Positions 1-64,000 of a DNA stretch of 64,000 bases are shown piece after piece. The stretch spans positions 32,001-96,000 of IMG/VR virus record IMGVR_UViG_3300011113_000675; one strand, written 5' to 3'. Numbering within the stretch: position 1 is the stretch's first letter; the number at the start of each line of letters is the position of its first letter. A program made the position numbers and the translations under genes. The notes beneath the pieces are model-generated. The model saw only the letters and a program-made list of their open reading frames with translations, did no database searches and was not told where the DNA came from. This DNA comes from a virus.

Positions 1-1
1 T

Positions 2-313
2 AAAGAGGATGGGTTGAGAGATTATATGTTCTCAGTGTCCATTGAAAACGATGCATCAGATGCATATTTCACTGAAAAATTGACTGACAACTTCGTTATG
101 GGCACTGTACCAGTGTATTATGGGTCAAGAAAAGTTGTTGAAAGATACTTTAATCCTCAAGGTGTTATCTTCTTGGAAGATGACCCAACTCTATCAACAT
201 TATCTGTTGAAAAATATCAATCCATGATGCCGGCAATCGAAGAAAACTTCAAGTTGGCACAAGAACTTCCGATAGCGGAAGATTACTTTTTTGAAAAATA
301 TCTAAAAAAATGA
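2..313 (+). CDS. Glycosyltransferase family 10 (fucosyltransferase-like), C-terminal part; 5' truncated by window
   Basis: Motif YMFSVSIEN...YFTEKL...GTVPVYYG; frame open from position 2. Confidence 0.75.
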   Translation, partial: KEDGLRDYMFSVSIENDASDAYFTEKLTDNFVMGTVPVYYGSRKVVERYFNPQGVIFLEDDPTLSTLSVEKYQSMMPAIEENFKLAQELPIAEDYFFEKYLKK

Positions 314-1119
314 AATATCTTGTTTTAGGTTCTTCAGGCCAAATAGGTTTGGAACTTTGTAAATTTCTAAGAAAAGAGGGTCATGAAGTCGTAGAATTCG
401 ACATCGTAGCCGATGAAGCACAAGATTTAAGGATTCCAAATGTTTTGGATGAATTAGTTAAAGATGTCGATTTTGTAATGTTTTTGGCATTCGATGTCGG
501 AGGATCTAGGTATCTAAAAAAATACCAACACACTTACGAGTTTATTAATAACAATGTTAGATTAACCTTGTTTACATTCGAGACTCTAAAAAAATATCAG
601 AAACCTTTCATATTCGCATCATCCCAAATGGCCAACATGTCTTACTCACCTTATGGTGTTTGTAAATCTATTGGTGAGGTTTATGCCAAAGCACTTAATG
701 GTTTGACTGTTAAGTTTTGGAATGTTTATGGACCAGAACATGACATGGAAAAGTCTCACGTAATTACTGATTTTATTGTCAAAGCGAGACAAGGAAAAAT
801 TGAAATGATGACGGATGGTAAAGAAGAAAGACAATTTTTACATGCTGAAGATTGTTCAAGATGTTTGTTAATACTATCTGAAAAATATGATGAGATAGAT
901 AGAGACTCTAATTTACACATAACTAACTTCGAATGGAACACAATTTTGGAAATTGCTGAGATTATCAAAGAATTTATTCCTTGTGAAATTGTCCCATCTG
1001 AAGAAATAGACTCGGTTCAGATGAACAAAAGAAATGAACCTGACCCGTATATTCTTAATTTTTGGAAACCAGAAATATCCATAAAAAAAGGTATTGAAAA
1101 AATTATTAACGAAATATGA
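310..1119 (+). CDS. NAD-dependent epimerase/dehydratase (extended SDR)
   Basis: LGSSGQIG Rossmann motif, YGVCK (YxxxK), NVYGP. Confidence 0.9.
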   Translation: MKYLVLGSSGQIGLELCKFLRKEGHEVVEFDIVADEAQDLRIPNVLDELVKDVDFVMFLAFDVGGSRYLKKYQHTYEFINNNVRLTLFTFETLKKYQKPFIFASSQMANMSYSPYGVCKSIGEVYAKALNGLTVKFWNVYGPEHDMEKSHVITDFIVKARQGKIEMMTDGKEERQFLHAEDCSRCLLILSEKYDEIDRDSNLHITNFEWNTILEIAEIIKEFIPCEIVPSEEIDSVQMNKRNEPDPYILNFWKPEISIKKGIEKIINEI

Positions 1120-2210
1120 AAAAAATAGTAGTATTAGGTGGTGGAGGTTTCATAGGTGGACACCTTGCCAAAAGATTAAAAGAAGAAGGTAATCACGTCA
1201 GAATATGTGACATCAAAAAACACGAGTATTTCTTTCAAGATGAAATTTGTCACGAATTTATTTTGGGGGATTTAACTGACCCGAAAGTGGTTGAATTAGT
1301 AATTGAAGAAGGGGTTGATGAAGTTTATCAGTTAGCTGCTGACATGGGTGGAGCTTTGTATATTTTTACTGGAGAACATGACGCAGATGTAATGTACAAT
1401 TCAGCAACCATTAATCTTAATGTTGCTCGTGAAGCAGTAAAGAAAAAGGTAGGTAAATTATTTTATTCATCTTCAGCGTGTATGTACCCTGAACACAACC
1501 AGTTAGACCCTGACAATCCAAATTGTGAAGAATCCTCAGCTTACCCCGCCAATCCTGATTCGGAGTATGGATGGGAAAAATTATTCTCTGAAAGACTTTA
1601 TTTGGCATTCAGTAGAAACTATGGGTTGAATGTTAGAATCGCAAGATTTCACAACATCTTCGGTCCACAGGGAACATGGAATGGAGGTAGAGAAAAATCT
1701 CCAGCAGCTATGTGTCGAAAAGCGGCTGAAACAGACTCTGGTGGGGAAATTGAAGTTTGGGGAAATGGTTTACAAACTCGTTCTTTCTTGTATGTTGATG
1801 AATGTGTTGAAGCGGTAATTAGATTGATGGAATCAGACTTTGAAGGTCCTGTAAATATTGGTAGTGAAGAAATGGTCACAATCAATCAGTTAGCTAAAAT
1901 GGCAATTGAAATATCTGAAAAAGATATTGATATCAAAAATATTGAAGGGGTAGAATTTATAAAAAAATATGGTTTCAAATGCCCATTAGGAGTTAAAGGG
2001 AGAAATTCTGATAATAAATTATACCGAGAAAAAATCGGATGGGAAGTAAGTCAGCCTCTATCAGTAGGTTTGAAAAAAACTTATCAATGGATAAAATCAC
2101 AAGTCGACAAAAAAGACAACGAAACTTTGTGGATTTATGAAAGTCCTGACGGGGGAAACACGGTGTATAAACGAGAATCACAGAATACAAAAAAAATTAA
2201 AGTAAAATAA
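1116..2210 (+). CDS. GDP-mannose 3,5-epimerase-like SDR
   Basis: GGGGFIG, LAADMGG, SSACMYP, YGWEK, GVKGRNSDN; extra C-terminal tail. Confidence 0.85.
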   Translation: MKKIVVLGGGGFIGGHLAKRLKEEGNHVRICDIKKHEYFFQDEICHEFILGDLTDPKVVELVIEEGVDEVYQLAADMGGALYIFTGEHDADVMYNSATINLNVAREAVKKKVGKLFYSSSACMYPEHNQLDPDNPNCEESSAYPANPDSEYGWEKLFSERLYLAFSRNYGLNVRIARFHNIFGPQGTWNGGREKSPAAMCRKAAETDSGGEIEVWGNGLQTRSFLYVDECVEAVIRLMESDFEGPVNIGSEEMVTINQLAKMAIEISEKDIDIKNIEGVEFIKKYGFKCPLGVKGRNSDNKLYREKIGWEVSQPLSVGLKKTYQWIKSQVDKKDNETLWIYESPDGGNTVYKRESQNTKKIKVK

Positions 2211-2211
2211 T

Positions 2212-2592
2212 ATGGTATCTGTTCCTGTTAGTGTTGGAGAATTAATTGATAAATTATCAATTTTGCAAGTAAAAAAAATAAAAATTACAAATCCTGAGAA
2301 GTTGAAATACGTATCGGAAGAATTTGATTTGTTACATAATCAATCAAAAATTTATTTTCAAGTTGACGAAGTGAGGTCTTTGTACGATTCACTAACCGAA
2401 GTTAATTCAAACCTTTGGGATGTAGAAGATAAATTGAGAGTTTTTGAATCTGAAAAAAAGTTCAACGAAGAATTTATTGAATTGGCAAGAAAAGTTTATT
2501 ACACGAATGATGAAAGATTTAGGTTGAAAAATGAAATTAACTCTATCACATCTTCTGAAATTAGAGAAGTAAAAGATTATAAACCTTACTAA
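2212..2592 (+). CDS. Conserved hypothetical (DUF6165-like)
   Basis: PVSVGELIDKLSIL, LWDVED, NDERFRLKNEIN pattern. Confidence 0.65.
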   Translation: MVSVPVSVGELIDKLSILQVKKIKITNPEKLKYVSEEFDLLHNQSKIYFQVDEVRSLYDSLTEVNSNLWDVEDKLRVFESEKKFNEEFIELARKVYYTNDERFRLKNEINSITSSEIREVKDYKPY

Positions 2593-2620
2593 CTTTCGAA
2601 CCGAGATTAAATTACAAAAA

Positions 2621-3355
2621 ATGGGTAGATTAACAAAACCGAAACCGACGGCAACTTTGCCAAGTGAAGAAGTACCAATTAAAAATAAAAAACAGCAAAT
2701 CTGTTCAATAATTAAACGAAAAACAAAAGAGAAGTTTCTATCTGAAAGTCAAAAAGAATACTACGAAAAGTTAGTTAATAACCAAATTAGTATATGTTCA
2801 GGTCCGGCCGGTGTTGGAAAAAGTTATATCGCAATGAAATGTGCGGTTGATTTACTTTCTGACCCCAACACACCTTATGAAAAAATTATAATTGTAAGAC
2901 CTGCGGTTGAAGCTGAAGAAAAACTTGGGAGTTTACCAGGTGGGGTGGAGGAAAAACTCGACCCATATATTTTTCCTTCGTATTACCTATTAAATAAAAT
3001 AATCGGTAAAGATACAAGGGAAAAATTAAAGGAAATCGAAGCAATTGAAGTCTTCGCGTTGGCTTACATGAGAGGTATGAATATTGACAACTCCATTTTA
3101 ATTTTCGAAGAAGCTCAAAATTCTACACCGAGTCAAATGAAATTATTACTAACAAGAATTGGGTTCAATTCTAAGTTTTTTATTTCAGGTGATTTAGAAC
3201 AATTCGATAGACATAAAGATAAAACACAAACGGGTCTTTGGGATGCTCTGAAAAAGTTTCAAAATATGGATGATATTGGCGTATTTGAATTCAAATCCAC
3301 AGATATTGTTAGGAATCCATTAATATCCAAAATATTAGAAAAATACGAAGAATGA
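2621..3355 (+). CDS. phoH: PhoH-family ATPase
   Basis: GPAGVGKS, VRPAVE, LGSLPG, YMRG, EEAQN, LTRIG, GDLEQ. Confidence 0.93.
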   Translation: MGRLTKPKPTATLPSEEVPIKNKKQQICSIIKRKTKEKFLSESQKEYYEKLVNNQISICSGPAGVGKSYIAMKCAVDLLSDPNTPYEKIIIVRPAVEAEEKLGSLPGGVEEKLDPYIFPSYYLLNKIIGKDTREKLKEIEAIEVFALAYMRGMNIDNSILIFEEAQNSTPSQMKLLLTRIGFNSKFFISGDLEQFDRHKDKTQTGLWDALKKFQNMDDIGVFEFKSTDIVRNPLISKILEKYEE

Positions 3356-3951
3356 GAATAGGTATTGAACTGAATGGAGTTTTGAGAGATACTCTAAAAA
3401 AAATACAACAAGAATACGAAAAGTGGTATATTGAAAATCCTTTCAGAGACGAAAATGAGGATGACAACTTTCAATATGAAGTTTTATCTAATTTGACATC
3501 TTTAGACATTTCAAAACATTTGAAATTTAAAAATGAAGATGAGTTGTATGATTTTCTTTATAAAGAACATACCATGGAAATTTTTGGTCATGCGGGTTCC
3601 GTTGAACCCTCAGGACTTTTGGACTTGAATGATTTTTACTTGGACATGAGAGATTCCCACGATATTATTATTGTCTCAGATGAAATTGGAAAATCGAAAC
3701 CAGCATCTTTATTTTTCATTTCGAAATTTGGATGTTTAGTTGAATCAGTCAAATTTTACAGTGAAAGTACAATTAATTCACTATGGGATTCAGTAGACAT
3801 TTTACTTACCGCGAATCCTAAACTATTATTGAATCATCCAAAAAACAAAATTGTAATTAAATTCAACACAACTTATAACTACGATGTTGAATCTGATTTT
3901 CATATTTCAAGTCTTAAGGAGTTAAAAACAAAAATACAAGAAATAATATGA
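3352..3951 (+). CDS. HAD-fold 5'-nucleotidase-like protein with degenerate catalytic motif
   Basis: N-terminal IGIELNGVLRD resembles hhhDxDGV with E/N substitutions. Confidence 0.45.
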   Translation: MRIGIELNGVLRDTLKKIQQEYEKWYIENPFRDENEDDNFQYEVLSNLTSLDISKHLKFKNEDELYDFLYKEHTMEIFGHAGSVEPSGLLDLNDFYLDMRDSHDIIIVSDEIGKSKPASLFFISKFGCLVESVKFYSESTINSLWDSVDILLTANPKLLLNHPKNKIVIKFNTTYNYDVESDFHISSLKELKTKIQEII

Positions 3952-4232
3952 TACAAGTATTAGGTGAGAATTATTTTATCGACTTAGATGAAATCGAAGA
4001 CTATCTTGACATGAGTCAAGACGAGGACAAAGACGATTCAGAATCAGGGGTAACAGAAACAAAAATTAATATTATCAAATTCGAAATGGTTAAAATGTTA
4101 TTAGATACCGTTTTGAATGAACAAGAAATTGTTGATGAAAAGCTTGGAATGAAGTCTAATGCCCAAGTGAGCATTCCTTTTAGGATTGCTTTCAACAGTT
4201 TATTAAATAAAAAACTTATCAATCATTATTAA
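3948..4232 (+). CDS. Hypothetical protein
   Basis: Start/stop overlap with neighbours in the operon. Confidence 0.6.
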   Translation: MIQVLGENYFIDLDEIEDYLDMSQDEDKDDSESGVTETKINIIKFEMVKMLLDTVLNEQEIVDEKLGMKSNAQVSIPFRIAFNSLLNKKLINHY

Positions 4233-4233
4233 T

Positions 4234-5286
4234 ATGGAAAACCAACTTCAAGAAAAAGTAAAACAGTCCATTAAGATATTAAGAGACAAACAAGCCAGAA
4301 TATATTTTTTAGTTCAAGATACTAAAGGTAACGCAAAGGCATCAGTGAGACTCATATATCAAATGGCAAAAGCATTAAAAGATAATGGATTTAATCCCAT
4401 TATACTACATGAAAAAGCAGACTATGCCGGAGTTGTTGCATGGTTAGATGAAGAGTTTATGTCAATACCTCACAGAGCAATTGAAGGACAAAATCTAGAA
4501 ATTTCACCAGAAGATTTTTTAGTTATTCCTGAAATTTTCGGGTATGTAATGGACCAAGTGAAACAACTCCCTTGTGCTAAAATTGTTTTAACACAACAAT
4601 ATGCCCATATGTTGGAAACTTTACAACCAGGTCAAACATGGAATCAGTTCGGATTTTTAAAGTGTATCACAACTTCAAGTAAACAAAAAGAATACATCGA
4701 AAGGGTAATGAGACAAATTTCCTTCGACATCATTGACCCATTAATCAGTGAAGAATTTACACCTAAATCAACTCCTGCAATGCCAATTATCGGCGTTCAT
4801 GCGAAAGAACAGAGTGATGCGATTAATTTAATCAAAACTTTTTATTTAAAATTTCCACAGTATCGTTGGTTCACCTTTAGAGACCTGAGAGGGTTATCAG
4901 AAAAAGAATTTGCAAACTCGTTAAGAGATTGTTTTTTGAGTGTTTGGATTGATGACCATAGTGGGTTTGGCACATTTCCGTTAGAATCAATGAAATCAAA
5001 TGTTCCTGTGATTGGAAAAGTTCCAAACTTGTCACCTGACTGGATGAGTGAAGAAAATGGTATTTGGGTCACAGACCAAACTTTATTACCTGATTTGGTT
5101 GCAGATTACGCACAAAATTGGTTGGAAGACAATATTGACCCACAAATTTTTGAAAAAATGAAAGAAACCGTTGAAAGATACACGGATAAACAAAAGTTTG
5201 AATCTACAGTAGTTTCTCTATTCGAGGGTTATTTGACTACAAGAGCAGATTCATTTGAAAACCAAATTTCGAAAACAGAAGAATAA
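4234..5286 (+). CDS. GT-B fold glycosyltransferase-like protein
   Basis: GFGTFPLESM...VPVIG resembles the GT4 ExFG..xE motif. Confidence 0.65.
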   Translation: MENQLQEKVKQSIKILRDKQARIYFLVQDTKGNAKASVRLIYQMAKALKDNGFNPIILHEKADYAGVVAWLDEEFMSIPHRAIEGQNLEISPEDFLVIPEIFGYVMDQVKQLPCAKIVLTQQYAHMLETLQPGQTWNQFGFLKCITTSSKQKEYIERVMRQISFDIIDPLISEEFTPKSTPAMPIIGVHAKEQSDAINLIKTFYLKFPQYRWFTFRDLRGLSEKEFANSLRDCFLSVWIDDHSGFGTFPLESMKSNVPVIGKVPNLSPDWMSEENGIWVTDQTLLPDLVADYAQNWLEDNIDPQIFEKMKETVERYTDKQKFESTVVSLFEGYLTTRADSFENQISKTEE

Positions 5287-5287
5287 T

Positions 5288-6094
5288 ATGAATAATACAC
5301 TATCATTATCAGTAATACTACCTATAAAATCTTCCAAAGCAAAAGACTTCGATGAGTACTTTGAAAAGGCAATTTCATCTTTAAAAAATCAACAAGTTGG
5401 TTTTGAAGAACTAGTAATTGTTCATTCACAAGAACAGTCCCTCATTGATTTGTTGAACTCGTATGATTTTGGTGATTTGAACGTCACAAAATTATTGTGG
5501 GACCAAGAACCAAATTATGCAAACCAAGTAAATTTCGGAATAAAAAATGCAAAGGGAACTTGGGTATCCCTTTTTGAATTTGATGATGAATATTCTTCAA
5601 TATGGTTCAAAAATGTTAAAAAATATGTTGAGTCATTTCCTGAAGTACAAATGTTCCTACCTGTTGTAGTTGAGACAGACGAAAAAGGATTATTTGCTGG
5701 TTTCACAAATGAAGCGACATTTGCGGCTAATTTCTCTCAAGAAATGGGTATTTTGACTAACGACACTTTACAAGAATACCAAAATTTTCAAACTGCAGGT
5801 TCTGTAATCAAGAAATCCGTTATCGAAGATTTTGGAGGGTTCAAGCCGTCAATCAAACTAACTTTTATATATGAGTTTTTATTAAGACTAACATATAACT
5901 CAGTTTCAGTAATGACAATTCCAAGGTTAGGTTACAAACACGTTAACTTGAGAGAAGGTTCTATTTTTTGGAATTATAAATTTGGAGACAGTAAAATGGT
6001 TGAAGATGAAGTAAAATTTTGGATTCAAACCGCAAAAAGAGAATATTTTTTCACGGACGACAGATCCATAAAATATCAATCTGAAAATGCTTAA
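5288..6094 (+). CDS. GT2-family glycosyltransferase
   Basis: LSVILP start, NFGIKNAKGTWVSLFEFDD (DxD-like); ATG at 5288 follows the upstream stop. Confidence 0.7.
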   Translation: MNNTLSLSVILPIKSSKAKDFDEYFEKAISSLKNQQVGFEELVIVHSQEQSLIDLLNSYDFGDLNVTKLLWDQEPNYANQVNFGIKNAKGTWVSLFEFDDEYSSIWFKNVKKYVESFPEVQMFLPVVVETDEKGLFAGFTNEATFAANFSQEMGILTNDTLQEYQNFQTAGSVIKKSVIEDFGGFKPSIKLTFIYEFLLRLTYNSVSVMTIPRLGYKHVNLREGSIFWNYKFGDSKMVEDEVKFWIQTAKREYFFTDDRSIKYQSENA

Positions 6095-6840
6095 TGCAAG
6101 ATTCACTCTCTGCCACAACAGAGGATGTTTTATCAAAAAAAAGAGGTAGAAAGGCAGTTAAAGAAAATTATTTCGATGTAAGAGAAGAAGAGGCGGTTAG
6201 AAAATTTCTAATTGCCGAATCGTCTTACGAAAAAAATAAAATTTATAATCAATTTTTAAGGTCTCCTTTAGATAAAATGATTTCCTCAATTATCAGACGA
6301 TATAAATTATATCGTAAGGATATGGATTTTGAGGAAATTCATACAGATACCCACTCCTTTCTCATGACGAAAGTCGATAAGTTTAAGCCTGATAAAAATA
6401 AAAAGGCATATTCTTACTTTGGAACTATTTGTAAAAATTATTTAATGGGTCAAATTATCAAAGACCAAAAAGAAACTAATCGAAAAATATCATATGAAGA
6501 TATTTCATCAAGTCTTGAGGAAAGACCTGATATGTCATACAGAATTGATGATGACGTAATTGAAACAGATTATGTCATTAATCAATATTTGACTGAGTTG
6601 AAAACTTATATAGAATCCGAACAACTGAATGACAATGAAAAAAAGTTGGGATACGCTTTAATCGATTTATTTGATAATTATGAATCTATCTTTTCTGGAG
6701 CTGACAATAATAAATTTAACAAAAATGTGATATTATTGTCGCTTCGTGAAATGACAAATCTAAGTACTAAAGAGATACGTAGTTCAATTAAGAGATTCAA
6801 AAAATTATATATTGTGATTCAGTCCAGAATTAAAAACTGA
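6094..6840 (+). CDS. Putative phage late sigma factor (gp55-like)
   Basis: Sigma region-2-like KFKPDKNKKAYSYFGTICKNYL; C-terminal HTH-like segment. Confidence 0.55.
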   Translation: MQDSLSATTEDVLSKKRGRKAVKENYFDVREEEAVRKFLIAESSYEKNKIYNQFLRSPLDKMISSIIRRYKLYRKDMDFEEIHTDTHSFLMTKVDKFKPDKNKKAYSYFGTICKNYLMGQIIKDQKETNRKISYEDISSSLEERPDMSYRIDDDVIETDYVINQYLTELKTYIESEQLNDNEKKLGYALIDLFDNYESIFSGADNNKFNKNVILLSLREMTNLSTKEIRSSIKRFKKLYIVIQSRIKN

Positions 6841-6859
6841 TAAAAAAGTATTTATAGAT

Positions 6860-7228
6860 ATGCCGAGACCTCAAAGAAAAGAAATTAATTTCACGAAAGA
6901 TTCTATTTTATCTCTTATGCAAGAAATCTATAATGAACTTGTTGAACAAAGACAAACTGCGATTAGGATTCAAAATAAGATGTTAGCAATGTTAAAGGAT
7001 CCCTCCGACATGACTACTATTGGTCCTGTAATTGAAAAACAACAAAAAATCGTAAATGATTGTGTTGAAAAAAAACTCAACCTATCAAAACTTCAGTCGA
7101 GTATTTGGGAGAAATCTAACAACAATAAAGAGGAATCTTTTTCTCTTGCAGATTTAGACGATGATTTAATACAAAATCTTATTGAGAAAGATGTTTCCAA
7201 AGATGAGGAATCTTACAAAATGAGATAA
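6860..7228 (+). CDS. Hypothetical coiled-coil protein
   Basis: TATTTAT 4 nt upstream of ATG; heptad-rich. Confidence 0.6.
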   Translation: MPRPQRKEINFTKDSILSLMQEIYNELVEQRQTAIRIQNKMLAMLKDPSDMTTIGPVIEKQQKIVNDCVEKKLNLSKLQSSIWEKSNNNKEESFSLADLDDDLIQNLIEKDVSKDEESYKMR

Positions 7229-7231
7229 AAT

Positions 7232-9322
7232 ATGCCATTAGATATAAATTCCGCTCAACAATCAATACAAAGCAAGATTGATGCCTACAAAACTTACAGG
7301 GAGGTTTCACAATCAGAAAAAACTCTTTTGGGCAAATTGGGTAATTCCGCTACTGAGGCAACCTCACAAATTTCAAGTCAATTAGATAAGGTAAGTGAAT
7401 TTCAAAAAAGGTTTCAAAGAAATCCTCCGAATTCAATGGACCAACTATTGGGGTTTCTGGGTCAAACACAAGGGAACGGTAGTGCTACTTTAAAATATTT
7501 GAGGTCTAAGATATTACAAGCCGCCGCTCAAATTGAACCTAAAATGGCTGATATTCTAAAAAAAGAGACGATAAATGCTCTTGGATGTTCAGTCGAACAA
7601 ACATATAATGGTGTAACGGCAGAAAGTTTATCTTTACAACCTATACCACTAAGACCACAACAAGAAGGAATATACATTCCTGTAAACTCGGTAGATTTTT
7701 TTTCGAATCTGAAACAGTCTCCTCAGACAAACTTTGGTAAAGTTTATTATGAGAAAGAAGACCCATCAGCAGATTCGACATTCCGTCCTTACGGAGGTCC
7801 GATACCATTTCCGATGAACAAGCAGTTATTCAACTTAATGACCGCTGATAACAAAGACAGGTCATACAGTCAAATCAATGGAAAGAATTATACAGGAAAA
7901 TCAGGACAAAATTTATTTGATGTACAGTATACTCAAATGAACAGTTTTGGTGTGACTGGTGACTACTATAGAGTTTTTTTGATTGACCGTGAAGATGGTC
8001 AAGGAAATATAACAAATAATGTTGGAGAATTTATTTCTGACTACTATAGCACTATAAAAATAGTGGACTCTGTTGATATTGGAGCCCAACTTGTGAATTT
8101 GATTTCGGGGGCTATGGACATCAACGCACAAGTTGGTTTCGGTGAATTAAATAATCAAAGCAGATTTGGATTGATTGCTTCAAGGATACTTGGATTGTGT
8201 TTCGATGAAAGAAGAGAAATCGATGTGAGTGGAGTGGCAAAAGTTGGTGAATTGGATGGTGTTGATGATAGTTTTTTTGAACTTAACGAAATTGACTTAA
8301 GGAATATCGAAGTTGAAATTTCGAACGTTCAAAATGGTATTATGGAATTCGAAGATTGTGATAATATACAATTACCTGTCGATTCTGAAGCGTTGGTTGC
8401 TCAATTGATTGAATTTCGAAACAATTTGAGTGGAGAAACTGTTGAACAACAAGCTGAAAATATTGGAGCAATTATCGATACTATATCAGATAATCCTAGT
8501 TGGTCTTTAACCGCACCTGCAAATCTGAATGTTAAAATTTCAATAGATAAGAGTGTGATAAAAAAAATACCATTGGCAGTTGCCGCTGGAGTATTAACAC
8601 CAAAAAATCTTTTCCCACTTTATACTTTATTATCTGTAGTAGAATCTGGAGCAACATACACTTACAATCAAGCAGTCACTGAAATTAATCAAACTACAGC
8701 CCCAATTACTGATTTCGGAAATCAAGCCGCTAATATCGGAGCACAAGGAAGTAATATTGTCAATAGTGGAGAAGATTTCTTAAAAAAATTCAAAACTTTT
8801 TCGATTCAAGTCATTTCTCAAATTAATGCGGAGTTTCTTCAAGTTCTTTATGAAATATTAAAAAAAGATATTATAAATTTAGTATCTATTATAATTACGG
8901 ATGTTTCGAACTCAGCTAGATTGAAACAATATACCATGATAATTAGACTAGTACAAATTGCTTTAGTTGTAGCTCAGTTAGTAGATGACTATCGTAGATG
9001 TAAAAGCCTTTTAGACAATATATTACTCTTACTAAATTTAATTGGTCAAACAGCGCGTATTACAATTCCACAACCGTTATTGGCCTTAGCAGATTTATTA
9101 CCTGGAACTTCACCTGAAAGAGCATCAATAAACGTTATTGAAGGCCTACAGAAGGTAGGGATACCAACAGGAACTTTACCCGATGGTTCACCAAACTTAA
9201 TGGGACTATACGATTTAATAAGTAAAAGAGGTAGTGAAAAAGAAGAAGCGGAAAATGGTAAAATTTTAACAACAATAAAACCTCAATCTGGAGGATTTTT
9301 GATGGTAGGTAAAAAGTTTTAA
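7232..9322 (+). CDS. Hypothetical, likely virion/baseplate protein
   Basis: 696-aa ORF in a late operon upstream of a gp5-like gene. Confidence 0.5.
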   Translation: MPLDINSAQQSIQSKIDAYKTYREVSQSEKTLLGKLGNSATEATSQISSQLDKVSEFQKRFQRNPPNSMDQLLGFLGQTQGNGSATLKYLRSKILQAAAQIEPKMADILKKETINALGCSVEQTYNGVTAESLSLQPIPLRPQQEGIYIPVNSVDFFSNLKQSPQTNFGKVYYEKEDPSADSTFRPYGGPIPFPMNKQLFNLMTADNKDRSYSQINGKNYTGKSGQNLFDVQYTQMNSFGVTGDYYRVFLIDREDGQGNITNNVGEFISDYYSTIKIVDSVDIGAQLVNLISGAMDINAQVGFGELNNQSRFGLIASRILGLCFDERREIDVSGVAKVGELDGVDDSFFELNEIDLRNIEVEISNVQNGIMEFEDCDNIQLPVDSEALVAQLIEFRNNLSGETVEQQAENIGAIIDTISDNPSWSLTAPANLNVKISIDKSVIKKIPLAVAAGVLTPKNLFPLYTLLSVVESGATYTYNQAVTEINQTTAPITDFGNQAANIGAQGSNIVNSGEDFLKKFKTFSIQVISQINAEFLQVLYEILKKDIINLVSIIITDVSNSARLKQYTMIIRLVQIALVVAQLVDDYRRCKSLLDNILLLLNLIGQTARITIPQPLLALADLLPGTSPERASINVIEGLQKVGIPTGTLPDGSPNLMGLYDLISKRGSEKEEAENGKILTTIKPQSGGFLMVGKKF

Positions 9323-9324
9323 TA

Positions 9325-9537
9325 ATGAAAGACGAAAAATTTAAGGAAATATTAGATAGTCAACTATCTCTCAAAGATTTACCAAATACAAAGTTGGTGG
9401 AATATATGGATTTATTATCATCAGACTTCGAATTAACAAAAGATTCTATAATCAAAAGTACCCTATACTTAGATAAAGTAGAAGAATTATACGACAGGTT
9501 ATTGAAGGTTTATCAAGAAAGAAATAATGGAAAATAA
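9325..9537 (+). CDS. Hypothetical protein
   Basis: Tightly packed within the operon. Confidence 0.55.
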   Translation: MKDEKFKEILDSQLSLKDLPNTKLVEYMDLLSSDFELTKDSIIKSTLYLDKVEELYDRLLKVYQERNNGK

Positions 9538-11062
9538 CTCAATTTTTTTTCAGTGTAGAGTGTTAAATACTGAAGACCCAATGATGCTGGGTCGTATCAG
9601 AGGTGTTCGTCTTATTGACAACTATGACGATATATTAAAAAGTATTAGTGACCCTCCGTGGAACGAAGAAAAAGATATATGGACTTCTCGTGACCCATTT
9701 GTATTTAATGCTTTACTTCCATATTTCGTATATTCTGTACCCAAAGTAGACGAATTAGTTCAAGTTATTTACGTGAACAAAGATTTTCAATATCAAAATC
9801 AATACTACGTTCAAAACACATTTTCAACTCCGACAGCTACCTTCAAAGAATTTTATTTCGGTGGAAATAAATTCACAGGTACGGGTATGCAAATCAAAAA
9901 CCCTAAACCTCTCAAGAACCAAGATGGAACGTTTACTGACCAATCTGTACATAAAGGAGTTTTTCCTCAACCAGGAGATAATGCACTTTTAGGTAGAGGA
10001 AGTGCTGATGTTGTTGTGAAACAAGACGAAGTATTAATACGAGCAGGTAAATTTAAAGGGGAACAATTGCAACCTAACGTAATTCCTGTTGCTAACCAAC
10101 AGAGGGGGTTTTTACAATTATCAAAGTTTCAAAGTACACTACAAAATTTAGAGCCAAAAACCTACTTTGAACTTCAGGAAGATGTTTTACTCACAAAATA
10201 TTTAATTGAATGGACTTTAACCAATCCTGAGAATGCTCAAGACCGATTTACGGGTGCAGTTTATTTGTACCAATTAAAACCTGACGTTTCTATAAATTCC
10301 AAAAATATAACAGTCGATAGTGAGATTTCAGAAAATCTTAAAAAATTAGTTGCAACAGAATCTTTCACGATGTTATCAAAAACTCAGACTATTGAATTTA
10401 TAAATAATTTCATCAAGACCTGTAATCAAAGTAATGTAACAAGAAGCGGTGTAAAATTATTTACTGATAACAATGATGCAAACAAATTTCCGATTTTTTA
10501 TCGACCTAATACAATAATGTATTCCAAGTTGAACCCTTCAACACCTTTGGGGTCAACTGCAACTCCAATAGAAGTGAGTAACATCAGTGACATTTATAAA
10601 GGGGTAAAATTGAATCCATCATTAAAAGGGGGTTATGGTTTAATTTATACAAAAGGTAAAGTTGGAAATCCAAGAACCCCGGTAAAAAAGGTAGTTAAAC
10701 AACAAAAATACGTAAACCAAGAATCTTCTTATGGAGCATTAGGAAGTGATGTGTTATTTTTAGTTTCACACAATTCCCAAGTACCTGGTAAAGGAAAAAT
10801 TAATTTCGACGACACTTTATATGGAATTACTCCTGAGAAATTTGCTAATGAATTTTTTCCTAAAACTTCTAGTATGGTTAGAGGTGAGGAACTTTTGGAA
10901 TTGATTAACTTGATTGTAAAGTTCTTGGTAACTCATACTCACGCGTATCCCGGTCTCCCACCAGTACCTGTAACTCAAGATGGAACAAACGTTCAATCAA
11001 TTCTAACCGAGCTCAATAATGCGGTTAACAAAATTCTAAGTAAAAATATTAGACTTAATTGA
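9527..11062 (+). CDS. Baseplate hub/central spike protein (gp5/GpV-like)
   Basis: N-terminal OB-fold motif EDPMMLGRIR; C-terminal THTH (HxH) spike-tip motif. Confidence 0.65.
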   Translation: MENNSIFFQCRVLNTEDPMMLGRIRGVRLIDNYDDILKSISDPPWNEEKDIWTSRDPFVFNALLPYFVYSVPKVDELVQVIYVNKDFQYQNQYYVQNTFSTPTATFKEFYFGGNKFTGTGMQIKNPKPLKNQDGTFTDQSVHKGVFPQPGDNALLGRGSADVVVKQDEVLIRAGKFKGEQLQPNVIPVANQQRGFLQLSKFQSTLQNLEPKTYFELQEDVLLTKYLIEWTLTNPENAQDRFTGAVYLYQLKPDVSINSKNITVDSEISENLKKLVATESFTMLSKTQTIEFINNFIKTCNQSNVTRSGVKLFTDNNDANKFPIFYRPNTIMYSKLNPSTPLGSTATPIEVSNISDIYKGVKLNPSLKGGYGLIYTKGKVGNPRTPVKKVVKQQKYVNQESSYGALGSDVLFLVSHNSQVPGKGKINFDDTLYGITPEKFANEFFPKTSSMVRGEELLELINLIVKFLVTHTHAYPGLPPVPVTQDGTNVQSILTELNNAVNKILSKNIRLN

Positions 11063-11083
11063 TATTTATAAGATAAAAGATAA

Positions 11084-12586
11084 ATGTCGATCTTAAGGTC
11101 TTATATAAATAAAAACAATACCATCATTTCAAACTCATATGTTAATACGGGAAGAAATCCTGTAATTGAGTTAAATTTTGGTGCTTCGGATGTCATTGTC
11201 CCAAACTTTGGTTACACAAGATTTATCTTTGATTTAGATTTATCTTTATTAGAAGAAAATATTGCTTCGGGGGTCATATCAACAGGATGTACTTCAGCAA
11301 TGACTCATACCCTGAAAATGACTAATACATCTTCATTTGACAATGAATTATTGAATTCATTTATGTCCAATGAAAGACGAAGAGCAACTTCATTTGATTT
11401 AATATTATGGAGAATCCCCAAATTTTCAGGAGCCACAGGTAATCCTCAATATTGGGATGAAGGTGTCGGATATGACTACAGTGACTTCAACATTGCACAA
11501 AATAGTGCGAATGGTGGAATTTCCCCTTTAACGTACGTTGACAGTCGAGCATATTCTACACGACCATCTAACTGGTATCAAACGACAACTCTCTCTGGAT
11601 GGTCTCAAAATGGTATCTATGACAATAGAAATCAAGGGAGTGTAAACTATTCAGGTTTGACAATCGTGGCTCGACAACATTTCGAACTTGGAAACGAAGA
11701 TTTAAACATGGATATGACCGCCGAAATCAACGGTATATTGAATGGGTCAATAACTGGAGTCACAGGTTGGGGTATTTCATATCTACCACAAATAGAAAAT
11801 ATCACAGGTCTTACAGATAGTTACAGTGTTGCATTTTTCTCGAGACACACTCAAACATTCTATCAACCATATCTTTTAACAAATTACAATGATTTTGTTG
11901 AAGACGACAGAAATCTATTCCTCAAGAACCAAGAAAATAAATTATTTTTATATGTTTATCAAAATGGTGATTTTGTAAACCTTGACTCTGACCCATTTGT
12001 TAGGATTGAAGATAGAAATGGAACTGCGGTAACTGGAATGGCTTCATTAACAACTTGTCTAAAAACCAAGGGGATATATGAAGTCACAGTACCAAATGGG
12101 TTCTCCAACTATCCAACACCATGTATTTTTTATGATGTTTGGTCTGGTCTTACAATCAATGGTCAATCAGTCCCAAATGTGACAAACCAATTTACATTAC
12201 AACCTTACACTTCAGGTATTCAAATTGGTTCCGTTTCTAAAGACCCCGAAATATTTGGTTTTGATTTCTATGGTATTCTTCAAAATGAAAAAATCCTTAA
12301 CACAGATATTCGTAAAGTTGGTGTAACTATCAAGAAAGCTTATACAGGACAACAACTCTTATCAGACGTTTCAGGATTTTATCGAGTATATGTTACTGAA
12401 GGAACAACAGAAGTTTTAGTTCAAGATTGGACTCCACTGAATCGTACTCCGAATGAATATTATTTCATATTTGATATGAGAGACAAAATACCAAACCAAT
12501 ATTTTGTTGATATTCAAGTGAACACTTCAGGTGAAAAGGATACTTATAAAAGACAATTAACATTTTCAATCGTAAATACAAAATGA
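11084..12586 (+). CDS. Hypothetical virion structural protein
   Basis: TATTTAT upstream; beta-rich S/T/G/N composition; WDEGVG motif. Confidence 0.5.
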   Translation: MSILRSYINKNNTIISNSYVNTGRNPVIELNFGASDVIVPNFGYTRFIFDLDLSLLEENIASGVISTGCTSAMTHTLKMTNTSSFDNELLNSFMSNERRRATSFDLILWRIPKFSGATGNPQYWDEGVGYDYSDFNIAQNSANGGISPLTYVDSRAYSTRPSNWYQTTTLSGWSQNGIYDNRNQGSVNYSGLTIVARQHFELGNEDLNMDMTAEINGILNGSITGVTGWGISYLPQIENITGLTDSYSVAFFSRHTQTFYQPYLLTNYNDFVEDDRNLFLKNQENKLFLYVYQNGDFVNLDSDPFVRIEDRNGTAVTGMASLTTCLKTKGIYEVTVPNGFSNYPTPCIFYDVWSGLTINGQSVPNVTNQFTLQPYTSGIQIGSVSKDPEIFGFDFYGILQNEKILNTDIRKVGVTIKKAYTGQQLLSDVSGFYRVYVTEGTTEVLVQDWTPLNRTPNEYYFIFDMRDKIPNQYFVDIQVNTSGEKDTYKRQLTFSIVNTK

Positions 12587-13053
12587 ATAAAGTAGTTAAA
12601 CTTACAGAAAACGATTTGACCCACTTGGTCAACAGAGTACTCAAAGAACAAGATGAAGAACAAGCAAATTACATGTTTTTTAGTAATTTGAAACAAATTG
12701 CAAGACAATGTAAAATGTTATTGGAAATGGACCCTGAGATGATTGACCAAATCCTACTTGATGGTCATGATTGGGCGGATGACCACGTTACAGAGGCCAA
12801 AGTTAATATGGATCAAGTTTTCGATTTCATAATGAATGAAAAAAGAAAAATGGACCAATACGTTGACTATGAAGATATGAATGAGGGGAGAAAAAAAACA
12901 GGTACTAAACTTTGTGCTAGAGGCAAATCTGCGGCAAAATCCAAATTCAAAGTTTATCCATCAGCGTACGCCAACGGTTATGCGGTTCAGGTCTGTAAAG
13001 GGAAAATGCCAGGTTTAGATGGTAAAAAACATTGTTCAGGAGCTTATTGTTAA
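12583..13053 (+). CDS. Hypothetical virion protein with N-terminal helical leader and C-terminal YPSAYANG domain
   Basis: KLTENDLTHLVNRVLKEQ leader; LCARG...YPSAYANGYAVQVC. Confidence 0.55.
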   Translation: MNKVVKLTENDLTHLVNRVLKEQDEEQANYMFFSNLKQIARQCKMLLEMDPEMIDQILLDGHDWADDHVTEAKVNMDQVFDFIMNEKRKMDQYVDYEDMNEGRKKTGTKLCARGKSAAKSKFKVYPSAYANGYAVQVCKGKMPGLDGKKHCSGAYC

Positions 13054-13079
13054 GGGAAATTTTATTTCCCTTTTTTTTT
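13052..13079 (+). terminator. Intrinsic terminator
   Basis: AAGGGAAAT/ATTTCCCTT stem followed by T tract. Confidence 0.8.
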
Positions 13080-13125
13080 GTTCAGAAAAGTTTTATCTTT
13101 GTAGAACAATCACTACTTATTAACA

Positions 13126-13527
13126 ATGACAAAATTTTTCAGAAAACTTTGGATACGAATTTTTATTCGTGTTTCAAGAAAAATTCATCCATCAATTGAA
13201 TCATTGGAGGACAATGAAAAGTTAGCATCTGCAATTTGTAGAACACTAATTAAGCATCCTGAATCAACCTTCTTGATTGCTCCATTGTCTCAAAAAAGAT
13301 ACATCAAAAATGAAGTCATGCAAATGTTCATTATCTTAGAGGGAGATAGGATGAACATCACTAATCACATTTACAATTATGACATTCTTCTCACAAAAGA
13401 AACAAGTGAAAGACTCAATAGAATTTTCGATAATAAAGTTGAAGAGGTGAGGTCAAAATTTGAAAAAGAAATGAAAAGTCAAGTACGTCATTCTCTTTAT
13501 TCAATTTTGGAAAAATTATCTAATTGA
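13126..13527 (+). CDS. Hypothetical protein
   Basis: Preceded by TATCTTTG at 13094. Confidence 0.6.
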   Translation: MTKFFRKLWIRIFIRVSRKIHPSIESLEDNEKLASAICRTLIKHPESTFLIAPLSQKRYIKNEVMQMFIILEGDRMNITNHIYNYDILLTKETSERLNRIFDNKVEEVRSKFEKEMKSQVRHSLYSILEKLSN

Positions 13528-14268
13528 TTCTCTTAAAACTTTTTTTACCAAATCCCGTAATTGTTCATTTCGGGATTTTTTTGGTTTATAACTCGTCATA
13601 GTCGGGGCGTTTCCTTTTCCAACTTTTGGGTCTGCTTTTTCAGCTTTTCTTTTTTGTTGACAAGCAGATTTTTTCTGTGAATCAGTCATTTTTGAGGCCA
13701 CTCCAGCAGCACGACACTTCGGATACCCTTTACTATCTGCTTCAGGTCTTCCACACGGGGGATGTCCTCCACCTTCTTTTTTTCTACAAATGTTAACCCA
13801 CGGCCCTTTTGGTTGTTTTGAGCCTTTAGGTTTTTTCTTTGTCCCAAACCAAACGGCTAAATCTTCTTTAAGTAATTCCTCTTTTAAAACATCTTGATAA
13901 TCGCTTTTCGGAAGATTTGCGATTCTTTTTATATATTCGGGAGTACCAGGGACTTCCGTATTGTTAGGAACATATCCATTCATTGGATTTCCCTCATCGT
14001 CACTTTGTGAGAACATGGCTTTAGCTCTTTTTGCCTTATCTATGGCGTTTCTTTCATTTTTATTAATCGTTTGTGAGTCTCTTTCCATATTACCATCGTA
14101 ACTATCATACGCGTTCATGGCACTCACATACTCAGACACGGGATTAACAAATGGTTCTAAATTTTGATTTGTCCAAGTTTGGGGAGCTAATACTAAAGGA
14201 ATTCTCATTTTTCCAGAACTTCCAGAACCTGTCGCTTCTTTTATAATATTTTTTTTCGTATCTTTCAC
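13516..14268 (-). CDS. Hypothetical basic Cys-rich protein
   Basis: DLAVWF, WVNIC, HPPCGR, YPKCR; TATTTAT 4 nt upstream of GTG. Confidence 0.6.
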   Translation of the reverse strand: MKDTKKNIIKEATGSGSSGKMRIPLVLAPQTWTNQNLEPFVNPVSEYVSAMNAYDSYDGNMERDSQTINKNERNAIDKAKRAKAMFSQSDDEGNPMNGYVPNNTEVPGTPEYIKRIANLPKSDYQDVLKEELLKEDLAVWFGTKKKPKGSKQPKGPWVNICRKKEGGGHPPCGRPEADSKGYPKCRAAGVASKMTDSQKKSACQQKRKAEKADPKVGKGNAPTMTSYKPKKSRNEQLRDLVKKVLRESIR

Positions 14269-14296
14269 AATAATAAATATATCAATTCATTGTATT

Positions 14297-14524
14297 ATGA
14301 CAGACAAACAACCTATTGGATTACTATTTGGAAGTGTTGGATATTACAGTCCTGATGACATCAATTCTATCTGTGACGATATGAATTTAGAACAAGCATA
14401 TTTTATGATAATAAAGGCTTTGGAATATTCTCACAATTCTAATATCTTTACACTTCAAGAATCTGAATTAGTTTCCAAGTCGCTTAGAATTTTCAACAAA
14501 CATTTCACCGAAGAAAAATCATGA
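14297..14524 (+). CDS. Hypothetical protein
   Basis: ORF overlapping the next start (ATGA). Confidence 0.5.
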   Translation: MTDKQPIGLLFGSVGYYSPDDINSICDDMNLEQAYFMIIKALEYSHNSNIFTLQESELVSKSLRIFNKHFTEEKS

Positions 14525-14937
14525 AAAAATTTATTGTTTCCTTATTTTTACTGATTACATTTTATTTTCCTGTTTTTTCACAAGGAGTTGGAATTCCATT
14601 AAGAACATTCAAACTTAATAATGGAATTGATTTGTTGAAAAATTCTTTTTCCCCAAGTGCTTCCGAAATGTATGGTGAGTTAGAATCAGAATTTATAGGA
14701 GACATCAATGATTACGAAATCATTAAAATAGAATCTTTCTTAAATTTTTTAGATTGGGTCAAAAATGAAAATTACATCTCTGTAGTCAAAAGAAGATATA
14801 ACACAACTATGTCCGAAACCTCAGTTGGTATAAACCCAATAAAATCAAATGGAGAAACCAAAAAAATCGCAATAATTTATTGGAAAAATGAAAAGGAAAA
14901 CTTTGATGAAATGGTTTGTTTTTTAGTAAATTATTGA
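14521..14937 (+). CDS. Hypothetical secreted protein
   Basis: Signal peptide ending VFS-Q, a Bacteroidota-type Gln start. Confidence 0.55.
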   Translation: MKKFIVSLFLLITFYFPVFSQGVGIPLRTFKLNNGIDLLKNSFSPSASEMYGELESEFIGDINDYEIIKIESFLNFLDWVKNENYISVVKRRYNTTMSETSVGINPIKSNGETKKIAIIYWKNEKENFDEMVCFLVNY

Positions 14938-16082
14938 GAAATTTCTGGCAATTTGATTATTAATCTTCTGTTTGGTGCAGTTTTCTTGGTATCTCGAACT
15001 TCAGGATACTTCATACCCTTTGCGAACTGGTCTGTTTGTCCTATCGGGTTTGGTATGAAGTTCAATGTCTTATTACCCGTTTCCCTCTTCAATCTGTCTA
15101 TAATTGTTTGTGCTCTACGTTTGGACAATTCCATGTTATATTGCTCCTTTGTTGCCGGATCACTATCAATGGATGCTGACGTTGTTACTGTTACGTCTCC
15201 ACTAACGTTACTATAAAACTTTTTAATGTTTTCGATGAATTCTTTGAAACTTTTTTCTGCTTCGGGGGTCAAATCTGTTTTGTCAAACTCAAATGGACTT
15301 TCAATGTCGAAAGAAGTTATTTTCGGAGTCTCAGTCGGTGGAATTTCCTCTGGTTCTCGAACTCCACCAGGGCTCCCATATTCAAGAGGAGATATTTCAA
15401 CAATAAATGCACCTGGAACGTAACTTTGGTTGTAGAAAATTTCATTTCCTGGTTTATTTTTCACTTTTTCAAAATCGGCAGATGAAATCTCAGAGCTTCC
15501 GACATCTCCATTAAATGAAATTTGACCCCATTGAGGGACATTTTTTTGAGTGTTGAAAGCACAATACCAATAAGGTGTGGAGGGTGACATACTTCTATAT
15601 CTTGGTGAATGACCTGGGTCTGAGGTGTCGTCCATCATTTCACCTATGAATATTGCATTTTGGGTCAGTTTGTTGGGTATTATATAGTTTCCACTCGATC
15701 CTTTTTTTATTATTCCACCTAATTGTTCTAAGGTTGGTATTTGAATATAAGTGTCTGGCGTGTCAACTGGTGAATTTTTTTTCCAATCAACTATACCTGC
15801 TCTTTTTGGATCATTAGCCATAAATGCCATGGTACTGTAATATTCTTGTCCTTGCTTCCTAAGCCCTTTATGTCTGTAAAGAAAATAGTCCGATCCTCTC
15901 TGAAAAACTTTGTAACCTAATATTTCCCAAAAAGGCTCACTATTATCTTCTGCGGACACAGGTTGGGATATCCCAGTCTCTAATTGTTCTGACATCAGAT
16001 AAAACTTTTTAGTTGCTGATTCATGAAGAGATAAAATTCTATTTCTTTCTTCGTTAGATATTTCCCAAGTTTGCTTAATCAT
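14931..16082 (-). CDS. OmpA-like peptidoglycan-binding domain protein
   Basis: C-terminal FEFDKTDL...YNMELSKRRA...NRR; ATG at 16082 after TATTTAT. Confidence 0.7.
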   Translation of the reverse strand: MIKQTWEISNEERNRILSLHESATKKFYLMSEQLETGISQPVSAEDNSEPFWEILGYKVFQRGSDYFLYRHKGLRKQGQEYYSTMAFMANDPKRAGIVDWKKNSPVDTPDTYIQIPTLEQLGGIIKKGSSGNYIIPNKLTQNAIFIGEMMDDTSDPGHSPRYRSMSPSTPYWYCAFNTQKNVPQWGQISFNGDVGSSEISSADFEKVKNKPGNEIFYNQSYVPGAFIVEISPLEYGSPGGVREPEEIPPTETPKITSFDIESPFEFDKTDLTPEAEKSFKEFIENIKKFYSNVSGDVTVTTSASIDSDPATKEQYNMELSKRRAQTIIDRLKRETGNKTLNFIPNPIGQTDQFAKGMKYPEVRDTKKTAPNRRLIIKLPEISQ

Positions 16083-16111
16083 ACTATATAATTTATTATA
16101 AATATCAGGAT

Positions 16112-16143
16112 AAAAAAAAAGGGACAATTTCTTGTCCCTTTTT
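16112..16143 (-). terminator. Intrinsic terminator after the major capsid gene
   Basis: GGGACAA/TTGTCCC stem flanked by A and T tracts. Confidence 0.8.
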
Positions 16144-16161
16144 ACCATATCGAAATTTCGA

Positions 16162-17952
16162 TTATCTCAATTCTCTCAAGTCGAATGTTCTTACTCCATC
16201 AACTGTGATTCTACCATAGAATCTGTTATTAACCATTTTCTTAGCGTATCTAGTCATGATACCTTTGATTGGTGTAAAGTTGAATGGATTGTACATTGTA
16301 GGAGTTAATTGTAGAGGTACATACGGTGCGTAGATGTAACCAGTGTCCAATAGAGAAGTTCCTTTGTGACCCATCAATACTTGGTTTGGTGGGAAGTAAG
16401 GGTCTCTATACACTTGATAACGACCTGCTAATGTACCAACTCTTTCAATACCCATGTTGTACTGATCTTGCTCAGGAGCTGCGTTTGATACGTGGAAGTA
16501 TTCCAAGTCATCAAAAATAGCACTGATTTCAGAAGAAACAACGATCCAGTTAGCTCCACCTCTCAAAGTAGATTTGTGGATTTGTGCTGAAATTTGGTTG
16601 ATTGCTGTGATAAGAGTTTGGTTCCAATCTTTCTGAGTATAAGGAACTGCGTTAGATCCTAATCTCTTCCATCCATTGTAATCCCATCTTAAGTTCCAAG
16701 CCGCTCCTTTTCTAAGGTCTCTCAAGATTTCTCTATCGATTTCAGCCGCAACTTGCTCAGATAACAATGCAGTTAATTCAGCTTCAGCGTCGATGTTGTG
16801 GAATGCCGCAACGTCCTGAGCCATTTCTGGAGACCACTGAGCTCTTAATTTTCTTTCAGTTACAGAAACTGTTACTGACATAAGGTCGAATGAAACTTCA
16901 CCAATCTTATCTTCGAATTCCAAGTTCTTATAGATTCTATAAGTAGCTGTGAATGCGTTTGATGTAGCAGTTGAAGAAGAGAATGATGAACCTGTGTAAC
17001 CATCCAATGAACCACCGCAGCTAATACATACTGGAACTTGTAAATCAACTTCCAAGTAGATTTTACCTTCAGCGTCGCAAAGGTTGTCATACTGACCACC
17101 ATCTGTCTTAGACTGAGGGAATAACAAGGTTGCGTTATTGTTACCATATTCTACGATACCTTTACCATATCTCTGAGTTACAACTCTGAACAAGTAAGGG
17201 TTTGAAGTGTTTGCTGAAGTGTAAACGTTACCAGCAACACCATAAACAGTCAAATCAGATAAGAAAGCTTCGTTATCCATTGGTTGACCATCAGGACCGA
17301 TTAACTTACCAGCTCCATCAGACGCGAAACCTGACATAACGATAAGAACTTTTCTATAGTTATCCAAGGTGTAAGCTGAAGGTACCAAGTTATCCGCCAA
17401 CCAAGCAACAGTTACAACTGGTGCAGTAATTGCTGAGAATTGTCCTTTAGAATAATCGAACAATCCAGGAGGATCCAAAGCTGGTTCGTTACCTTCATAG
17501 AATCTGTCGTAGAGATCCTTGGTGTTATTGTAATCATAGCCACTGTTTGGAGTTTGACCAGCCGCAGCGTTTGGAGAACCATAAGGTGCGTAGTGCTCAG
17601 AAGTACCTGGTTGGTAAGACTGAATGTTAGGTACGAAGTAGAACAATTTACCGATAGGTAAGTTCATAGCTTGTACAGAAACGATATCGTTTGCTAATAA
17701 TTTAGAGAATACTCTTCTAACGATAGGGAAAACAACTGTTTCAAATGCACCTGTATCAGATGTAGATGATGCTTCGTTAATTAAGTGAGAAGCTTGGTTT
17801 TCATAAAGTTGAGCTACGTTTTCTCTCATGTGACCTTTAAGACCCTCAAGGAATCCTAATTTGTCCCATTTGTTGATTGTGTCTTCTTTAATAACTTTAA
17901 GGTGCTTAAGACCGATGTTACCAACAAGACCTGATTCTAATAATGCTCCCAT
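16162..17952 (-). CDS. Major capsid protein (T4 gp23-like)
   Basis: VSVQAMNLPIGKLF, RKLRAQWSPEMAQD, YAPYVPL, GIMTRY; central insertion. Confidence 0.95.
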   Translation of the reverse strand: MGALLESGLVGNIGLKHLKVIKEDTINKWDKLGFLEGLKGHMRENVAQLYENQASHLINEASSTSDTGAFETVVFPIVRRVFSKLLANDIVSVQAMNLPIGKLFYFVPNIQSYQPGTSEHYAPYGSPNAAAGQTPNSGYDYNNTKDLYDRFYEGNEPALDPPGLFDYSKGQFSAITAPVVTVAWLADNLVPSAYTLDNYRKVLIVMSGFASDGAGKLIGPDGQPMDNEAFLSDLTVYGVAGNVYTSANTSNPYLFRVVTQRYGKGIVEYGNNNATLLFPQSKTDGGQYDNLCDAEGKIYLEVDLQVPVCISCGGSLDGYTGSSFSSSTATSNAFTATYRIYKNLEFEDKIGEVSFDLMSVTVSVTERKLRAQWSPEMAQDVAAFHNIDAEAELTALLSEQVAAEIDREILRDLRKGAAWNLRWDYNGWKRLGSNAVPYTQKDWNQTLITAINQISAQIHKSTLRGGANWIVVSSEISAIFDDLEYFHVSNAAPEQDQYNMGIERVGTLAGRYQVYRDPYFPPNQVLMGHKGTSLLDTGYIYAPYVPLQLTPTMYNPFNFTPIKGIMTRYAKKMVNNRFYGRITVDGVRTFDLRELR

Positions 17953-17992
17953 TTTTAGTATTTTGTTTTGTTTGTTTAATTTGTTTATTTAA

Positions 17993-19603
17993 TTACCCAA
18001 TTTTACTCATCAAATCTTTCATTCTTAAGAACTGAGGATTCTCATAAGTTTTCGATTCAATTAGGGTAGTTGATGAACCTGTAGAAACACTTTTGTTTAA
18101 TTTAGTTTCTACTGATTCGTTTATTGGTGTACTTTCAGTTTTAGATAATTCGTCTTTGATTGACTTGTAAAGATTTTTAGATTCTTTCAAAGTATCGACA
18201 TTGTCAAATCTTCTAAGAATATTAATTTTTTCTTTTTTAGTAGTCGAATGTTCAGTGAATAATCTAGTCGCATATGCCAAGTTCGAATTGAAGATAGCAA
18301 CTTCATTAAGTTTTTCTCTGAAAATATTTAATGCCTTTCTGTATTCTTCATTTTTCTCTCTTAACATTGCAACTTCTGACTCTGTGGATTCAACTTTTAC
18401 TCCGTTCTTACCGTAAACATAATTTCTGTTATTAGTAATTCCTTTTCTAAGTCCTCTTCCTTCTTTTGAACCCATTCCATAAGTTCTAGCTGCTTCTTTA
18501 GTTTCTTCCTTTTCGAAAGCTTTTCTTTTCAGAGTATCACCTTTTTTGGTAGTAAAATCTTCTTTACCTTTCATAGTCTTCGATTTATCACCTTTATTCA
18601 TTCCGTAATTACCCTCTTTTGTTTCAGCCTTAACAACTTTGGATTTTTGTTCCATATTTTCACCTTTCTTGTATTCGAATTTTGGTTTACCAGTACCTAC
18701 TGATTTTGGTCCTTCTTTTTTCTTCTCATCGAATCCGCCTTTAGCTTTATCTTTGTAAGTAAATTTAGGTCCAGAACCAATTCCAACACCTTTAGGTTTA
18801 ACTGTCGATTTTGCCTCTCTAACAGCTTTTCTATGGTTGTAAGATTCGTCCAATTCTTCATCTTCTTCTTCGTCCATCATGTCTTCTTCGTCCATCATGT
18901 CTTCTTCGTCCATCATGTCTTCTTCATCCATCATGTCTTCTTCGTCCATCATGTCTTCTCCTTCTTCAAGGTCTTCTCCTTCTTCGAGGTCTTCACCTTC
19001 TTCAAGGTCTTCTTCCTCATCAAATTCGATTTCATACATAACTTCTTCATCTTCAACGTCGAAATCCTCAACGTCACCGTCTTTTGAGAAAATTGCATTG
19101 ATTACATCTTCTGTATCAACATCCATTTCATCCATTTCATCTACGTGCATAGTTTCATCTAATTCTTCTTCCTCTTCTGACTCACCTAGCTTAACTAAGT
19201 ATTCTGAATCGGTATCAGCATCGGTTAAATGAATGTCTTCACCGTCTTTTTTAACGATGATACCATCTTCTTCACCCATAGCCTTAAAGACTCTTAGAAT
19301 TTCTTCGTCTGAAGCGTCAGTCAAATCTATTGGACTTTCTTCTGAATCCATATCCATGTCCATATCAAATTCCATGTCCATTTCCATATCATCATCATTA
19401 TCAACAGGCATATCGGTATCGATATCTGTATCTAATTCAATCTCATCTTCCATATCTTGCTCTGACAGAGATTCTTTTACTAATTGGTTGATTTCTTCCT
19501 TCATAGTTGAAGCAAGTATTCCTTTTGCATTCTGGGCGATTGCTTCTTCAACATTTTTCATTTGAATTAACGCCTCTTGTACTAAGTTTTTATTTTCTTG
19601 CAT
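17993..19603 (-). CDS. Prohead core/scaffolding protein (gp22-like)
   Basis: Highly acidic, coiled coil, lies between protease and capsid genes. Confidence 0.75.
   Translation of the reverse strand: MQENKNLVQEALIQMKNVEEAIAQNAKGILASTMKEEINQLVKESLSEQDMEDEIELDTDIDTDMPVDNDDDMEMDMEFDMDMDMDSEESPIDLTDASDEEILRVFKAMGEEDGIIVKKDGEDIHLTDADTDSEYLVKLGESEEEEELDETMHVDEMDEMDVDTEDVINAIFSKDGDVEDFDVEDEEVMYEIEFDEEEDLEEGEDLEEGEDLEEGEDMMDEEDMMDEEDMMDEEDMMDEEDMMDEEEDEELDESYNHRKAVREAKSTVKPKGVGIGSGPKFTYKDKAKGGFDEKKKEGPKSVGTGKPKFEYKKGENMEQKSKVVKAETKEGNYGMNKGDKSKTMKGKEDFTTKKGDTLKRKAFEKEETKEAARTYGMGSKEGRGLRKGITNNRNYVYGKNGVKVESTESEVAMLREKNEEYRKALNIFREKLNEVAIFNSNLAYATRLFTEHSTTKKEKINILRRFDNVDTLKESKNLYKSIKDELSKTESTPINESVETKLNKSVSTGSSTTLIESKTYENPQFLRMKDLMSKIG
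18872..19017 (-). repeat. 18-nt tandem repeats: 5x (EEDMMD) plus 3x (EEGEDL-like)
   Basis: GTCCATCATGTCTTCTTC units seen directly on the + strand. Confidence 0.9.
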
Positions 19604-19726
19604 AGAAAAAAATTGTTTATTTTAACATATAAATAGTACCAAAACTAAAAAAATTCATTTTACGACATCCTGAAAATAAAAAAAGTGGTCGATTGACCAC
19701 TTCGTTTGTTTCAGTTTGATTATTTA

Positions 19727-19936
19727 TTACTCGATTACTTCGTCGATTTTACTTTCAGATACTGCGGTGATTCTCCAATCATGAGTAAATCCTTCGTATT
19801 TTTTCGTCACCTTAGCTTCAACATCTGTTACAGAATAACCTTTCACAAGTTTTTCTTCTCTAACTTTTTTAATCTTACCCGTGTTTTCATCTGGGAAATC
19901 ATACTGAATTTTTGCTACAAAATATTTTTCGTCCAT
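19727..19936 (-). CDS. DUF4494-like small protein
   Basis: YFVAKIQYD...KIKKVREEKLV...SVTDVEAKV. Confidence 0.55.
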   Translation of the reverse strand: MDEKYFVAKIQYDFPDENTGKIKKVREEKLVKGYSVTDVEAKVTKKYEGFTHDWRITAVSESKIDEVIE

Positions 19937-19940
19937 AATT

Positions 19941-20657
19941 TTATTTTCCTAAAAAATCGTCTAATTTTCTCATTAAGTCAACCGACTTTTCAACATAGTC
20001 ATTATTTTGTTTAGATTTTCTTTCTTCTTCTAAATTTTCTTCATACTTACTTCTTTCGTCAGGATTAGAAAATAAGTAAGCCCCTGGTGTTGATGGTGAT
20101 GAAACCAAATCGAAACATATTAATTCGAAGTCATCTTGTACCTCATTTCTTTCTCCTACTTTTTTCAATGACCCAACTCCTCTTGATGAAATACCTAATG
20201 TCACTCCTTGTCTCATTAAGTTAGCCGCTTGGTCTCCCTTAGTCGAAACTATACCTCTTTCGTGAAACCCTGGAGATGTCAATAATTTGAGTTTTCCCAT
20301 GAGTATATTTTTATCCCACCATATATCTGTAATGATGTGAGATACTCTATCTAAGTCTATCAATGATGATTCAGGGTGGTTTAATTCTGATGTGGACAAA
20401 CCCTTAGAAATTGCTTGCTTATATCTATCCGCCTCTCTTTTCAAAATTCTTTCAGGATACGTTCTACCATTTCTATTTGGTGTGTCGTATTTCTGAAGAA
20501 CAGCATAAAACTCAAATGGATTTCTATAATCTAAATTTGATGCTTCTTTTAAGACATCCATATTATGAGTGTCCTTTGGAGAAACCCAACCTGCGTCCAT
20601 TTCAATCAATATACCATGACCAATTTCGCTCGCTTCTAAAATTCTTAAATTTTTCAT
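19941..20657 (-). CDS. Prohead protease (T4 gp21-like)
   Basis: NRNGRTY, ELNHP, GISSRGVGS, FDLVSSPS. Confidence 0.92.
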   Translation of the reverse strand: MKNLRILEASEIGHGILIEMDAGWVSPKDTHNMDVLKEASNLDYRNPFEFYAVLQKYDTPNRNGRTYPERILKREADRYKQAISKGLSTSELNHPESSLIDLDRVSHIITDIWWDKNILMGKLKLLTSPGFHERGIVSTKGDQAANLMRQGVTLGISSRGVGSLKKVGERNEVQDDFELICFDLVSSPSTPGAYLFSNPDERSKYEENLEEERKSKQNNDYVEKSVDLMRKLDDFLGK

Positions 20658-20702
20658 CTAATCTTTTAAGATAAATATACGGATTTGGATTGTTTGTTAA
20701 TT

Positions 20703-21134
20703 TTAGTCTTTTTTTGAAATTGAAAACTCGAAGTATTTGTTTTGAACAACGTTATTTTTGTAGATAGATTTCACTATAGTTTTTACAGATTCTTTGATTT
20801 CATCACATTTAAAATCCATATCCTTGAGTGTATATAGATTGATTTCCAAATTGAAAAAAGATTTTTTACCTTTCGATATTCCACTTGTCCTTAGGTCCAA
20901 ATCGACAATATTTTTTTCTTGAAAAATCTTGGAATTTATTGATTCGTATACAGAATTTTTTATTTCTCTCCCCAAACCCGAGACAACTCGGTTCCAATTA
21001 TCGAGATCTTCTTTTGGAGTAACCCATGATTGAATGTTTATGTAAACTGACTTTAAGTTTTTAGAATCTACTGTCCCATACTGTGATTTTATGGGATTGA
21101 ACAGGTTAAGTTTGACACTTTTTCCTTTTTTCAT
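20703..21134 (-). CDS. Hypothetical protein
   Basis: 143-aa ORF within the head module. Confidence 0.6.
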   Translation of the reverse strand: MKKGKSVKLNLFNPIKSQYGTVDSKNLKSVYINIQSWVTPKEDLDNWNRVVSGLGREIKNSVYESINSKIFQEKNIVDLDLRTSGISKGKKSFFNLEINLYTLKDMDFKCDEIKESVKTIVKSIYKNNVVQNKYFEFSISKKD

Positions 21135-21227
21135 TAATAATGATATTATGTATGTTTATTAATGAAATAATATACATAATATGTATGATTGTCAAAATTT
21201 TTTTATATTTGTAGATATTTCTAAGAT

Positions 21228-21419
21228 ATGATAATAATAAAAATAAATCAGGGTAACCCTCTTGAGAAGGCTCTCAAAACCCTGAAGTCAAAAGTAATCA
21301 AAACGAAACAGAATCAAATTTTATTTGATAGGAAACAATATACAAAAAAATCTGTACTTAGACGAGCACAGATTTTGAAGGCAAAACATATTCAAAGTTT
21401 GAAAGACCAATCAAATTGA
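21228..21419 (+). CDS. rpsU: Ribosomal protein bS21 (phage-encoded)
   Basis: 63 aa, basic; LEKALKTLKSK, YTKKSVLRRAQILKA align with bS21; TATATTTG upstream. Confidence 0.85.
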   Translation: MIIIKINQGNPLEKALKTLKSKVIKTKQNQILFDRKQYTKKSVLRRAQILKAKHIQSLKDQSN

Positions 21420-22109
21420 TTCTTCCAAATTTTTCAACTTTAAAAAGTTTAGTTGGTCGAATTTTTCAGATTTAACTCTGTCAATTGTTTCTGAAATTTT
21501 TGTTTTAATATCTTGTGAATCTTCATTGTTTTGGAGATTCATTAATTTCGATATTGTGCTTTCTCTCAATGTTTCAAATTTTGTCTCCAAAGTTTTCGTA
21601 TCTTCTGAAACTATTTGAAAAAATTCTTTTTTGGAGTTTTCATCCAAGCTGAGAATATAGTTGTTCACTGTTTGGTTTGCAACTGCAACCATAGAACTAA
21701 TTGGGATATTAATACTTTCTTTAATAGATTCTTTTGTAGACGTAATAACCTTCAAAATATTTTTCTTCGCATTAACTCTTTCAAGTAAATCCACTCCTTG
21801 AGTGTAAACTAATGTATCAATATCGGAATAATTGTTTTCAGTGTTTTCGGAAAGTGTGATTGGAAGTTTGATACTTGGCAGAACTTTATTCAATAGATTA
21901 ATCCCTTCTTCAATAAAATATTTTGCATCCTGTTCACTTAACCCTTGGGGTGAACTCAGTTGGTCGTATATTGCATATGCTTTAGACATAGCTTTATTAC
22001 TCAAAACGTTGTGTTTGAATTCTCGCAAAGTCTTCTTAAATTCTACTTCATTTTTGTAGGATTCCAAGAGATTTTTTTCAATTAGGGATTTTATTATTCC
22101 GAAGGTCAT
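21411..22109 (-). CDS. Hypothetical head-module protein
   Basis: Downstream of portal, TATTTAT upstream. Confidence 0.6.
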   Translation of the reverse strand: MTFGIIKSLIEKNLLESYKNEVEFKKTLREFKHNVLSNKAMSKAYAIYDQLSSPQGLSEQDAKYFIEEGINLLNKVLPSIKLPITLSENTENNYSDIDTLVYTQGVDLLERVNAKKNILKVITSTKESIKESINIPISSMVAVANQTVNNYILSLDENSKKEFFQIVSEDTKTLETKFETLRESTISKLMNLQNNEDSQDIKTKISETIDRVKSEKFDQLNFLKLKNLEESI

Positions 22110-22130
22110 GGTGTCTTTTTCAAATAAATA

Positions 22131-23984
22131 TTATGAATTTAATAACTTATCTAAGTGTTTTGAAATTTCTCCCAAAGAATCTTGTGCCTGACCTAAATTT
22201 ATCACTTGTGATCCTTCGATTAAATTATTTTCCACTAAAATATTAAGGTCTCTTTTTCTTGATTCAGGAGTTACTTCAGCGGGTGGTGCCTCTTCGGCTC
22301 CCCCTACTGCTGGCGGAGTTTCAGTTTCTCCTCCAGGAATTTCTCCTCCTCCTCCGAATGATGGTGGAGGTCCTAATTCCTCTCCTCCATCTGTAGTTGT
22401 TTGAGCTCCTGCAGTCGGAGTTGCTCCTGTTGCGCTACCATACAATTTGTCGATATTATCAAACAAACCTGTTTTGGTTATCACAGTAGGAGTTGCTTTA
22501 AGTTCCTCTCCAACCGCTCTTTCAATTCTTTGTTGTTGTAAGTCTAAACGTACTTCATCATCAGACCATCCAAATATATGTTTCTTCGCCCATGTAGATG
22601 AAGTTGCTTGTATTCCATTTCCTGGATCAGAAACCAAATCTTTGTACAATAATACTTTTTCTTTCCATACATCAATCTTCAACAAATCTGCTTGAGTTGA
22701 TGGATTAGTTAATCCTAGTGTAAAATTGGATAATTCATCTTCGAATCCTAATAAAAATAAATGTACAATAGCAATTTTATTTAGTTCCGCTAACATACTT
22801 TTTTGGATTCTATTAATTGTACGAGCAAATCTAATATCTTGTAATGCCAAGTTTTTACCGTCACCAACAACTTCTTCAAATCCCAAGAATGCTTTTGGTA
22901 CTCGTAATGCGGTTAATAGTTTCTTTTGAATATATTCAATATCGGCAATTTCAGACAGATTTGTTGCTCCAGGTAATGTATCAATTGGCGTTGGCGCCGC
23001 AGGATCTCGGACAGGGATGAAATAATCTTGGTCAACTGCCATTTGGTTGAATCTCATATCAACATTACCTGTCTTACTATCCACGACTTGTTCTCTTTTG
23101 AATTTGTTGGCAACTCGTTGTACGTATGCTTCAACATCGTCATCATTCATATTTCCAACAAACACTTTGAAAATTCTCCTTTCAGGAGCTCGAGATGTTC
23201 GGTAAATCAACATCGCATCTTCACAAAGTAATAATTGTTTCCAAATACGTCTAGCCTTTTCTAACATAGACGTTCCATAAGGAAGTTTTCTATCATCACC
23301 CAATAACCTGAAGTGAGCAATTTCCCATGATTGGAATTCCATATTCTTATTCTTCCAAGTAAAGTGTAATGCTTTCTTATCCTTATCGACTTCATTTTTT
23401 ACATCGACAGATATTTTTCCACTTGCCCCAACTTCATGTCTTTCGATTTCTATAGTTGGTAATTGTTGACATCCGACAATACCTTTCTCAGGGTCTAATT
23501 TAAGATACACGAAATTGTCCCCATATTTACAGGTATTCCGTGTCCACATTGGAAGGTTGGTATTAACATCTAAAGCATTGTTAAACAAATCAGCTAATAC
23601 CCCTTTTATTCTTTTTGATTCAGAATAAATTTGTAAAATGAATCCATCCTCGTTGGTTGTTGTCGATTCTTCGGCATAAATGTCCAAAGCCGCAGAAATT
23701 TCAGGTGTATACTCCATTGACTCATAGTCATACTGTGCCGACAATCTTGTCGGTTCATAGTATATCGCTTGAGAATATAGATTGTTTTCTACCTTAGCCC
23801 ATTGGTTCGTAAGATAGTATGTTTGTTGTGCTTGGAGTTTTTCTTTTTCGTATTCTTCTCTACTTTTGGTTCGCAGAAGTTCCTTTTTATCAAACTTAAA
23901 TGTCGGATAGTCTTGATTGAGAAGTGAATTAGGTCCAAATGTTTGTGACAATCTTTGCCAAACTGTCATATTTTGTTCTGCCAT
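22131..23984 (-). CDS. Portal protein (T4 gp20-like)
   Basis: EDAMLIYRTSRAPERRIF, DYFIPVR, IDTLPG, ALRVP. Confidence 0.93.
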   Translation of the reverse strand: MAEQNMTVWQRLSQTFGPNSLLNQDYPTFKFDKKELLRTKSREEYEKEKLQAQQTYYLTNQWAKVENNLYSQAIYYEPTRLSAQYDYESMEYTPEISAALDIYAEESTTTNEDGFILQIYSESKRIKGVLADLFNNALDVNTNLPMWTRNTCKYGDNFVYLKLDPEKGIVGCQQLPTIEIERHEVGASGKISVDVKNEVDKDKKALHFTWKNKNMEFQSWEIAHFRLLGDDRKLPYGTSMLEKARRIWKQLLLCEDAMLIYRTSRAPERRIFKVFVGNMNDDDVEAYVQRVANKFKREQVVDSKTGNVDMRFNQMAVDQDYFIPVRDPAAPTPIDTLPGATNLSEIADIEYIQKKLLTALRVPKAFLGFEEVVGDGKNLALQDIRFARTINRIQKSMLAELNKIAIVHLFLLGFEDELSNFTLGLTNPSTQADLLKIDVWKEKVLLYKDLVSDPGNGIQATSSTWAKKHIFGWSDDEVRLDLQQQRIERAVGEELKATPTVITKTGLFDNIDKLYGSATGATPTAGAQTTTDGGEELGPPPSFGGGGEIPGGETETPPAVGGAEEAPPAEVTPESRKRDLNILVENNLIEGSQVINLGQAQDSLGEISKHLDKLLNS

Positions 23985-24020
23985 ACGTAATTTTACTATT
24001 TACCCTGATAATATAAATAG

Positions 24021-25781
24021 TTATTTAGCACCAAATAACCAACCATATTTTTGATAATCTGCTTTACTAGCACCATTATTATTAAGGTGGGGATCTCTTC
24101 CCATCTGAGGTATCATGGGATTGAAAAAATCTGAAGTATTTTTATTTTCGTTGACGACTGACGCCCACGAGTTCAACATTGCTTTTGTATGGTTGACTAC
24201 TTTTGTTAATGATTGAAATGATTTTTCGGCAACATACAAAGCCATCGAAAGTCCCATTATACAATCATCGTGTTGCCCTTTTTGATGGTCAGGTCTTCCG
24301 TTGATGTAAATGAAAGTATTCATTTCATTATATGTCCTATGAGAATAAATTTTAAATCCATGCCTAACAGCTTCTTCAAATGCTGCGATAATTTGAACTC
24401 TTTTTGTGTTAAAGTTAATTCCTGGTATTCTATCATTTATTTTTGGGTCCCACTTCCATTTATTAGATGTGTCTACCCCATCAACATAAAGTCCTGGTTG
24501 ATATTGTAATTCTTGCATTTTTCTTGCAGTAGAAACCCCCATACCACCGGTAATGTCTATAACACAAAACGCATTATACATCGTACCCCATTTGTAAGCA
24601 ATCTCAGCTAATACATCTGGGGGAACTTTTCCAACATATTCTAATACTTGTTCTCGTTCATCAAAATCAATAATTTGTATTGATGAAAAGTCTTCTGAGT
24701 CTCCACGAGAAACGTCAACACCCATCACATACTTGTGGTCATTCACGGGTTCTTTGAAAATCCATAAGGCATTTCCCATAAGTTTGGCTTGTGGAGGTTG
24801 TAATTGATTTTTAGCAATATTTTGCATCAACTCAGAATCAAATACGTTATCACCTGAACCCAAGAAGTTACATTCCAATTCTTGAGCTACTTTTCTTCTA
24901 TCATACTTAAGTTTCTTGACCATCCCCTCAAACCATGATGAACAAGGTTTGTAGCCCTTTTCAATATAATCTGTAACGATACTGTGGTCTCTTTCATATG
25001 GACTATCAGTACTCATATCAATGACCGTGTCTATTGGGTAATCTTCTCTATTGAGTAAGTAATGAACCAAATCATTTGTTTTGACCATATACAAATCTCT
25101 TGTATATCTTGGATCTCTATACCAAAACATTTCAGAAATTTTGAAATCATTCATCCCTCTCAATGATTGGTCATAAATTTCGTAATATATTGGGTCATAT
25201 CCATTTGGTGTTGAAACCACAATAACTTTACCACCCGTGGATAGTGAAGCCATACAAGCGGACCAAAAATCCCCATCGGCCTCGATAAAAGCGGCTTCAT
25301 CAAAAATAAGAATAGTAGGGGTATAACCTCTCAAGGCATCTTTTGATGTTGCAACAGATTTTACTTCACATCCGTTGTTGAGTTTGAAATGTCTTTGTGA
25401 ATTTTTTTCTACTGAGAATGCGATTCCGACCCAAGCTGGCCATTGTTCAATAAACCCTCTAATCTTATTTGCCATTTCGACAGATGTATCCAACTTATTG
25501 GCAATTATTAGAATTTTTTCAGGTTTCTCTTTTCTCGCAAAGGCTAATTTTTTTGAAGCCCAAGCTGCAGTTACGGTTGATACACCTGCCTGTCGGTACT
25601 TGAGGGCAATATTTTCGTTGTATTTTTCGTAATCTTCCAGTAAAGCAACTTGGTCAGGAAAAAGTTCTAATGGAACATACTTTGATACCGTATTATCGTA
25701 TGTCTGTAAATAAGTACGAAGTGCATAAGGGGTATTCCTCATACACTTCGTATATTCTATTATTAATTGTTCTTTATTCAC
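24021..25781 (-). CDS. Terminase large subunit (gp17-like)
   Basis: KYRQAGVST, ILIFDEAAF, VSTPNG, GVDVSRG, HDDCIM. Confidence 0.93.
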   Translation of the reverse strand: MNKEQLIIEYTKCMRNTPYALRTYLQTYDNTVSKYVPLELFPDQVALLEDYEKYNENIALKYRQAGVSTVTAAWASKKLAFARKEKPEKILIIANKLDTSVEMANKIRGFIEQWPAWVGIAFSVEKNSQRHFKLNNGCEVKSVATSKDALRGYTPTILIFDEAAFIEADGDFWSACMASLSTGGKVIVVSTPNGYDPIYYEIYDQSLRGMNDFKISEMFWYRDPRYTRDLYMVKTNDLVHYLLNREDYPIDTVIDMSTDSPYERDHSIVTDYIEKGYKPCSSWFEGMVKKLKYDRRKVAQELECNFLGSGDNVFDSELMQNIAKNQLQPPQAKLMGNALWIFKEPVNDHKYVMGVDVSRGDSEDFSSIQIIDFDEREQVLEYVGKVPPDVLAEIAYKWGTMYNAFCVIDITGGMGVSTARKMQELQYQPGLYVDGVDTSNKWKWDPKINDRIPGINFNTKRVQIIAAFEEAVRHGFKIYSHRTYNEMNTFIYINGRPDHQKGQHDDCIMGLSMALYVAEKSFQSLTKVVNHTKAMLNSWASVVNENKNTSDFFNPMIPQMGRDPHLNNNGASKADYQKYGWLFGAK

Positions 25782-25802
25782 ACAGTTAAATCATATTCTG
25801 AT

Positions 25803-27080
25803 TTATGGTCTTGGTATTCCCAAATCTCTATAAAGTTGGTCATAATCGTCATCATCGTCTTCAGAACCTTCTTCACCTTGGAAATCATCATACTCACTCT
25901 TCGATTGTTGAGCTTGTTTCATAATTTCTTTGAATTTTGCAGTTGCCTTTCTTACTTTTGATTCATCTTCCGAAATTGCATTACCAATGATATCTAAAAA
26001 TTCTTTAGCTTCTGTCTTGTAAAGAATCGAATAAAACCAAGGTACCAATCCTTTGTTTACGTCGTCAAACATCTCATCAGGTAATGCGAATCTGATTTTT
26101 TCCACAATCTCAGGACCAATTCGAAGTTGCATTGGTTCATTAGACAGCACATCTGTGTAAGCCCTTACTTGTTGAGACATTCCGGGGTCTTCAGGTAAAC
26201 CATGTCTACCAATAGATTCTTCAATACCTTTTATAACTTCATGACAGAGAATTGGGAATATCAAACCTTCCGCAACAATCTTAGTATCAGGTTCATCTTC
26301 TCCACCCTCGTCATCATCTTCTTCATCACTGTCTTTATTTACAATCTTAACTTTACCTGCAACACCATTACCTGTCTGAGACATCATCTCAATCATTTGT
26401 TCCATCGTAAAATACATGAAGTCATTGATTGCCATAACGCTCAGATAAGCGGGATATAGTTGTGGGTCGATTGCATCTAATCTTTCTCTAACCTCAGGTT
26501 TTTGAAAAACGTAATGTCCTTTTTTTGCCGCTCCCTGTACCAAGGCATTAATCATATTTCTTTTATGAATTTCTAACTCCATTACTTCTTCGTCAGTCAA
26601 ATCTTCTACGTCGAAAGAGGGAATTTGAGGTATTTCTTTGTCTTCTTTTTTCTTTGGTTTTGTAGCTTGCATTCTGAAGTCTGAAATATTAATAGGAGCT
26701 CTATTCAACAATGCCTCGATTGTGAACCAATCTTCAGGAACTTGCGTTTCTTCCAAACATGCTTCAATTGCAAGTTGTTCTAACTCTTCTTTATGTCTTC
26801 CTTCAATTCTAGTAATACCAGGAACTTTACTCATCATTTCCTGAAAAAGCATTCCTTTAACTTGTTCAGAACTGATGTCCTGAATTCCTGAAACTTGTTT
26901 TAACTTATCAGCAACTTTTCCAAATCGTGAACTTACTAATCTTTGAACATCAGCAACTCCCTTTTTCAATGCAGGATTTTTTGCATACAAACTTTCAGGA
27001 CTTCCTAACTTACGTTCCAAGTTTGGGTCCATTCTTTCGGGTCTGTCCCCGTAATTTATTTGTTCTTTAATCTTCGCCAT
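25803..27080 (-). CDS. Hypothetical protein
   Basis: 425-aa ORF in the late operon. Confidence 0.6.
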   Translation of the reverse strand: MAKIKEQINYGDRPERMDPNLERKLGSPESLYAKNPALKKGVADVQRLVSSRFGKVADKLKQVSGIQDISSEQVKGMLFQEMMSKVPGITRIEGRHKEELEQLAIEACLEETQVPEDWFTIEALLNRAPINISDFRMQATKPKKKEDKEIPQIPSFDVEDLTDEEVMELEIHKRNMINALVQGAAKKGHYVFQKPEVRERLDAIDPQLYPAYLSVMAINDFMYFTMEQMIEMMSQTGNGVAGKVKIVNKDSDEEDDDEGGEDEPDTKIVAEGLIFPILCHEVIKGIEESIGRHGLPEDPGMSQQVRAYTDVLSNEPMQLRIGPEIVEKIRFALPDEMFDDVNKGLVPWFYSILYKTEAKEFLDIIGNAISEDESKVRKATAKFKEIMKQAQQSKSEYDDFQGEEGSEDDDDDYDQLYRDLGIPRP

Positions 27081-27081
27081 T

Positions 27082-28023
27082 TTATTTTTTCAATAAATTT
27101 AAGATAACATCAATTACTTCTTGTTTTGCATCTTCAGGAGATATTCTTCCTGCTTTCGGGTCAATCTGTTCTCCTGGTCTCGGATTTTTTCCGGGATGTG
27201 AGGGTCTTGTTCTTGGTTTTGTGTCAGGTTTCGTAATTGGTTTAGTTGGTGCAGTAGTTGGTTCACCAGCTTTTGGGTCTATTTGTTCACCTGGCCTTGG
27301 GTTTTTTCCAGGATGTGCAGGTCTTGTCCGAGGTTTTGTGTCAGGTTTAGTAGTAGGTTTGACTGGTGCGGTCAATGGTGAGTTTGCTTCTGAAAGATAT
27401 TTCAGTAAGTCACCTTTAGTAATTCTCGGAGGTAAGTTTCTTTCCACGATTTTTATAATTTCTGATTCAATAAACAAAGATACAGGATTTTTTCCTTCTT
27501 CCAATTGTTTTTTTACAGATTTGACACATCTTTCGAATTTTCTTGTTTTTTTCGGACCAAGTTGTGCGTGACAAATTGCCCATGGGTTTTTTTCTTGTTG
27601 CTCACTCATTCCCATCATATCTCTGTCATTATCGGAATCATCGTCCATTCCATCAGGGGCCATGTCATTAGCCATATGAGGTGCATCTTGTCCTGTTAAA
27701 TTTTGTAATGCATCGGCTCCCAAAGCATTCTTGTTATCAACATCATCAGTTTCAGTTTCTTTCATTTCCTCCATTGGAGTTGCTTTAATTCCTGTTGAAG
27801 TTTTTTGGATTACCATTTTTTTCCCTGTAGGCGGTGCAGGTACTGATGTTCCTTTTTCTAAATCAGCTGCTGGTATATTATAAGATGTGGTTGTCTGTTG
27901 AGTAACAGCTTCGACCATCAACTTTGAGTGTAAAATGTTGATTTGAGATTCTGTCAATTTACCGACAGTTTTTGCAGATAATCCTTTTTCAATTAATTCG
28001 AGAGCCTTTTTATTAATTTTCAT
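27082..28023 (-). CDS. Hypothetical protein with duplicated ~39-aa Pro/Thr/Lys repeat
   Basis: Two copies of TKPDTKPRTRPxHPGKNPRPGEQIDPKAG; NPWAIC motif. Confidence 0.65.
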   Translation of the reverse strand: MKINKKALELIEKGLSAKTVGKLTESQINILHSKLMVEAVTQQTTTSYNIPAADLEKGTSVPAPPTGKKMVIQKTSTGIKATPMEEMKETETDDVDNKNALGADALQNLTGQDAPHMANDMAPDGMDDDSDNDRDMMGMSEQQEKNPWAICHAQLGPKKTRKFERCVKSVKKQLEEGKNPVSLFIESEIIKIVERNLPPRITKGDLLKYLSEANSPLTAPVKPTTKPDTKPRTRPAHPGKNPRPGEQIDPKAGEPTTAPTKPITKPDTKPRTRPSHPGKNPRPGEQIDPKAGRISPEDAKQEVIDVILNLLKK

Positions 28024-28408
28024 AAACTACTTTTTTTTCGAATTCCAATATTAAATCTCTTTCATAGAGTTTGTCTTTTATTTGTTGTTCGGACATTCCA
28101 AATCTAAAAACCATTCTTTTCTGATTTTCATACTCGTCTGTTTCCCAGGCTAATGCAACAACATCATCGATTGCATCTTCCATAGAAAAAAAATCGGAGT
28201 TCTGAATCAATTCCAATTTTACATCAGTATTTCTCAGAACTCCTACTTTTTTAATATGATGTAATTCGGGAGGGCTTGGATAACCATTAGCTGGTCTGCT
28301 TTCCCAAGAATCTCCCCAAACATCAAGACTATCAGAGAAAATGAATTCGTAAAGATTGTCTCCCTTATAATTGGGTCCTAAACCATTTACGTATATCAAA
28401 TAACTCAT
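28013..28408 (-). CDS. Hypothetical protein
   Basis: Overlaps neighbours in the operon. Confidence 0.6.
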   Translation of the reverse strand: MSYLIYVNGLGPNYKGDNLYEFIFSDSLDVWGDSWESRPANGYPSPPELHHIKKVGVLRNTDVKLELIQNSDFFSMEDAIDDVVALAWETDEYENQKRMVFRFGMSEQQIKDKLYERDLILEFEKKVVYEN

Positions 28409-29613
28409 ACTAATAATCCTTCAGGTGATATTTTTACTTGTTTTCCTTTATTTTCAAATACTAAGTTTTTCTTATTTGTCACTCCAACAATTTTTGCAGA
28501 AGAATTTTCCTCTAAGAATTTTTTTGCAGATAATTCTTGTTCGATTGATTCACTAAGTCTTATCACCTCTTTCATTTGTTTTTTTACGTCTGAAAATGAT
28601 GAATTTTTTCCCTTGCTTTCAAGAATTTCTTTTTTGGTAATTTCAAAGTATTTGGATATTACTTTTTCAATTTTGGATTCTCCGAAAATACTATCGATGA
28701 TAGCTCCATTCCCATAACCTCCTTCTTCCATTTCATATCCCTCAACAGGAACATCCATATCTGCTTGAATGTCTTCAACTTCACTATCGTCGGTCATATC
28801 TAATCCACCCATGTCATCACCACCCAAATCTTCAGATTCTTCATCGAATTTAGATAATATATCTTCTCTATCTTCTTCAGATAATTCGTTCAAATTGAAT
28901 GAAGATAATACCATGTTGATTACATACTTAATGTCCTCAGAAGTCATTCCTTGGTCAGCATCCAAAGTTCTAATTTTTTGGGTCAATTTACCCGTAAGTT
29001 TTTGAATAGTTTTGAATGTAACTTGTTCTTCTTCTCCAGTTGCCGGAGTTTCCATATCCATAGATACATCTGCCTCAACGTCTCCTTCAGGACCCATATC
29101 TTCCATACCCATATCGATGTTTAATTCATCTCCTCCAGGCATTTCAGCACTTGGAGACGGGGGTAATGACGGAGCTGGTACAGGTGGAGGAGTTGCAGGA
29201 ACCTCAGCCACAGGTGCTGGAGCAGGTGCTGGTTGAGGGGTTTTTAAGGTAAATTTTTTCTGTTCACCGAAAAAAGAAACTCCTTCTTCATTTTCATTGA
29301 TTCTATTCAATTCACCTGCAACTAAATTCAATCTTTTGAAGGCTTGAGAATATGAAGAATAGTACTTTCTATTTTTCATAGGCTCAATATATTCAGTTTC
29401 AGATTCTGAAATGGTTTTTTTGATAATATAACCCTGTCTTTCTTTAACTATCTCATATTGATTACCATCTGCAAGAGAAATAGAATACTCACTTCTCGCA
29501 GTTTCATTTACATTTGATGGAATCACCTCGTTGAAACGAGCAATCTCCATAATTCTTTTTATTTTATCTTGTCCAGTTAACTTTTCACTGCCAAGTGGTT
29601 TTAAATCTCCCAT
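28405..29613 (-). CDS. Hypothetical acidic head-associated protein
   Basis: Pro-rich and acidic linkers; KIKRIMEIA helix. Confidence 0.55.
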   Translation of the reverse strand: MGDLKPLGSEKLTGQDKIKRIMEIARFNEVIPSNVNETARSEYSISLADGNQYEIVKERQGYIIKKTISESETEYIEPMKNRKYYSSYSQAFKRLNLVAGELNRINENEEGVSFFGEQKKFTLKTPQPAPAPAPVAEVPATPPPVPAPSLPPSPSAEMPGGDELNIDMGMEDMGPEGDVEADVSMDMETPATGEEEQVTFKTIQKLTGKLTQKIRTLDADQGMTSEDIKYVINMVLSSFNLNELSEEDREDILSKFDEESEDLGGDDMGGLDMTDDSEVEDIQADMDVPVEGYEMEEGGYGNGAIIDSIFGESKIEKVISKYFEITKKEILESKGKNSSFSDVKKQMKEVIRLSESIEQELSAKKFLEENSSAKIVGVTNKKNLVFENKGKQVKISPEGLLV

Positions 29614-29642
29614 ATTACGATTTATTTATATTTTTTGTTTTT

Positions 29643-30950
29643 TTAATTATTTAATCCTTGGAATCCACCTAAAGATATTGCGTTTAGTTGAACTATTGTT
29701 TCATTTCCATTTTCATCTGTCATGACCTGATATGGTACTGTAGATCCTGATGGTGCTGTCCCTCCACTAAATGACCCTAACATATCAATAGTATATTGAT
29801 ATTGTTGGTTAACTTCTATTGTATAATTAAAAGTTACACTCGGAGTAGGTGTTGCGGTTGGTGTCGAAGGTGGAGTTCCTGTTGGAGTCGGTGTCACAGC
29901 CGCAGTACCTGTTGGTGATGCGGTGATACTCGGGGTTGGAGTGTTCGTAGGTGTTGTCGTACTTGTAGTTGTAACACTTGGAGTTATACTTGGAGTCACT
30001 GTCGGTGACGCACTTATACTTGGTGTTGGCGTACTTGTTGGTGTCACAGAAGGTGTTGCCGTATTTGTCAACGTAGGGGTAGGTGAAGGGGTACTTGGTG
30101 GTGTTGAAGTTGGTGAAGGTGTAATTGATGCGGTGTTTGTCGGTGTTGTAGTTGTCGTAGGAGTGCTTGTATTGGTTGGGGTCAAAGTAACAGTTGGAGT
30201 TGGTGTTGGAGTATTTGATGCCGTAGGTGTTGGAGTGATGTCCGAAATACACTCAAGACAACTATTCCACGGACCATTAAATATTGTAACCGAAGCAGCC
30301 AACGGTGTTTCAAATCCCTCAGTCACTGTATAACATTGATGACTTCCGTCTTCAAACGCTAAGTCATATATTTTATTATTAATTAACGTTCCCGCAAATT
30401 TCACGAAAAACGTTGCTCCACCCTCACATGAATTGATTACATAATAAGTAATTGGCAATGGAGATTTAGTCGGAGTTGGGGTATTTGTTGGTGTAACAGT
30501 CGGAGTCGACGTATTAGTCGAAGTGACTGTCACAGTTGGCGTTTGACTTGCAGTGTTTGTTGGAGTTGCAGTGTTTGTTGGTGTTACACTTGGAGTTGAG
30601 GTATTAGTTGCAGTTTGTGTAACAGTTGGAGTTAGAGTATTTGTAGGAGTTGTAGTATTAGTTGGAGTTACAGTATTCGTTGGAGTCTGAGTTGGTGTGG
30701 CAGTAATTGATGCTGTCGGAGTTGGAGTTATATCCCCAAGACATTCGATACAATTTTCCCAAGGGCCATTAAAAATAGTTGCAGTCGCGGCTAAAGGAGT
30801 CTCAAATCCTGATTCGATTGTATAACAACCGTTAGAACCTCCTCCGATGATAAGGTCGTAGATTTTACCTACAATTAGATTTTCTTCAGACTTGATGTAT
30901 AAAGTATTAGAAGAATTACAAGAAGACGCAATATAATAATTGAAAGCCAT
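29643..30950 (-). CDS. Mucin-like Thr/Pro-repeat protein with two Cys-containing domains
   Basis: Extensive TPTxT repeats; duplicated YY..SC...CY...FNGPW..C.EC domain. Confidence 0.75.
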   Translation of the reverse strand: MAFNYYIASSCNSSNTLYIKSEENLIVGKIYDLIIGGGSNGCYTIESGFETPLAATATIFNGPWENCIECLGDITPTPTASITATPTQTPTNTVTPTNTTTPTNTLTPTVTQTATNTSTPSVTPTNTATPTNTASQTPTVTVTSTNTSTPTVTPTNTPTPTKSPLPITYYVINSCEGGATFFVKFAGTLINNKIYDLAFEDGSHQCYTVTEGFETPLAASVTIFNGPWNSCLECISDITPTPTASNTPTPTPTVTLTPTNTSTPTTTTTPTNTASITPSPTSTPPSTPSPTPTLTNTATPSVTPTSTPTPSISASPTVTPSITPSVTTTSTTTPTNTPTPSITASPTGTAAVTPTPTGTPPSTPTATPTPSVTFNYTIEVNQQYQYTIDMLGSFSGGTAPSGSTVPYQVMTDENGNETIVQLNAISLGGFQGLNN

Positions 30951-31003
30951 TTAATTTTTTCTTTATAAATATACGGTTATTCACATTTATTAAGGTGTAA
31001 GTA

Positions 31004-31747
31004 TCAGTCTTCCATTTTTCTCTCAATAGAAAGTTCTTTATCGAGAGCTTTATTTGACATATCAAACAATTTTTCGATGTGTCCCGACCTTCTCAAAAAC
31101 TTAAATACCAAGTTTTCATAAGAAAGTTCCCCTTCTTTTTCCAAACCTGATTTTCTATAATTTTTTAATTTTTCTTTGATTGAATCTATCAATTTGATGT
31201 CATCTTCCGAATTTTCGGATTCTATCACTTTATCAATTTTTTCAGTCCAGTTTTTGATTTTCTTTTCCAAAACTGATTTATCAATCTCGTTTTCTAACTG
31301 TTTAGGTTTTGTCACCCATTCATCATTCATTACTGAATAAACACCTGTTGCAAAATGTGGCTCTTCATTATCTTGGGCATATAGTTCGACATCATAACCA
31401 AATATTTTGATATCGTGTTTGTCGTTGAATACTTGTTTCTTTAGATTATATAATTCTTTATATAAAGGAGCTTCATCCTCAAATTGTTGTAAATCAACAA
31501 GAATGTGCAAATCGAAATCTGAATATTCTGACCAATTAAAATTTGCTAAAGAACCAGTCAAAACTATATCTTCAACAAAAACATCTTCACCAAGATAATC
31601 GATAAATTTTTCAGCAATCTTCAATAAAGCGTTTTTCACCTTCGGAACCATCTTTGCTTTTTGTGGATTCTCAGGGTTCTCCCAAATTTTTGGATTGAGA
31701 GTTTCTTGTACTGAAAAACTATTGAGGATTTTTTGAAAATTATTCAT
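31004..31747 (-). CDS. Pol-beta superfamily nucleotidyltransferase
   Basis: LTGSLANFNWSEYSDFDLH (GS...DxD) plus third acidic residue in VELY. Confidence 0.75.
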   Translation of the reverse strand: MNNFQKILNSFSVQETLNPKIWENPENPQKAKMVPKVKNALLKIAEKFIDYLGEDVFVEDIVLTGSLANFNWSEYSDFDLHILVDLQQFEDEAPLYKELYNLKKQVFNDKHDIKIFGYDVELYAQDNEEPHFATGVYSVMNDEWVTKPKQLENEIDKSVLEKKIKNWTEKIDKVIESENSEDDIKLIDSIKEKLKNYRKSGLEKEGELSYENLVFKFLRRSGHIEKLFDMSNKALDKELSIERKMED

Positions 31748-31758
31748 CTAAATAAATA

Positions 31759-32001
31759 CTATAACTTCTTATACTTGTAGGCTTTTGATATATCTGTGGT
31801 AAAATACTTTCCTTGTGACTCCGCCATTCTGAATTTAGTGTAAGCTTGGTGAGGAACATCTTCATACTCATATTTGAATCCATTGTTAAATTCTACTACA
31901 AGTTTTTTTGTCTCCGTATCGTATTCTGTTTTTTTAATATTGGAAGATTTTATTTCATTAATAATCTTCGTCCCCTGAATCTCTTCTTTCAGTATCGCCA
32001 T
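31759..32001 (-). CDS. KTSC domain protein
   Basis: SSNI...YD...LVVEFNNG..YEY.DVP...AESQGKYF. Confidence 0.85.
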   Translation of the reverse strand: MAILKEEIQGTKIINEIKSSNIKKTEYDTETKKLVVEFNNGFKYEYEDVPHQAYTKFRMAESQGKYFTTDISKAYKYKKL

Positions 32002-32290
32002 CTCTGAGTGGTGTTAATTCGTTTATTTTTAGTAGTTGTGGCATGATGAAATCCGAAACTTCATCTTTTGTAACATCAAATCCATAGTTTCGAAGAAAAC
32101 TAACCACATTATTAAATTCATTATTAAACTTTTCTTGTAAACTCATCATCTTGAAAGTGTATGTGGGGGGATTGTCTAACTCAGATTCACTGAATCCCAT
32201 CTCCTGTAAATGTTGTCTTAATCTCAAATAAATGTCCAAGAGATCTCTCAGATGAGAAGAATATGTTAGATATTTTTCAAAAGGTTTCAT
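31958..32290 (-). CDS. Hypothetical protein
   Basis: TATTTAT 4 nt upstream of ATG at 32290. Confidence 0.55.
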   Translation of the reverse strand: MKPFEKYLTYSSHLRDLLDIYLRLRQHLQEMGFSESELDNPPTYTFKMMSLQEKFNNEFNNVVSFLRNYGFDVTKDEVSDFIMPQLLKINELTPLRDGDTERRDSGDEDY

Positions 32291-32371
32291 AAATATAAAT
32301 ATTATAAAAACTTTTTGTATATAAACTACTACAAAAATAAAAACCCCCACATTTCTGTGGGGGTCTTTTTG

Positions 32372-32743
32372 TTACTTCAACTTTTTTAGTTGGTCTCTAA
32401 TTTCAATCGACTTTTCGAAGTTTTGTTCTTCAATTGATTTTTTGAGTTCATCTTCAAGTTTGTCAATTTCCTTTTGGTTAGTTTCCAATTTCTTGATTTG
32501 GTCTCTCAGTTCAACTGCTTTTTCGAAATCTTCATTTTCGATTGCGATTTCAAGTTGTTGTTTCAAATTTTTTGAAGTTGGGTCTGTTTTGGTATTGTCG
32601 TAGTAATACGTGGTTATTTTCATTGTCCCATCTTCTGAAACTTTAGTTTGAGTTTTCCACTCACCATTATTTGGGGGAAATTGGGTGAACATTTCATCGA
32701 ATGCTCTAAAGATGTCATTATAAAATCTTCTATTACCAAACAT
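32372..32743 (-). CDS. Tandem UVR (UvrB/C coiled-coil) domain protein
   Basis: Two AIENEDFEKAVELRDQIK-type motifs. Confidence 0.8.
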   Translation of the reverse strand: MFGNRRFYNDIFRAFDEMFTQFPPNNGEWKTQTKVSEDGTMKITTYYYDNTKTDPTSKNLKQQLEIAIENEDFEKAVELRDQIKKLETNQKEIDKLEDELKKSIEEQNFEKSIEIRDQLKKLK

Positions 32744-32920
32744 AATTTTAGTTTTTTGTTTTAAGTTTATTTGTTATCTTTGTATTCAAGATTGATGCCG
32801 ACCACAATAATATGACAATCTGTCAGAAAAACAAAGTATTTTTAATTTTTTTATGACAACTTGTCTTTTTAGTTGGAAAAGAATAAATTTTGATATTACT
32901 TTGTAAAAACTAAAAAACGT

Positions 32921-34933
32921 ATGAACGACTTAATGGACGACGAAGACAAAATGATGAGTAAAAAACAGAAGTCAGGAGATTCCTCGACACCTGTGCTAGA
33001 CAATTTCAGTCGAGACTTGAATAAACTTGCAGAGGCGGGAAAATTGGACCCTGTTATCGGAAGAGACCGAGAGATTCTACGAATCGCACAAATTCTCTCC
33101 CGAAGAAAGAAAAATAACCCAATTATTCTTGGTGAACCTGGCTGTGGTAAGACTGCAATTGTTGAAGGTTTGGCGATGAAAATTGTTAATGGTGATTGTC
33201 CTCGTAATCTCTTGGATAAAAGATTGGTTAACCTTGACCTAACTTCAGTTGTTGCTGGTACAAAGTACCGTGGACAATTTGAAGAAAGAATGAAGGTTAT
33301 CATCGAAGAACTTCAAGCTAATCCTAATATCATCGTATTCATTGATGAGATTCATACGTTGGTTGGTTCAGGAAATTCTTCTGGTTCAATGGATGGTTCC
33401 AACATTTTCAAACCAGCTCTATCTCGTGGAGAACTACAAGTAATTGGTGCAACCACTTTGGACGAGTTCAGAAAGAACATCGAAAAAGATGGAGCATTGG
33501 AGCGTAGATTTCAGAAAGTTATTGTTGACCCGTCAACAGTGACTGAGACAATCCAAATTTTGAAGAATGTTCGGGACAAGTACGAAACATATCACAAAGT
33601 GACTTATTCCGATGAGGTCATTGAAACTTGTGTTAAGTTGGCTGATAGATATATCACTGACCGTGAATTTCCTGACAAAGCGTTCGATATCTTGGATGAA
33701 GTTGGTGCCAGAATGCAGACTGAACTCAAGGTTCCCGAGGTAATCGAAGAGTTGAAGCGTAAAGCCGCTGAATTAAAACAACAGAAGTTGGATGTTGTTA
33801 AGAAACAGAATTACGAACAAGCCGCACAACTCCGAGACAAAGAGAAAAAGTTGTTGGATAAATTGGACCAAGAAAAACAAAAGTTCGAAGAACAAATGAC
33901 CAAAGACAAACAGAAGGTTGGAATCGACGACGTTTATGATGTTGTTTCCAACATGACTAAAATCCCTGTCAATAAAATGTCTGTGGATGATACCAAAGCG
34001 TTATTGAACTTGGACAAGCATATTGTTGGAACTGTCATTGGTCAGGATGCTGCGGTTATCAAGGTCGCAAAATCTATTAAGAGAAACCGACTCGGTATCA
34101 AAGATCCGAATCGTCCAATTGGTTCATTCGTTTTCTTGGGTTCAACTGGTGTTGGTAAAACTCACCTTGCGAAACAACTTGCAAAAGAAATGTTCGGAAG
34201 TGAGGACGCGCTAATCCGTGTGGATATGTCCGAATATCAAGAGAAGCATACCGTATCCAAATTGGTTGGAGCACCTCCAGGTTATGTTGGGTACGAAGAA
34301 GGTGGGTTGTTGACCGAGAAAGTTAAGAACAAACCTTACTCTGTTATCTTGTTTGATGAGGTTGAGAAAGCTCACAAGGACGTATTCACGGTATTACTAC
34401 AAATCTTGGACGATGGTCACGTTACAGATAGTTTAGGTAGAAAGATTAACTTCAAGAACACCTTGATTATCTTGACATCGAATCTTGGAGTTAAAAAACT
34501 ACAAGACTTCGGAACTGGTATTGGTTTCTCAACTAATACCTACAGTAACGAGGAAGCGAAGAAAGAAATTTTGATGAAAGAAATGAAAAATTTCTTTTCA
34601 CCTGAATTCATCAACCGTATTGATGACACCATCGTTTTCAATTCTCTATCTCAAGAGGATATCAAGAAAATCACTGACATCGAACTCAAGAAGTTGATGA
34701 AGCGTCTTGACGAAATGAAGTATAAGATAACTTATGATGAATCACTTTTGGATTACCTCTCAAAAATCGGATATGATGAGGTATACGGAGCAAGACCACT
34801 CAAGAGAGCGATTCAGGATAAAGTTGAAGACTTATTATCTGAAGAAGTTCTGACCGACAAAATTATAGTAGGAAAAACCTACGTAATTAAAGTTGAAGAT
34901 GAAGTAGTCAAAGTAGTCAAGAAAGGTCGGTAA
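32921..34933 (+). CDS. clpC: ClpC-like AAA+ unfoldase lacking the N-terminal Clp-repeat domain
   Basis: [21 protein letters not shown]-domain, [20 protein letters not shown] ClpP-binding loop, GARPL. Confidence 0.9.
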
Positions 34934-34975
34934 ATTAAAAAGGGGAGAAATCCCCTTTTTTTTATATTTATAATC

Positions 34976-35584
34976 ATGAGTAATTTTTCCCGACTGTTAG
35001 ATAAGTTTAAAGATTCATTCCCACAAGATTTACAATCGAAAGTCGATGTAATCGAAAATTTTGTTGTAAACTATATTCAAGAAAATAACCTTAATGTAAA
35101 ATTCTTGAATTCATGTAATGCAGGATTCAAAGGGGTTAGAACAAGAGACCAAATTATTATTTGTTCTCCTTTTGGTATGGAAACAATCGGGGATTTTTTA
35201 TATACCATATTTCACGAAATCAGGCATGAACAACAGATTAGAGATTTGAAAATGTTGAATCCTTTGACGGATTTTGATTTAGAAGATTTCGAGGCTCTTT
35301 ACGAACATTACTGGAATATGGAGTTGGATGCTGACAAATTTGCAAAAGAAATGGTTGCAAAACTCGTTATCAAATTAGGGATTCCAATCGATATCGCAAA
35401 AAAATTATTTTCATTGTCACCGTATGTTGAACAATATCCAAGAATGTCGAACATGGTTCGTGGAGGAATTCAACAAATTATCAACGACATCAAGACAATA
35501 AAAAAATCGGGTGGTGAATATACTGATATTCAAGACCACCCGGTAGTACAAAGACACATCGATAAGTTAGAGGATTTTATTTAA
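34976..35584 (+). CDS. Putative zincin metallopeptidase
   Basis: FHEIRH (HExxH) and downstream ELDA. Confidence 0.6.
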   Translation: MSNFSRLLDKFKDSFPQDLQSKVDVIENFVVNYIQENNLNVKFLNSCNAGFKGVRTRDQIIICSPFGMETIGDFLYTIFHEIRHEQQIRDLKMLNPLTDFDLEDFEALYEHYWNMELDADKFAKEMVAKLVIKLGIPIDIAKKLFSLSPYVEQYPRMSNMVRGGIQQIINDIKTIKKSGGEYTDIQDHPVVQRHIDKLEDFI

Positions 35585-36418
35585 TCAGAATGGATGAAAT
35601 TGTCCTCTTGGTACCGACTTTTTGAAATGTAGTTTATAACCCAACTCTTCAATCATTTTTCTTCCCATTTCTATCCCGTTGAATACGTCCTCAATAACGA
35701 CATATTCTTCAGGACTATGGTAATCATAATATCCAATAGAAAAGTTGATACAAGAAAAGTCAAATTTAGTTCTCAAAGCATAAACGTCAGTATATGGGTG
35801 AACCATGTATTGCATTTCTTCTTTAATCATTCCTTCAGTCAAAACTTTATCAATTTTTTCAAAAAACTCGGTATCTCTGTCAAATAACATTTGTCCGAAA
35901 CATTTTTCAGTAATCATCCAATTTTCGGGAGCATCGAACTGAATACCATATCCAACATTTTCGAAAAATTTGGGATCGGCGGCCTTTGAACCATGACATC
36001 CAGTTTCTTCTGAAGCAAAGAATGCCGCTTTTATGTTTGGTAATTCTCTGAGTAAAGATAAACAAGCAAACACACCACATTTATCATCTCCACCAATACC
36101 TGTAGGTCTTTCGTTATCATTGAATGCTTTCAATGCTGGTTTCAATTCACCTTGAGCATTTTCTAACATCATTTCTTTGATATTGATTGTATCGATATGG
36201 TGAACTGTATCCGTGTGGGATATTACACAAGGGAAATAAAAATCTTCAGGAAGGTCAGTTGTTTCTTGTTTGGTCGCATAGATATTCAATTTGTCATCGA
36301 CATAATGTTCTATGTTGTTTTCGGTTAACCAATTAACCAAAAATTCAACCATACGATGTTCTTGGTAAGTTTTTGTGGGTACGCTCAGAACTTCTTTGAG
36401 CAAATTTATATCTTTCAT
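35585..36418 (-). CDS. M20/M28-family metallopeptidase
   Basis: SHTDTV, GGDDKCG, SEETG, YHS. Confidence 0.8.
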   Translation of the reverse strand: MKDINLLKEVLSVPTKTYQEHRMVEFLVNWLTENNIEHYVDDKLNIYATKQETTDLPEDFYFPCVISHTDTVHHIDTINIKEMMLENAQGELKPALKAFNDNERPTGIGGDDKCGVFACLSLLRELPNIKAAFFASEETGCHGSKAADPKFFENVGYGIQFDAPENWMITEKCFGQMLFDRDTEFFEKIDKVLTEGMIKEEMQYMVHPYTDVYALRTKFDFSCINFSIGYYDYHSPEEYVVIEDVFNGIEMGRKMIEELGYKLHFKKSVPRGQFHPF

Positions 36419-36438
36419 TCTACAAAGATATGAATAAA

Positions 36439-37482
36439 TTAGATTTCATCCAAACTAAACAATGAAGGTTGGTATAATAAATTATAAAAATTTTGTTCAC
36501 CTAAAGACAGTGTCTTTTGTTTTAATCCTTTCGACAATGTCACAATTATTTTCATTTCAGGAAATTTGAATCCTTCGATTTTGAATCTTGTTTCTTTTTT
36601 TGAATCTTTCGGTAAAAAGTAAAATTCTTCTTGTCTGAATTTTTTGAGAATTCTTGAAGTCATGTCAGTGAAATCTTTGAAGCTAACTCCTTCCTCTTCT
36701 CCATCTTCCTGAATTGTATCCAAAATTTCAGTAAAAATTTTATTTGCAGTTCCGTTGAAACTTTCAGAATCAAATTCTTCGGGGTCTTCATACGCATAAT
36801 AATCTTCTTGCCAACCACCTGGCGCTTGTTGTCTACCAAAAATTCTTTCTAATAATTTTTTCATAGAAAGGTGAAGGTCACCTTCATTAATATACAAGGC
36901 TATTAAGTCCGCCACCTTAATTCTAAACCCATCTGTATAAGCGTCAATTCCCAACTCATCGAAATACTCATCCATCTCTTTATTCATCGCCGTCGAAAGA
37001 GATCTTTGAAATGCGTGATTTTTTTCATAGACATAATCTTCGATGACATACTTTATTTGTTTTCCGAAATTATCCATCAATACTTGGGATAACTCTTTTC
37101 TGTATTCGTCATCTGAAAAGTCGACTTTCATGGGAAGTATTGCACTAGAAATTTCAGACAATAATTCTTTGTTTTCGTCATCCAAAGTATAGTAAAAACT
37201 ATACCCTTCCATAAAGTCTTCTGTGGATGAATAGTGGTCTATAAATTCATAATCGTTATACGGAGAATTAATCACTTGATAAAACCAAACATCATCTTCC
37301 GATAATCCCAACGCCTGCAAAAATTCTTGTTGATTTTTGAACTCAACACTTATAACGCTTTGACCTGGTGTACTTCGGTCCTCTCTCATGTACGAGAATA
37401 GGTCATCCGAAGATAATAATTCATCTTTAGTTATTTGTCTTTTAGCGTAACTTCTTAAAGCCCTGAAAGTTTCATAATTCAT
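36439..37482 (-). CDS. Hypothetical acidic protein
   Basis: Long ORF with TATTTAT upstream. Confidence 0.55.
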   Translation of the reverse strand: MNYETFRALRSYAKRQITKDELLSSDDLFSYMREDRSTPGQSVISVEFKNQQEFLQALGLSEDDVWFYQVINSPYNDYEFIDHYSSTEDFMEGYSFYYTLDDENKELLSEISSAILPMKVDFSDDEYRKELSQVLMDNFGKQIKYVIEDYVYEKNHAFQRSLSTAMNKEMDEYFDELGIDAYTDGFRIKVADLIALYINEGDLHLSMKKLLERIFGRQQAPGGWQEDYYAYEDPEEFDSESFNGTANKIFTEILDTIQEDGEEEGVSFKDFTDMTSRILKKFRQEEFYFLPKDSKKETRFKIEGFKFPEMKIIVTLSKGLKQKTLSLGEQNFYNLLYQPSLFSLDEI

Positions 37483-37545
37483 ACTACAAATAAATATCAA
37501 TTCTGTTGGATTCGGAAATATTTATACTTACATTTGTACAACAAT

Positions 37546-37960
37546 GGGGATGAACGGTATTGATTGACATTGTTGGGGATAAGTGGCACGTAGTCAGAAT
37601 TCATCTATGACTTGAATCTATGGTGAAGAAAGTAAACGGCAATACTCTTGCTAAGATGTCTGCTTTAGGTTTGACTAGAGAAGCATCTGTTGTAACTGCT
37701 TAAGAAGTAGATACAACGTCAGGTCGATTGGGCATATAACCTAGGAACAGAAGCCCTCCAAGGTGGATACCACCCAAAGCGTATCAAAAGGTCACGTTCA
37801 GAGGGCTACCTTATTTCAAGTGAACTCGACACAGTTGTTGGTAACGATGTCAAAATAGGAACCATCTATTTCGGAAGGTATGAAAAACCTTGACCTAAAC
37901 GTGTAGGCATTTATTGTCAAAGTGAGCAAGACGCGAGTTCGAATCTCGCCATCTCCACCA
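37546..37960 (+). ncRNA. ssrA: tmRNA; tag ORF 37638-37703 encodes GNTLAKMSALGLTREASVVTA
   Basis: GGGGAUG/CAUCUCC-ACCA acceptor with G3-U, T-arm GCGAG-UUCGAAU-CUCGC, internal tag ORF, TACATTTG upstream, terminator downstream. Confidence 0.92.
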
Positions 37961-37993
37961 AATAAAAAAGGGGTCAAAATGACCCCTTTTTTT

Positions 37994-39190
37994 TTAGTTT
38001 CCTTTTGATGGAAATCTTGTCCATCCATTTACCCAAACAGGTTTATCTAATTCAGGAATTACCACATCAATTTCTTTATTACTTTTTGATAATGCTAATG
38101 TTTTAAGTTGTTCACTTGTTAGAATTGTGGTTGCTCTACTGATGAAATTCAGAGTTGGATTGAATGTTCCGACTGAATTGTTTTCAAAGACAGATACACC
38201 ATCTTTTACGAACTGTGCGGTTTCATTACTTTCCAAACTTAATCCCCCTTTCATCCATCCCCAAACTACACTGTTCTTCATTGTGAATTGGGTTGCTCTC
38301 CTAAATCTCATCCCCAAGTTGTGGTTTGCTAAAGCTGTAGATACATTTGGTCCAACCAAAATCATATTGTAAAGTTTTGGGTGGGTATATGGTTGTGCTG
38401 AAGATCCTGTTCCGTCATTATCACATTCTACACCATTTCCAGCGTCACCACTGTCGACAAATTGTGGGTCTCTTTTTGCAACTCCATTTGTTATTGTTCC
38501 TGTATAACCAAAGTCAAAATCGAAATCATCATCTGCGGTTGCGTATGCATAAAGATTTTTACCATTTACGGTTCCACCAAAGAATTCGAATGCGTCATCG
38601 TTTGCGTATATGGTTTGAACATTCTCGAGTATGGTTCCATTTCCAACTCCACCTAATGTAAGAGCGTTTATTTCTGAGTTCGGCATCGCGGCAACTCCAG
38701 CATATTCAATTCTGACATATCTAAGAACTCCACTATTGTCTGAATCATCTGTTCCACCATAAGGTCTTCCGATTCCACCTTCAATTGTAGGTTCAGAGGA
38801 ACGGTTTGTCTTCGCTCTACCTAAAATTACTATACCACCCCAATCACCAGGAGATCGTTGTCCCTCAGGTCTCCCTGACGTAAATACGATAGGTTTGGTT
38901 GGGGTTCCCTCAGCAATTATTTGGGAACCTCTTTCAATACATAAAGCACCTTTTTCTGCAACATCAGAAACTATGGTTGTGCCTGGTTGAATGATAAGTT
39001 TTGCTCCATCGGTTACATAAACATATCCTTTAAGTGTCCAAACTTTGTCCGAGGTCAAAGTTATTGTGGTGTTGATGTTTCCTGTCAATGTTGTTGTTTG
39101 TGGAACATTGATTGGTCCTTCACCTCCACCTAAGTCTCTATCACAACTGAAGAGTCCTAATGCAATCATAATTGTTAATAGTTTTTTCAT
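37994..39190 (-). CDS. Surface lipoprotein with beta-helix-like repeats, partner of the TonB receptor
   Basis: Lipobox LFSC; GDWGG, NSGVLRYVRIEY, DDAFEFFGG, DDDFDFD. Confidence 0.75.
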   Translation of the reverse strand: MKKLLTIMIALGLFSCDRDLGGGEGPINVPQTTTLTGNINTTITLTSDKVWTLKGYVYVTDGAKLIIQPGTTIVSDVAEKGALCIERGSQIIAEGTPTKPIVFTSGRPEGQRSPGDWGGIVILGRAKTNRSSEPTIEGGIGRPYGGTDDSDNSGVLRYVRIEYAGVAAMPNSEINALTLGGVGNGTILENVQTIYANDDAFEFFGGTVNGKNLYAYATADDDFDFDFGYTGTITNGVAKRDPQFVDSGDAGNGVECDNDGTGSSAQPYTHPKLYNMILVGPNVSTALANHNLGMRFRRATQFTMKNSVVWGWMKGGLSLESNETAQFVKDGVSVFENNSVGTFNPTLNFISRATTILTSEQLKTLALSKSNKEIDVVIPELDKPVWVNGWTRFPSKGN

Positions 39191-41670
39191 AAATTTAGAT
39201 TTAAGGTTAATGAAACTATTGTTTCGTTATTTGTGTTTATTAAATTACGGTTTGAAATTCTTTGATAGTTTATTGATGGTTGTGCAAAAATGTCTGATAT
39301 TGCCAACTTCAACTCTCCCTTTGGAAGTTTATGTAAGAATGTAATGTCCAAAACATCTCTACTATTTTCGAATATGTCAGGATATCCTTGGAAACCGACA
39401 GCGGATATTCTTTCACCAATTCTATTGTAGGTTAGATTAAGTGTATTATTTTTCTTATTGATGTTCACACCTGAATTAACAACATAGTTTGATTGTCCTT
39501 GTAATTGTCTTTTTACACCATTCACATCAACCTCAGAATTCATAACTGAAGCATTTGTGTAAAAATCAAACCATCCATTTATTCTTTTTCTAACTTCCAT
39601 TTCAACACCATATACAATCGCAGATTCAGGATTTGCATAAGTTAGAAGTAAGTTGGATGGAACTGACCCGTCAGCAACAACTTGTTCGATTGGGTTTATG
39701 AAGTTTTTACCAAAGAATGAAAGGGAAATATTTTCTGTGTTTGAAGGATATAATTCGTATTTCAGATCAACATTGTATATGTCGGTTTTTTTCAAGTTGG
39801 AGTTTCCTAATATTTGTGCGTTTCTAACAAAATCATAATACGCGAAGTTTGCGACTTCTCTGAACTCTGGTCTTGCCAAGGTCTTACTCAAAGAAAATCT
39901 ATATTTGGTTTTCTCCAAGTTGTAAGAAAGGTTCAATGATGGAAGAATGTCCAAATATGTTCTATTAACTTTTACCTTTTGACCACTAAAATCTGCAGTT
40001 TCAACATCAAACAAGTTGTATTCACCTCTTACACCTGTATTGATTTTCCATTTTCCGATCTCGTTCTCATACATCGTATAAAGATTACCCAAATCAAAGT
40101 CAGCGGTGTATCTATCTGTATTGTTGGTTATTTCATCCAATAAATCTGTTGTTTGATATCTGAAAACTCTTGCATTGAACCCTCGAATCTTTTTCAAATA
40201 ACCTCCACCCACTTCGAATTTACCCAAATCCCTTCTTATGTTTCCATTGAATGAGTTTTCATCCATAACACTCCAAAATCTATAGGTGTCTCTCCACGCC
40301 GTTGCGAATGGTTCATTTACACCCAATGATTTGGTAATAGGGTTAATTCTATAGTCAGGTTGTTCTCTGAAGATGTAATTATATCCGAAATTGAAATCAA
40401 AAGTTTCAATATTACCATCAACCTGTGAGTTGATTACCACGTTATTGATATGGTTTGACGCATTACTCAACACATCTTGAACATTGTCAAAGTTCTGACC
40501 TTCTCTTGTTAGGTATGAACTCTCCTTTTGAAAGTTTGCCAATGTTTTCCAACTATATTTGTTTTTACCCAAATAAGTTAAATTCAATAATCCATTTGTG
40601 GAGAATCTCTGTGTATATAATTTATCGTTATAGTCATACGCCAATTCAGTGGAAGATTGATAATCCTTTCTCTCAATGTTGTTGAGAGTATATGAGTTTC
40701 TTACTGTTGAACTAAATAAGGAACTCCATTTTCCTTTTACATAACCAAATGAAAGTCCTCCATTCAAGTTTGGAATAGATTGAAAACTGTTTTCGGATGG
40801 GTTTCCTATCTGTTTTGTGAATAATCTTTTATCACCATTACCACTTATTCTGTATTTGTAAGTTGAAGGAAAGGTTGATGGAAATGGTATTGATTTCACC
40901 ATTCTGAAATCTCTGAGAGTTGATACGGATCCGAAACCTGTTCCAAAACTGACATCAAAGAAGTTGTCAGATACTTCCTTTGTTGATACTTGAACCAATC
41001 CTCCACTCCAATCACCAAGTTGGTTTGCCGAAAATGATTTGGAAACCATAATATTATCAATCAAAGAAGTTGGGATAATATCAAATGAGAATGCCCGTCT
41101 ATCAGGTTCTGTGGAGGGTAAAGGTGTTTGATTTAACATTGCGGAATTATATCTATCGGCGAGTCCTCGAACCAAAACAAATTTGTCATTCTGAATTGTG
41201 ACACCACTTACTCGTTTTAATGCATCACCCAAATTTCTATCGGGGGTTTTCTTGATGAATTCAATTGATAGTCCATCGGAGACAACAATATTATTTCTAA
41301 TGGATTTCATCACTGAAATATCCGTGACCTTTTGGGCCGTCCCTCGAACCAAAACCTCATTTAATTCTGTATCGGTTTGTTCGAAAATAATATCTATATT
41401 TGTATCCGAGGTTAGATCAATGGTCGTTACGAAATCTTTGTAACCGATGTAAGTTCCTTTAACCTGATATTCATCGGAAACCAAATCAATCTCATATTGA
41501 GCATTTTCATTGGATATTGTAGTGAAAACTTGTCCCTCTTTATTCTGAAATGTTATGTGTGCGAAATATATTTCTTCACTATTTGATTTTGTCTTACCTT
41601 GAAGTTTAACTTTTTCTTGAGAGAAGACACTCAACGGAAAAAGTAACATAAAAATAAAATATTTTGTCAT
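39187..41670 (-). CDS. TonB-dependent outer membrane receptor
   Basis: Signal peptide, plug motif DALKRVSGV...VRGLADRY, beta-barrel with ARPEFRE and GNSNLK. Confidence 0.9.
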   Translation of the reverse strand: MTKYFIFMLLFPLSVFSQEKVKLQGKTKSNSEEIYFAHITFQNKEGQVFTTISNENAQYEIDLVSDEYQVKGTYIGYKDFVTTIDLTSDTNIDIIFEQTDTELNEVLVRGTAQKVTDISVMKSIRNNIVVSDGLSIEFIKKTPDRNLGDALKRVSGVTIQNDKFVLVRGLADRYNSAMLNQTPLPSTEPDRRAFSFDIIPTSLIDNIMVSKSFSANQLGDWSGGLVQVSTKEVSDNFFDVSFGTGFGSVSTLRDFRMVKSIPFPSTFPSTYKYRISGNGDKRLFTKQIGNPSENSFQSIPNLNGGLSFGYVKGKWSSLFSSTVRNSYTLNNIERKDYQSSTELAYDYNDKLYTQRFSTNGLLNLTYLGKNKYSWKTLANFQKESSYLTREGQNFDNVQDVLSNASNHINNVVINSQVDGNIETFDFNFGYNYIFREQPDYRINPITKSLGVNEPFATAWRDTYRFWSVMDENSFNGNIRRDLGKFEVGGGYLKKIRGFNARVFRYQTTDLLDEITNNTDRYTADFDLGNLYTMYENEIGKWKINTGVRGEYNLFDVETADFSGQKVKVNRTYLDILPSLNLSYNLEKTKYRFSLSKTLARPEFREVANFAYYDFVRNAQILGNSNLKKTDIYNVDLKYELYPSNTENISLSFFGKNFINPIEQVVADGSVPSNLLLTYANPESAIVYGVEMEVRKRINGWFDFYTNASVMNSEVDVNGVKRQLQGQSNYVVNSGVNINKKNNTLNLTYNRIGERISAVGFQGYPDIFENSRDVLDITFLHKLPKGELKLAISDIFAQPSINYQRISNRNLINTNNETIVSLTLNLNL

Positions 41671-41797
41671 TGCCTGATTTTTTCAACAATAATTACGAGA
41701 GGGTCTCTTCGAAAACTCAAATTCAAAATTATCAAATGATTATGTTGTTGTTAAGAAAAAAAATATTAACTTTGTGAATTGAAAATTAAAAACCGAT

Positions 41798-42244
41798 ATG
41801 AACGAAAGATTAAAACGGATTATATTCAAGAAGTTAAACCAAGATTTAGGTCATGCTGAAATCATTGTGGATGATAATAAATCCATTTGGTTCATCGATC
41901 GTGCAAATAAGTATTGGTATTTGGAACTGAGAAGTTCAGGGACTCTATGGTGGAGATACTCATTCTTCCGTGATTTTTTTCCGTTGTTTGGCATGGAACG
42001 GCTAGAATATGAATCCGTCATAGCGGAATGGGTGGAAGAGGTACTCAAACGCGGGGTGTCTTCAACTCTACAAAGCAAAATCGCCTACCAGAATCAGGTG
42101 GAAGAGGTTCTCAAACGCGAGGTGTCCTCAACAAATTCCTATGAACATTTACCATTTGAAGTAGAAAAAGTTCTGTCTCTCAAAGCTGGTGTCAGAGAAT
42201 GTAAAATGAAAATTAAAAAATTCTCAAAAAAAATAATAAGTTAA
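41798..42244 (+). CDS. Hypothetical protein with in-frame VEEVLKR repeats
   Basis: TAACTTTG upstream; repeats at 42031 and 42097. Confidence 0.6.
   Translation: MNERLKRIIFKKLNQDLGHAEIIVDDNKSIWFIDRANKYWYLELRSSGTLWWRYSFFRDFFPLFGMERLEYESVIAEWVEEVLKRGVSSTLQSKIAYQNQVEEVLKREVSSTNSYEHLPFEVEKVLSLKAGVRECKMKIKKFSKKIIS
42031..42193. repeat. CRISPR-like repeat-spacer unit: 36-nt repeat, 30-nt spacer, 36-nt repeat, then a degenerate third copy
   Basis: GGTGGAAGAGGTACTCAAACGCGGGGTGTCTTCAAC vs GGTGGAAGAGGTTCTCAAACGCGAGGTGTCCTCAAC (33/36 identical). Confidence 0.6.
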
Positions 42245-42285
42245 AATCCCTCGAATATTCGGGGGATTTTTTTTATCTTTGTAGA

Positions 42286-42633
42286 ATGGATATAGCCAAA
42301 ATATTACTCGCCACCCTGTTTATGATTTTAGGTCAAATTGGGTCTTTTATGCAATTACAGGGTTCAATCAAATATGGTTGGTCAGAGAAATACCTTTGGT
42401 TACTTTTACTCTCAGGTATTCCAATTAGTTGGTTATATATCAAGTCAGTGAATCTATACGTACAAGGATTCGGTGGTCAAATTTGGCCAAGTAGATTGGT
42501 TGGATTTGCATTAGGTGTAGTTGTTTTCACAATATTATCTTCAATTCTTTTTCAAGAACATATGAACTTAAAAACTGTTACTTGTTTGATTCTCGCGTTC
42601 ACAATCGTTCTAATACAATTATTTTGGAAATGA
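42286..42633 (+). CDS. Small 4-TM membrane protein (DMT/SMR-like)
   Basis: Four hydrophobic segments; TATCTTTG 4 nt upstream of ATG. Confidence 0.6.
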   Translation: MDIAKILLATLFMILGQIGSFMQLQGSIKYGWSEKYLWLLLLSGIPISWLYIKSVNLYVQGFGGQIWPSRLVGFALGVVVFTILSSILFQEHMNLKTVTCLILAFTIVLIQLFWK

Positions 42634-43235
42634 AAGTTATATTCTTAGATAATGATGGAGTTATTTGCTTGAGCAGTAACTGGGGTTCCCGACACAAAAA
42701 ACAAGATAAGTGGGGTGGGAAAAAATTGTCTATGGATATAACATCAATTCCTGTTGAATGTCGTTTTGATAATTTCGATAAAAAAGCGGTAAAAGTTCTA
42801 AATCAAATATTAGAAACCACAGGAGCTGAGATCGTAGTTAGTTCTGATTGGAGATTACACGGTACCTTAGAAGAATTGGGAGAATACTATACATCTCAAG
42901 GTATCATCAAAAAACCAATCGGATTCACCGAAGTATTTCATTACAAAAATTGGTTGGAAGAAGGTCGTGTCCCATCTGATTTCGATTGGAATAGAACTGA
43001 TGGTCGAGAACAAGAAAGACACTTCGAGATTAAAGATTGGTTAAAATCACATCCCGAAGTCACACATTGGGTTGCTGTTGATGATTTACATATGGGTATT
43101 CATGTTAAGAATAGTTCCTACGGTCCGTTCGATAGAGATTGGGGGTTAGAACACTTCGTATGGACGCCTAGAATGTGGGAGGGTATCAAACAAAGTGGAA
43201 TTAAACAAAAAATAATAAAACATTTATCATGCTAG
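42630..43235 (+). CDS. HAD domain protein (Swiss-Army-Knife RNA-repair type)
   Basis: VIFLDNDGV, IVVSSDWR, WVAVDD. Confidence 0.75.
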   Translation: MKVIFLDNDGVICLSSNWGSRHKKQDKWGGKKLSMDITSIPVECRFDNFDKKAVKVLNQILETTGAEIVVSSDWRLHGTLEELGEYYTSQGIIKKPIGFTEVFHYKNWLEEGRVPSDFDWNRTDGREQERHFEIKDWLKSHPEVTHWVAVDDLHMGIHVKNSSYGPFDRDWGLEHFVWTPRMWEGIKQSGIKQKIIKHLSC

Positions 43236-43423
43236 TTAACGTTAAAAAAATATTGGAAGAAGAAGGTGAAGTTCGTAAATTCGGTGGAGTTGCTCCCGAA
43301 GGGTTTGTTTTAGTCCATGAAAAAACTCTTGAATCTCTGAAAGATTTCGAGACATGGAAAATGTGGAAACATAATCAAATTACTATAAAAGAATTAAATA
43401 AAACTAACTTTGATAATAGTTAA
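43229..43423 (+). CDS. Hypothetical protein
   Basis: Overlaps upstream stop. Confidence 0.45.
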   Translation: MLVNVKKILEEEGEVRKFGGVAPEGFVLVHEKTLESLKDFETWKMWKHNQITIKELNKTNFDNS

Positions 43424-43429
43424 TTATAT

Positions 43430-43762
43430 ATGATAGATTTTATTAAAATTTCACCTAAAAGACATTTATTAAAAACAATAAGCTACAGACTTGTGAGTAG
43501 TCTAATTGGGTTTTTGGTAATGTGGTTCCTATTTGGAATCTCAATCGCAATTACTTTCGCGTCATTCGAATTGATTTGGAAATGTATTCAGTACTATATT
43601 CATGAAAAAATATGGTACAGGTTCATAAAATTCGGTATTACAAAAGTTGAGGAACGTATCAAACCCGATTTCCGTATAATGGATACAGTTACTACTGAGG
43701 TCGCAGAAAATGTTACAACTACGGGGCCCAAAAGATTAGTTTATACAAAGAAGACCGAATAA
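43430..43762 (+). CDS. DUF2061-like membrane protein
   Basis: RHLLKTISYR, YYIHEKIW. Confidence 0.7.
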   Translation: MIDFIKISPKRHLLKTISYRLVSSLIGFLVMWFLFGISIAITFASFELIWKCIQYYIHEKIWYRFIKFGITKVEERIKPDFRIMDTVTTEVAENVTTTGPKRLVYTKKTE

Positions 43763-43797
43763 CTCGGTCTTTTTTTTTGTCTTGATATTTATTTAGT

Positions 43798-44532
43798 ATG
43801 AGTATTGAAAAAAATATTTTTAGAGTTTTAGAAGAGATAAAAAAATCTCGCGAACTTATTTCAGAAGTTATCACTTTAAGTGAGTCAAGTACCTTTTCAC
43901 CACCGCTTGATAAACTTCAGGTAACTTCTCCTTTCGGACCTAGATGGGGAAAGCATCACGATGGAGTTGATTTAGTTGCAGTAGACGAACCAATAAAATC
44001 TTTAGCAGATGGAACCGTAATTGCCACTTATGATGATAAATACCCTTGTGGGGGAACCATCGTCATCCAACACTCAGACGGATATACTACCGGTTTTTGT
44101 CATATGCAAAAAATAAATGTCAAAGTAGGACAACAAGTAAAAAAAGGTGATATAATTGGAATCAGTGGTGGTGGAGAAGGTGATCCAGGTAGGGGAAGGA
44201 GCGACGGAAAACACTTACACTTAACAATAAGAAAAAACGATAAGCCTTTAGACCCTATGAAGTTTATAGACAAAGAAGGTGTTTTGACTGGAAAAATTCC
44301 TTCAGGTTTTGTTGTTCCTGGCTCATTAGATTTTGACGGGACATCTGACTCAACGGACATTTCAAACTCTGAAGCTTCCTCAACCCAAAGTAGTACCTCA
44401 AGTTTTGGTTCAGATGACTTCGATTTTTTAACTAAAGAACTACCTGGAAAAATGGACGATTTCTATTTTTTGAAAGAAATCAAGAAACGAAAGATTACTG
44501 AAAATATCAAAAAAATTAAAAAAATGTTATAA
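43798..44532 (+). CDS. M23 peptidase (peptidoglycan endopeptidase)
   Basis: TSPFGPRW, HHDGVD, HM, HLH; TATTTAT upstream. Confidence 0.88.
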   Translation: MSIEKNIFRVLEEIKKSRELISEVITLSESSTFSPPLDKLQVTSPFGPRWGKHHDGVDLVAVDEPIKSLADGTVIATYDDKYPCGGTIVIQHSDGYTTGFCHMQKINVKVGQQVKKGDIIGISGGGEGDPGRGRSDGKHLHLTIRKNDKPLDPMKFIDKEGVLTGKIPSGFVVPGSLDFDGTSDSTDISNSEASSTQSSTSSFGSDDFDFLTKELPGKMDDFYFLKEIKKRKITENIKKIKKML

Positions 44533-44579
44533 AAAAACCCACCTAAGGTGGGTTTCTTTTTTTTTCAGTCAAGTCGAGA

Positions 44580-44798
44580 TTACTTTACTGCCTCGCCTTT
44601 AACGGCTCCACTTTCTACGCCTGCAGCACCACCACCGATAACCTCTGCACCTTCAACTGCTACTGAGTCAGCAACAACTGCTGTTGAGTCTACAACTACT
44701 GTTGCGGAATCAGTTGCTTCTGCTTCTACAGCTTTACCTCCGCAAGATGCAAGAACCATGGTAGATAGGATTGCGAATACTACTAAACTTTTTTTCAT
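44580..44798 (-). CDS. Small acidic lipoprotein
   Basis: Lipobox LASC; DSTAVVADS low-complexity tail. Confidence 0.7.
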   Translation of the reverse strand: MKKSLVVFAILSTMVLASCGGKAVEAEATDSATVVVDSTAVVADSVAVEGAEVIGGGAAGVESGAVKGEAVK

Positions 44799-44897
44799 TT
44801 TTTTTGTGTTTTTTGTTTTTTATTTAATTTACGAACTATAAATATACGAAAGTTTCTCGAGGTCGTCAAATTTTTTGTATTTTTTACAAAACATTTT

Positions 44898-45236
44898 TCA
44901 AGAAAGAATCTGTATAAAATAATATGACAGTTTATATCCTGTAAAAGCCCCTAATGTAGATGGTATCGGAAATACAATTAATTTCCCCAAATCTGTGACA
45001 TACTTTGGTCGGTTAACAATTTTACCCATGAAGAAATAATAAGTCAAATAACCTATTAAAACCGCCAAATCAGTTTTAGTTGCGATAAAAACAACTAAAG
45101 TTGCGGCAATAAATCCAAAGATAAAATTATCTCGAACTCCCTCCCATATTTCATAAGAACTTGCATCCTTATACTCTTTTACAATTTTGTTGAATTTGGC
45201 TTTGTTACCAACTCTTCTTTTCACTCGAATTTCCAT
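44898..45236 (-). CDS. Hypothetical membrane protein
   Basis: About three hydrophobic segments; ATG abuts the tRNA-Ile 3' end. Confidence 0.55.
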   Translation of the reverse strand: MEIRVKRRVGNKAKFNKIVKEYKDASSYEIWEGVRDNFIFGFIAATLVVFIATKTDLAVLIGYLTYYFFMGKIVNRPKYVTDLGKLIVFPIPSTLGAFTGYKLSYYFIQILS

Positions 45237-45237
45237 G

Positions 45238-45312
45238 TTGGGATAGGTGGACTCGAACCACCAACCTTTCGCGTATCAGACGAAAGCTCTAAACCAATTG
45301 AGCTATATCCCA
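45238..45312 (-). tRNA. tRNA-Ile(GAT)
   Basis: Cloverleaf; TTCGT-CTGATAC-GCGAA. Confidence 0.93.
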
Positions 45313-45318
45313 TTGTTG

Positions 45319-45477
45319 CTGTAAGGGAAGGAGTCGAACCTTCACGAGGAGATTCAATTGATAACACAACGCTTGCAAGCTGGTGGTCTACCCCATATTA
45401 TCAATCTATTTCTTTATCCCCGCCCTCGAGACAGGAGGGTGTGTATGCCAAGTTCTAGAACATTTCACCACCTTACA
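45319..45477 (-). tRNA. Aberrant 159-nt tRNA-Asp(GTC)-like RNA
   Basis: TGTAAGG/CCTTACA-G acceptor, CCCTC-CTGTCTC-GAGGG, GAAGG-TTCGACT-CCTTC; 79-nt variable region and enlarged D-loop. Confidence 0.7.
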
Positions 45478-45491
45478 ATATAAACTTGAAG

Positions 45492-45576
45492 CAGAGAGTA
45501 TTGGATTCGAACCAATGCATCCCTTTCGAGATGACAGATTAGCAATCTGCTCCTTTAACCACTCAGGCAACTCTCT
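45492..45576 (-). tRNA. tRNA-Ser(GCT)
   Basis: GCAGA-TTGCTAA-TCTGT, long variable arm, G73. Confidence 0.93.
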
Positions 45577-45580
45577 GTAG

Positions 45581-45651
45581 ATGTCTCATCAGGATTCGAA
45601 CCTGAAAAAACTGAACCAAAATCAGTTGTGTTACCGTTACACCATGAGACA
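45581..45651 (-). tRNA. tRNA-Gln(TTG)
   Basis: ACTGA-TTTTGGT-TCAGT. Confidence 0.92.
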
Positions 45652-45654
45652 AAG

Positions 45655-46056
45655 TTAATACAAACTTTCCTTTTTTACAACCCCCCAATCATATCCACAA
45701 TCTCTATCTAATCTGAAATAGTAATGACCACCAGTAGAATATGCCCTGAACTTTAACATCCAAAAGATTGTATTTTCTAATTCGGAGATTATAGATTCAT
45801 TACCACTCCAACCACAAGTATGGAGTTCAATCATACCATCTTCTTGATTGTATGCATCTGATCCATAGTACCATATTTGTTTGATGTAGTCTAACAGATC
45901 GGTATAATCAGTATTATCGAAAAACTTACCATATACTAACTCACCATCAATCTTTTCACTACCCCAATTTCGGATATACTTTAACGCTTCGTCAGTGGGA
46001 TATCCATCCTCATCTAATAGGTGAAACGGATACAGATAATCTAGTTTATTTTCCAT
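45655..46056 (-). CDS. Hypothetical protein
   Basis: ELHTCGWSGNE, GGHYYF motifs; lies between tRNAs. Confidence 0.6.
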   Translation of the reverse strand: MENKLDYLYPFHLLDEDGYPTDEALKYIRNWGSEKIDGELVYGKFFDNTDYTDLLDYIKQIWYYGSDAYNQEDGMIELHTCGWSGNESIISELENTIFWMLKFRAYSTGGHYYFRLDRDCGYDWGVVKKESLY

Positions 46057-46067
46057 AATTTAATTTT

Positions 46068-46152
46068 TGGTGGGAACGATAGGACTCGAACCTATGAACT
46101 CCTAAGAGAGGAGATTTACAGTCTCCGGCAATTGCCGCTATGCGACGTTCCC
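46068..46152 (-). tRNA. tRNA-Tyr(GTA)
   Basis: GGAGA-CTGTAAA-TCTCC, encoded CCA. Confidence 0.95.
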
Positions 46153-46282
46153 AAGGTTAGGAAAGGAGAAGATGGTTCCGTGGACAACTCCTTTTACGAT
46201 TGGCTTTACTACGATGATTCCAAACTCCAAATGTACCACCTCCATCATCAGGTTAACATACATTCCTTCCCCAATCAACCTT
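46153..46282 (-). ncRNA. Candidate structured non-coding RNA
   Basis: Closing helix AAGGTTG/TAACCTT, internal GATTGG/CCAATC and AAGGAG/CTCCTT; GC-richer than flanks. Confidence 0.45.
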
Positions 46283-46293
46283 TATATCTTATA

Positions 46294-46710
46294 CTACTTG
46301 TTTAACAACCAAGACGAAGATTGAATCTTATCACCAAGTCCATCAATCAACTTGATACCCCACCAATCACATACCTGTCTCTCAGGGATTGAATTATTGT
46401 TTTGGTCCCCACCATTGGCGAAAATAAGTTCGTTTGTTGGATCCTCTCCAGAATGAATCAAACCGAGTGTCTTACATACAGTTCTATCCGTATCAATGGA
46501 TAGAAATGCTTTGTCAACCATTTTTAGGTTTTCGATAATGAACATTCTTTCATCTTCGTCTTGGAACTCTTTACTACCTTTCAACTCTCTCTGTTTGTCG
46601 TTATTTACAATTACATAGAGTTTATCCCCATGTTCTTTGGCTTTATTGAAATATTCAATATGACCTTTATGAACAGGATTAAAATATCCGCTTACAATTA
46701 CAATTTTCAT
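46294..46710 (-). CDS. Cytidylyltransferase-like (TagD/RfaE family)
   Basis: SGYFNPVHKGH (HxGH), FANGGD, KIQSSS. Confidence 0.85.
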   Translation of the reverse strand: MKIVIVSGYFNPVHKGHIEYFNKAKEHGDKLYVIVNNDKQRELKGSKEFQDEDERMFIIENLKMVDKAFLSIDTDRTVCKTLGLIHSGEDPTNELIFANGGDQNNNSIPERQVCDWWGIKLIDGLGDKIQSSSWLLNK

Positions 46711-46895
46711 TTCGTTTCGTAGGTTAAAGTTTCTAATTCTAGTTCACTTTCATAGAAATATGGACATGCCCAAACAGGTTTATCACATTTGAGTTTAACC
46801 ATTCTTCCTTTGTTGTATCCAAGAGAAATGACTATTGCCCATCCTGAATACTTTGTTTTAACTCTGTCTCCAACTTTTAATTCGCTAAATGTCAT
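46707..46895 (-). CDS. Hypothetical SH3/KOW-like small protein
   Basis: LKVGDRVK motif; overlaps neighbours. Confidence 0.45.
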   Translation of the reverse strand: MTFSELKVGDRVKTKYSGWAIVISLGYNKGRMVKLKCDKPVWACPYFYESELELETLTYETK

Positions 46896-47193
46896 CTTCT
46901 ACAGTATCGAGTTCAAAGTTACTAAATTTTAATCCCCACATCAAAGAAATCATTGACATTTGTTGTTCAGCCATTTTAGCATACATACGAAGTTCTTTCA
47001 TAAGGTATTTTTTACCCCATTTTTTCCATTCTTCGTTTTGTTCCATAGTCATAGTCCAATCAGTATACCAACTATCCTTACGGTCCTTGACATCGTCAAA
47101 TGTTACGGGATGACCTGCGATCTCGAACATCTTGTTTATCATATCGACAACCATTTTTTGTTTTTTCTGTTCTTTAGATAATCTCGGTTTCAT
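46885..47193 (-). CDS. Hypothetical protein
   Basis: ORF packed between tRNA-Cys and the next gene. Confidence 0.6.
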   Translation of the reverse strand: MKPRLSKEQKKQKMVVDMINKMFEIAGHPVTFDDVKDRKDSWYTDWTMTMEQNEEWKKWGKKYLMKELRMYAKMAEQQMSMISLMWGLKFSNFELDTVEDDI

Positions 47194-47209
47194 AATTTTT
47201 ATTGTTTAG

Positions 47210-47283
47210 AGGTCAAGAAGGGATTCGAACCCTTGGATACTTGTTTTGCAGACAAGCCCCTTAAGCCACTTGGGTACTTGACC
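47210..47283 (-). tRNA. tRNA-Cys(GCA)
   Basis: CTTGT-CTGCAAA-ACAAG, U73. Confidence 0.93.
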
Positions 47284-47289
47284 GTTTTG

Positions 47290-47361
47290 TGTGACCGAAG
47301 AGAATCGAACTCTTACATGAAGTGCCACAAACTTCCGCCCTACCATTAGGCCACAGCCACC
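47290..47361 (-). tRNA. tRNA-His(GTG)
   Basis: GAAGT-TTGTGGC-ACTTC; encoded G-1, A73. Confidence 0.9.
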
Positions 47362-47376
47362 ATATAATCTTAATGT

Positions 47377-47444
47377 AAGTCAGGACGGGTTTCTAACCCG
47401 CTCTTCAGTTAATCACTGCGTGCTGCCATTTACACCACCTGACT
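47377..47444 (-). ncRNA. tRNA-like RNA with shortened anticodon arm
   Basis: AGTCAGG/CCTGACT acceptor, D-arm, CAGT-GATTA-ACTG arm, GCGGG-TTAGAAA-CCCGT. Confidence 0.6.
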
Positions 47445-47510
47445 AATTTTTAGATTTCTAAAACTCATCCCTAACGGGGTAAAGAAACTCCATCTTATTT
47501 GTTTTTTGCG

Positions 47511-47601
47511 TAGTCAGGACAGGATTCGAACCTGTAACTTTTGTCTTTTGGTTCCGAAAATCGGATTACTCACCAACACGTTACCCTTGCGTCACCTGAC
47601 T
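47511..47601 (-). ncRNA. tRNA-like RNA with expanded non-canonical anticodon arm
   Basis: Same AGTCAGG/CCTGACT acceptor, ACAGG-TTCGAAT-CCTGT, TTGGT/ACCAA enclosing a TCCGA/TCGGA hairpin. Confidence 0.65.
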
Positions 47602-47611
47602 ATAAAGTGAA

Positions 47612-47688
47612 TGGTACTCCGTACGGGACTCGAACCCGTAAGCTCTCCCGTGAAAGGGGAGTGTCCTAACCAATTAGACGAACGGAGC
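47612..47688 (-). tRNA. tRNA-Glu(TTC)
   Basis: CTCCC-CTTTCAC-GGGAG, encoded CCA. Confidence 0.95.
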
Positions 47689-47700
47689 TTGTTTGTCTTA

Positions 47701-47708
47701 CAAAGATA
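47701..47708 (-). promoter_or_regulatory. Proximal Bacteroidota-type -7 element (TATCTTTG) before tRNA-Glu
   Basis: TAnnTTTG match 12 nt upstream of the tRNA. Confidence 0.6.
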
Positions 47709-47716
47709 CTACAATA

Positions 47717-47728
47717 TTTCAAAGAACA
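47717..47728 (-). promoter_or_regulatory. boxA-like antitermination element TGTTCTTTGAAA
   Basis: Matches the rrn boxA pattern GYTCTTT; lies just after the terminator. Confidence 0.5.
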
Positions 47729-47739
47729 AAAGAAGTCAT

Positions 47740-47776
47740 AAAAAAACCCCGAACTTTTTTTAAGAGTTCGGGGTTT
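47740..47776 (-). terminator. Intrinsic terminator (attenuator 3:4 hairpin)
   Basis: AAACCCCGAACT/AGTTCGGGGTTT stem with U7 tract. Confidence 0.88.
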
Positions 47777-47813
47777 GAAAAATTAGTTTTTACAAGTAAA
47801 AAAAATTTCTATC

Positions 47814-47903
47814 TTATGACATCCGAACTACAGGGCAAATAGGTTCATAACAACAATTTTCTTGTTGATTATTACTGATAATATTATGACTTGTAGTTCT
47901 CAT
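47814..47903 (-). CDS. Putative attenuator leader peptide MRTTSHNIISNNQQENCCYEPICPVVRMS (29 aa)
   Basis: ATG..TAA between its own promoter and a terminator; codons match downstream tRNAs; overlaps alternative hairpins. Confidence 0.75.
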   Translation of the reverse strand: MRTTSHNIISNNQQENCCYEPICPVVRMS

Positions 47904-47919
47904 TGTTCTATAATTACTT

Positions 47920-47950
47920 CAAATGTATGAAATGTTTTAATTTTGTCAAA
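47920..47950 (-). promoter_or_regulatory. Bacteroidota sigma-A promoter for the leader: TTTG-N19-TACATTTG
   Basis: Both -33 and -7 elements at canonical spacing. Confidence 0.8.
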
Positions 47951-47997
47951 TGTTTTTTATGGATAGAACTTTTAATTCTATGCATATATTTATTATT

Positions 47998-48369
47998 ATG
48001 GAAAAAAAAGTTTGTTCAACCTGCAATGAAGAAAAACCATTGACTGATTTTTATTTGCGCAATTCAAGAAATAATAAACCTTATGATAGATGTAAAAAAT
48101 GTTTTAACCGTTATTGTGGTGACCGATGGATCACTAAAAAGATTAACGCAATAATTTACAAAGGTTCTAAATGCCTTGATTGCTTTTTATCCTATCCTAA
48201 TGAACCATATGTAATTTTTGATTTTCATCATCGTGAGCCAAACGAAAAAGATTTCGATTGGGGTAAATTAAGATTGAAATCTGATAATACCATAAAGTCC
48301 GAATTAGATAAATGTGATTTACTATGTTCAAATTGTCATAGAAAACGACATCATTTATCTGATTTGTAG
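47998..48369 (+). CDS. HNH homing endonuclease with zinc-finger N-terminus
   Basis: CSTC...CKKC, DFHHREP, CDLLCSNCHRKRH; TATTTAT 4 nt upstream of ATG. Confidence 0.8.
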   Translation: MEKKVCSTCNEEKPLTDFYLRNSRNNKPYDRCKKCFNRYCGDRWITKKINAIIYKGSKCLDCFLSYPNEPYVIFDFHHREPNEKDFDWGKLRLKSDNTIKSELDKCDLLCSNCHRKRHHLSDL

Positions 48370-48438
48370 CCCCACCAAGATTCGAACTTGGAAATCTTCT
48401 TTAGAAGAGAAGCGGTATATCCCTTTACCTATGGAGCC
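48367..48438 (-). tRNA. tRNA-Arg(TCT)
   Basis: CTTCT-CTTCTAA-AGAAG. Confidence 0.9.
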
Positions 48439-48454
48439 TTAACCGATTATTGAA

Positions 48455-48619
48455 TTACTTCAATAAATCAATCTTTTTTGCGACTTCTTCGGCTTCCGCC
48501 ATAAGTTTGTCCGATTGGGTTCTGTTGGAATGAGAAGCCTTATAAGCTTCTTCCATCAACTTCTTATAAGTTTCTTGTAACCTTTCCTTTTCAGTTTTTT
48601 TCTTGAATATCCCGAACAT
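48455..48619 (-). CDS. 54-aa protein resembling the flavobacterial Lacal_2735 family (not in ORF track)
   Basis: MFGIFKKKTEKERLQETYKKLMEEAYKASHSNRTQSDKLMAEAEEV. Confidence 0.65.
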   Translation of the reverse strand: MFGIFKKKTEKERLQETYKKLMEEAYKASHSNRTQSDKLMAEAEEVAKKIDLLK

Positions 48620-48662
48620 AATTTAGAATTAACACTATCGTCTTTGAAAGTTTATTTAACGT

Positions 48663-48908
48663 TTATGCCTGACGGCTAGATAATTTTCTTTCAAGTTTAT
48701 CAAGACGTGAATCCATTGTTCGATAAATGTCATCGACAATTCTATCACGATCTCTCAGTTGATTTTCAATTTCTCTTGCAAGAAATTGGTGAATCTGTTG
48801 TATTTCTTCTTTTTGTTTATTCACCCTAACAAAAGCCATAACCGCAACCACCGCAACTGCAATGACCACAATTATAGACATTCCTAAAATAAATGATATT
48901 AAATCCAT
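48663..48908 (-). CDS. Single-pass membrane coiled-coil protein
   Basis: N-terminal TM helix, MDSRLDKLE; AAAGGAG 8 nt upstream. Confidence 0.65.
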   Translation of the reverse strand: MDLISFILGMSIIVVIAVAVVAVMAFVRVNKQKEEIQQIHQFLAREIENQLRDRDRIVDDIYRTMDSRLDKLERKLSSRQA

Positions 48909-48946
48909 ATGATTTTCTCCTTTATTTCAAAGAACGATAGTGTTTG

Positions 48947-49030
48947 TATCAGGAGAGGGAATCGAACCCTCACTCGCGTTGGCGAACAACATTTTAAGTG
49001 TTGCGTGTCTACCTATTCCACCACCCCGAC
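48947..49030 (-). tRNA. tRNA-Leu(TAA)
   Basis: CAACA-CTTAAAA-TGTTG, long variable arm; TACATTTG at 49040-49047. Confidence 0.93.
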
Positions 49031-49055
49031 ATTGTTTTACAAATGTAATCGATTT

Positions 49056-49706
49056 TCAGATACTTTCAACCCGATGTTTCATGATTTCACAATACTTCTC
49101 GTCGACATCATAACTAACAGAATTAAACCCCAACTCTTTGGCAACTTTACTGGTGGTTCCACTTCCACCAAAAACGTCAATGATTGTTTGGTTTGGTTCT
49201 GCAGTTGTTAAAATAATTCTTCTGATGACTTCCTCAGGTATCTGACAAGGGTGTTCGGTCTTTTCCTTACTCACATTCTTTACCTGATTGATTTCCCACC
49301 AATCATAAAGTTTTGCTCCCGTCTTTCCTTCGGCAATTCGTTGTTGAATCCTTTTATCTTTGAGATTTTTGTATGGTTGTCTAACCTTTCTAAAATCAGG
49401 CTTACATCCCCACCATGAAATTAAACGACTTTGTTTCCCTGTGTTTGAATTATACACCCAACAAACAACCTGTTCACACTTGGCCTTTATTGCTTTTGGT
49501 AACAAGTTGATTGTTTCTTCGGGGTAATGAATGATTACACAAGGGGTTGGGATTTTGGATAATAGTTCAATATAATCCTCTTCACTTAATTTGTCTTTGT
49601 ATTCGTTGTACGAATATTCTTGATTATAAGGTGGGTCTGTAATTGTTAATCCTTTTGGTATGACGCAGTTTCTGAAGTCGTCATTGATAATTGTTGTTTC
49701 CACCAT
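49056..49706 (-). CDS. DNA N6-adenine/N4-cytosine methyltransferase (beta class)
   Basis: TDPPY, HPCQIP, DVFGGSGTT. Confidence 0.88.
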   Translation of the reverse strand: MVETTIINDDFRNCVIPKGLTITDPPYNQEYSYNEYKDKLSEEDYIELLSKIPTPCVIIHYPEETINLLPKAIKAKCEQVVCWVYNSNTGKQSRLISWWGCKPDFRKVRQPYKNLKDKRIQQRIAEGKTGAKLYDWWEINQVKNVSKEKTEHPCQIPEEVIRRIILTTAEPNQTIIDVFGGSGTTSKVAKELGFNSVSYDVDEKYCEIMKHRVESI

Positions 49707-49723
49707 AAAATTAATTAATCACC

Positions 49724-50422
49724 TTAAAATTCTTCTTCCCAAATTGTATTGGACTTGTCTATAATAGTGTTGTATGTGTGTTTTAATATAACAGTTTTTT
49801 CCTTAAAATCAAACTCAAATTCTCCTTGAGATCCTTCATTAATTTCCCAACCTCCGAAGTTTTCTTCTAATTCTTTATAACACCAATTTTCTATTTCGGT
49901 TGGTACAGGTTCACCATTATCGAAATCCGACTCGATATATCCACTATCTCCCCCTCCGTTATACTTCAAGGTCATGTAACCATCTTCAGGAATTTCCATA
50001 TCTTCAAAGACCCCTTTTTCTTCCCACTCTTCAATCATATCATCGTATTCAACTCCACTCGTGTCTCCTTCATCATTATAACTATAGATGTGAGTTAAAG
50101 ATATTTCTTTTTTTACAGAATCAATTGTAATTTCGAATCGTTGATAATCCATGTAAGCACTATCAGGCAATTCTGTTTCTAAATCTTCATCTTCAAAATA
50201 AAAGATAATTCTTTTCAGTATTGGTACAAGTCCGTCTGGAATTTCTGCAACATAATTATTGTCAAAGTGGGTTGGAAAGTCCTCATCACTGTATGAAATT
50301 TGTTCATGATCTGGTTCCATTTCGAATTGAATATCTCCATATTTCATTCCCAATGAAGCAAGATATCTCGCTACTCTCCCTAAATATTTTTTTTCTTCTG
50401 GTAATAGTATATTTTCTGCCAT
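49724..50422 (-). CDS. Acidic hypothetical protein (DUF6878-like C-terminus)
   Basis: YNGGGDSGYIE, GWEINEGSQG; TATTTAT 4 nt upstream of ATG at 50422. Confidence 0.55.
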   Translation of the reverse strand: MAENILLPEEKKYLGRVARYLASLGMKYGDIQFEMEPDHEQISYSDEDFPTHFDNNYVAEIPDGLVPILKRIIFYFEDEDLETELPDSAYMDYQRFEITIDSVKKEISLTHIYSYNDEGDTSGVEYDDMIEEWEEKGVFEDMEIPEDGYMTLKYNGGGDSGYIESDFDNGEPVPTEIENWCYKELEENFGGWEINEGSQGEFEFDFKEKTVILKHTYNTIIDKSNTIWEEEF

Positions 50423-50433
50423 ACAAATAAATA

Positions 50434-50787
50434 TCAGTCTTCGAATTCTAATTTGACTGTCTTCAACATCCACTGTGGTCTTTGACTGGACGCCACATTA
50501 TTAACCCACTCTTTTGCTGACGGAATGTAATTGTTACAATCCTCTTTTACATGTTGTTCTCCAACATAACGGGTGTACACCGTTTTACCATCGGAGTTTT
50601 TGAATTCGGTCCCGAACCTTTTTTCCATTTCAAAAATTCCTTCACTATGGTGTCTGAACATTCTATGTAAGGAATCACCAAACCAAGATTTGGTCTCATC
50701 CAACCATTCGTGGAGGTGAATATAGTCTTCGGGTTTTCCACCAAATTTTTTGGCAGATGATTTAGCATGTAAGTTTGGATGTGCCAC
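50434..50787 (-). CDS. DUF6915-like His-rich protein
   Basis: HAKSSAKKFGG, HRMFRHHSEG, EQHVKED. Confidence 0.65.
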   Translation of the reverse strand: MAHPNLHAKSSAKKFGGKPEDYIHLHEWLDETKSWFGDSLHRMFRHHSEGIFEMEKRFGTEFKNSDGKTVYTRYVGEQHVKEDCNNYIPSAKEWVNNVASSQRPQWMLKTVKLEFED

Positions 50788-50796
50788 AATAAAACT

Positions 50797-51513
50797 TCAA
50801 TTTATTTTTTTTATGTAAATTTTAATATTGTTTCCTGCAAAATAATGGTTTCCAATCAATTCAAAATTAGTTCTGTTAGCTAAAACTTCATTATAAATGT
50901 TTGCTCCTTTTCCGAAAATAGGATATTCTATTTTTTTCCAAATTTCATTATTTGGAAAAACCCACTGTAAATTCGTATCTTTCATCCAATTATCATCGAT
51001 TAAGATAATTCCACCTTTTGGCATAAGATTTTGTATGGATTCAAATTCTTTCCAATGATGAAGTGTTGAAGGAAAAGGATTGAACAAGTCCAAGTCAAAA
51101 CTATCCAAATGAACTATGTTGGGAACAAATGGGGGTCTTTTGAGAAATTCGACGGAATCCATACAATAAGTTTTGTAATTAATCCCATGAAAATTTTCCG
51201 AAAAAATTTCCTCACTTTGTTCACATGATACACAATCAGTATCAACCGAAGCCATCCGACCTCCGTAATTATGGACTAAACTTCCTAAAAAAAATCCGAA
51301 CAAACCGTAACCTACTTTTCCACTTGTACCAGTTTCAATTAGATTTATTTCGTCAAAATCGAAATGTTGTGAAATTAAATCTTTAAAAATTTGAATCTGA
51401 TTAACTCTGTTTTGAACCAAGAAGGAATTTTCTGAGTCAGAAACATGCTTACTCATGAAATTTTTGTACTCCATTTCAGCATGATTCAGTGAAAAAATTA
51501 ATTTATCTGACAT
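50797..51513 (-). CDS. Class I SAM-dependent methyltransferase
   Basis: [24 protein letters not shown]. Confidence 0.7.
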
Positions 51514-51532
51514 ATTAGTTTTTACAATTATG

Positions 51533-51617
51533 CAGAGGAGGACGGATTCGAACCCCCGTTACCTTTCAGTAAAATAGTTTTCAAGACTACCGCCATAAAC
51601 CACTCGGCCACTCCTCT
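51533..51617 (-). tRNA. tRNA-Ser(TGA)
   Basis: GTAGT-CTTGAAA-ACTAT, long variable arm, G73. Confidence 0.93.
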
Positions 51618-52110
51618 ATTTTATTACTTTGTACCCAAAATTATGTAAAACATCTTTACATAATTCTATAAATTCTTCAACACTTAAATTACCTTTAGCA
51701 AAATTTGCTTCGGGTGTTGCAACACCCAAGTTTTCAAAAGTAGATTCACCACCCTTGGATACAGGAACAATATGGTCAAATTGATATTTAGTCACATCCG
51801 ACGTATCAATTTCCCTACCCGATAAATAACATTTCGTTACTGAGTCCAAATACTCTTGGATTTTGACTCTATCGAAATATTTCGAATTATACGTTATGTT
51901 TTCACCTTTATATCTATCGATAAAGTGCTCCTGTTTTTTTAACCAAGGATGTAGATTTCTTTGTTTTACCACTCTCTGATACGCTTTTTCTTTTTGTCCT
52001 AATCCACAATGGTATGATATTGTAGAACGAGAACATCCAAGTTCTTTTTCTATTTGTTTGTAACTTTTTCCCTCTTCCCTAAGATTTAGTATCTGTTTTT
52101 TTAATTCCAT
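51616..52110 (-). CDS. HTH-HNH homing endonuclease
   Basis: N-terminal HTH ([19 protein letters not shown]), [10 protein letters not shown]...N...N.AK. Confidence 0.85.
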
Positions 52111-52236
52111 ACATATAAATATAAGGTTCGAAACAAAAAGATACGAACTTAAACACAAATAATAGGAATGAGTATTTGCAACTGCCCATTCCCTTCAAAA
52201 GACCTACCCTGGTACGTTCTAGCGTGGTAAGTAATT

Positions 52237-52311
52237 TGGAGCTCCCACTCGGAATCGAACCAAGTTATCATGATTACAAGTCATGCGCATCGCCAGCAAT
52301 GCTTTAGGAGC
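52237..52311 (-). tRNA. tRNA-Thr(TGT)
   Basis: CATGA-CTTGTAA-TCATG, encoded CCA. Confidence 0.93.
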
Positions 52312-52319
52312 TTTTTCTA

Positions 52320-53048
52320 TTATTGGTTTCTTAATCCTCTGATGTAAACATCATTTCTCGAATTTAGATTCAACACCATACCACGATCAGTTGTTGTGTA
52401 TATCCTGTATTGTCCAGCGGGAATACGATTACCAGTATAATTAATCACTACTTCTGACAAAACATTATCAGTTTTAATATCTTTTGGAGATCCAGTCCCT
52501 TCAACAATACGTATCCAAGTTTGTCTTTTTGTATCGTTGTTCATAGCATTAATTGGTATTAGAACTACGATATAAGAAAAACTATCATTAACAGTATTTT
52601 TTGCAATTTTTACTGTTTTGAAATTAAATGCTTGGACAGGATTACCAAATGTGTCAATTCCTCCACTTGTTTGGGGAACATCAACTTGCATAATTTGTGG
52701 TAATCTACCATCAATCCAGTGAGGCATATTAATATAATTTGAAAAATTTGGAAAATTGGATTTCATGTTCTCTCCAAGACCAACCCCATGAAACCCAACG
52801 AAGGGTAATCTTCCGGTGAATGGTACAGTCATCAAATAGTTCCTAATCATCGTATGTTTCGATCTTGGTTCAACGAAAATATACGCTCTCAACGATGTTT
52901 GTGTACCACCAACACTCGATGTTGACATAGTTGCATGTTCCATGTTAACAACTGGATTGATTTCACTACCAAGAATATCTTCTTTCGAACAAGATGTTAG
53001 AAATACTAAAAATGTGAGGAGAGACAGTAATAAGTGTTTAATTTTCAT
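52320..53048 (-). CDS. Hypothetical lipoprotein
   Basis: Lipobox LTSC followed by SKED. Confidence 0.65.
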   Translation of the reverse strand: MKIKHLLLSLLTFLVFLTSCSKEDILGSEINPVVNMEHATMSTSSVGGTQTSLRAYIFVEPRSKHTMIRNYLMTVPFTGRLPFVGFHGVGLGENMKSNFPNFSNYINMPHWIDGRLPQIMQVDVPQTSGGIDTFGNPVQAFNFKTVKIAKNTVNDSFSYIVVLIPINAMNNDTKRQTWIRIVEGTGSPKDIKTDNVLSEVVINYTGNRIPAGQYRIYTTTDRGMVLNLNSRNDVYIRGLRNQ

Positions 53049-53087
53049 GATTGTTTTGTTTTATTGTGTTTTTATCGAGTTTCAAAG

Positions 53088-53161
53088 TGGGCCTGGTAGG
53101 AATCGAACCTACTACCTTCACATTATGAGTGTGCCGCTCTAACCTAGTGAGCTACAGGCCC
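53088..53161 (-). tRNA. tRNA with CAT anticodon, likely Ile2 (lysidine) rather than Met
   Basis: Loop CTCATAA; Ile-type acceptor GGGCCTG/CAGGCCC-A; TACCTTTG at 53206-53213. Confidence 0.8.
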
Positions 53162-53284
53162 GATTAATGTAAATACTAATTACGTTTGTTCTTTAATCAA
53201 CATGACAAAGGTAATAAAATTTTTAATTTACAACAACTTTCGTTTCTAAAAAAAATAAATTACTTTTGTCGAAATATTTGATAA

Positions 53285-53770
53285 ATGAGTACAGTATTAG
53301 TTTTGAACTCTGATTACACTCCTTTGAATGTAACAAGTGTACAGAGAGGATTTGTTTTGGTCACCAAAGGAAAGGCGGAAGTGTTAAGGTCGGATGAGAA
53401 TCCAATTGTAACAGGTTACAAGACGTTTATACGACCCGTTATCATACGCCTATTGAAATATATCAGACATAGAACAAGGCTCAATAAACCGAATCGTAGT
53501 CGTATCTATAAAAGGGACGGATATGAGTGTGTTTATTGTGGGTCAAAAAAGAATCTAACATTAGACCACGTAATACCCAAATCAAGAGGAGGTTCCAATG
53601 AATGGACAAACTTAGTTACTTGTTGCTCAAAGTGTAATAGAGATAAGGACAACAAAACTCCTGAGGAAGCTAAAATGCTAATGAAAAAACCAGCATACGA
53701 ACCACCAATAATGTATGATAATGTGGTATTATTAAATGTCTGGACAGATTTTCAGAAATCTTTTGTATAA
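53285..53770 (+). CDS. HNH endonuclease (McrA-like)
   Basis: VLVLNSDY, RDGYECVYCG, TLDHVIPKSRGG, CNRDK. Confidence 0.9.
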   Translation: MSTVLVLNSDYTPLNVTSVQRGFVLVTKGKAEVLRSDENPIVTGYKTFIRPVIIRLLKYIRHRTRLNKPNRSRIYKRDGYECVYCGSKKNLTLDHVIPKSRGGSNEWTNLVTCCSKCNRDKDNKTPEEAKMLMKKPAYEPPIMYDNVVLLNVWTDFQKSFV

Positions 53771-53809
53771 AATAAAAATTGTATTAACTTTGTGGAAAAT
53801 AAATTAGAT

Positions 53810-54490
53810 ATGAACATCGGACAAGAATTTCAAAACTATTACGTAAAACATTTGGGTAAGGGGTCCTTGGACCTTCACAATTTCTCAAGTCAAATTCAAT
53901 CATCAATGACTCCTTATATTCTTGAAGAACGAGAAATGAGAGCAACTCAAATCGATATCTTCTCAAGATTGATGAGAGACAGAATTATTTGGGTGGCTGG
54001 TCCTGTGGATGATAGAATGTCCACTATTGTACAAGCACAGTTAATGTTTATGGACAATGTTGATAAGACGGACATTACAATGCACATTGATAGTCCAGGT
54101 GGAAGTGTGAAGTCAGGATTGTCTATGGTTGATGTAATGAACTACATTGCTTGTGATATCAGAACTGTAAACACGGGTATGGCGGCATCTATGGGTTCCG
54201 TATTGTTGGGGGCAGGAACCAAAGGAAAGAGAAGTTCATTAAGATTTTCGAGAACGATGTTACACCAATCTTCTGGAGGATTCGGAGGAAATATTCAGGA
54301 TGCTGAAATCAGTATGAAAGAATGGCATAAATTGAATGACATTCTATTTAATCTTCTTGGTGAGTACTGTGGAAAAGACCCTGAACAAGTTAAGTTAGAC
54401 GCTACCCGAGATTTGTGGTTAGATAGTGAACAAGCTCTCGAATATGGAATTATTGACGAGATTGTTAAAACGAAAAAGAGGGGTAAATAA
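53810..54490 (+). CDS. clpP: ATP-dependent Clp protease proteolytic subunit
   Basis: DIFSRLM, DSPGGSV, AASMGS, HQ, RDLWL; TAACTTTG at 53785 overlaps the GTG, so ATG 53810 preferred. Confidence 0.95.
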   Translation: MNIGQEFQNYYVKHLGKGSLDLHNFSSQIQSSMTPYILEEREMRATQIDIFSRLMRDRIIWVAGPVDDRMSTIVQAQLMFMDNVDKTDITMHIDSPGGSVKSGLSMVDVMNYIACDIRTVNTGMAASMGSVLLGAGTKGKRSSLRFSRTMLHQSSGGFGGNIQDAEISMKEWHKLNDILFNLLGEYCGKDPEQVKLDATRDLWLDSEQALEYGIIDEIVKTKKRGK

Positions 54491-54571
54491 CCCCTCTTTT
54501 TTTTTAGACTTAGAACACCCCCTTTTCTTTTTGTTCGTCAGTTTATCACAAAATAATTTTACTTATTTTGG

Positions 54572-55240
54572 CTACGGTGTGAATAATCCTCCATCCACAT
54601 CAGGTTTCAATTTGTCATAAACTTTAGACGCCTTTTCACTCATTTTACTAAATAAATCACATACTATATCACTAATTTTTCTTTCCACATTTTCCACAAA
54701 CGTTTGGTCTTTGACTGCATCCGCTAAAGCACTATTCAAGAATTTTGATTCAATCGTATTGGGCCCACTTTGTCCCATAATTCTTTCATGTACCGCCTTG
54801 GATAAAGATTCTGCAACTAACTTGGATAACTCATCACAACTTCTCAATGATTGAGCAAACTTCGTTGGATCTGAAGACAATGAGGACTTTAAAGATTCTT
54901 TGAAATAATCCGCTAATTCCAATGATTTCATCAGCGAATCGACCAACGGTCCAATGATTGTTTGAAAAACTCCTGTCATCCCGTCTCCGAAAATTTTACC
55001 TATAAAGTCTTTCAATTGTTCGTTCAATAAATTTATTTCTTCTAAGTAATTTATTTCGTAAACAAGTTTGTAGGCGATTTTTTCTTGTTTCGATTTTGTC
55101 AAATAACCGAAATTTTTGATATTATATTCAGATTCAAAAATCATAAGAATCCTATTCTTCACCAAACTTTGTTCGATCAAGAGTTTTTCTTTTCTTTCTT
55201 TTGTTTCTAAGATTGCTTTTTTTATTTTTATTTCTAACAT
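54572..55240 (-). CDS. Hypothetical helical protein, likely virion-associated
   Basis: Downstream of the PG-binding gene; LLIEQ/LLNEQ motifs. Confidence 0.5.
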   Translation of the reverse strand: MLEIKIKKAILETKERKEKLLIEQSLVKNRILMIFESEYNIKNFGYLTKSKQEKIAYKLVYEINYLEEINLLNEQLKDFIGKIFGDGMTGVFQTIIGPLVDSLMKSLELADYFKESLKSSLSSDPTKFAQSLRSCDELSKLVAESLSKAVHERIMGQSGPNTIESKFLNSALADAVKDQTFVENVERKISDIVCDLFSKMSEKASKVYDKLKPDVDGGLFTP

Positions 55241-55248
55241 GAGTGTAA

Positions 55249-56517
55249 TTACTTAATTCTCCATATTGAATCCGGTCCTTGTGTTAATGGTCCTCCCGCC
55301 ACACGACCTGATAAAACATCTAACATATTATCAATATTTCGACCACCTCTTCCTAATACACCAAATTTTCCATAGTGCTGGTCTTTACAAGCCTGAACAA
55401 TTCTTCTTGCTTGTGCAATTGTTGTAGGGTCAACGACGATACTATTCTTTTGTTGGAATGATGTGTAAAAATCTCTGATATTTTTTCTACAAACTGATTT
55501 ATCAATCGATTGGTTATCTAAAATATCACTTAAAATACTATCTCGTCTTCTAAGTGTGGATTGTTGATTAGGATCGGAGTATCCTGCCGCTGGCCCAATT
55601 TGCGTTGGTTCTGTAACAGGTTCATCTGTTTGTGTTTGTTGGGTGACAGGTTGGGCTTCTTGTGCCGCAGGTTGTGTTTCTTTTTGGTTGAGTATCTGTG
55701 AAAAGAATTCTTCGGAATTTCTACTCTCGAAATTTAGCTCCCCAATACTACTTTTCATTGTAAAGTTTGAATCTCCATCACAACTCCATTCACCGTTGTC
55801 AGTGAAAACTCCATTTGTGAACTGTTTCCAAGTTTTCTTCCCATCTGCCCAACTGTTAAATCTCCAAATCAGGTTTGTTATTTTAAATATTACTTCAAAT
55901 TCATTTTTACCCTCTATGGTATTTTGTAAGTGGCTAAAGCTCGAATAAAGATACTTGTTCGCTCGAAAAAAAGTTTGAATACATGAGAATATGTCATCAG
56001 GTTGAGTTTGTTGTGTGACAGGCTGTGTTCCTTTTGAGATTTGTCCAAATTCCTTTGGTGCTAAACGTAACTGCGAATCCGAAGTTTTTACTTTACTTTG
56101 AACTGGATTAGCCGCAACCCTCATTTTTTCATCTGATTTTTTGAGTAATGCTTTGATGGTCTCAGGTCCAACTATACCATCCTTCTTCAATGGTTCCCCC
56201 TCATCATTTTTATTTTCTGATTGAAATTTTTCAACTTGTGCTTTAGTTAAACTACCAAAATCATCATCAACCTCACCTGATTTACTAATATTTGTATATC
56301 CCGCAGAAATCAACAACTCCTGTATTTTACCCACAATTGGACCTTTCATTCCAGATTTAACAACAGATTTACCATTTTTTATATCATCAATTGTCAAGTC
56401 TGTCGTTTGTTCCAAAACTAAAGTCTTATTTTCAGTCAAGGTTTTAGACAAATCATACTTCATCATCAACTTTACTCTCTCTAATGCTTCTTGGGGGTTA
56501 TATTTCGCCTTAACCAT
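55249..56517 (-). CDS. Peptidoglycan-binding domain protein
   Basis: VGKIQELL...DDDFGSLTKAQVEKFQ...DGIVGPETIKAL; TATTTAT upstream. Confidence 0.75.
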   Translation of the reverse strand: MVKAKYNPQEALERVKLMMKYDLSKTLTENKTLVLEQTTDLTIDDIKNGKSVVKSGMKGPIVGKIQELLISAGYTNISKSGEVDDDFGSLTKAQVEKFQSENKNDEGEPLKKDGIVGPETIKALLKKSDEKMRVAANPVQSKVKTSDSQLRLAPKEFGQISKGTQPVTQQTQPDDIFSCIQTFFRANKYLYSSFSHLQNTIEGKNEFEVIFKITNLIWRFNSWADGKKTWKQFTNGVFTDNGEWSCDGDSNFTMKSSIGELNFESRNSEEFFSQILNQKETQPAAQEAQPVTQQTQTDEPVTEPTQIGPAAGYSDPNQQSTLRRRDSILSDILDNQSIDKSVCRKNIRDFYTSFQQKNSIVVDPTTIAQARRIVQACKDQHYGKFGVLGRGGRNIDNMLDVLSGRVAGGPLTQGPDSIWRIK

Positions 56518-56549
56518 ATTTACTAATTTATATTATAAATACACGTAAT

Positions 56550-56795
56550 TTACCAAATTTGATTTGCGGCTCCTCTTGTAAGACCTGTTTCCCATTTTTC
56601 GCCAGATGCACCTAATCTATTCGCTTTACCTCTTGTAATTGTATATGAGTCAGACCATTTTGGGACTTTTCCTCCACCACCTCCTGAAGATGCCGGAGCA
56701 GCCCCAGCATCATCTTGTTCACCCATTTCATCTTTAGTTCCCATTTGAGAATACTTAGAAAAAAAATCTATAAGGAAGTCAACGTCTAAAATCAT
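56550..56795 (-). CDS. Hypothetical protein with two TRGxAN repeats
   Basis: ITRGKAN and LTRGAAN; TATTTAT 4 nt upstream. Confidence 0.6.
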   Translation of the reverse strand: MILDVDFLIDFFSKYSQMGTKDEMGEQDDAGAAPASSGGGGGKVPKWSDSYTITRGKANRLGASGEKWETGLTRGAANQIW

Positions 56796-56843
56796 ACTAA
56801 TAAATATTTGTTTAATTAGAAATTTTTTTTTACTCTTTGAAAG

Positions 56844-57374
56844 ATGAAAAAGATTATACCTCTAATTCTTTTATTTTTAACCTCTTGTCAATTCTACGTC
56901 ACCGAAATTAAGGATGTTACGTTGAGTGGAAAGTATGTTGTTTCCAAATTGGAAATTACAAATGTTGACCAAAATCAAACTAAAGACCAAATTTACTTAG
57001 TGGGAGACACGTACGTAAATCAAAATCTCCCCCATCCATTCAATAACATCAAGATTAACAATTTTTACATACACTTTGACTATTCTACAGTCAAAATGGA
57101 TTTCCTCGGGTCAACAAAGTCAGGTGAAGATATTTGGAGATATGGTGTCAATCCTGATGAAATTTTTTATAACATATTTGGAACGACTCCATTCCACTCT
57201 GGGTACCTTCAATACGACTACACATCAAAAGATGGAAGCCACGTTTTGTTAACATTTATGATCGAAGATGACGGTTTTGAAACACTTCAACTAAAATCCT
57301 CAGGAGCTTGGTTTGGTGGTAAATTTGGTCAAAAACAAGTTATGACAATTCAATTAACTCGAGTTGGTCCTTAA
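56844..57374 (+). CDS. Hypothetical lipoprotein (lipocalin-like)
   Basis: Lipobox LTSC; LSGKY. Confidence 0.55.
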   Translation: MKKIIPLILLFLTSCQFYVTEIKDVTLSGKYVVSKLEITNVDQNQTKDQIYLVGDTYVNQNLPHPFNNIKINNFYIHFDYSTVKMDFLGSTKSGEDIWRYGVNPDEIFYNIFGTTPFHSGYLQYDYTSKDGSHVLLTFMIEDDGFETLQLKSSGAWFGGKFGQKQVMTIQLTRVGP

Positions 57375-57673
57375 TAGAATTCAGGTTGTGGGATTGAATC
57401 GGGATTAACGATATAATATTCATTCAGAAAGGACATCAACTCCTCTTCATCCAACTCTACTTTTTCTTCATCATCATAAGAATCCTCTTCAATTTCATCA
57501 TCGAAAAAATCAAAAGATTCCGTGATTAAATCGAAACCATAACTCTCGACAATGTTGTAATCGATAACGTCGATTCTAACGACATCTTCTTCGTCTTCAA
57601 TAGTTCTGAACGAAACTTCCAAAAGGTTTTTCTCACCGTTAAAGTAGTAAGAGACGATTTCTTTTATTTCCAT
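57371..57673 (-). CDS. Hypothetical acidic protein
   Basis: ORF starting MEIKEIVS. Confidence 0.55.
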   Translation of the reverse strand: MEIKEIVSYYFNGEKNLLEVSFRTIEDEEDVVRIDVIDYNIVESYGFDLITESFDFFDDEIEEDSYDDEEKVELDEEELMSFLNEYYIVNPDSIPQPEFY

Positions 57674-57812
57674 ATGACAACAATTTATTAACAAATATTA
57701 GAAAATATATGAAAAGTCATATATTTGTTGGAATTAAATAAAAAACCCCATATTTCTATGGGGTTGAAACTCATCTGAGTCGGTCCTACGAGACTATCGT
57801 AGGAGGGGTAAT

Positions 57813-59267
57813 TTATTTTATCACTTTCATTCTATTCATCATTTCCACAATTTTGTTTTTTTGATTGTGGAAGGATTCTTGTAAATCTTCATCCATTTCA
57901 AATTCTTCCTCTTCTTCAACTTCCTCTTCATTGTAACTTGACCTTTGATATGGTCCTGCACTACCAGGTCCTTTGGAATCAAAGTCATATGGAGGGTCCA
58001 TTTCACCATAAATTCCTTGAGAACCTGATACATCAACTTCATCTATTTCATCGGCAAATGCTGATTCCATGAACATAAAGTCCTCTTCTTCTTCCTCTTC
58101 TTGTCCTCCGCATTCTTCGTAATAACCAGTAATTAAATCTTCTCCGAACCAATCTTTACAGATGTCATGTAATTCATCAAACATCTCATCACCTTCAGGA
58201 TTTTGTCCCGTTTCTGCAAAGAAATTATCGATTGCCGAAGAAATTATATTGTCAGCATATTCAAATTCATCACTGAAATCATTACACATATCCCATTGAG
58301 TTTTTTCAAATTCAATGAAAGTCAACAAGTTGTCATAAGTTATCCCTCTTCTTCTGAATCTAATCATGTTCTCAGGTGCTTGCTCTTCCATTTCTCCCTC
58401 GGTTGGATATACTTCATCAGGACCGTCACTTATAAAGTCATATGCTGGTTTGATGTTACTAATATCCATGTCGGGAGCATTACCACCTCCTGTATAACCT
58501 TGTTCATCGATAGTTTCCATCCCCTTCAACAAATCTTTGTCGATAAGACCAACTTTTATTAAACGGTTCAATAAAGTTTTTCTAGGAAGTTTTCTCAAAT
58601 ATCTAATTACAATCGGCGGGATATCTTCCCCATATTGACCGAATAAATTATTCAAGATTTCATTTTCTTTTGGAGATGGGATAAATGAAGCTCTCGATCT
58701 TGATGCTTTCATCCCTCTCGGACCTTTCTCATAAGGCATATCATCCATGAATTGTTCGTCCATTTCTTCACCAGCTTGTAAGTCCTCGAATCCATCATCT
58801 TCATTGTCAGGATCTTCGTATTCACCTTCTGATTTTATTTTTTTCATGTGGTGCATTTTTTCAAAAGTATCTACACTATTAGATGGTCCTTCGATGTAAT
58901 CAAATCCTGCAGATGGGTTCAAATCTTCTTCATCATAGATATCATCTAATTTGCCAACACCTTCTTCCATTTCTCTGCCACCACATTGTTCACATATACC
59001 TTCAGCCATTCGACCTCCGCATTGTTCACACATTTCTTTTTCTTCAACTTGTTCGTTGATTCCCATATTTGTATATTTCTTAACCTCACCTTTGTTGTTA
59101 ACAACCATTCCGTCTTTGTCACCAGCGAAATCGTAGGTATATAAAGGTTGAGTGTTTGAAACCTGTGGTTGCATGGTTTGGTATCCATTATACAAACTCT
59201 TGTGTTGGTCCAAAATATTTTGTTTCTCTGTTGCAGATAATTGACCTAATCCAAAGTATCCTCTCAT
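57813..59267 (-). CDS. Acidic multi-module internal head protein candidate
   Basis: EKQNILDQH leader, two CEQCGG motifs, repeated xxEQ/xDE junctions, TATTTAT upstream. Confidence 0.55.
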   Translation of the reverse strand: MRGYFGLGQLSATEKQNILDQHKSLYNGYQTMQPQVSNTQPLYTYDFAGDKDGMVVNNKGEVKKYTNMGINEQVEEKEMCEQCGGRMAEGICEQCGGREMEEGVGKLDDIYDEEDLNPSAGFDYIEGPSNSVDTFEKMHHMKKIKSEGEYEDPDNEDDGFEDLQAGEEMDEQFMDDMPYEKGPRGMKASRSRASFIPSPKENEILNNLFGQYGEDIPPIVIRYLRKLPRKTLLNRLIKVGLIDKDLLKGMETIDEQGYTGGGNAPDMDISNIKPAYDFISDGPDEVYPTEGEMEEQAPENMIRFRRRGITYDNLLTFIEFEKTQWDMCNDFSDEFEYADNIISSAIDNFFAETGQNPEGDEMFDELHDICKDWFGEDLITGYYEECGGQEEEEEEDFMFMESAFADEIDEVDVSGSQGIYGEMDPPYDFDSKGPGSAGPYQRSSYNEEEVEEEEEFEMDEDLQESFHNQKNKIVEMMNRMKVIK

Positions 59268-59438
59268 AACTATTAGTTTTATTAATAAATACTTTTATTT
59301 CTTTGTTTTTTCATTTGACATTATTTCAGATAAATTTTATTATTGTATTACACAAGTGAGTTTCATATTTTCATCCGATAGTATCTTGGTAATTTATTTA
59401 TCGCCTCAATTTATGGGCTCACTTGTTACTTCTCTACT

Positions 59439-59693
59439 ATGACAATCAACAACTACGATATCGACGAATACGCTGAAGGTGCCATCATTTTGGATGGACT
59501 AGATGAAGCCATAATTGGAATTGTCGAAGAGTTCGGAAACGGACCTCGAATCCTATATTCAAAAAACAAAATCCTCAACATTCTCTGTGAAAGAGATTCA
59601 ATGACTCATTCTGAGGCAGAAGAGTTTTACGACTACAATATCATCGGTTTATACGCTGGAGAACAAAACCCGATATTTTTGGTTTCCGAGTAA
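59439..59693 (+). CDS. Conserved phage hypothetical protein
   Basis: DGLDEAIIG...EAEEFYDYNIIG.YAGE..P. Confidence 0.6.
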   Translation: MTINNYDIDEYAEGAIILDGLDEAIIGIVEEFGNGPRILYSKNKILNILCERDSMTHSEAEEFYDYNIIGLYAGEQNPIFLVSE

Positions 59694-59723
59694 TTTTTTA
59701 TTATCATTGTAAAAAACAAAAAA

Positions 59724-61072
59724 ATGTATTGGAAAGTCAACTACGGTAAATTTGTAACATTTACAGGAAGGTATTGGATAATACCTTGTATATCAATTTG
59801 GTATGATAGATACTATTTTCTTGAAACAGGAATTGAAACTCCTGCTTTCGGGTTTCAGATTAGCTTTCTCAATTTTGCTTACGGAATAAGAATACAAAAA
59901 CAATACTATTAAAACTATGAAAAAGAAAATATTTCAAGGTATCGCCTTAATTGGAGTGTTTACTTTAGGTATGTACACTGCAAGTCAATTTGTGTTTGGT
60001 ACCCCAGTGGATACCCATAGATGGTTAATAACTACCCTAGCGATTGTACTGCTTTTGTCATTCGCCGACGAGAAAGAAAAAGAATAATGTATGAAACTAT
60101 TTTGTAAAATTGGGCTTCATTATTGGAAAACCAAAAAGGAAAAACATGAAGTAATTGACCACCCAAAAGGTAGAAAAGACATAAGGGTTAATGTCCGAGA
60201 ATGTAAACTCTGTGGTGATAGACAATATTATTCTCTACCAGATAAGAATGATTTACGGACATGGAAACCATGTCCATTCAAAAAAACCGATAAAATAACA
60301 TTAAATCAAATTAAATAATATGCAAACATTAGTATTCAACACCAAAACCAAAAACGTAACAGTCTACTCAGACAAACCTGGATCGACAATGATTTCCAAC
60401 TTTTCAGACGTTCCGACTGTAAAAGTTATGGAATCTTATTATGAAGTGATGCAAAAACAAACCGATGACACTGGAATTGAAAATCGTATTCCTGTTGCAA
60501 GATTTCCAATTGCAAACACAAATATGTTAATCCAAAGTTAAACACATGAAACCCAACTTAGAGAAAATATTGAGTAAATACATTGTTCACACCGGATTTT
60601 TTGACAGAGATTCGGTGGAAAAATGTATGGAAAAATCTTATGATTTGGGGATTAAAGAATTTTTGAATTGGTTATCAAAACAAGGACATTTGTCAGACAA
60701 CATAAATTACATTATAGAGGAATGGAATAGTCAAAATAAAAAATGAAATATTATTTTTTGGTTTTGGTGTTTCAAATTATGTTCAATATCTTTAAGGTGT
60801 TGGAAATAAAATACACCTATGAGAATAAGTTAGGTCTCTTACTGTATAACTCCGTCTACATCAATTTGGTTGCACTGGCATCAGTATATTGGTCTTTGGA
60901 CAGATTATTTGAAGGTGATTGGTGGATTATACCATTTTATCTTGCAGGAAGCGTAATTGGGAAATGGATTGCCATGCGTCATATTGAAAACATCAGATAC
61001 AAAATATTCAAATTATTCGGGAAAAAAATTAGTAAGTTGCAACATAAATTTTCAAATCGAGATGAAGACTAA
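59724..61072 (+). other. Run of small hypothetical ORFs (59724, 59917, 60091, 60320, 60546, 60743), some membrane proteins
   Basis: Tightly packed co-oriented ORFs typical of phage early regions. Confidence 0.5.
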
Positions 61073-61688
61073 CATAGAAAGTACGTTTGAATTCAAGGAC
61101 AATAGACCTTTCAAAGAAAAGACATTGGATTTTCTTCAAAGTCTTATGTTTTGGAAGGGAAGAAAAAAAGGAATGATTTTTACCCGAGATATTTCTTTCG
61201 ACGAAATCCGTGCAGTTTTTTTCCCAAAAAATTTTTACGAAAAGTATCATTATTTAGGATCAGTTCCTTACCGAGAAGATGGAAAATTGTTTAAAGCATT
61301 GTATCCTTTAGTTCTTGCAATGGATTATGAGGCAAAACCGAAATGGTGTCCAAGATGGGTTCTTCGTTTTCTACACTTATTCGGTTCTGATAACTCCATT
61401 GTAAGAGTTCGTAATTTCACTTTACATAATTGGGAGAAAAAACTTACAAAAGGAATGATGATTTGGGATTACAAAACCAAGTGGACCGACTATGATTTGA
61501 GAATTTCAATAAACGCTCCAAAGCATCTACAGGATTTGGCGGATTACATCGAAGATGGATATTATTCTAAGGGGAGACAAGAAGAATTAGTGGGGCAAAT
61601 CAAAGCTATCGATCCTGAGGCAAAAATAGTTTGGGGCAGTGTGGATAGATTAGTTGACCAATTAAATAAATTGAGAGATACTAAATAA
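61062..61688 (+). CDS. Hypothetical protein
   Basis: ATG overlapping the upstream gene end. Confidence 0.55.
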   Translation: MKTNIESTFEFKDNRPFKEKTLDFLQSLMFWKGRKKGMIFTRDISFDEIRAVFFPKNFYEKYHYLGSVPYREDGKLFKALYPLVLAMDYEAKPKWCPRWVLRFLHLFGSDNSIVRVRNFTLHNWEKKLTKGMMIWDYKTKWTDYDLRISINAPKHLQDLADYIEDGYYSKGRQEELVGQIKAIDPEAKIVWGSVDRLVDQLNKLRDTK

Positions 61689-61918
61689 TTAATGACATGA
61701 CAACAACATTAATATTTTTAATCATTTGTATAACCCTATTTCCTGTGACATGGCTTTGGATTAAACGAATTGATTATATGCATAAAAATCATCCTGACTA
61801 CAAAGGTGAAGATTTATTTGACGAAAATGAAAAAGACAATTTCAAAAATTAAGACAGTGCTTAAAGACATTTGGTTAGGATTTACATTATCAAATGAATT
61901 TAGAAATAACCATCAACA

Positions 61919-63076
61919 ATGGCCCAAAATTTAGTTATGAATAACATAGATATGCAATATCAACAACTACTCGGAGACATTCTAGAGAATGGTGTTGAAA
62001 AAAATGATAGAACAGGAACTGGTACTCTTTCAGTATTTGGTAGACAAATTCGTCACAAAATGAGTGAAGGATTCCCTTTACTTACAACCAAGAAGATGGC
62101 ATGGAAAACTATGGTGACAGAACTCCTATGGTTCTTACGTGGTGATACAAATATCAAATTCCTATTGGATTATGATTGTCATATTTGGGATGGTGATGCG
62201 TACAAAAATTATTTTAACAAAAATAAAGCTGATATATTCCATCCAATATTACCACAAGATGCGTTTATCAATGCAATTAAAACTATTCCAGATTTTGCAA
62301 AAGAGTATGGTGATTTAGGTCCAATCTATGGTAAACAATGGAGAAGTTGGAAAAAGCCTAAATGGGTTGAAACTGAAATGTCAATTGCAAGTGGAGGTAC
62401 TCATGGAGGAAGTGAGTATAAACCGATTTATATTGACCAAATCCAAAACCTAATCAACGAACTCAAAACAAATCCGGATAGTAGAAGATTGATGGTTAGT
62501 GCTTGGAATGTAGGTGAATTAGACAAAATGGTTTTACCACCCTGTCATTATGGATTTCAAGTTTATACAAGAGAGTTAAAAGTTTGGGAAAGATTGAATT
62601 TGGCATCGAAAACCTATGATTCATTCGACCCATTTGATTTTGGAACTCCTGACGATGTAGACCATGACGAAATTGATAAATTATATCCAGTCCCAAAACG
62701 GGGAATCTCTTTAATGTGGAACCAACGAAGTGTAGACACGTTTTTAGGTTTACCATTTAACATTGCTTCTTATGGATTATTGTTGGAAATTATTGCAAGG
62801 GAAGTCAATATGGTTCCTGATGAATTGATTGGTAATTTGGGAGATGTTCATCTATACAAAAACCATATCGAACAAGCAAAAGAACAAATGTATCGGAGAC
62901 CTTATGATTTACCAAAAGTTAAAATCACTGAAAGAAATTGGTATCAACATGAGTTAGTAAAAAAACGTTTAGGTGAAAAAACTTTCGAACAAAAAATTAT
63001 GAGTTATAGACCTGAGTGTTTCGAATTAGTGGGATATCAGTCACATGAAAAAATCAAAGCACCATTAAGTAATTAG
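61919..63076 (+). CDS. thyA: Thymidylate synthase
   Basis: DRTGTGT, ELLWFLRG, GPIYGKQWR, SRR, LPPCH, QRSVD.FLGLPFN, HLYKNH. Confidence 0.96.
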   Translation: MAQNLVMNNIDMQYQQLLGDILENGVEKNDRTGTGTLSVFGRQIRHKMSEGFPLLTTKKMAWKTMVTELLWFLRGDTNIKFLLDYDCHIWDGDAYKNYFNKNKADIFHPILPQDAFINAIKTIPDFAKEYGDLGPIYGKQWRSWKKPKWVETEMSIASGGTHGGSEYKPIYIDQIQNLINELKTNPDSRRLMVSAWNVGELDKMVLPPCHYGFQVYTRELKVWERLNLASKTYDSFDPFDFGTPDDVDHDEIDKLYPVPKRGISLMWNQRSVDTFLGLPFNIASYGLLLEIIAREVNMVPDELIGNLGDVHLYKNHIEQAKEQMYRRPYDLPKVKITERNWYQHELVKKRLGEKTFEQKIMSYRPECFELVGYQSHEKIKAPLSN

Positions 63077-63091
63077 TAAAAATACAAAATT

Positions 63092-63791
63092 ATGAAAGAA
63101 ACTTTAAATACTGAAATTTTAGATAGGGCAATGTGGAATATGTATCAAACTATGAAAGATGATAATTTTCAATTTGATGGATATTCAAATGAAGATAAAG
63201 TTATGATGGTAAATCACATATTACCATACTTTGAAAAGATAGGGGAGTATGAGATTTGTAAAGAACTTTATGACCAAATCACACCCAGCAATAAAAGCAC
63301 CTTTGTCAAATCGATCCATGCAGATTGTCATTCTACTCAGTAAAGATGTTCCTAAGGAGATTTCAGAGTTAATCTTGGAACACAAGTTGGAGGGTGGTTA
63401 CTCGATAGATTACGCTCTAAATTCTTTGGTTTCCTATTTTAATGGTAAAGAAATTATTATATTTGATTTTACAAAGTATCTCAGATTGGACAACAGATTT
63501 AGTGGATACGAAATAGACGATTACGGAACAAAAATAGTTATAAATTTCAAATAAATGTTACATCTAACTGAAACACAAAAAAAACAAACTTATGAGATAA
63601 GTTTGGAGTCGAATGGTATTGTTGTCGGGTCATTTGTAAAAATTGATGGATTCTTCTATTATTACCCACCCAAAGAAAGATTTTGGGGATGTTACTCAGA
63701 AGAATTTCTCAAGAGTTTATCAAATGAATTAGAAAAATTAAATTACCCAATAAATAAAAGTATTGACGAATACTTCGAATTACAAACATAG
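63092..63791 (+). other. Three small hypothetical ORFs downstream of thyA
   Basis: Co-oriented, closely packed ORFs. Confidence 0.45.
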
Positions 63792-64000
63792 AATTATATC
63801 ATGGAAGATTCGAAAGCTCGTTGCAAATGTGGTTGGCCTTGGATATTCCATTATAATTCGAAAGGGAAAATAAATGCAGTATTCAAAGCCAAGATTCCAC
63901 CAAAAACTATTACAGATTATATAAATGGAGATTATTGGCTAAAAAATGAAAAAAGTTAAAGAAGTATTTGTAATTTTTAATCCTTACGATAATGGATACT

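Follow-up and report, generated by a model that had tools for sequence, protein, structure and literature searches.

Leader-peptide attenuators such as those of the ilvGMEDA (Ile/Val/Leu codons) and thr (Thr/Ile codons) operons combine a short leader ORF with the mutually exclusive helices 1:2, 2:3 and 3:4 and an intrinsic terminator, and they contain several kinds of control codon, the slow decoding of any of which favours read-through. The cassette described here, located in the tRNA array of a phage whose host group is the Bacteroidota, shares this design, its leader ORF being putatively translated. On the other hand, the ilvGMEDA and thr attenuators regulate biosynthetic enzymes and use runs of codons for one to three amino acids, whereas here tRNA genes are located downstream and the leader contains one to three codons each for 7-13 tRNA species. 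Besides its presence on a Bacteroidota phage, the cassette further differs from them in that it has Bacteroidota-type promoters, is missing a Shine-Dalgarno sequence, carries a boxA and a second promoter behind the terminator, and shows no sequence similarity to the Rfam leader families.

Other known systems share one or another of these aspects. The Escherichia coli pheST attenuator also controls a component of the translation apparatus via the decoding of cognate codons, but its sensor is specific to one amino acid and its target is a synthetase, whereas here the tRNA itself is the product and the sensor would comprise many codons. T-box riboswitches, found mainly in Firmicutes, answer tRNA status by transcription attenuation and provide feedback on tRNA-related genes; however, they bind uncharged tRNA directly, through the specifier loop and the T-box bulge, and without a ribosome. 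The cassette gave no T-box match in the Rfam comparison and contains a conserved ORF instead. The boxA/Nus antitermination of rRNA operons is related through a 16-mer behind the U-tract, which is identical to an element of Bacteroidota 16S leaders; this putative NusB/NusE site differs in belonging to a phage tRNA array, where it follows a presumably regulated terminator and precedes the -7 box of the second promoter. Finally, the tRNA cluster of phage T4 is likewise an array mixed with small ORFs, genes resembling those of mobile endonucleases, and small RNAs; to our knowledge, a leader-peptide attenuator has not been described for it. The original prediction stated that no phage tRNA operon was known to be controlled in this way, and literature searches indeed gave no leader-peptide attenuator described for any phage tRNA array, nor a published precedent for controlling tRNA genes in this manner. 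Our analysis makes it likely that the cassette is a ribosome-mediated (leader-peptide) transcription attenuator, which would report the decoding speed of the codons served by the downstream tRNA genes.

Organization of the cassette

The window analyzed here is a stretch of 64,000 nt from a 142-kb phage genome. The first promoter, the 29-codon ORF, the terminator with seven uridines and the four alternatively pairing segments were all found on the minus strand where the original prediction had placed them. Together with the elements that we added, they are as follows.

47920..47950, minus strand: promoter P1 of the leader transcript (TTTG at 47950-47947, 19 nt, TACATTTG at 47927-47920)
47814..47903, minus strand: leader ORF of 29 codons (ATG at 47903, TAA at 47816-47814)
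47892..47899, minus strand: segment 1, GAACTACA, 5' strand of the anti-antiterminator helix 1:2
47851..47867, minus strand: tip hairpin (CAACAA / loop / TTGTTG) in ORF codons 13-18
47823..47832, minus strand: segment 2, TGTAGTTCGG, partner of segment 1 or, as antiterminator, of segment 3
47740..47773, minus strand: intrinsic terminator (segment 3, loop, segment 4, U-tract)
47765..47773, minus strand: segment 3, CCCCGAACT, 5' arm of the terminator, also complementary to segment 2
47747..47755, minus strand: segment 4, AGTTCGGGG, 3' arm of the terminator
47740..47746, minus strand: U-tract (T7), end of the terminator
47712..47727, minus strand: boxA-like 16-mer, GTTCTTTGAAATATTG, downstream of the U-tract
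47701..47730, minus strand: promoter P2 (TTTG at 47730-47727, 18 nt, TATCTTTG at 47708-47701)
45237..47688, minus strand: downstream tRNA block, Glu(ttc), His, Cys, Tyr, Gln(ttg), Ser(gct), Ile(gat)
48923-48935: shorter second copy of the boxA-like element

The tRNA block starts with tRNA-Glu at 47688, the other six tRNA genes following with interspersed ORFs and tRNA-like elements, and the cassette occupies the same position within the tRNA array in all relatives. An adjoining plus-strand ORF of 123 residues had no Pfam match.

With spacers of 19 and 18 nt, P1 and P2 both correspond to promoters of the primary sigma factor of Bacteroidota (-33 TTTG and -7 TAnnTTTG, about 19 nt apart). The pattern TTTG-N17-21-TAnnTTTG has only 22 full matches in the 142-kb genome, compared with roughly 6 estimated from base composition, and two of them flank the cassette. 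Both boxes of P1, which is of the Bacteroidota type, are retained in most homologues, the -7 box occurring there in the variants TACATTAG, TATATTTG and TATCTTTG. The TAnnTTTG box is also enriched about 12-fold before tRNA genes of the phage group, being present in 36 of 233 unique tRNA upstream regions where 3 were expected, when boxes ending 4-20 nt before the tRNA are counted (in practice 5-18 nt, and mostly 5-12).

P2 is located between the terminator and tRNA-Glu, ending 12 nt before the latter, and a box of its type was found in 51 of 52 cassettes. With this independent promoter behind the terminator, the tRNA genes are not expressed by read-through alone; the absence of such a promoter is typical of leader-peptide attenuators, without strictly defining them. 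Thus, the tRNA block does not depend on read-through, which would add to a basal level, and the switch would modulate rather than absolutely gate tRNA expression. Neither P2 nor the boxA-like 16-mer formed part of the original prediction.

The 16-mer matches the boxA of Bacteroidota rRNA leaders, and it resembles the boxA core of the Bacillus and E. coli rrn operons. Of 120 genome hits for the exact sequence, 10, mostly in Bacteroidota, are followed by a 16S 5' end at a distance of 44-208 nt, and another 28 sit at contig ends; Rfam confirmed the 16S gene at three of the five loci checked. The element, or a near variant of it, is present in 44-45 of 52 cassettes. In the cassette it is carried only by RNA that has passed the terminator, which argues that read-through matters.

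The leader transcript would have a very short 5' untranslated region of about 5-11 nt. Contigs assembled from RNA libraries (small shares) cover the leader and the stretch from boxA to tRNA-Glu, and one that spans the leader enters the sequencing adapter just past 47908, which hints weakly at an RNA 5' end there. Among the assembled contigs listed for public RNA runs, none bridges the terminator or covers 47934-48257; assembled contigs are, by their nature, blind to transcript ends, strand, ribosome occupancy and the level of termination or read-through.

Alternative helices and conservation of the leader ORF

We compared about 58 unique homologous cassettes, all from contigs of uncultured phages. 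The ATG does not vary among them, and each of the 58 has an ORF of 24-36 codons, with 47 distinct peptides in total. Although the frame has changed independently at least five times, the ORF of every homologue reaches segment 2 or passes beyond it; the remaining two frames of the leader carry one to five stops. Depending on the lineage, any of the three frames is used across segment 2, which indicates conservation of the RNA rather than of the peptide. Measured from where segment 2 starts, the stop codon follows after 2-18 nt in the majority of lineages, including the window, and after 36 nt in one group. Megablast of the region against reference phages gave no match, a sensitive search found only the tRNA-Glu, and there is no paralogue of the cassette elsewhere in the window's own genome. 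We also considered whether the ORF region, in which an 8-bp closing stem encloses about 59 nt, is a degenerate tRNA, and rejected this, as ARAGORN and Rfam reported none and no cloverleaf fits.

Conservation of the ORF, with its recurrent core Gln-Gln-Glu-x-Cys-Trp-Tyr-Glu, might be taken to mean that it encodes a functional micropeptide and that the RNA pairings are secondary. We regard this as highly improbable. The C-terminus is frame-shifted between lineages, such that the last third of the peptide is encoded in different frames, and the length varies from 24 to 36 codons. Substitutions are mostly non-synonymous: between the window and its relative L020, nine of ten codon changes replace the amino acid and the remaining one exchanges the stop codon TAA for TAG; amino-acid changes in the peptide look neutral. 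Moreover, the conserved core overlaps an RNA hairpin, and the paralogous leaders discussed below share their architecture but have no peptide similarity. It should be noted that the Gln-Gln-Glu-x-Cys codons, like the tip hairpin, belonged to the search pattern by which homologues were found. The invariance of the tip-hairpin stem is for this reason partly a matter of ascertainment, but the stem is also intact in 12 contigs found via a neighbouring protein; this hairpin may serve as a pause hairpin.

The leader region folds better than shuffled sequences (z = -4.45), and among 51 aligned homologues compensatory changes, for which the original prediction had suggested looking, were found in all three helices. 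In helix 1:2, 78% of cells are paired and five pairs have changed on both sides. In the terminator helix 3:4, a 9-bp G+C-rich stem followed by U7, 95% of cells are paired and compensatory changes have turned C:G into U:A; for the terminator state as a whole, 87.9% of cells are paired, compared with 25-44% for slid partners, and seven pairs show two-sided changes. The antiterminator 2:3 is paired in 84.5% of cells, compared with 30-42% for slid partners; four of its pairs have changed on both sides (pair states UA/CG, GC/AU/GU and GC/AU), and its covariation score is 0.245 versus 0.191, with 0 of 500 shuffles as high. Homologous loci lacking the ORF or the complementarity between segments 2 and 3 would, according to the original prediction, have spoken against it; both are kept among the homologues compared here.

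The predicted 7-bp antiterminator is indeed present in the window, and extends to 9-10 bp in other groups. That of the window is the weakest of the family, with -10.7 kcal/mol compared with -16.5 kcal/mol for the terminator, while the 2:3 duplexes of other groups reach -13 to -15 kcal/mol, about equal to their terminators. In folds with masked ribosome footprints, about one 2:3 pair is expected without a ribosome, about seven when the P site is placed at codons 1-13 or 18-21, and none when it is placed at codon 22 or beyond; for codons 1-13 the folds switch from 1:2 to 2:3. These folds, which the original prediction had proposed as a check, thus reproduce a trp-type logic. Nine representatives switch alike, some already giving 3-7 expected 2:3 pairs without a ribosome. 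At equilibrium, full-length RNA folds into the terminator whichever footprint is masked, so that equilibrium masked folds do not discriminate. Given this result, and the 7 bp of the 2:3 helix in the window, the switch must be kinetic.

In searches for known relatives of this structure, His_leader, Phe_leader, Thr_leader and other Rfam leader families gave at best 19-21 bits against thresholds of 49-55, scores that were driven by the terminator, and an exact-stem terminator pattern had no match among viral contigs.

A different explanation of these elements is that the cassette is a stand-alone small unit, either a small RNA or a terminator-insulator separating two tRNA operons, in which the terminator is constitutive, the tRNAs are driven by P2 only, and the ORF with its codon content is incidental. 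In its favour, a promoter and a strong terminator belong to the unit itself, P2 is placed after that terminator, and the ORF region folds into a single long hairpin; in addition, terminator-promoter-tRNA modules without a leader exist elsewhere in the relatives, and stable small RNAs also occur in the T4 tRNA cluster. However, a constitutive terminator has no need for a segment 2 that covaries with its 5' arm, nor does this explanation account for the invariant ATG, the frame kept open through independent indels, codon content that is matched to the tRNA block, or the position of boxA. We therefore consider it quite unlikely.

Leader codons and the downstream tRNA genes

According to the original prediction, 14 of the 19 codons from 5 to 23 are read by the seven downstream tRNAs. 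This count holds, against a background of 0.25 in the long ORFs of the same genome, and it places the leader first among 739 short ATG ORFs of the 142-kb genome (the next best scoring 12), with the proviso that the statistic was defined post hoc on the leader ORF itself. Codons 2-21 of the window contain a cognate codon for seven of the seven downstream tRNA species (null mean 3.2, P about 0.001), and the proposed comparison with the genome background thus came out in favour of the leader. The further claim that the matching isoacceptor is used each time carries little weight, since for most of the amino acids concerned no other isoacceptor is possible.

The proposal that leader codons covary with downstream anticodons was also borne out across relatives. 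Codons 2-21 cover 99 of 109 downstream tRNA species (91%), for instance 13 of 13 in L024 and 12 of 13 in L186, compared with 22 of 73 species encoded upstream only (30%) and a null expectation of about 45% derived from the genes of the phage itself. Presence of a tRNA and presence of its codon agree in 356 of 448 cases, compared with 338.7 +/- 4.3 in within-group permutations (p = 2e-4). Where relatives have gained or lost tRNAs, the codon content of the leader changes accordingly. For instance, the leader of L024 contains the codons CGT, AAA, TTT and ATG, and this phage encodes tRNA-Arg(acg), tRNA-Lys, tRNA-Phe and a second tRNA with a CAU anticodon, whereas L022 is without these four tRNAs and has CAG, CAT, ATT and ATT at the corresponding positions. 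The split at codons 6 and 12 (CGT/AAA versus a Gln codon and CAT) is repeated in another sequence group, between L186 and L223. As the homologues are related, these counts are not independent events, and independent contrasts are estimated at only about 4-6. A first test, which used all tRNAs of each partial locus, failed to reach significance in groups 2 and 3; because it had too little power and pooled upstream with downstream blocks, we replaced it by the block-specific tests given here.

Some relatives carry two paralogous attenuators, and each leader matches its own tRNA block. A leader rich in Pro, Thr, Asn, Gly and Asp codons precedes a Pro-Asn-Asp-Gly-Thr block; its own segments 2 and 3 covary through three states, and Asp codons are missing from it wherever tRNA-Asp is missing. 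The tRNA-Leu(taa) of L132 is preceded by a leader in which Leu(TTA) and Arg(AGA) codons abound. Specificity is reciprocal within L186, where leader A covers six of six species of block A and two of 13 of block C, whereas leader C covers 12 of 13 species of block C and two of six of block A. No leader was found in front of tRNA-Met.

The match is imperfect. Four AAT codons occur in the window's leader in the absence of tRNA-Asn, which is present downstream in L167, whose leader peptide is identical. Cognate codons are missing for Gly(tcc), Leu(tag) and partly for Val(tac) and Met, and the choice of TGG or TGT at codon 18 is not correlated with the presence of tRNA-Trp among the relatives. These exceptions could mean that the three-helix switch is real but, instead of the supply of specific tRNAs, reports general translation status, such as the availability of ribosomes, the rate of initiation or the arrest of a particular nascent peptide, or that it binds some other factor, the codon match being a by-product. 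Since segment 1 lies within codons 2-4 and starts one base past the ATG, a ribosome anywhere in the first dozen or so codons would free segment 2; moreover, the Gln-Gln-Glu-x-Cys-Trp core is invariant, and the leader has no runs of an identical control codon, unlike the his and phe leaders. This explanation, which we consider unlikely, leaves unaccounted for the leader codons that track tRNA gain and loss, the difference between downstream and upstream coverage, and the reciprocal, block-specific codon sets of paralogous leaders within one phage.

A proposed feedback on tRNA supply

In the attenuator that we propose, transcription would begin at P1 or come in from the upstream tRNA genes, and it would presumably be coupled to translation of the leader. 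On a leader without a ribosome, segments 1 and 2 would pair, the 3:4 terminator would form and transcription would stop at the U-tract. Smooth translation to about codon 22 or the stop would again lead to termination, with the ribosome covering segment 2. A ribosome lingering at about codons 1-13 or 18-21, which according to the original prediction might be brought about by anticodon nucleases of the host defence or by starvation, would instead mask segment 1 or open the long hairpin, and the freed segment 2 would pair with segment 3 before segment 4 is made, allowing the polymerase to read through. The host-type boxA of the read-through RNA would then probably recruit Nus factors, resulting in processive transcription of the 2.5-kb tRNA block, while P2 would independently provide the basal level. 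Hence, more of the block's tRNAs would probably be made when ribosomes decode the leader codons slowly, and the net outcome would be a negative feedback on tRNA supply.

On a larger scale, the paralogous leaders raise the possibility, which we put forward tentatively and with some doubt, of a modular, demand-driven tRNA supply. Each block would stand behind its own attenuator, a kind of codon inventory, with a basal promoter as floor and with boxA converting polymerases to a termination-resistant form; the loss of particular tRNAs would be answered selectively, and the leader would co-evolve with each gain or loss of a tRNA. Such losses could arise, for example, when host anticodon nucleases cleave tRNAs or when the phage induces the decay of tRNAs of the host.

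The carriage of tRNA genes by phages, and their control, have been debated for decades. The purposes under discussion are codon compensation, the replacement of degraded host tRNAs and the evasion of tRNA-cleaving defences (e.g. PMC10264068). A leader that lists the codons of its block would let decoding speed feed back directly on tRNA transcription. It would extend the logic of trp/his attenuation from amino-acid supply to tRNA supply, and to the Bacteroidota, in which, as far as we know, leader-peptide attenuation has been little studied. The captured rRNA-type boxA suggests that the phage borrows the host antitermination machinery for its tRNA array. A change to one codon of the leader is predicted to uncouple one tRNA from the circuit, and the leader sequence may thus provide a route to inferring which tRNAs are co-regulated.

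The leader cassette and its relatives

The cassette lies on the minus strand of a single contig of 142,443 bp (34% G+C), in a stretch (45237-53161) with 12 tRNA genes on that strand. The original prediction described it as a leader-peptide attenuator that appears to sense shortage of the tRNAs supplied by the phage, and on re-reading the sequence its coordinates, its peptide and its four pairing segments were all found to be correct. Its elements are as follows.

Elements of the cassette, in order of transcription
47950-47920, minus: Bacteroidota-type leader promoter P1 (TTTG, 19 nt, TACATTTG)
47903-47814, minus: leader ORF of 29 codons, with its ATG at 47903
between leader ORF and terminator, minus: A+T-rich spacer of 47 nt
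47773-47765 and 47755-47747, minus: arms of the terminator, followed by a U7 tract to 47740
47730-47701, minus: promoter-like P2 (TTTG, 18 nt, TATCTTTG), between the U-tract and tRNA-Glu
47727-47712, minus: boxA-like 16-mer in the P2 spacer
from 47688, minus: tRNA-Glu

The leader is predicted to fold into one long imperfect hairpin, closed by pairing of segments 1 and 2 (1:2), which is followed by the terminator (z = -4.45). An Rfam scan gave no family at threshold, and searches of reference phage collections gave no match to the cassette region beyond tRNA-Glu. Using the neighbouring cytidylyltransferase-like protein as query, we retrieved 80 uncultured viral contigs, 12 of which contain the cassette at 68-92% identity. 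Pattern scans of viral and metagenome contigs, filtered by profile search, brought the total to 58 unique cassettes belonging to four sequence groups. The position of the cassette in the tRNA array is identical in every relative, and it divides two tRNA blocks: an upstream block (Pro or Met, Asn, Asp, Gly, Thr, Ser(tga), Leu, Arg(tct)) and a downstream block (Glu; variably Val, Phe, Lys; Cys, Trp, Tyr, Met, Gln, Arg(acg), His, Ile, Ser(gct)). In the window, a Cys-rich ORF of 123 residues (47998-48369, plus strand) that has no Pfam match lies between tRNA-Arg and the cassette. In the relatives tRNA-Arg abuts P1, which makes this ORF look like a recently acquired insert, perhaps a gene of the mobile endonuclease type; close by, at 51616-52158 on the minus strand, is a gene for an HNH/HTH protein.

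All 58 cassettes, which encode 47 different peptides, retain the ATG, and the frame behind it is open for 24-36 codons; a second pattern scan set no ATG requirement. The other two leader frames contain 1-5 stops. Independent indels just before segment 2 have placed this segment in all three frames across lineages, and in each frame-changed lineage the ORF reaches into or through it. Since segment 2 is read in all three frames, it is kept as RNA and not as C-terminal peptide, and of the frame only its openness is preserved. Amino-acid replacements predominate among the leader ORFs of close relatives. This is the signature of a putative leader peptide, not of a functional small protein.

Alternative pairing in the leader

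Compensatory changes in the alternative helices, which the original prediction had looked to related phages to supply, were found in a 51-sequence alignment. In the terminator state (1:2, the tip hairpin and the 3:4 terminator helix) 87.9% of the cells are paired, against 25-44% in slid controls, and 7 pairs changed on both sides; for the 2:3 antiterminator the values are 84.5%, 30-42% and 4, although the rows are related, so that independent events are fewer than these counts suggest. Despite that relatedness, each helix shows several distinct pair states, those of 2:3 including UA/CG, GC/AU/GU and GC/AU, and the 2:3 covariation score was reached by no shuffle. A single position in segment 3 has segment 2 as its covarying partner in one group and segment 4 in another. 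A scan of the leader found no other stretch comparably complementary to segment 3. The 2:3 duplex has a calculated energy of -10.7 kcal/mol in the group of the window; in the other groups it lies between -13 and -15 kcal/mol, about equal to that of the terminator.

At equilibrium the complete RNA is always predicted to form the terminator, as the trp leader likewise does, and the relevant question is therefore which structures form before segment 4 is transcribed. We computed folds of RNA ending at the terminator loop, masking a 28-nt ribosome footprint at each P-site codon. For the window, about 1 2:3 pair is expected without a ribosome, about 7 when codons 1-13 or 18-21 occupy the P site, and none from codon 22 onward. 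The same switching was seen in 9/9 representatives, a few of which already have 3-7 expected 2:3 pairs without a ribosome. Thus, the masked folding proposed earlier reproduces the classical three-state behaviour.

Leader codons and the tRNA block downstream

The seven downstream tRNAs read 14 of codons 5-23, as originally counted; for comparison, the long ORFs of the phage itself give a background of 0.25. The leader ORF ranks first among the 739 short ATG ORFs of the genome by a statistic tailored to this ORF. In the relatives, a pooled test with all tRNAs of each partial locus gave no clear answer, and the upstream and downstream blocks were then separated. The downstream block is well covered in 28 phages, and almost all of the tRNA species present in it have a cognate codon among leader codons 2-21: Phe 9/9, Lys 6/6, Arg(acg) 7/7, Asn 5/5, Tyr 23/23, Ser(gct) 21/21, Trp 26/27, His 15/17 and Ile 22/24, the exceptions being Gly(tcc), Leu(tag) and partly Val and Met. 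Coverage of species is 7/7 in the window, 13/13 in the related locus L024 and 12/13 in another, L186, where 20-codon windows of the phage's own genes lead one to expect about 45%. Both blocks are well covered in 12 phages, whose leaders have cognate codons for 99/109 downstream species versus 22/73 upstream-only species, which score low despite including common amino acids. Leader codon content thus covaries with the downstream anticodons: concordance between tRNA presence and codon presence is 356, versus 338.7 +/- 4.3 under within-group permutation (p = 2e-4).

Contrasts between pairs of loci illustrate this covariation. L024 has tRNAs Arg(acg), Lys and Phe and a second CAU-anticodon tRNA, and its leader has CGT, AAA, TTT and ATG; in L022, which is without those four tRNAs, the same positions hold CAG, CAT, ATT and ATT. 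A different sequence group shows this split again at codons 6 and 12, between L186 and L223; there the 3' half of the leader is specific to the group, and one recombination tract therefore cannot account for the association. Four AAT codons of the window's leader are unexplained by its downstream tRNAs. The locus L167, whose leader peptide is identical, has a tRNA-Asn downstream of tRNA-Glu, between Glu and Cys, and this array likely gives the history of the four codons.

Several tRNA-like features were also observed. At the place of the L167 tRNA-Asn, between tRNA-Glu and tRNA-His, the window has two tRNA-like elements (47361-47611, minus strand) with shared acceptor-stem sequence and a T-arm (e.g. 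47519-47535), which neither ARAGORN nor Rfam calls as tRNAs. Between tRNA-Ser(gct) and tRNA-Ile (45313-45490, minus strand) is another stretch resembling a tRNA, with a T-loop of the GGTTCGA type, and it too is called by neither program. Downstream of tRNA-Glu in L216 (about 6023) and L218, ARAGORN finds a tRNA with a four-base anticodon (agta) and no assigned identity, and outside the window, far from the main tRNA array of the same contig, a tRNA-SeC(tca)-like gene (G000:C1:109829-109921).

Some relatives carry further attenuators of this kind. One in L132 was found through a weak second profile match, and its first four leader codons are those of the main family. Scanning all loci for a short ORF beside a terminator of the same type revealed another leader of 29-34 codons, rich in Pro, Thr, Asn, Gly and Asp codons, directly upstream of a Pro-Asn-Asp-Gly-Gly-Thr(-Ala) block on at least nine contigs.

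Paralogous leaders and attenuators
L132, 3395-3463, plus: leader of a third type, a 22-codon ORF with five TTA and four AGA codons
L132, 3395-3570, plus: whole attenuator (leader, terminator and TATCTTTG box of the form TAnnTTTG), directly upstream of tRNA-Leu(taa)
L186, just upstream of tRNA-Pro, minus: Pro-block leader
L024, about 3120-3290, plus: Pro-block leader
L021, L085, L164, L165, L180, L184, L220: further Pro-block leaders

The Pro-block attenuator has the architecture of the main cassette, with a TAnnTTTG box directly after the U-tract, and its segments 2 and 3 covary through three perfectly complementary states. Its leader has no Asp codons in a phage without tRNA-Asp. Matching is reciprocal in L186: for the Pro block and the block behind the main cassette, coverage of species is 6/6 and 2/13 with the Pro-block leader, and 2/6 and 12/13 with the main leader. 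Of the arguments for a function of the codon content, this independent replication in a paralogue is the strongest.

Transcription behind the terminator and the overall reading

In its ORF, terminator, helices and codons the cassette has the structure of a trp-type attenuator, with one exception, the basal promoter P2 after the terminator. The -7 box of P2 ends 12 nt before tRNA-Glu. In this phage group, TAnnTTTG boxes ending 4-20 nt (nearly all 5-12) before tRNAs occur in 36/233 distinct upstream regions, versus 3 expected, which makes it very probable that P2 is a genuine promoter. This seemed at first a serious objection to an attenuator, because the tRNAs could be expressed without read-through. 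The conservation of the P2 spacer is far above that expected of a promoter spacer. The boxA 16-mer within it was found in many Bacteroidota genomes; among 120 matches, 10 have a 16S rRNA 5' end 44-208 nt downstream on the same strand and a further 28 lie at contig ends, where rRNA flanks often fall, and Rfam confirms 16S at 3/5 loci checked. As boxA lies upstream of the P2 -7 box, it is carried only by RNA that has passed the terminator, and it or a variant with 1-2 mismatches follows the terminator in nearly all homologues. This placement argues that read-through would be functionally important, and suggests two tiers: basal transcription from P2 and a regulated, probably Nus-modified transcription. 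Nus recruitment, like translation of the leader ORF and its coupling to transcription, is something we infer. A shorter boxA-like copy (13/16 bases; 48923-48935, minus strand) lies just downstream of the window's tRNA-Leu(taa), upstream of an 81-codon ORF, and this tRNA has a TACATTTG box 10 nt upstream.

Assembled contigs of RNA libraries include parts of the region. A lake metatranscriptome contig covers 47815-47908, with sequencing adapter straight after 47908, five bases before the ATG, and two contigs from another study contain tRNA-Glu, P2 and boxA and reach 47727 and 47741. They show only that such RNA or DNA fragments exist there.

No leader-peptide attenuator of tRNA genes, whether in phages or in other genomes, turned up in literature searches. 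Among known systems the cassette comes nearest to the multivalent ilv and thr attenuators, the pheST attenuator, T-boxes and rrn boxA antitermination; T-boxes share its purpose but use a different sensor. As far as comparative sequence analysis goes, the interpretation first proposed is supported. Most likely, the cassette senses slow decoding of the codons that are served by the downstream tRNA block, which could stem from tRNA cleavage, tRNA decay or lack of charging.
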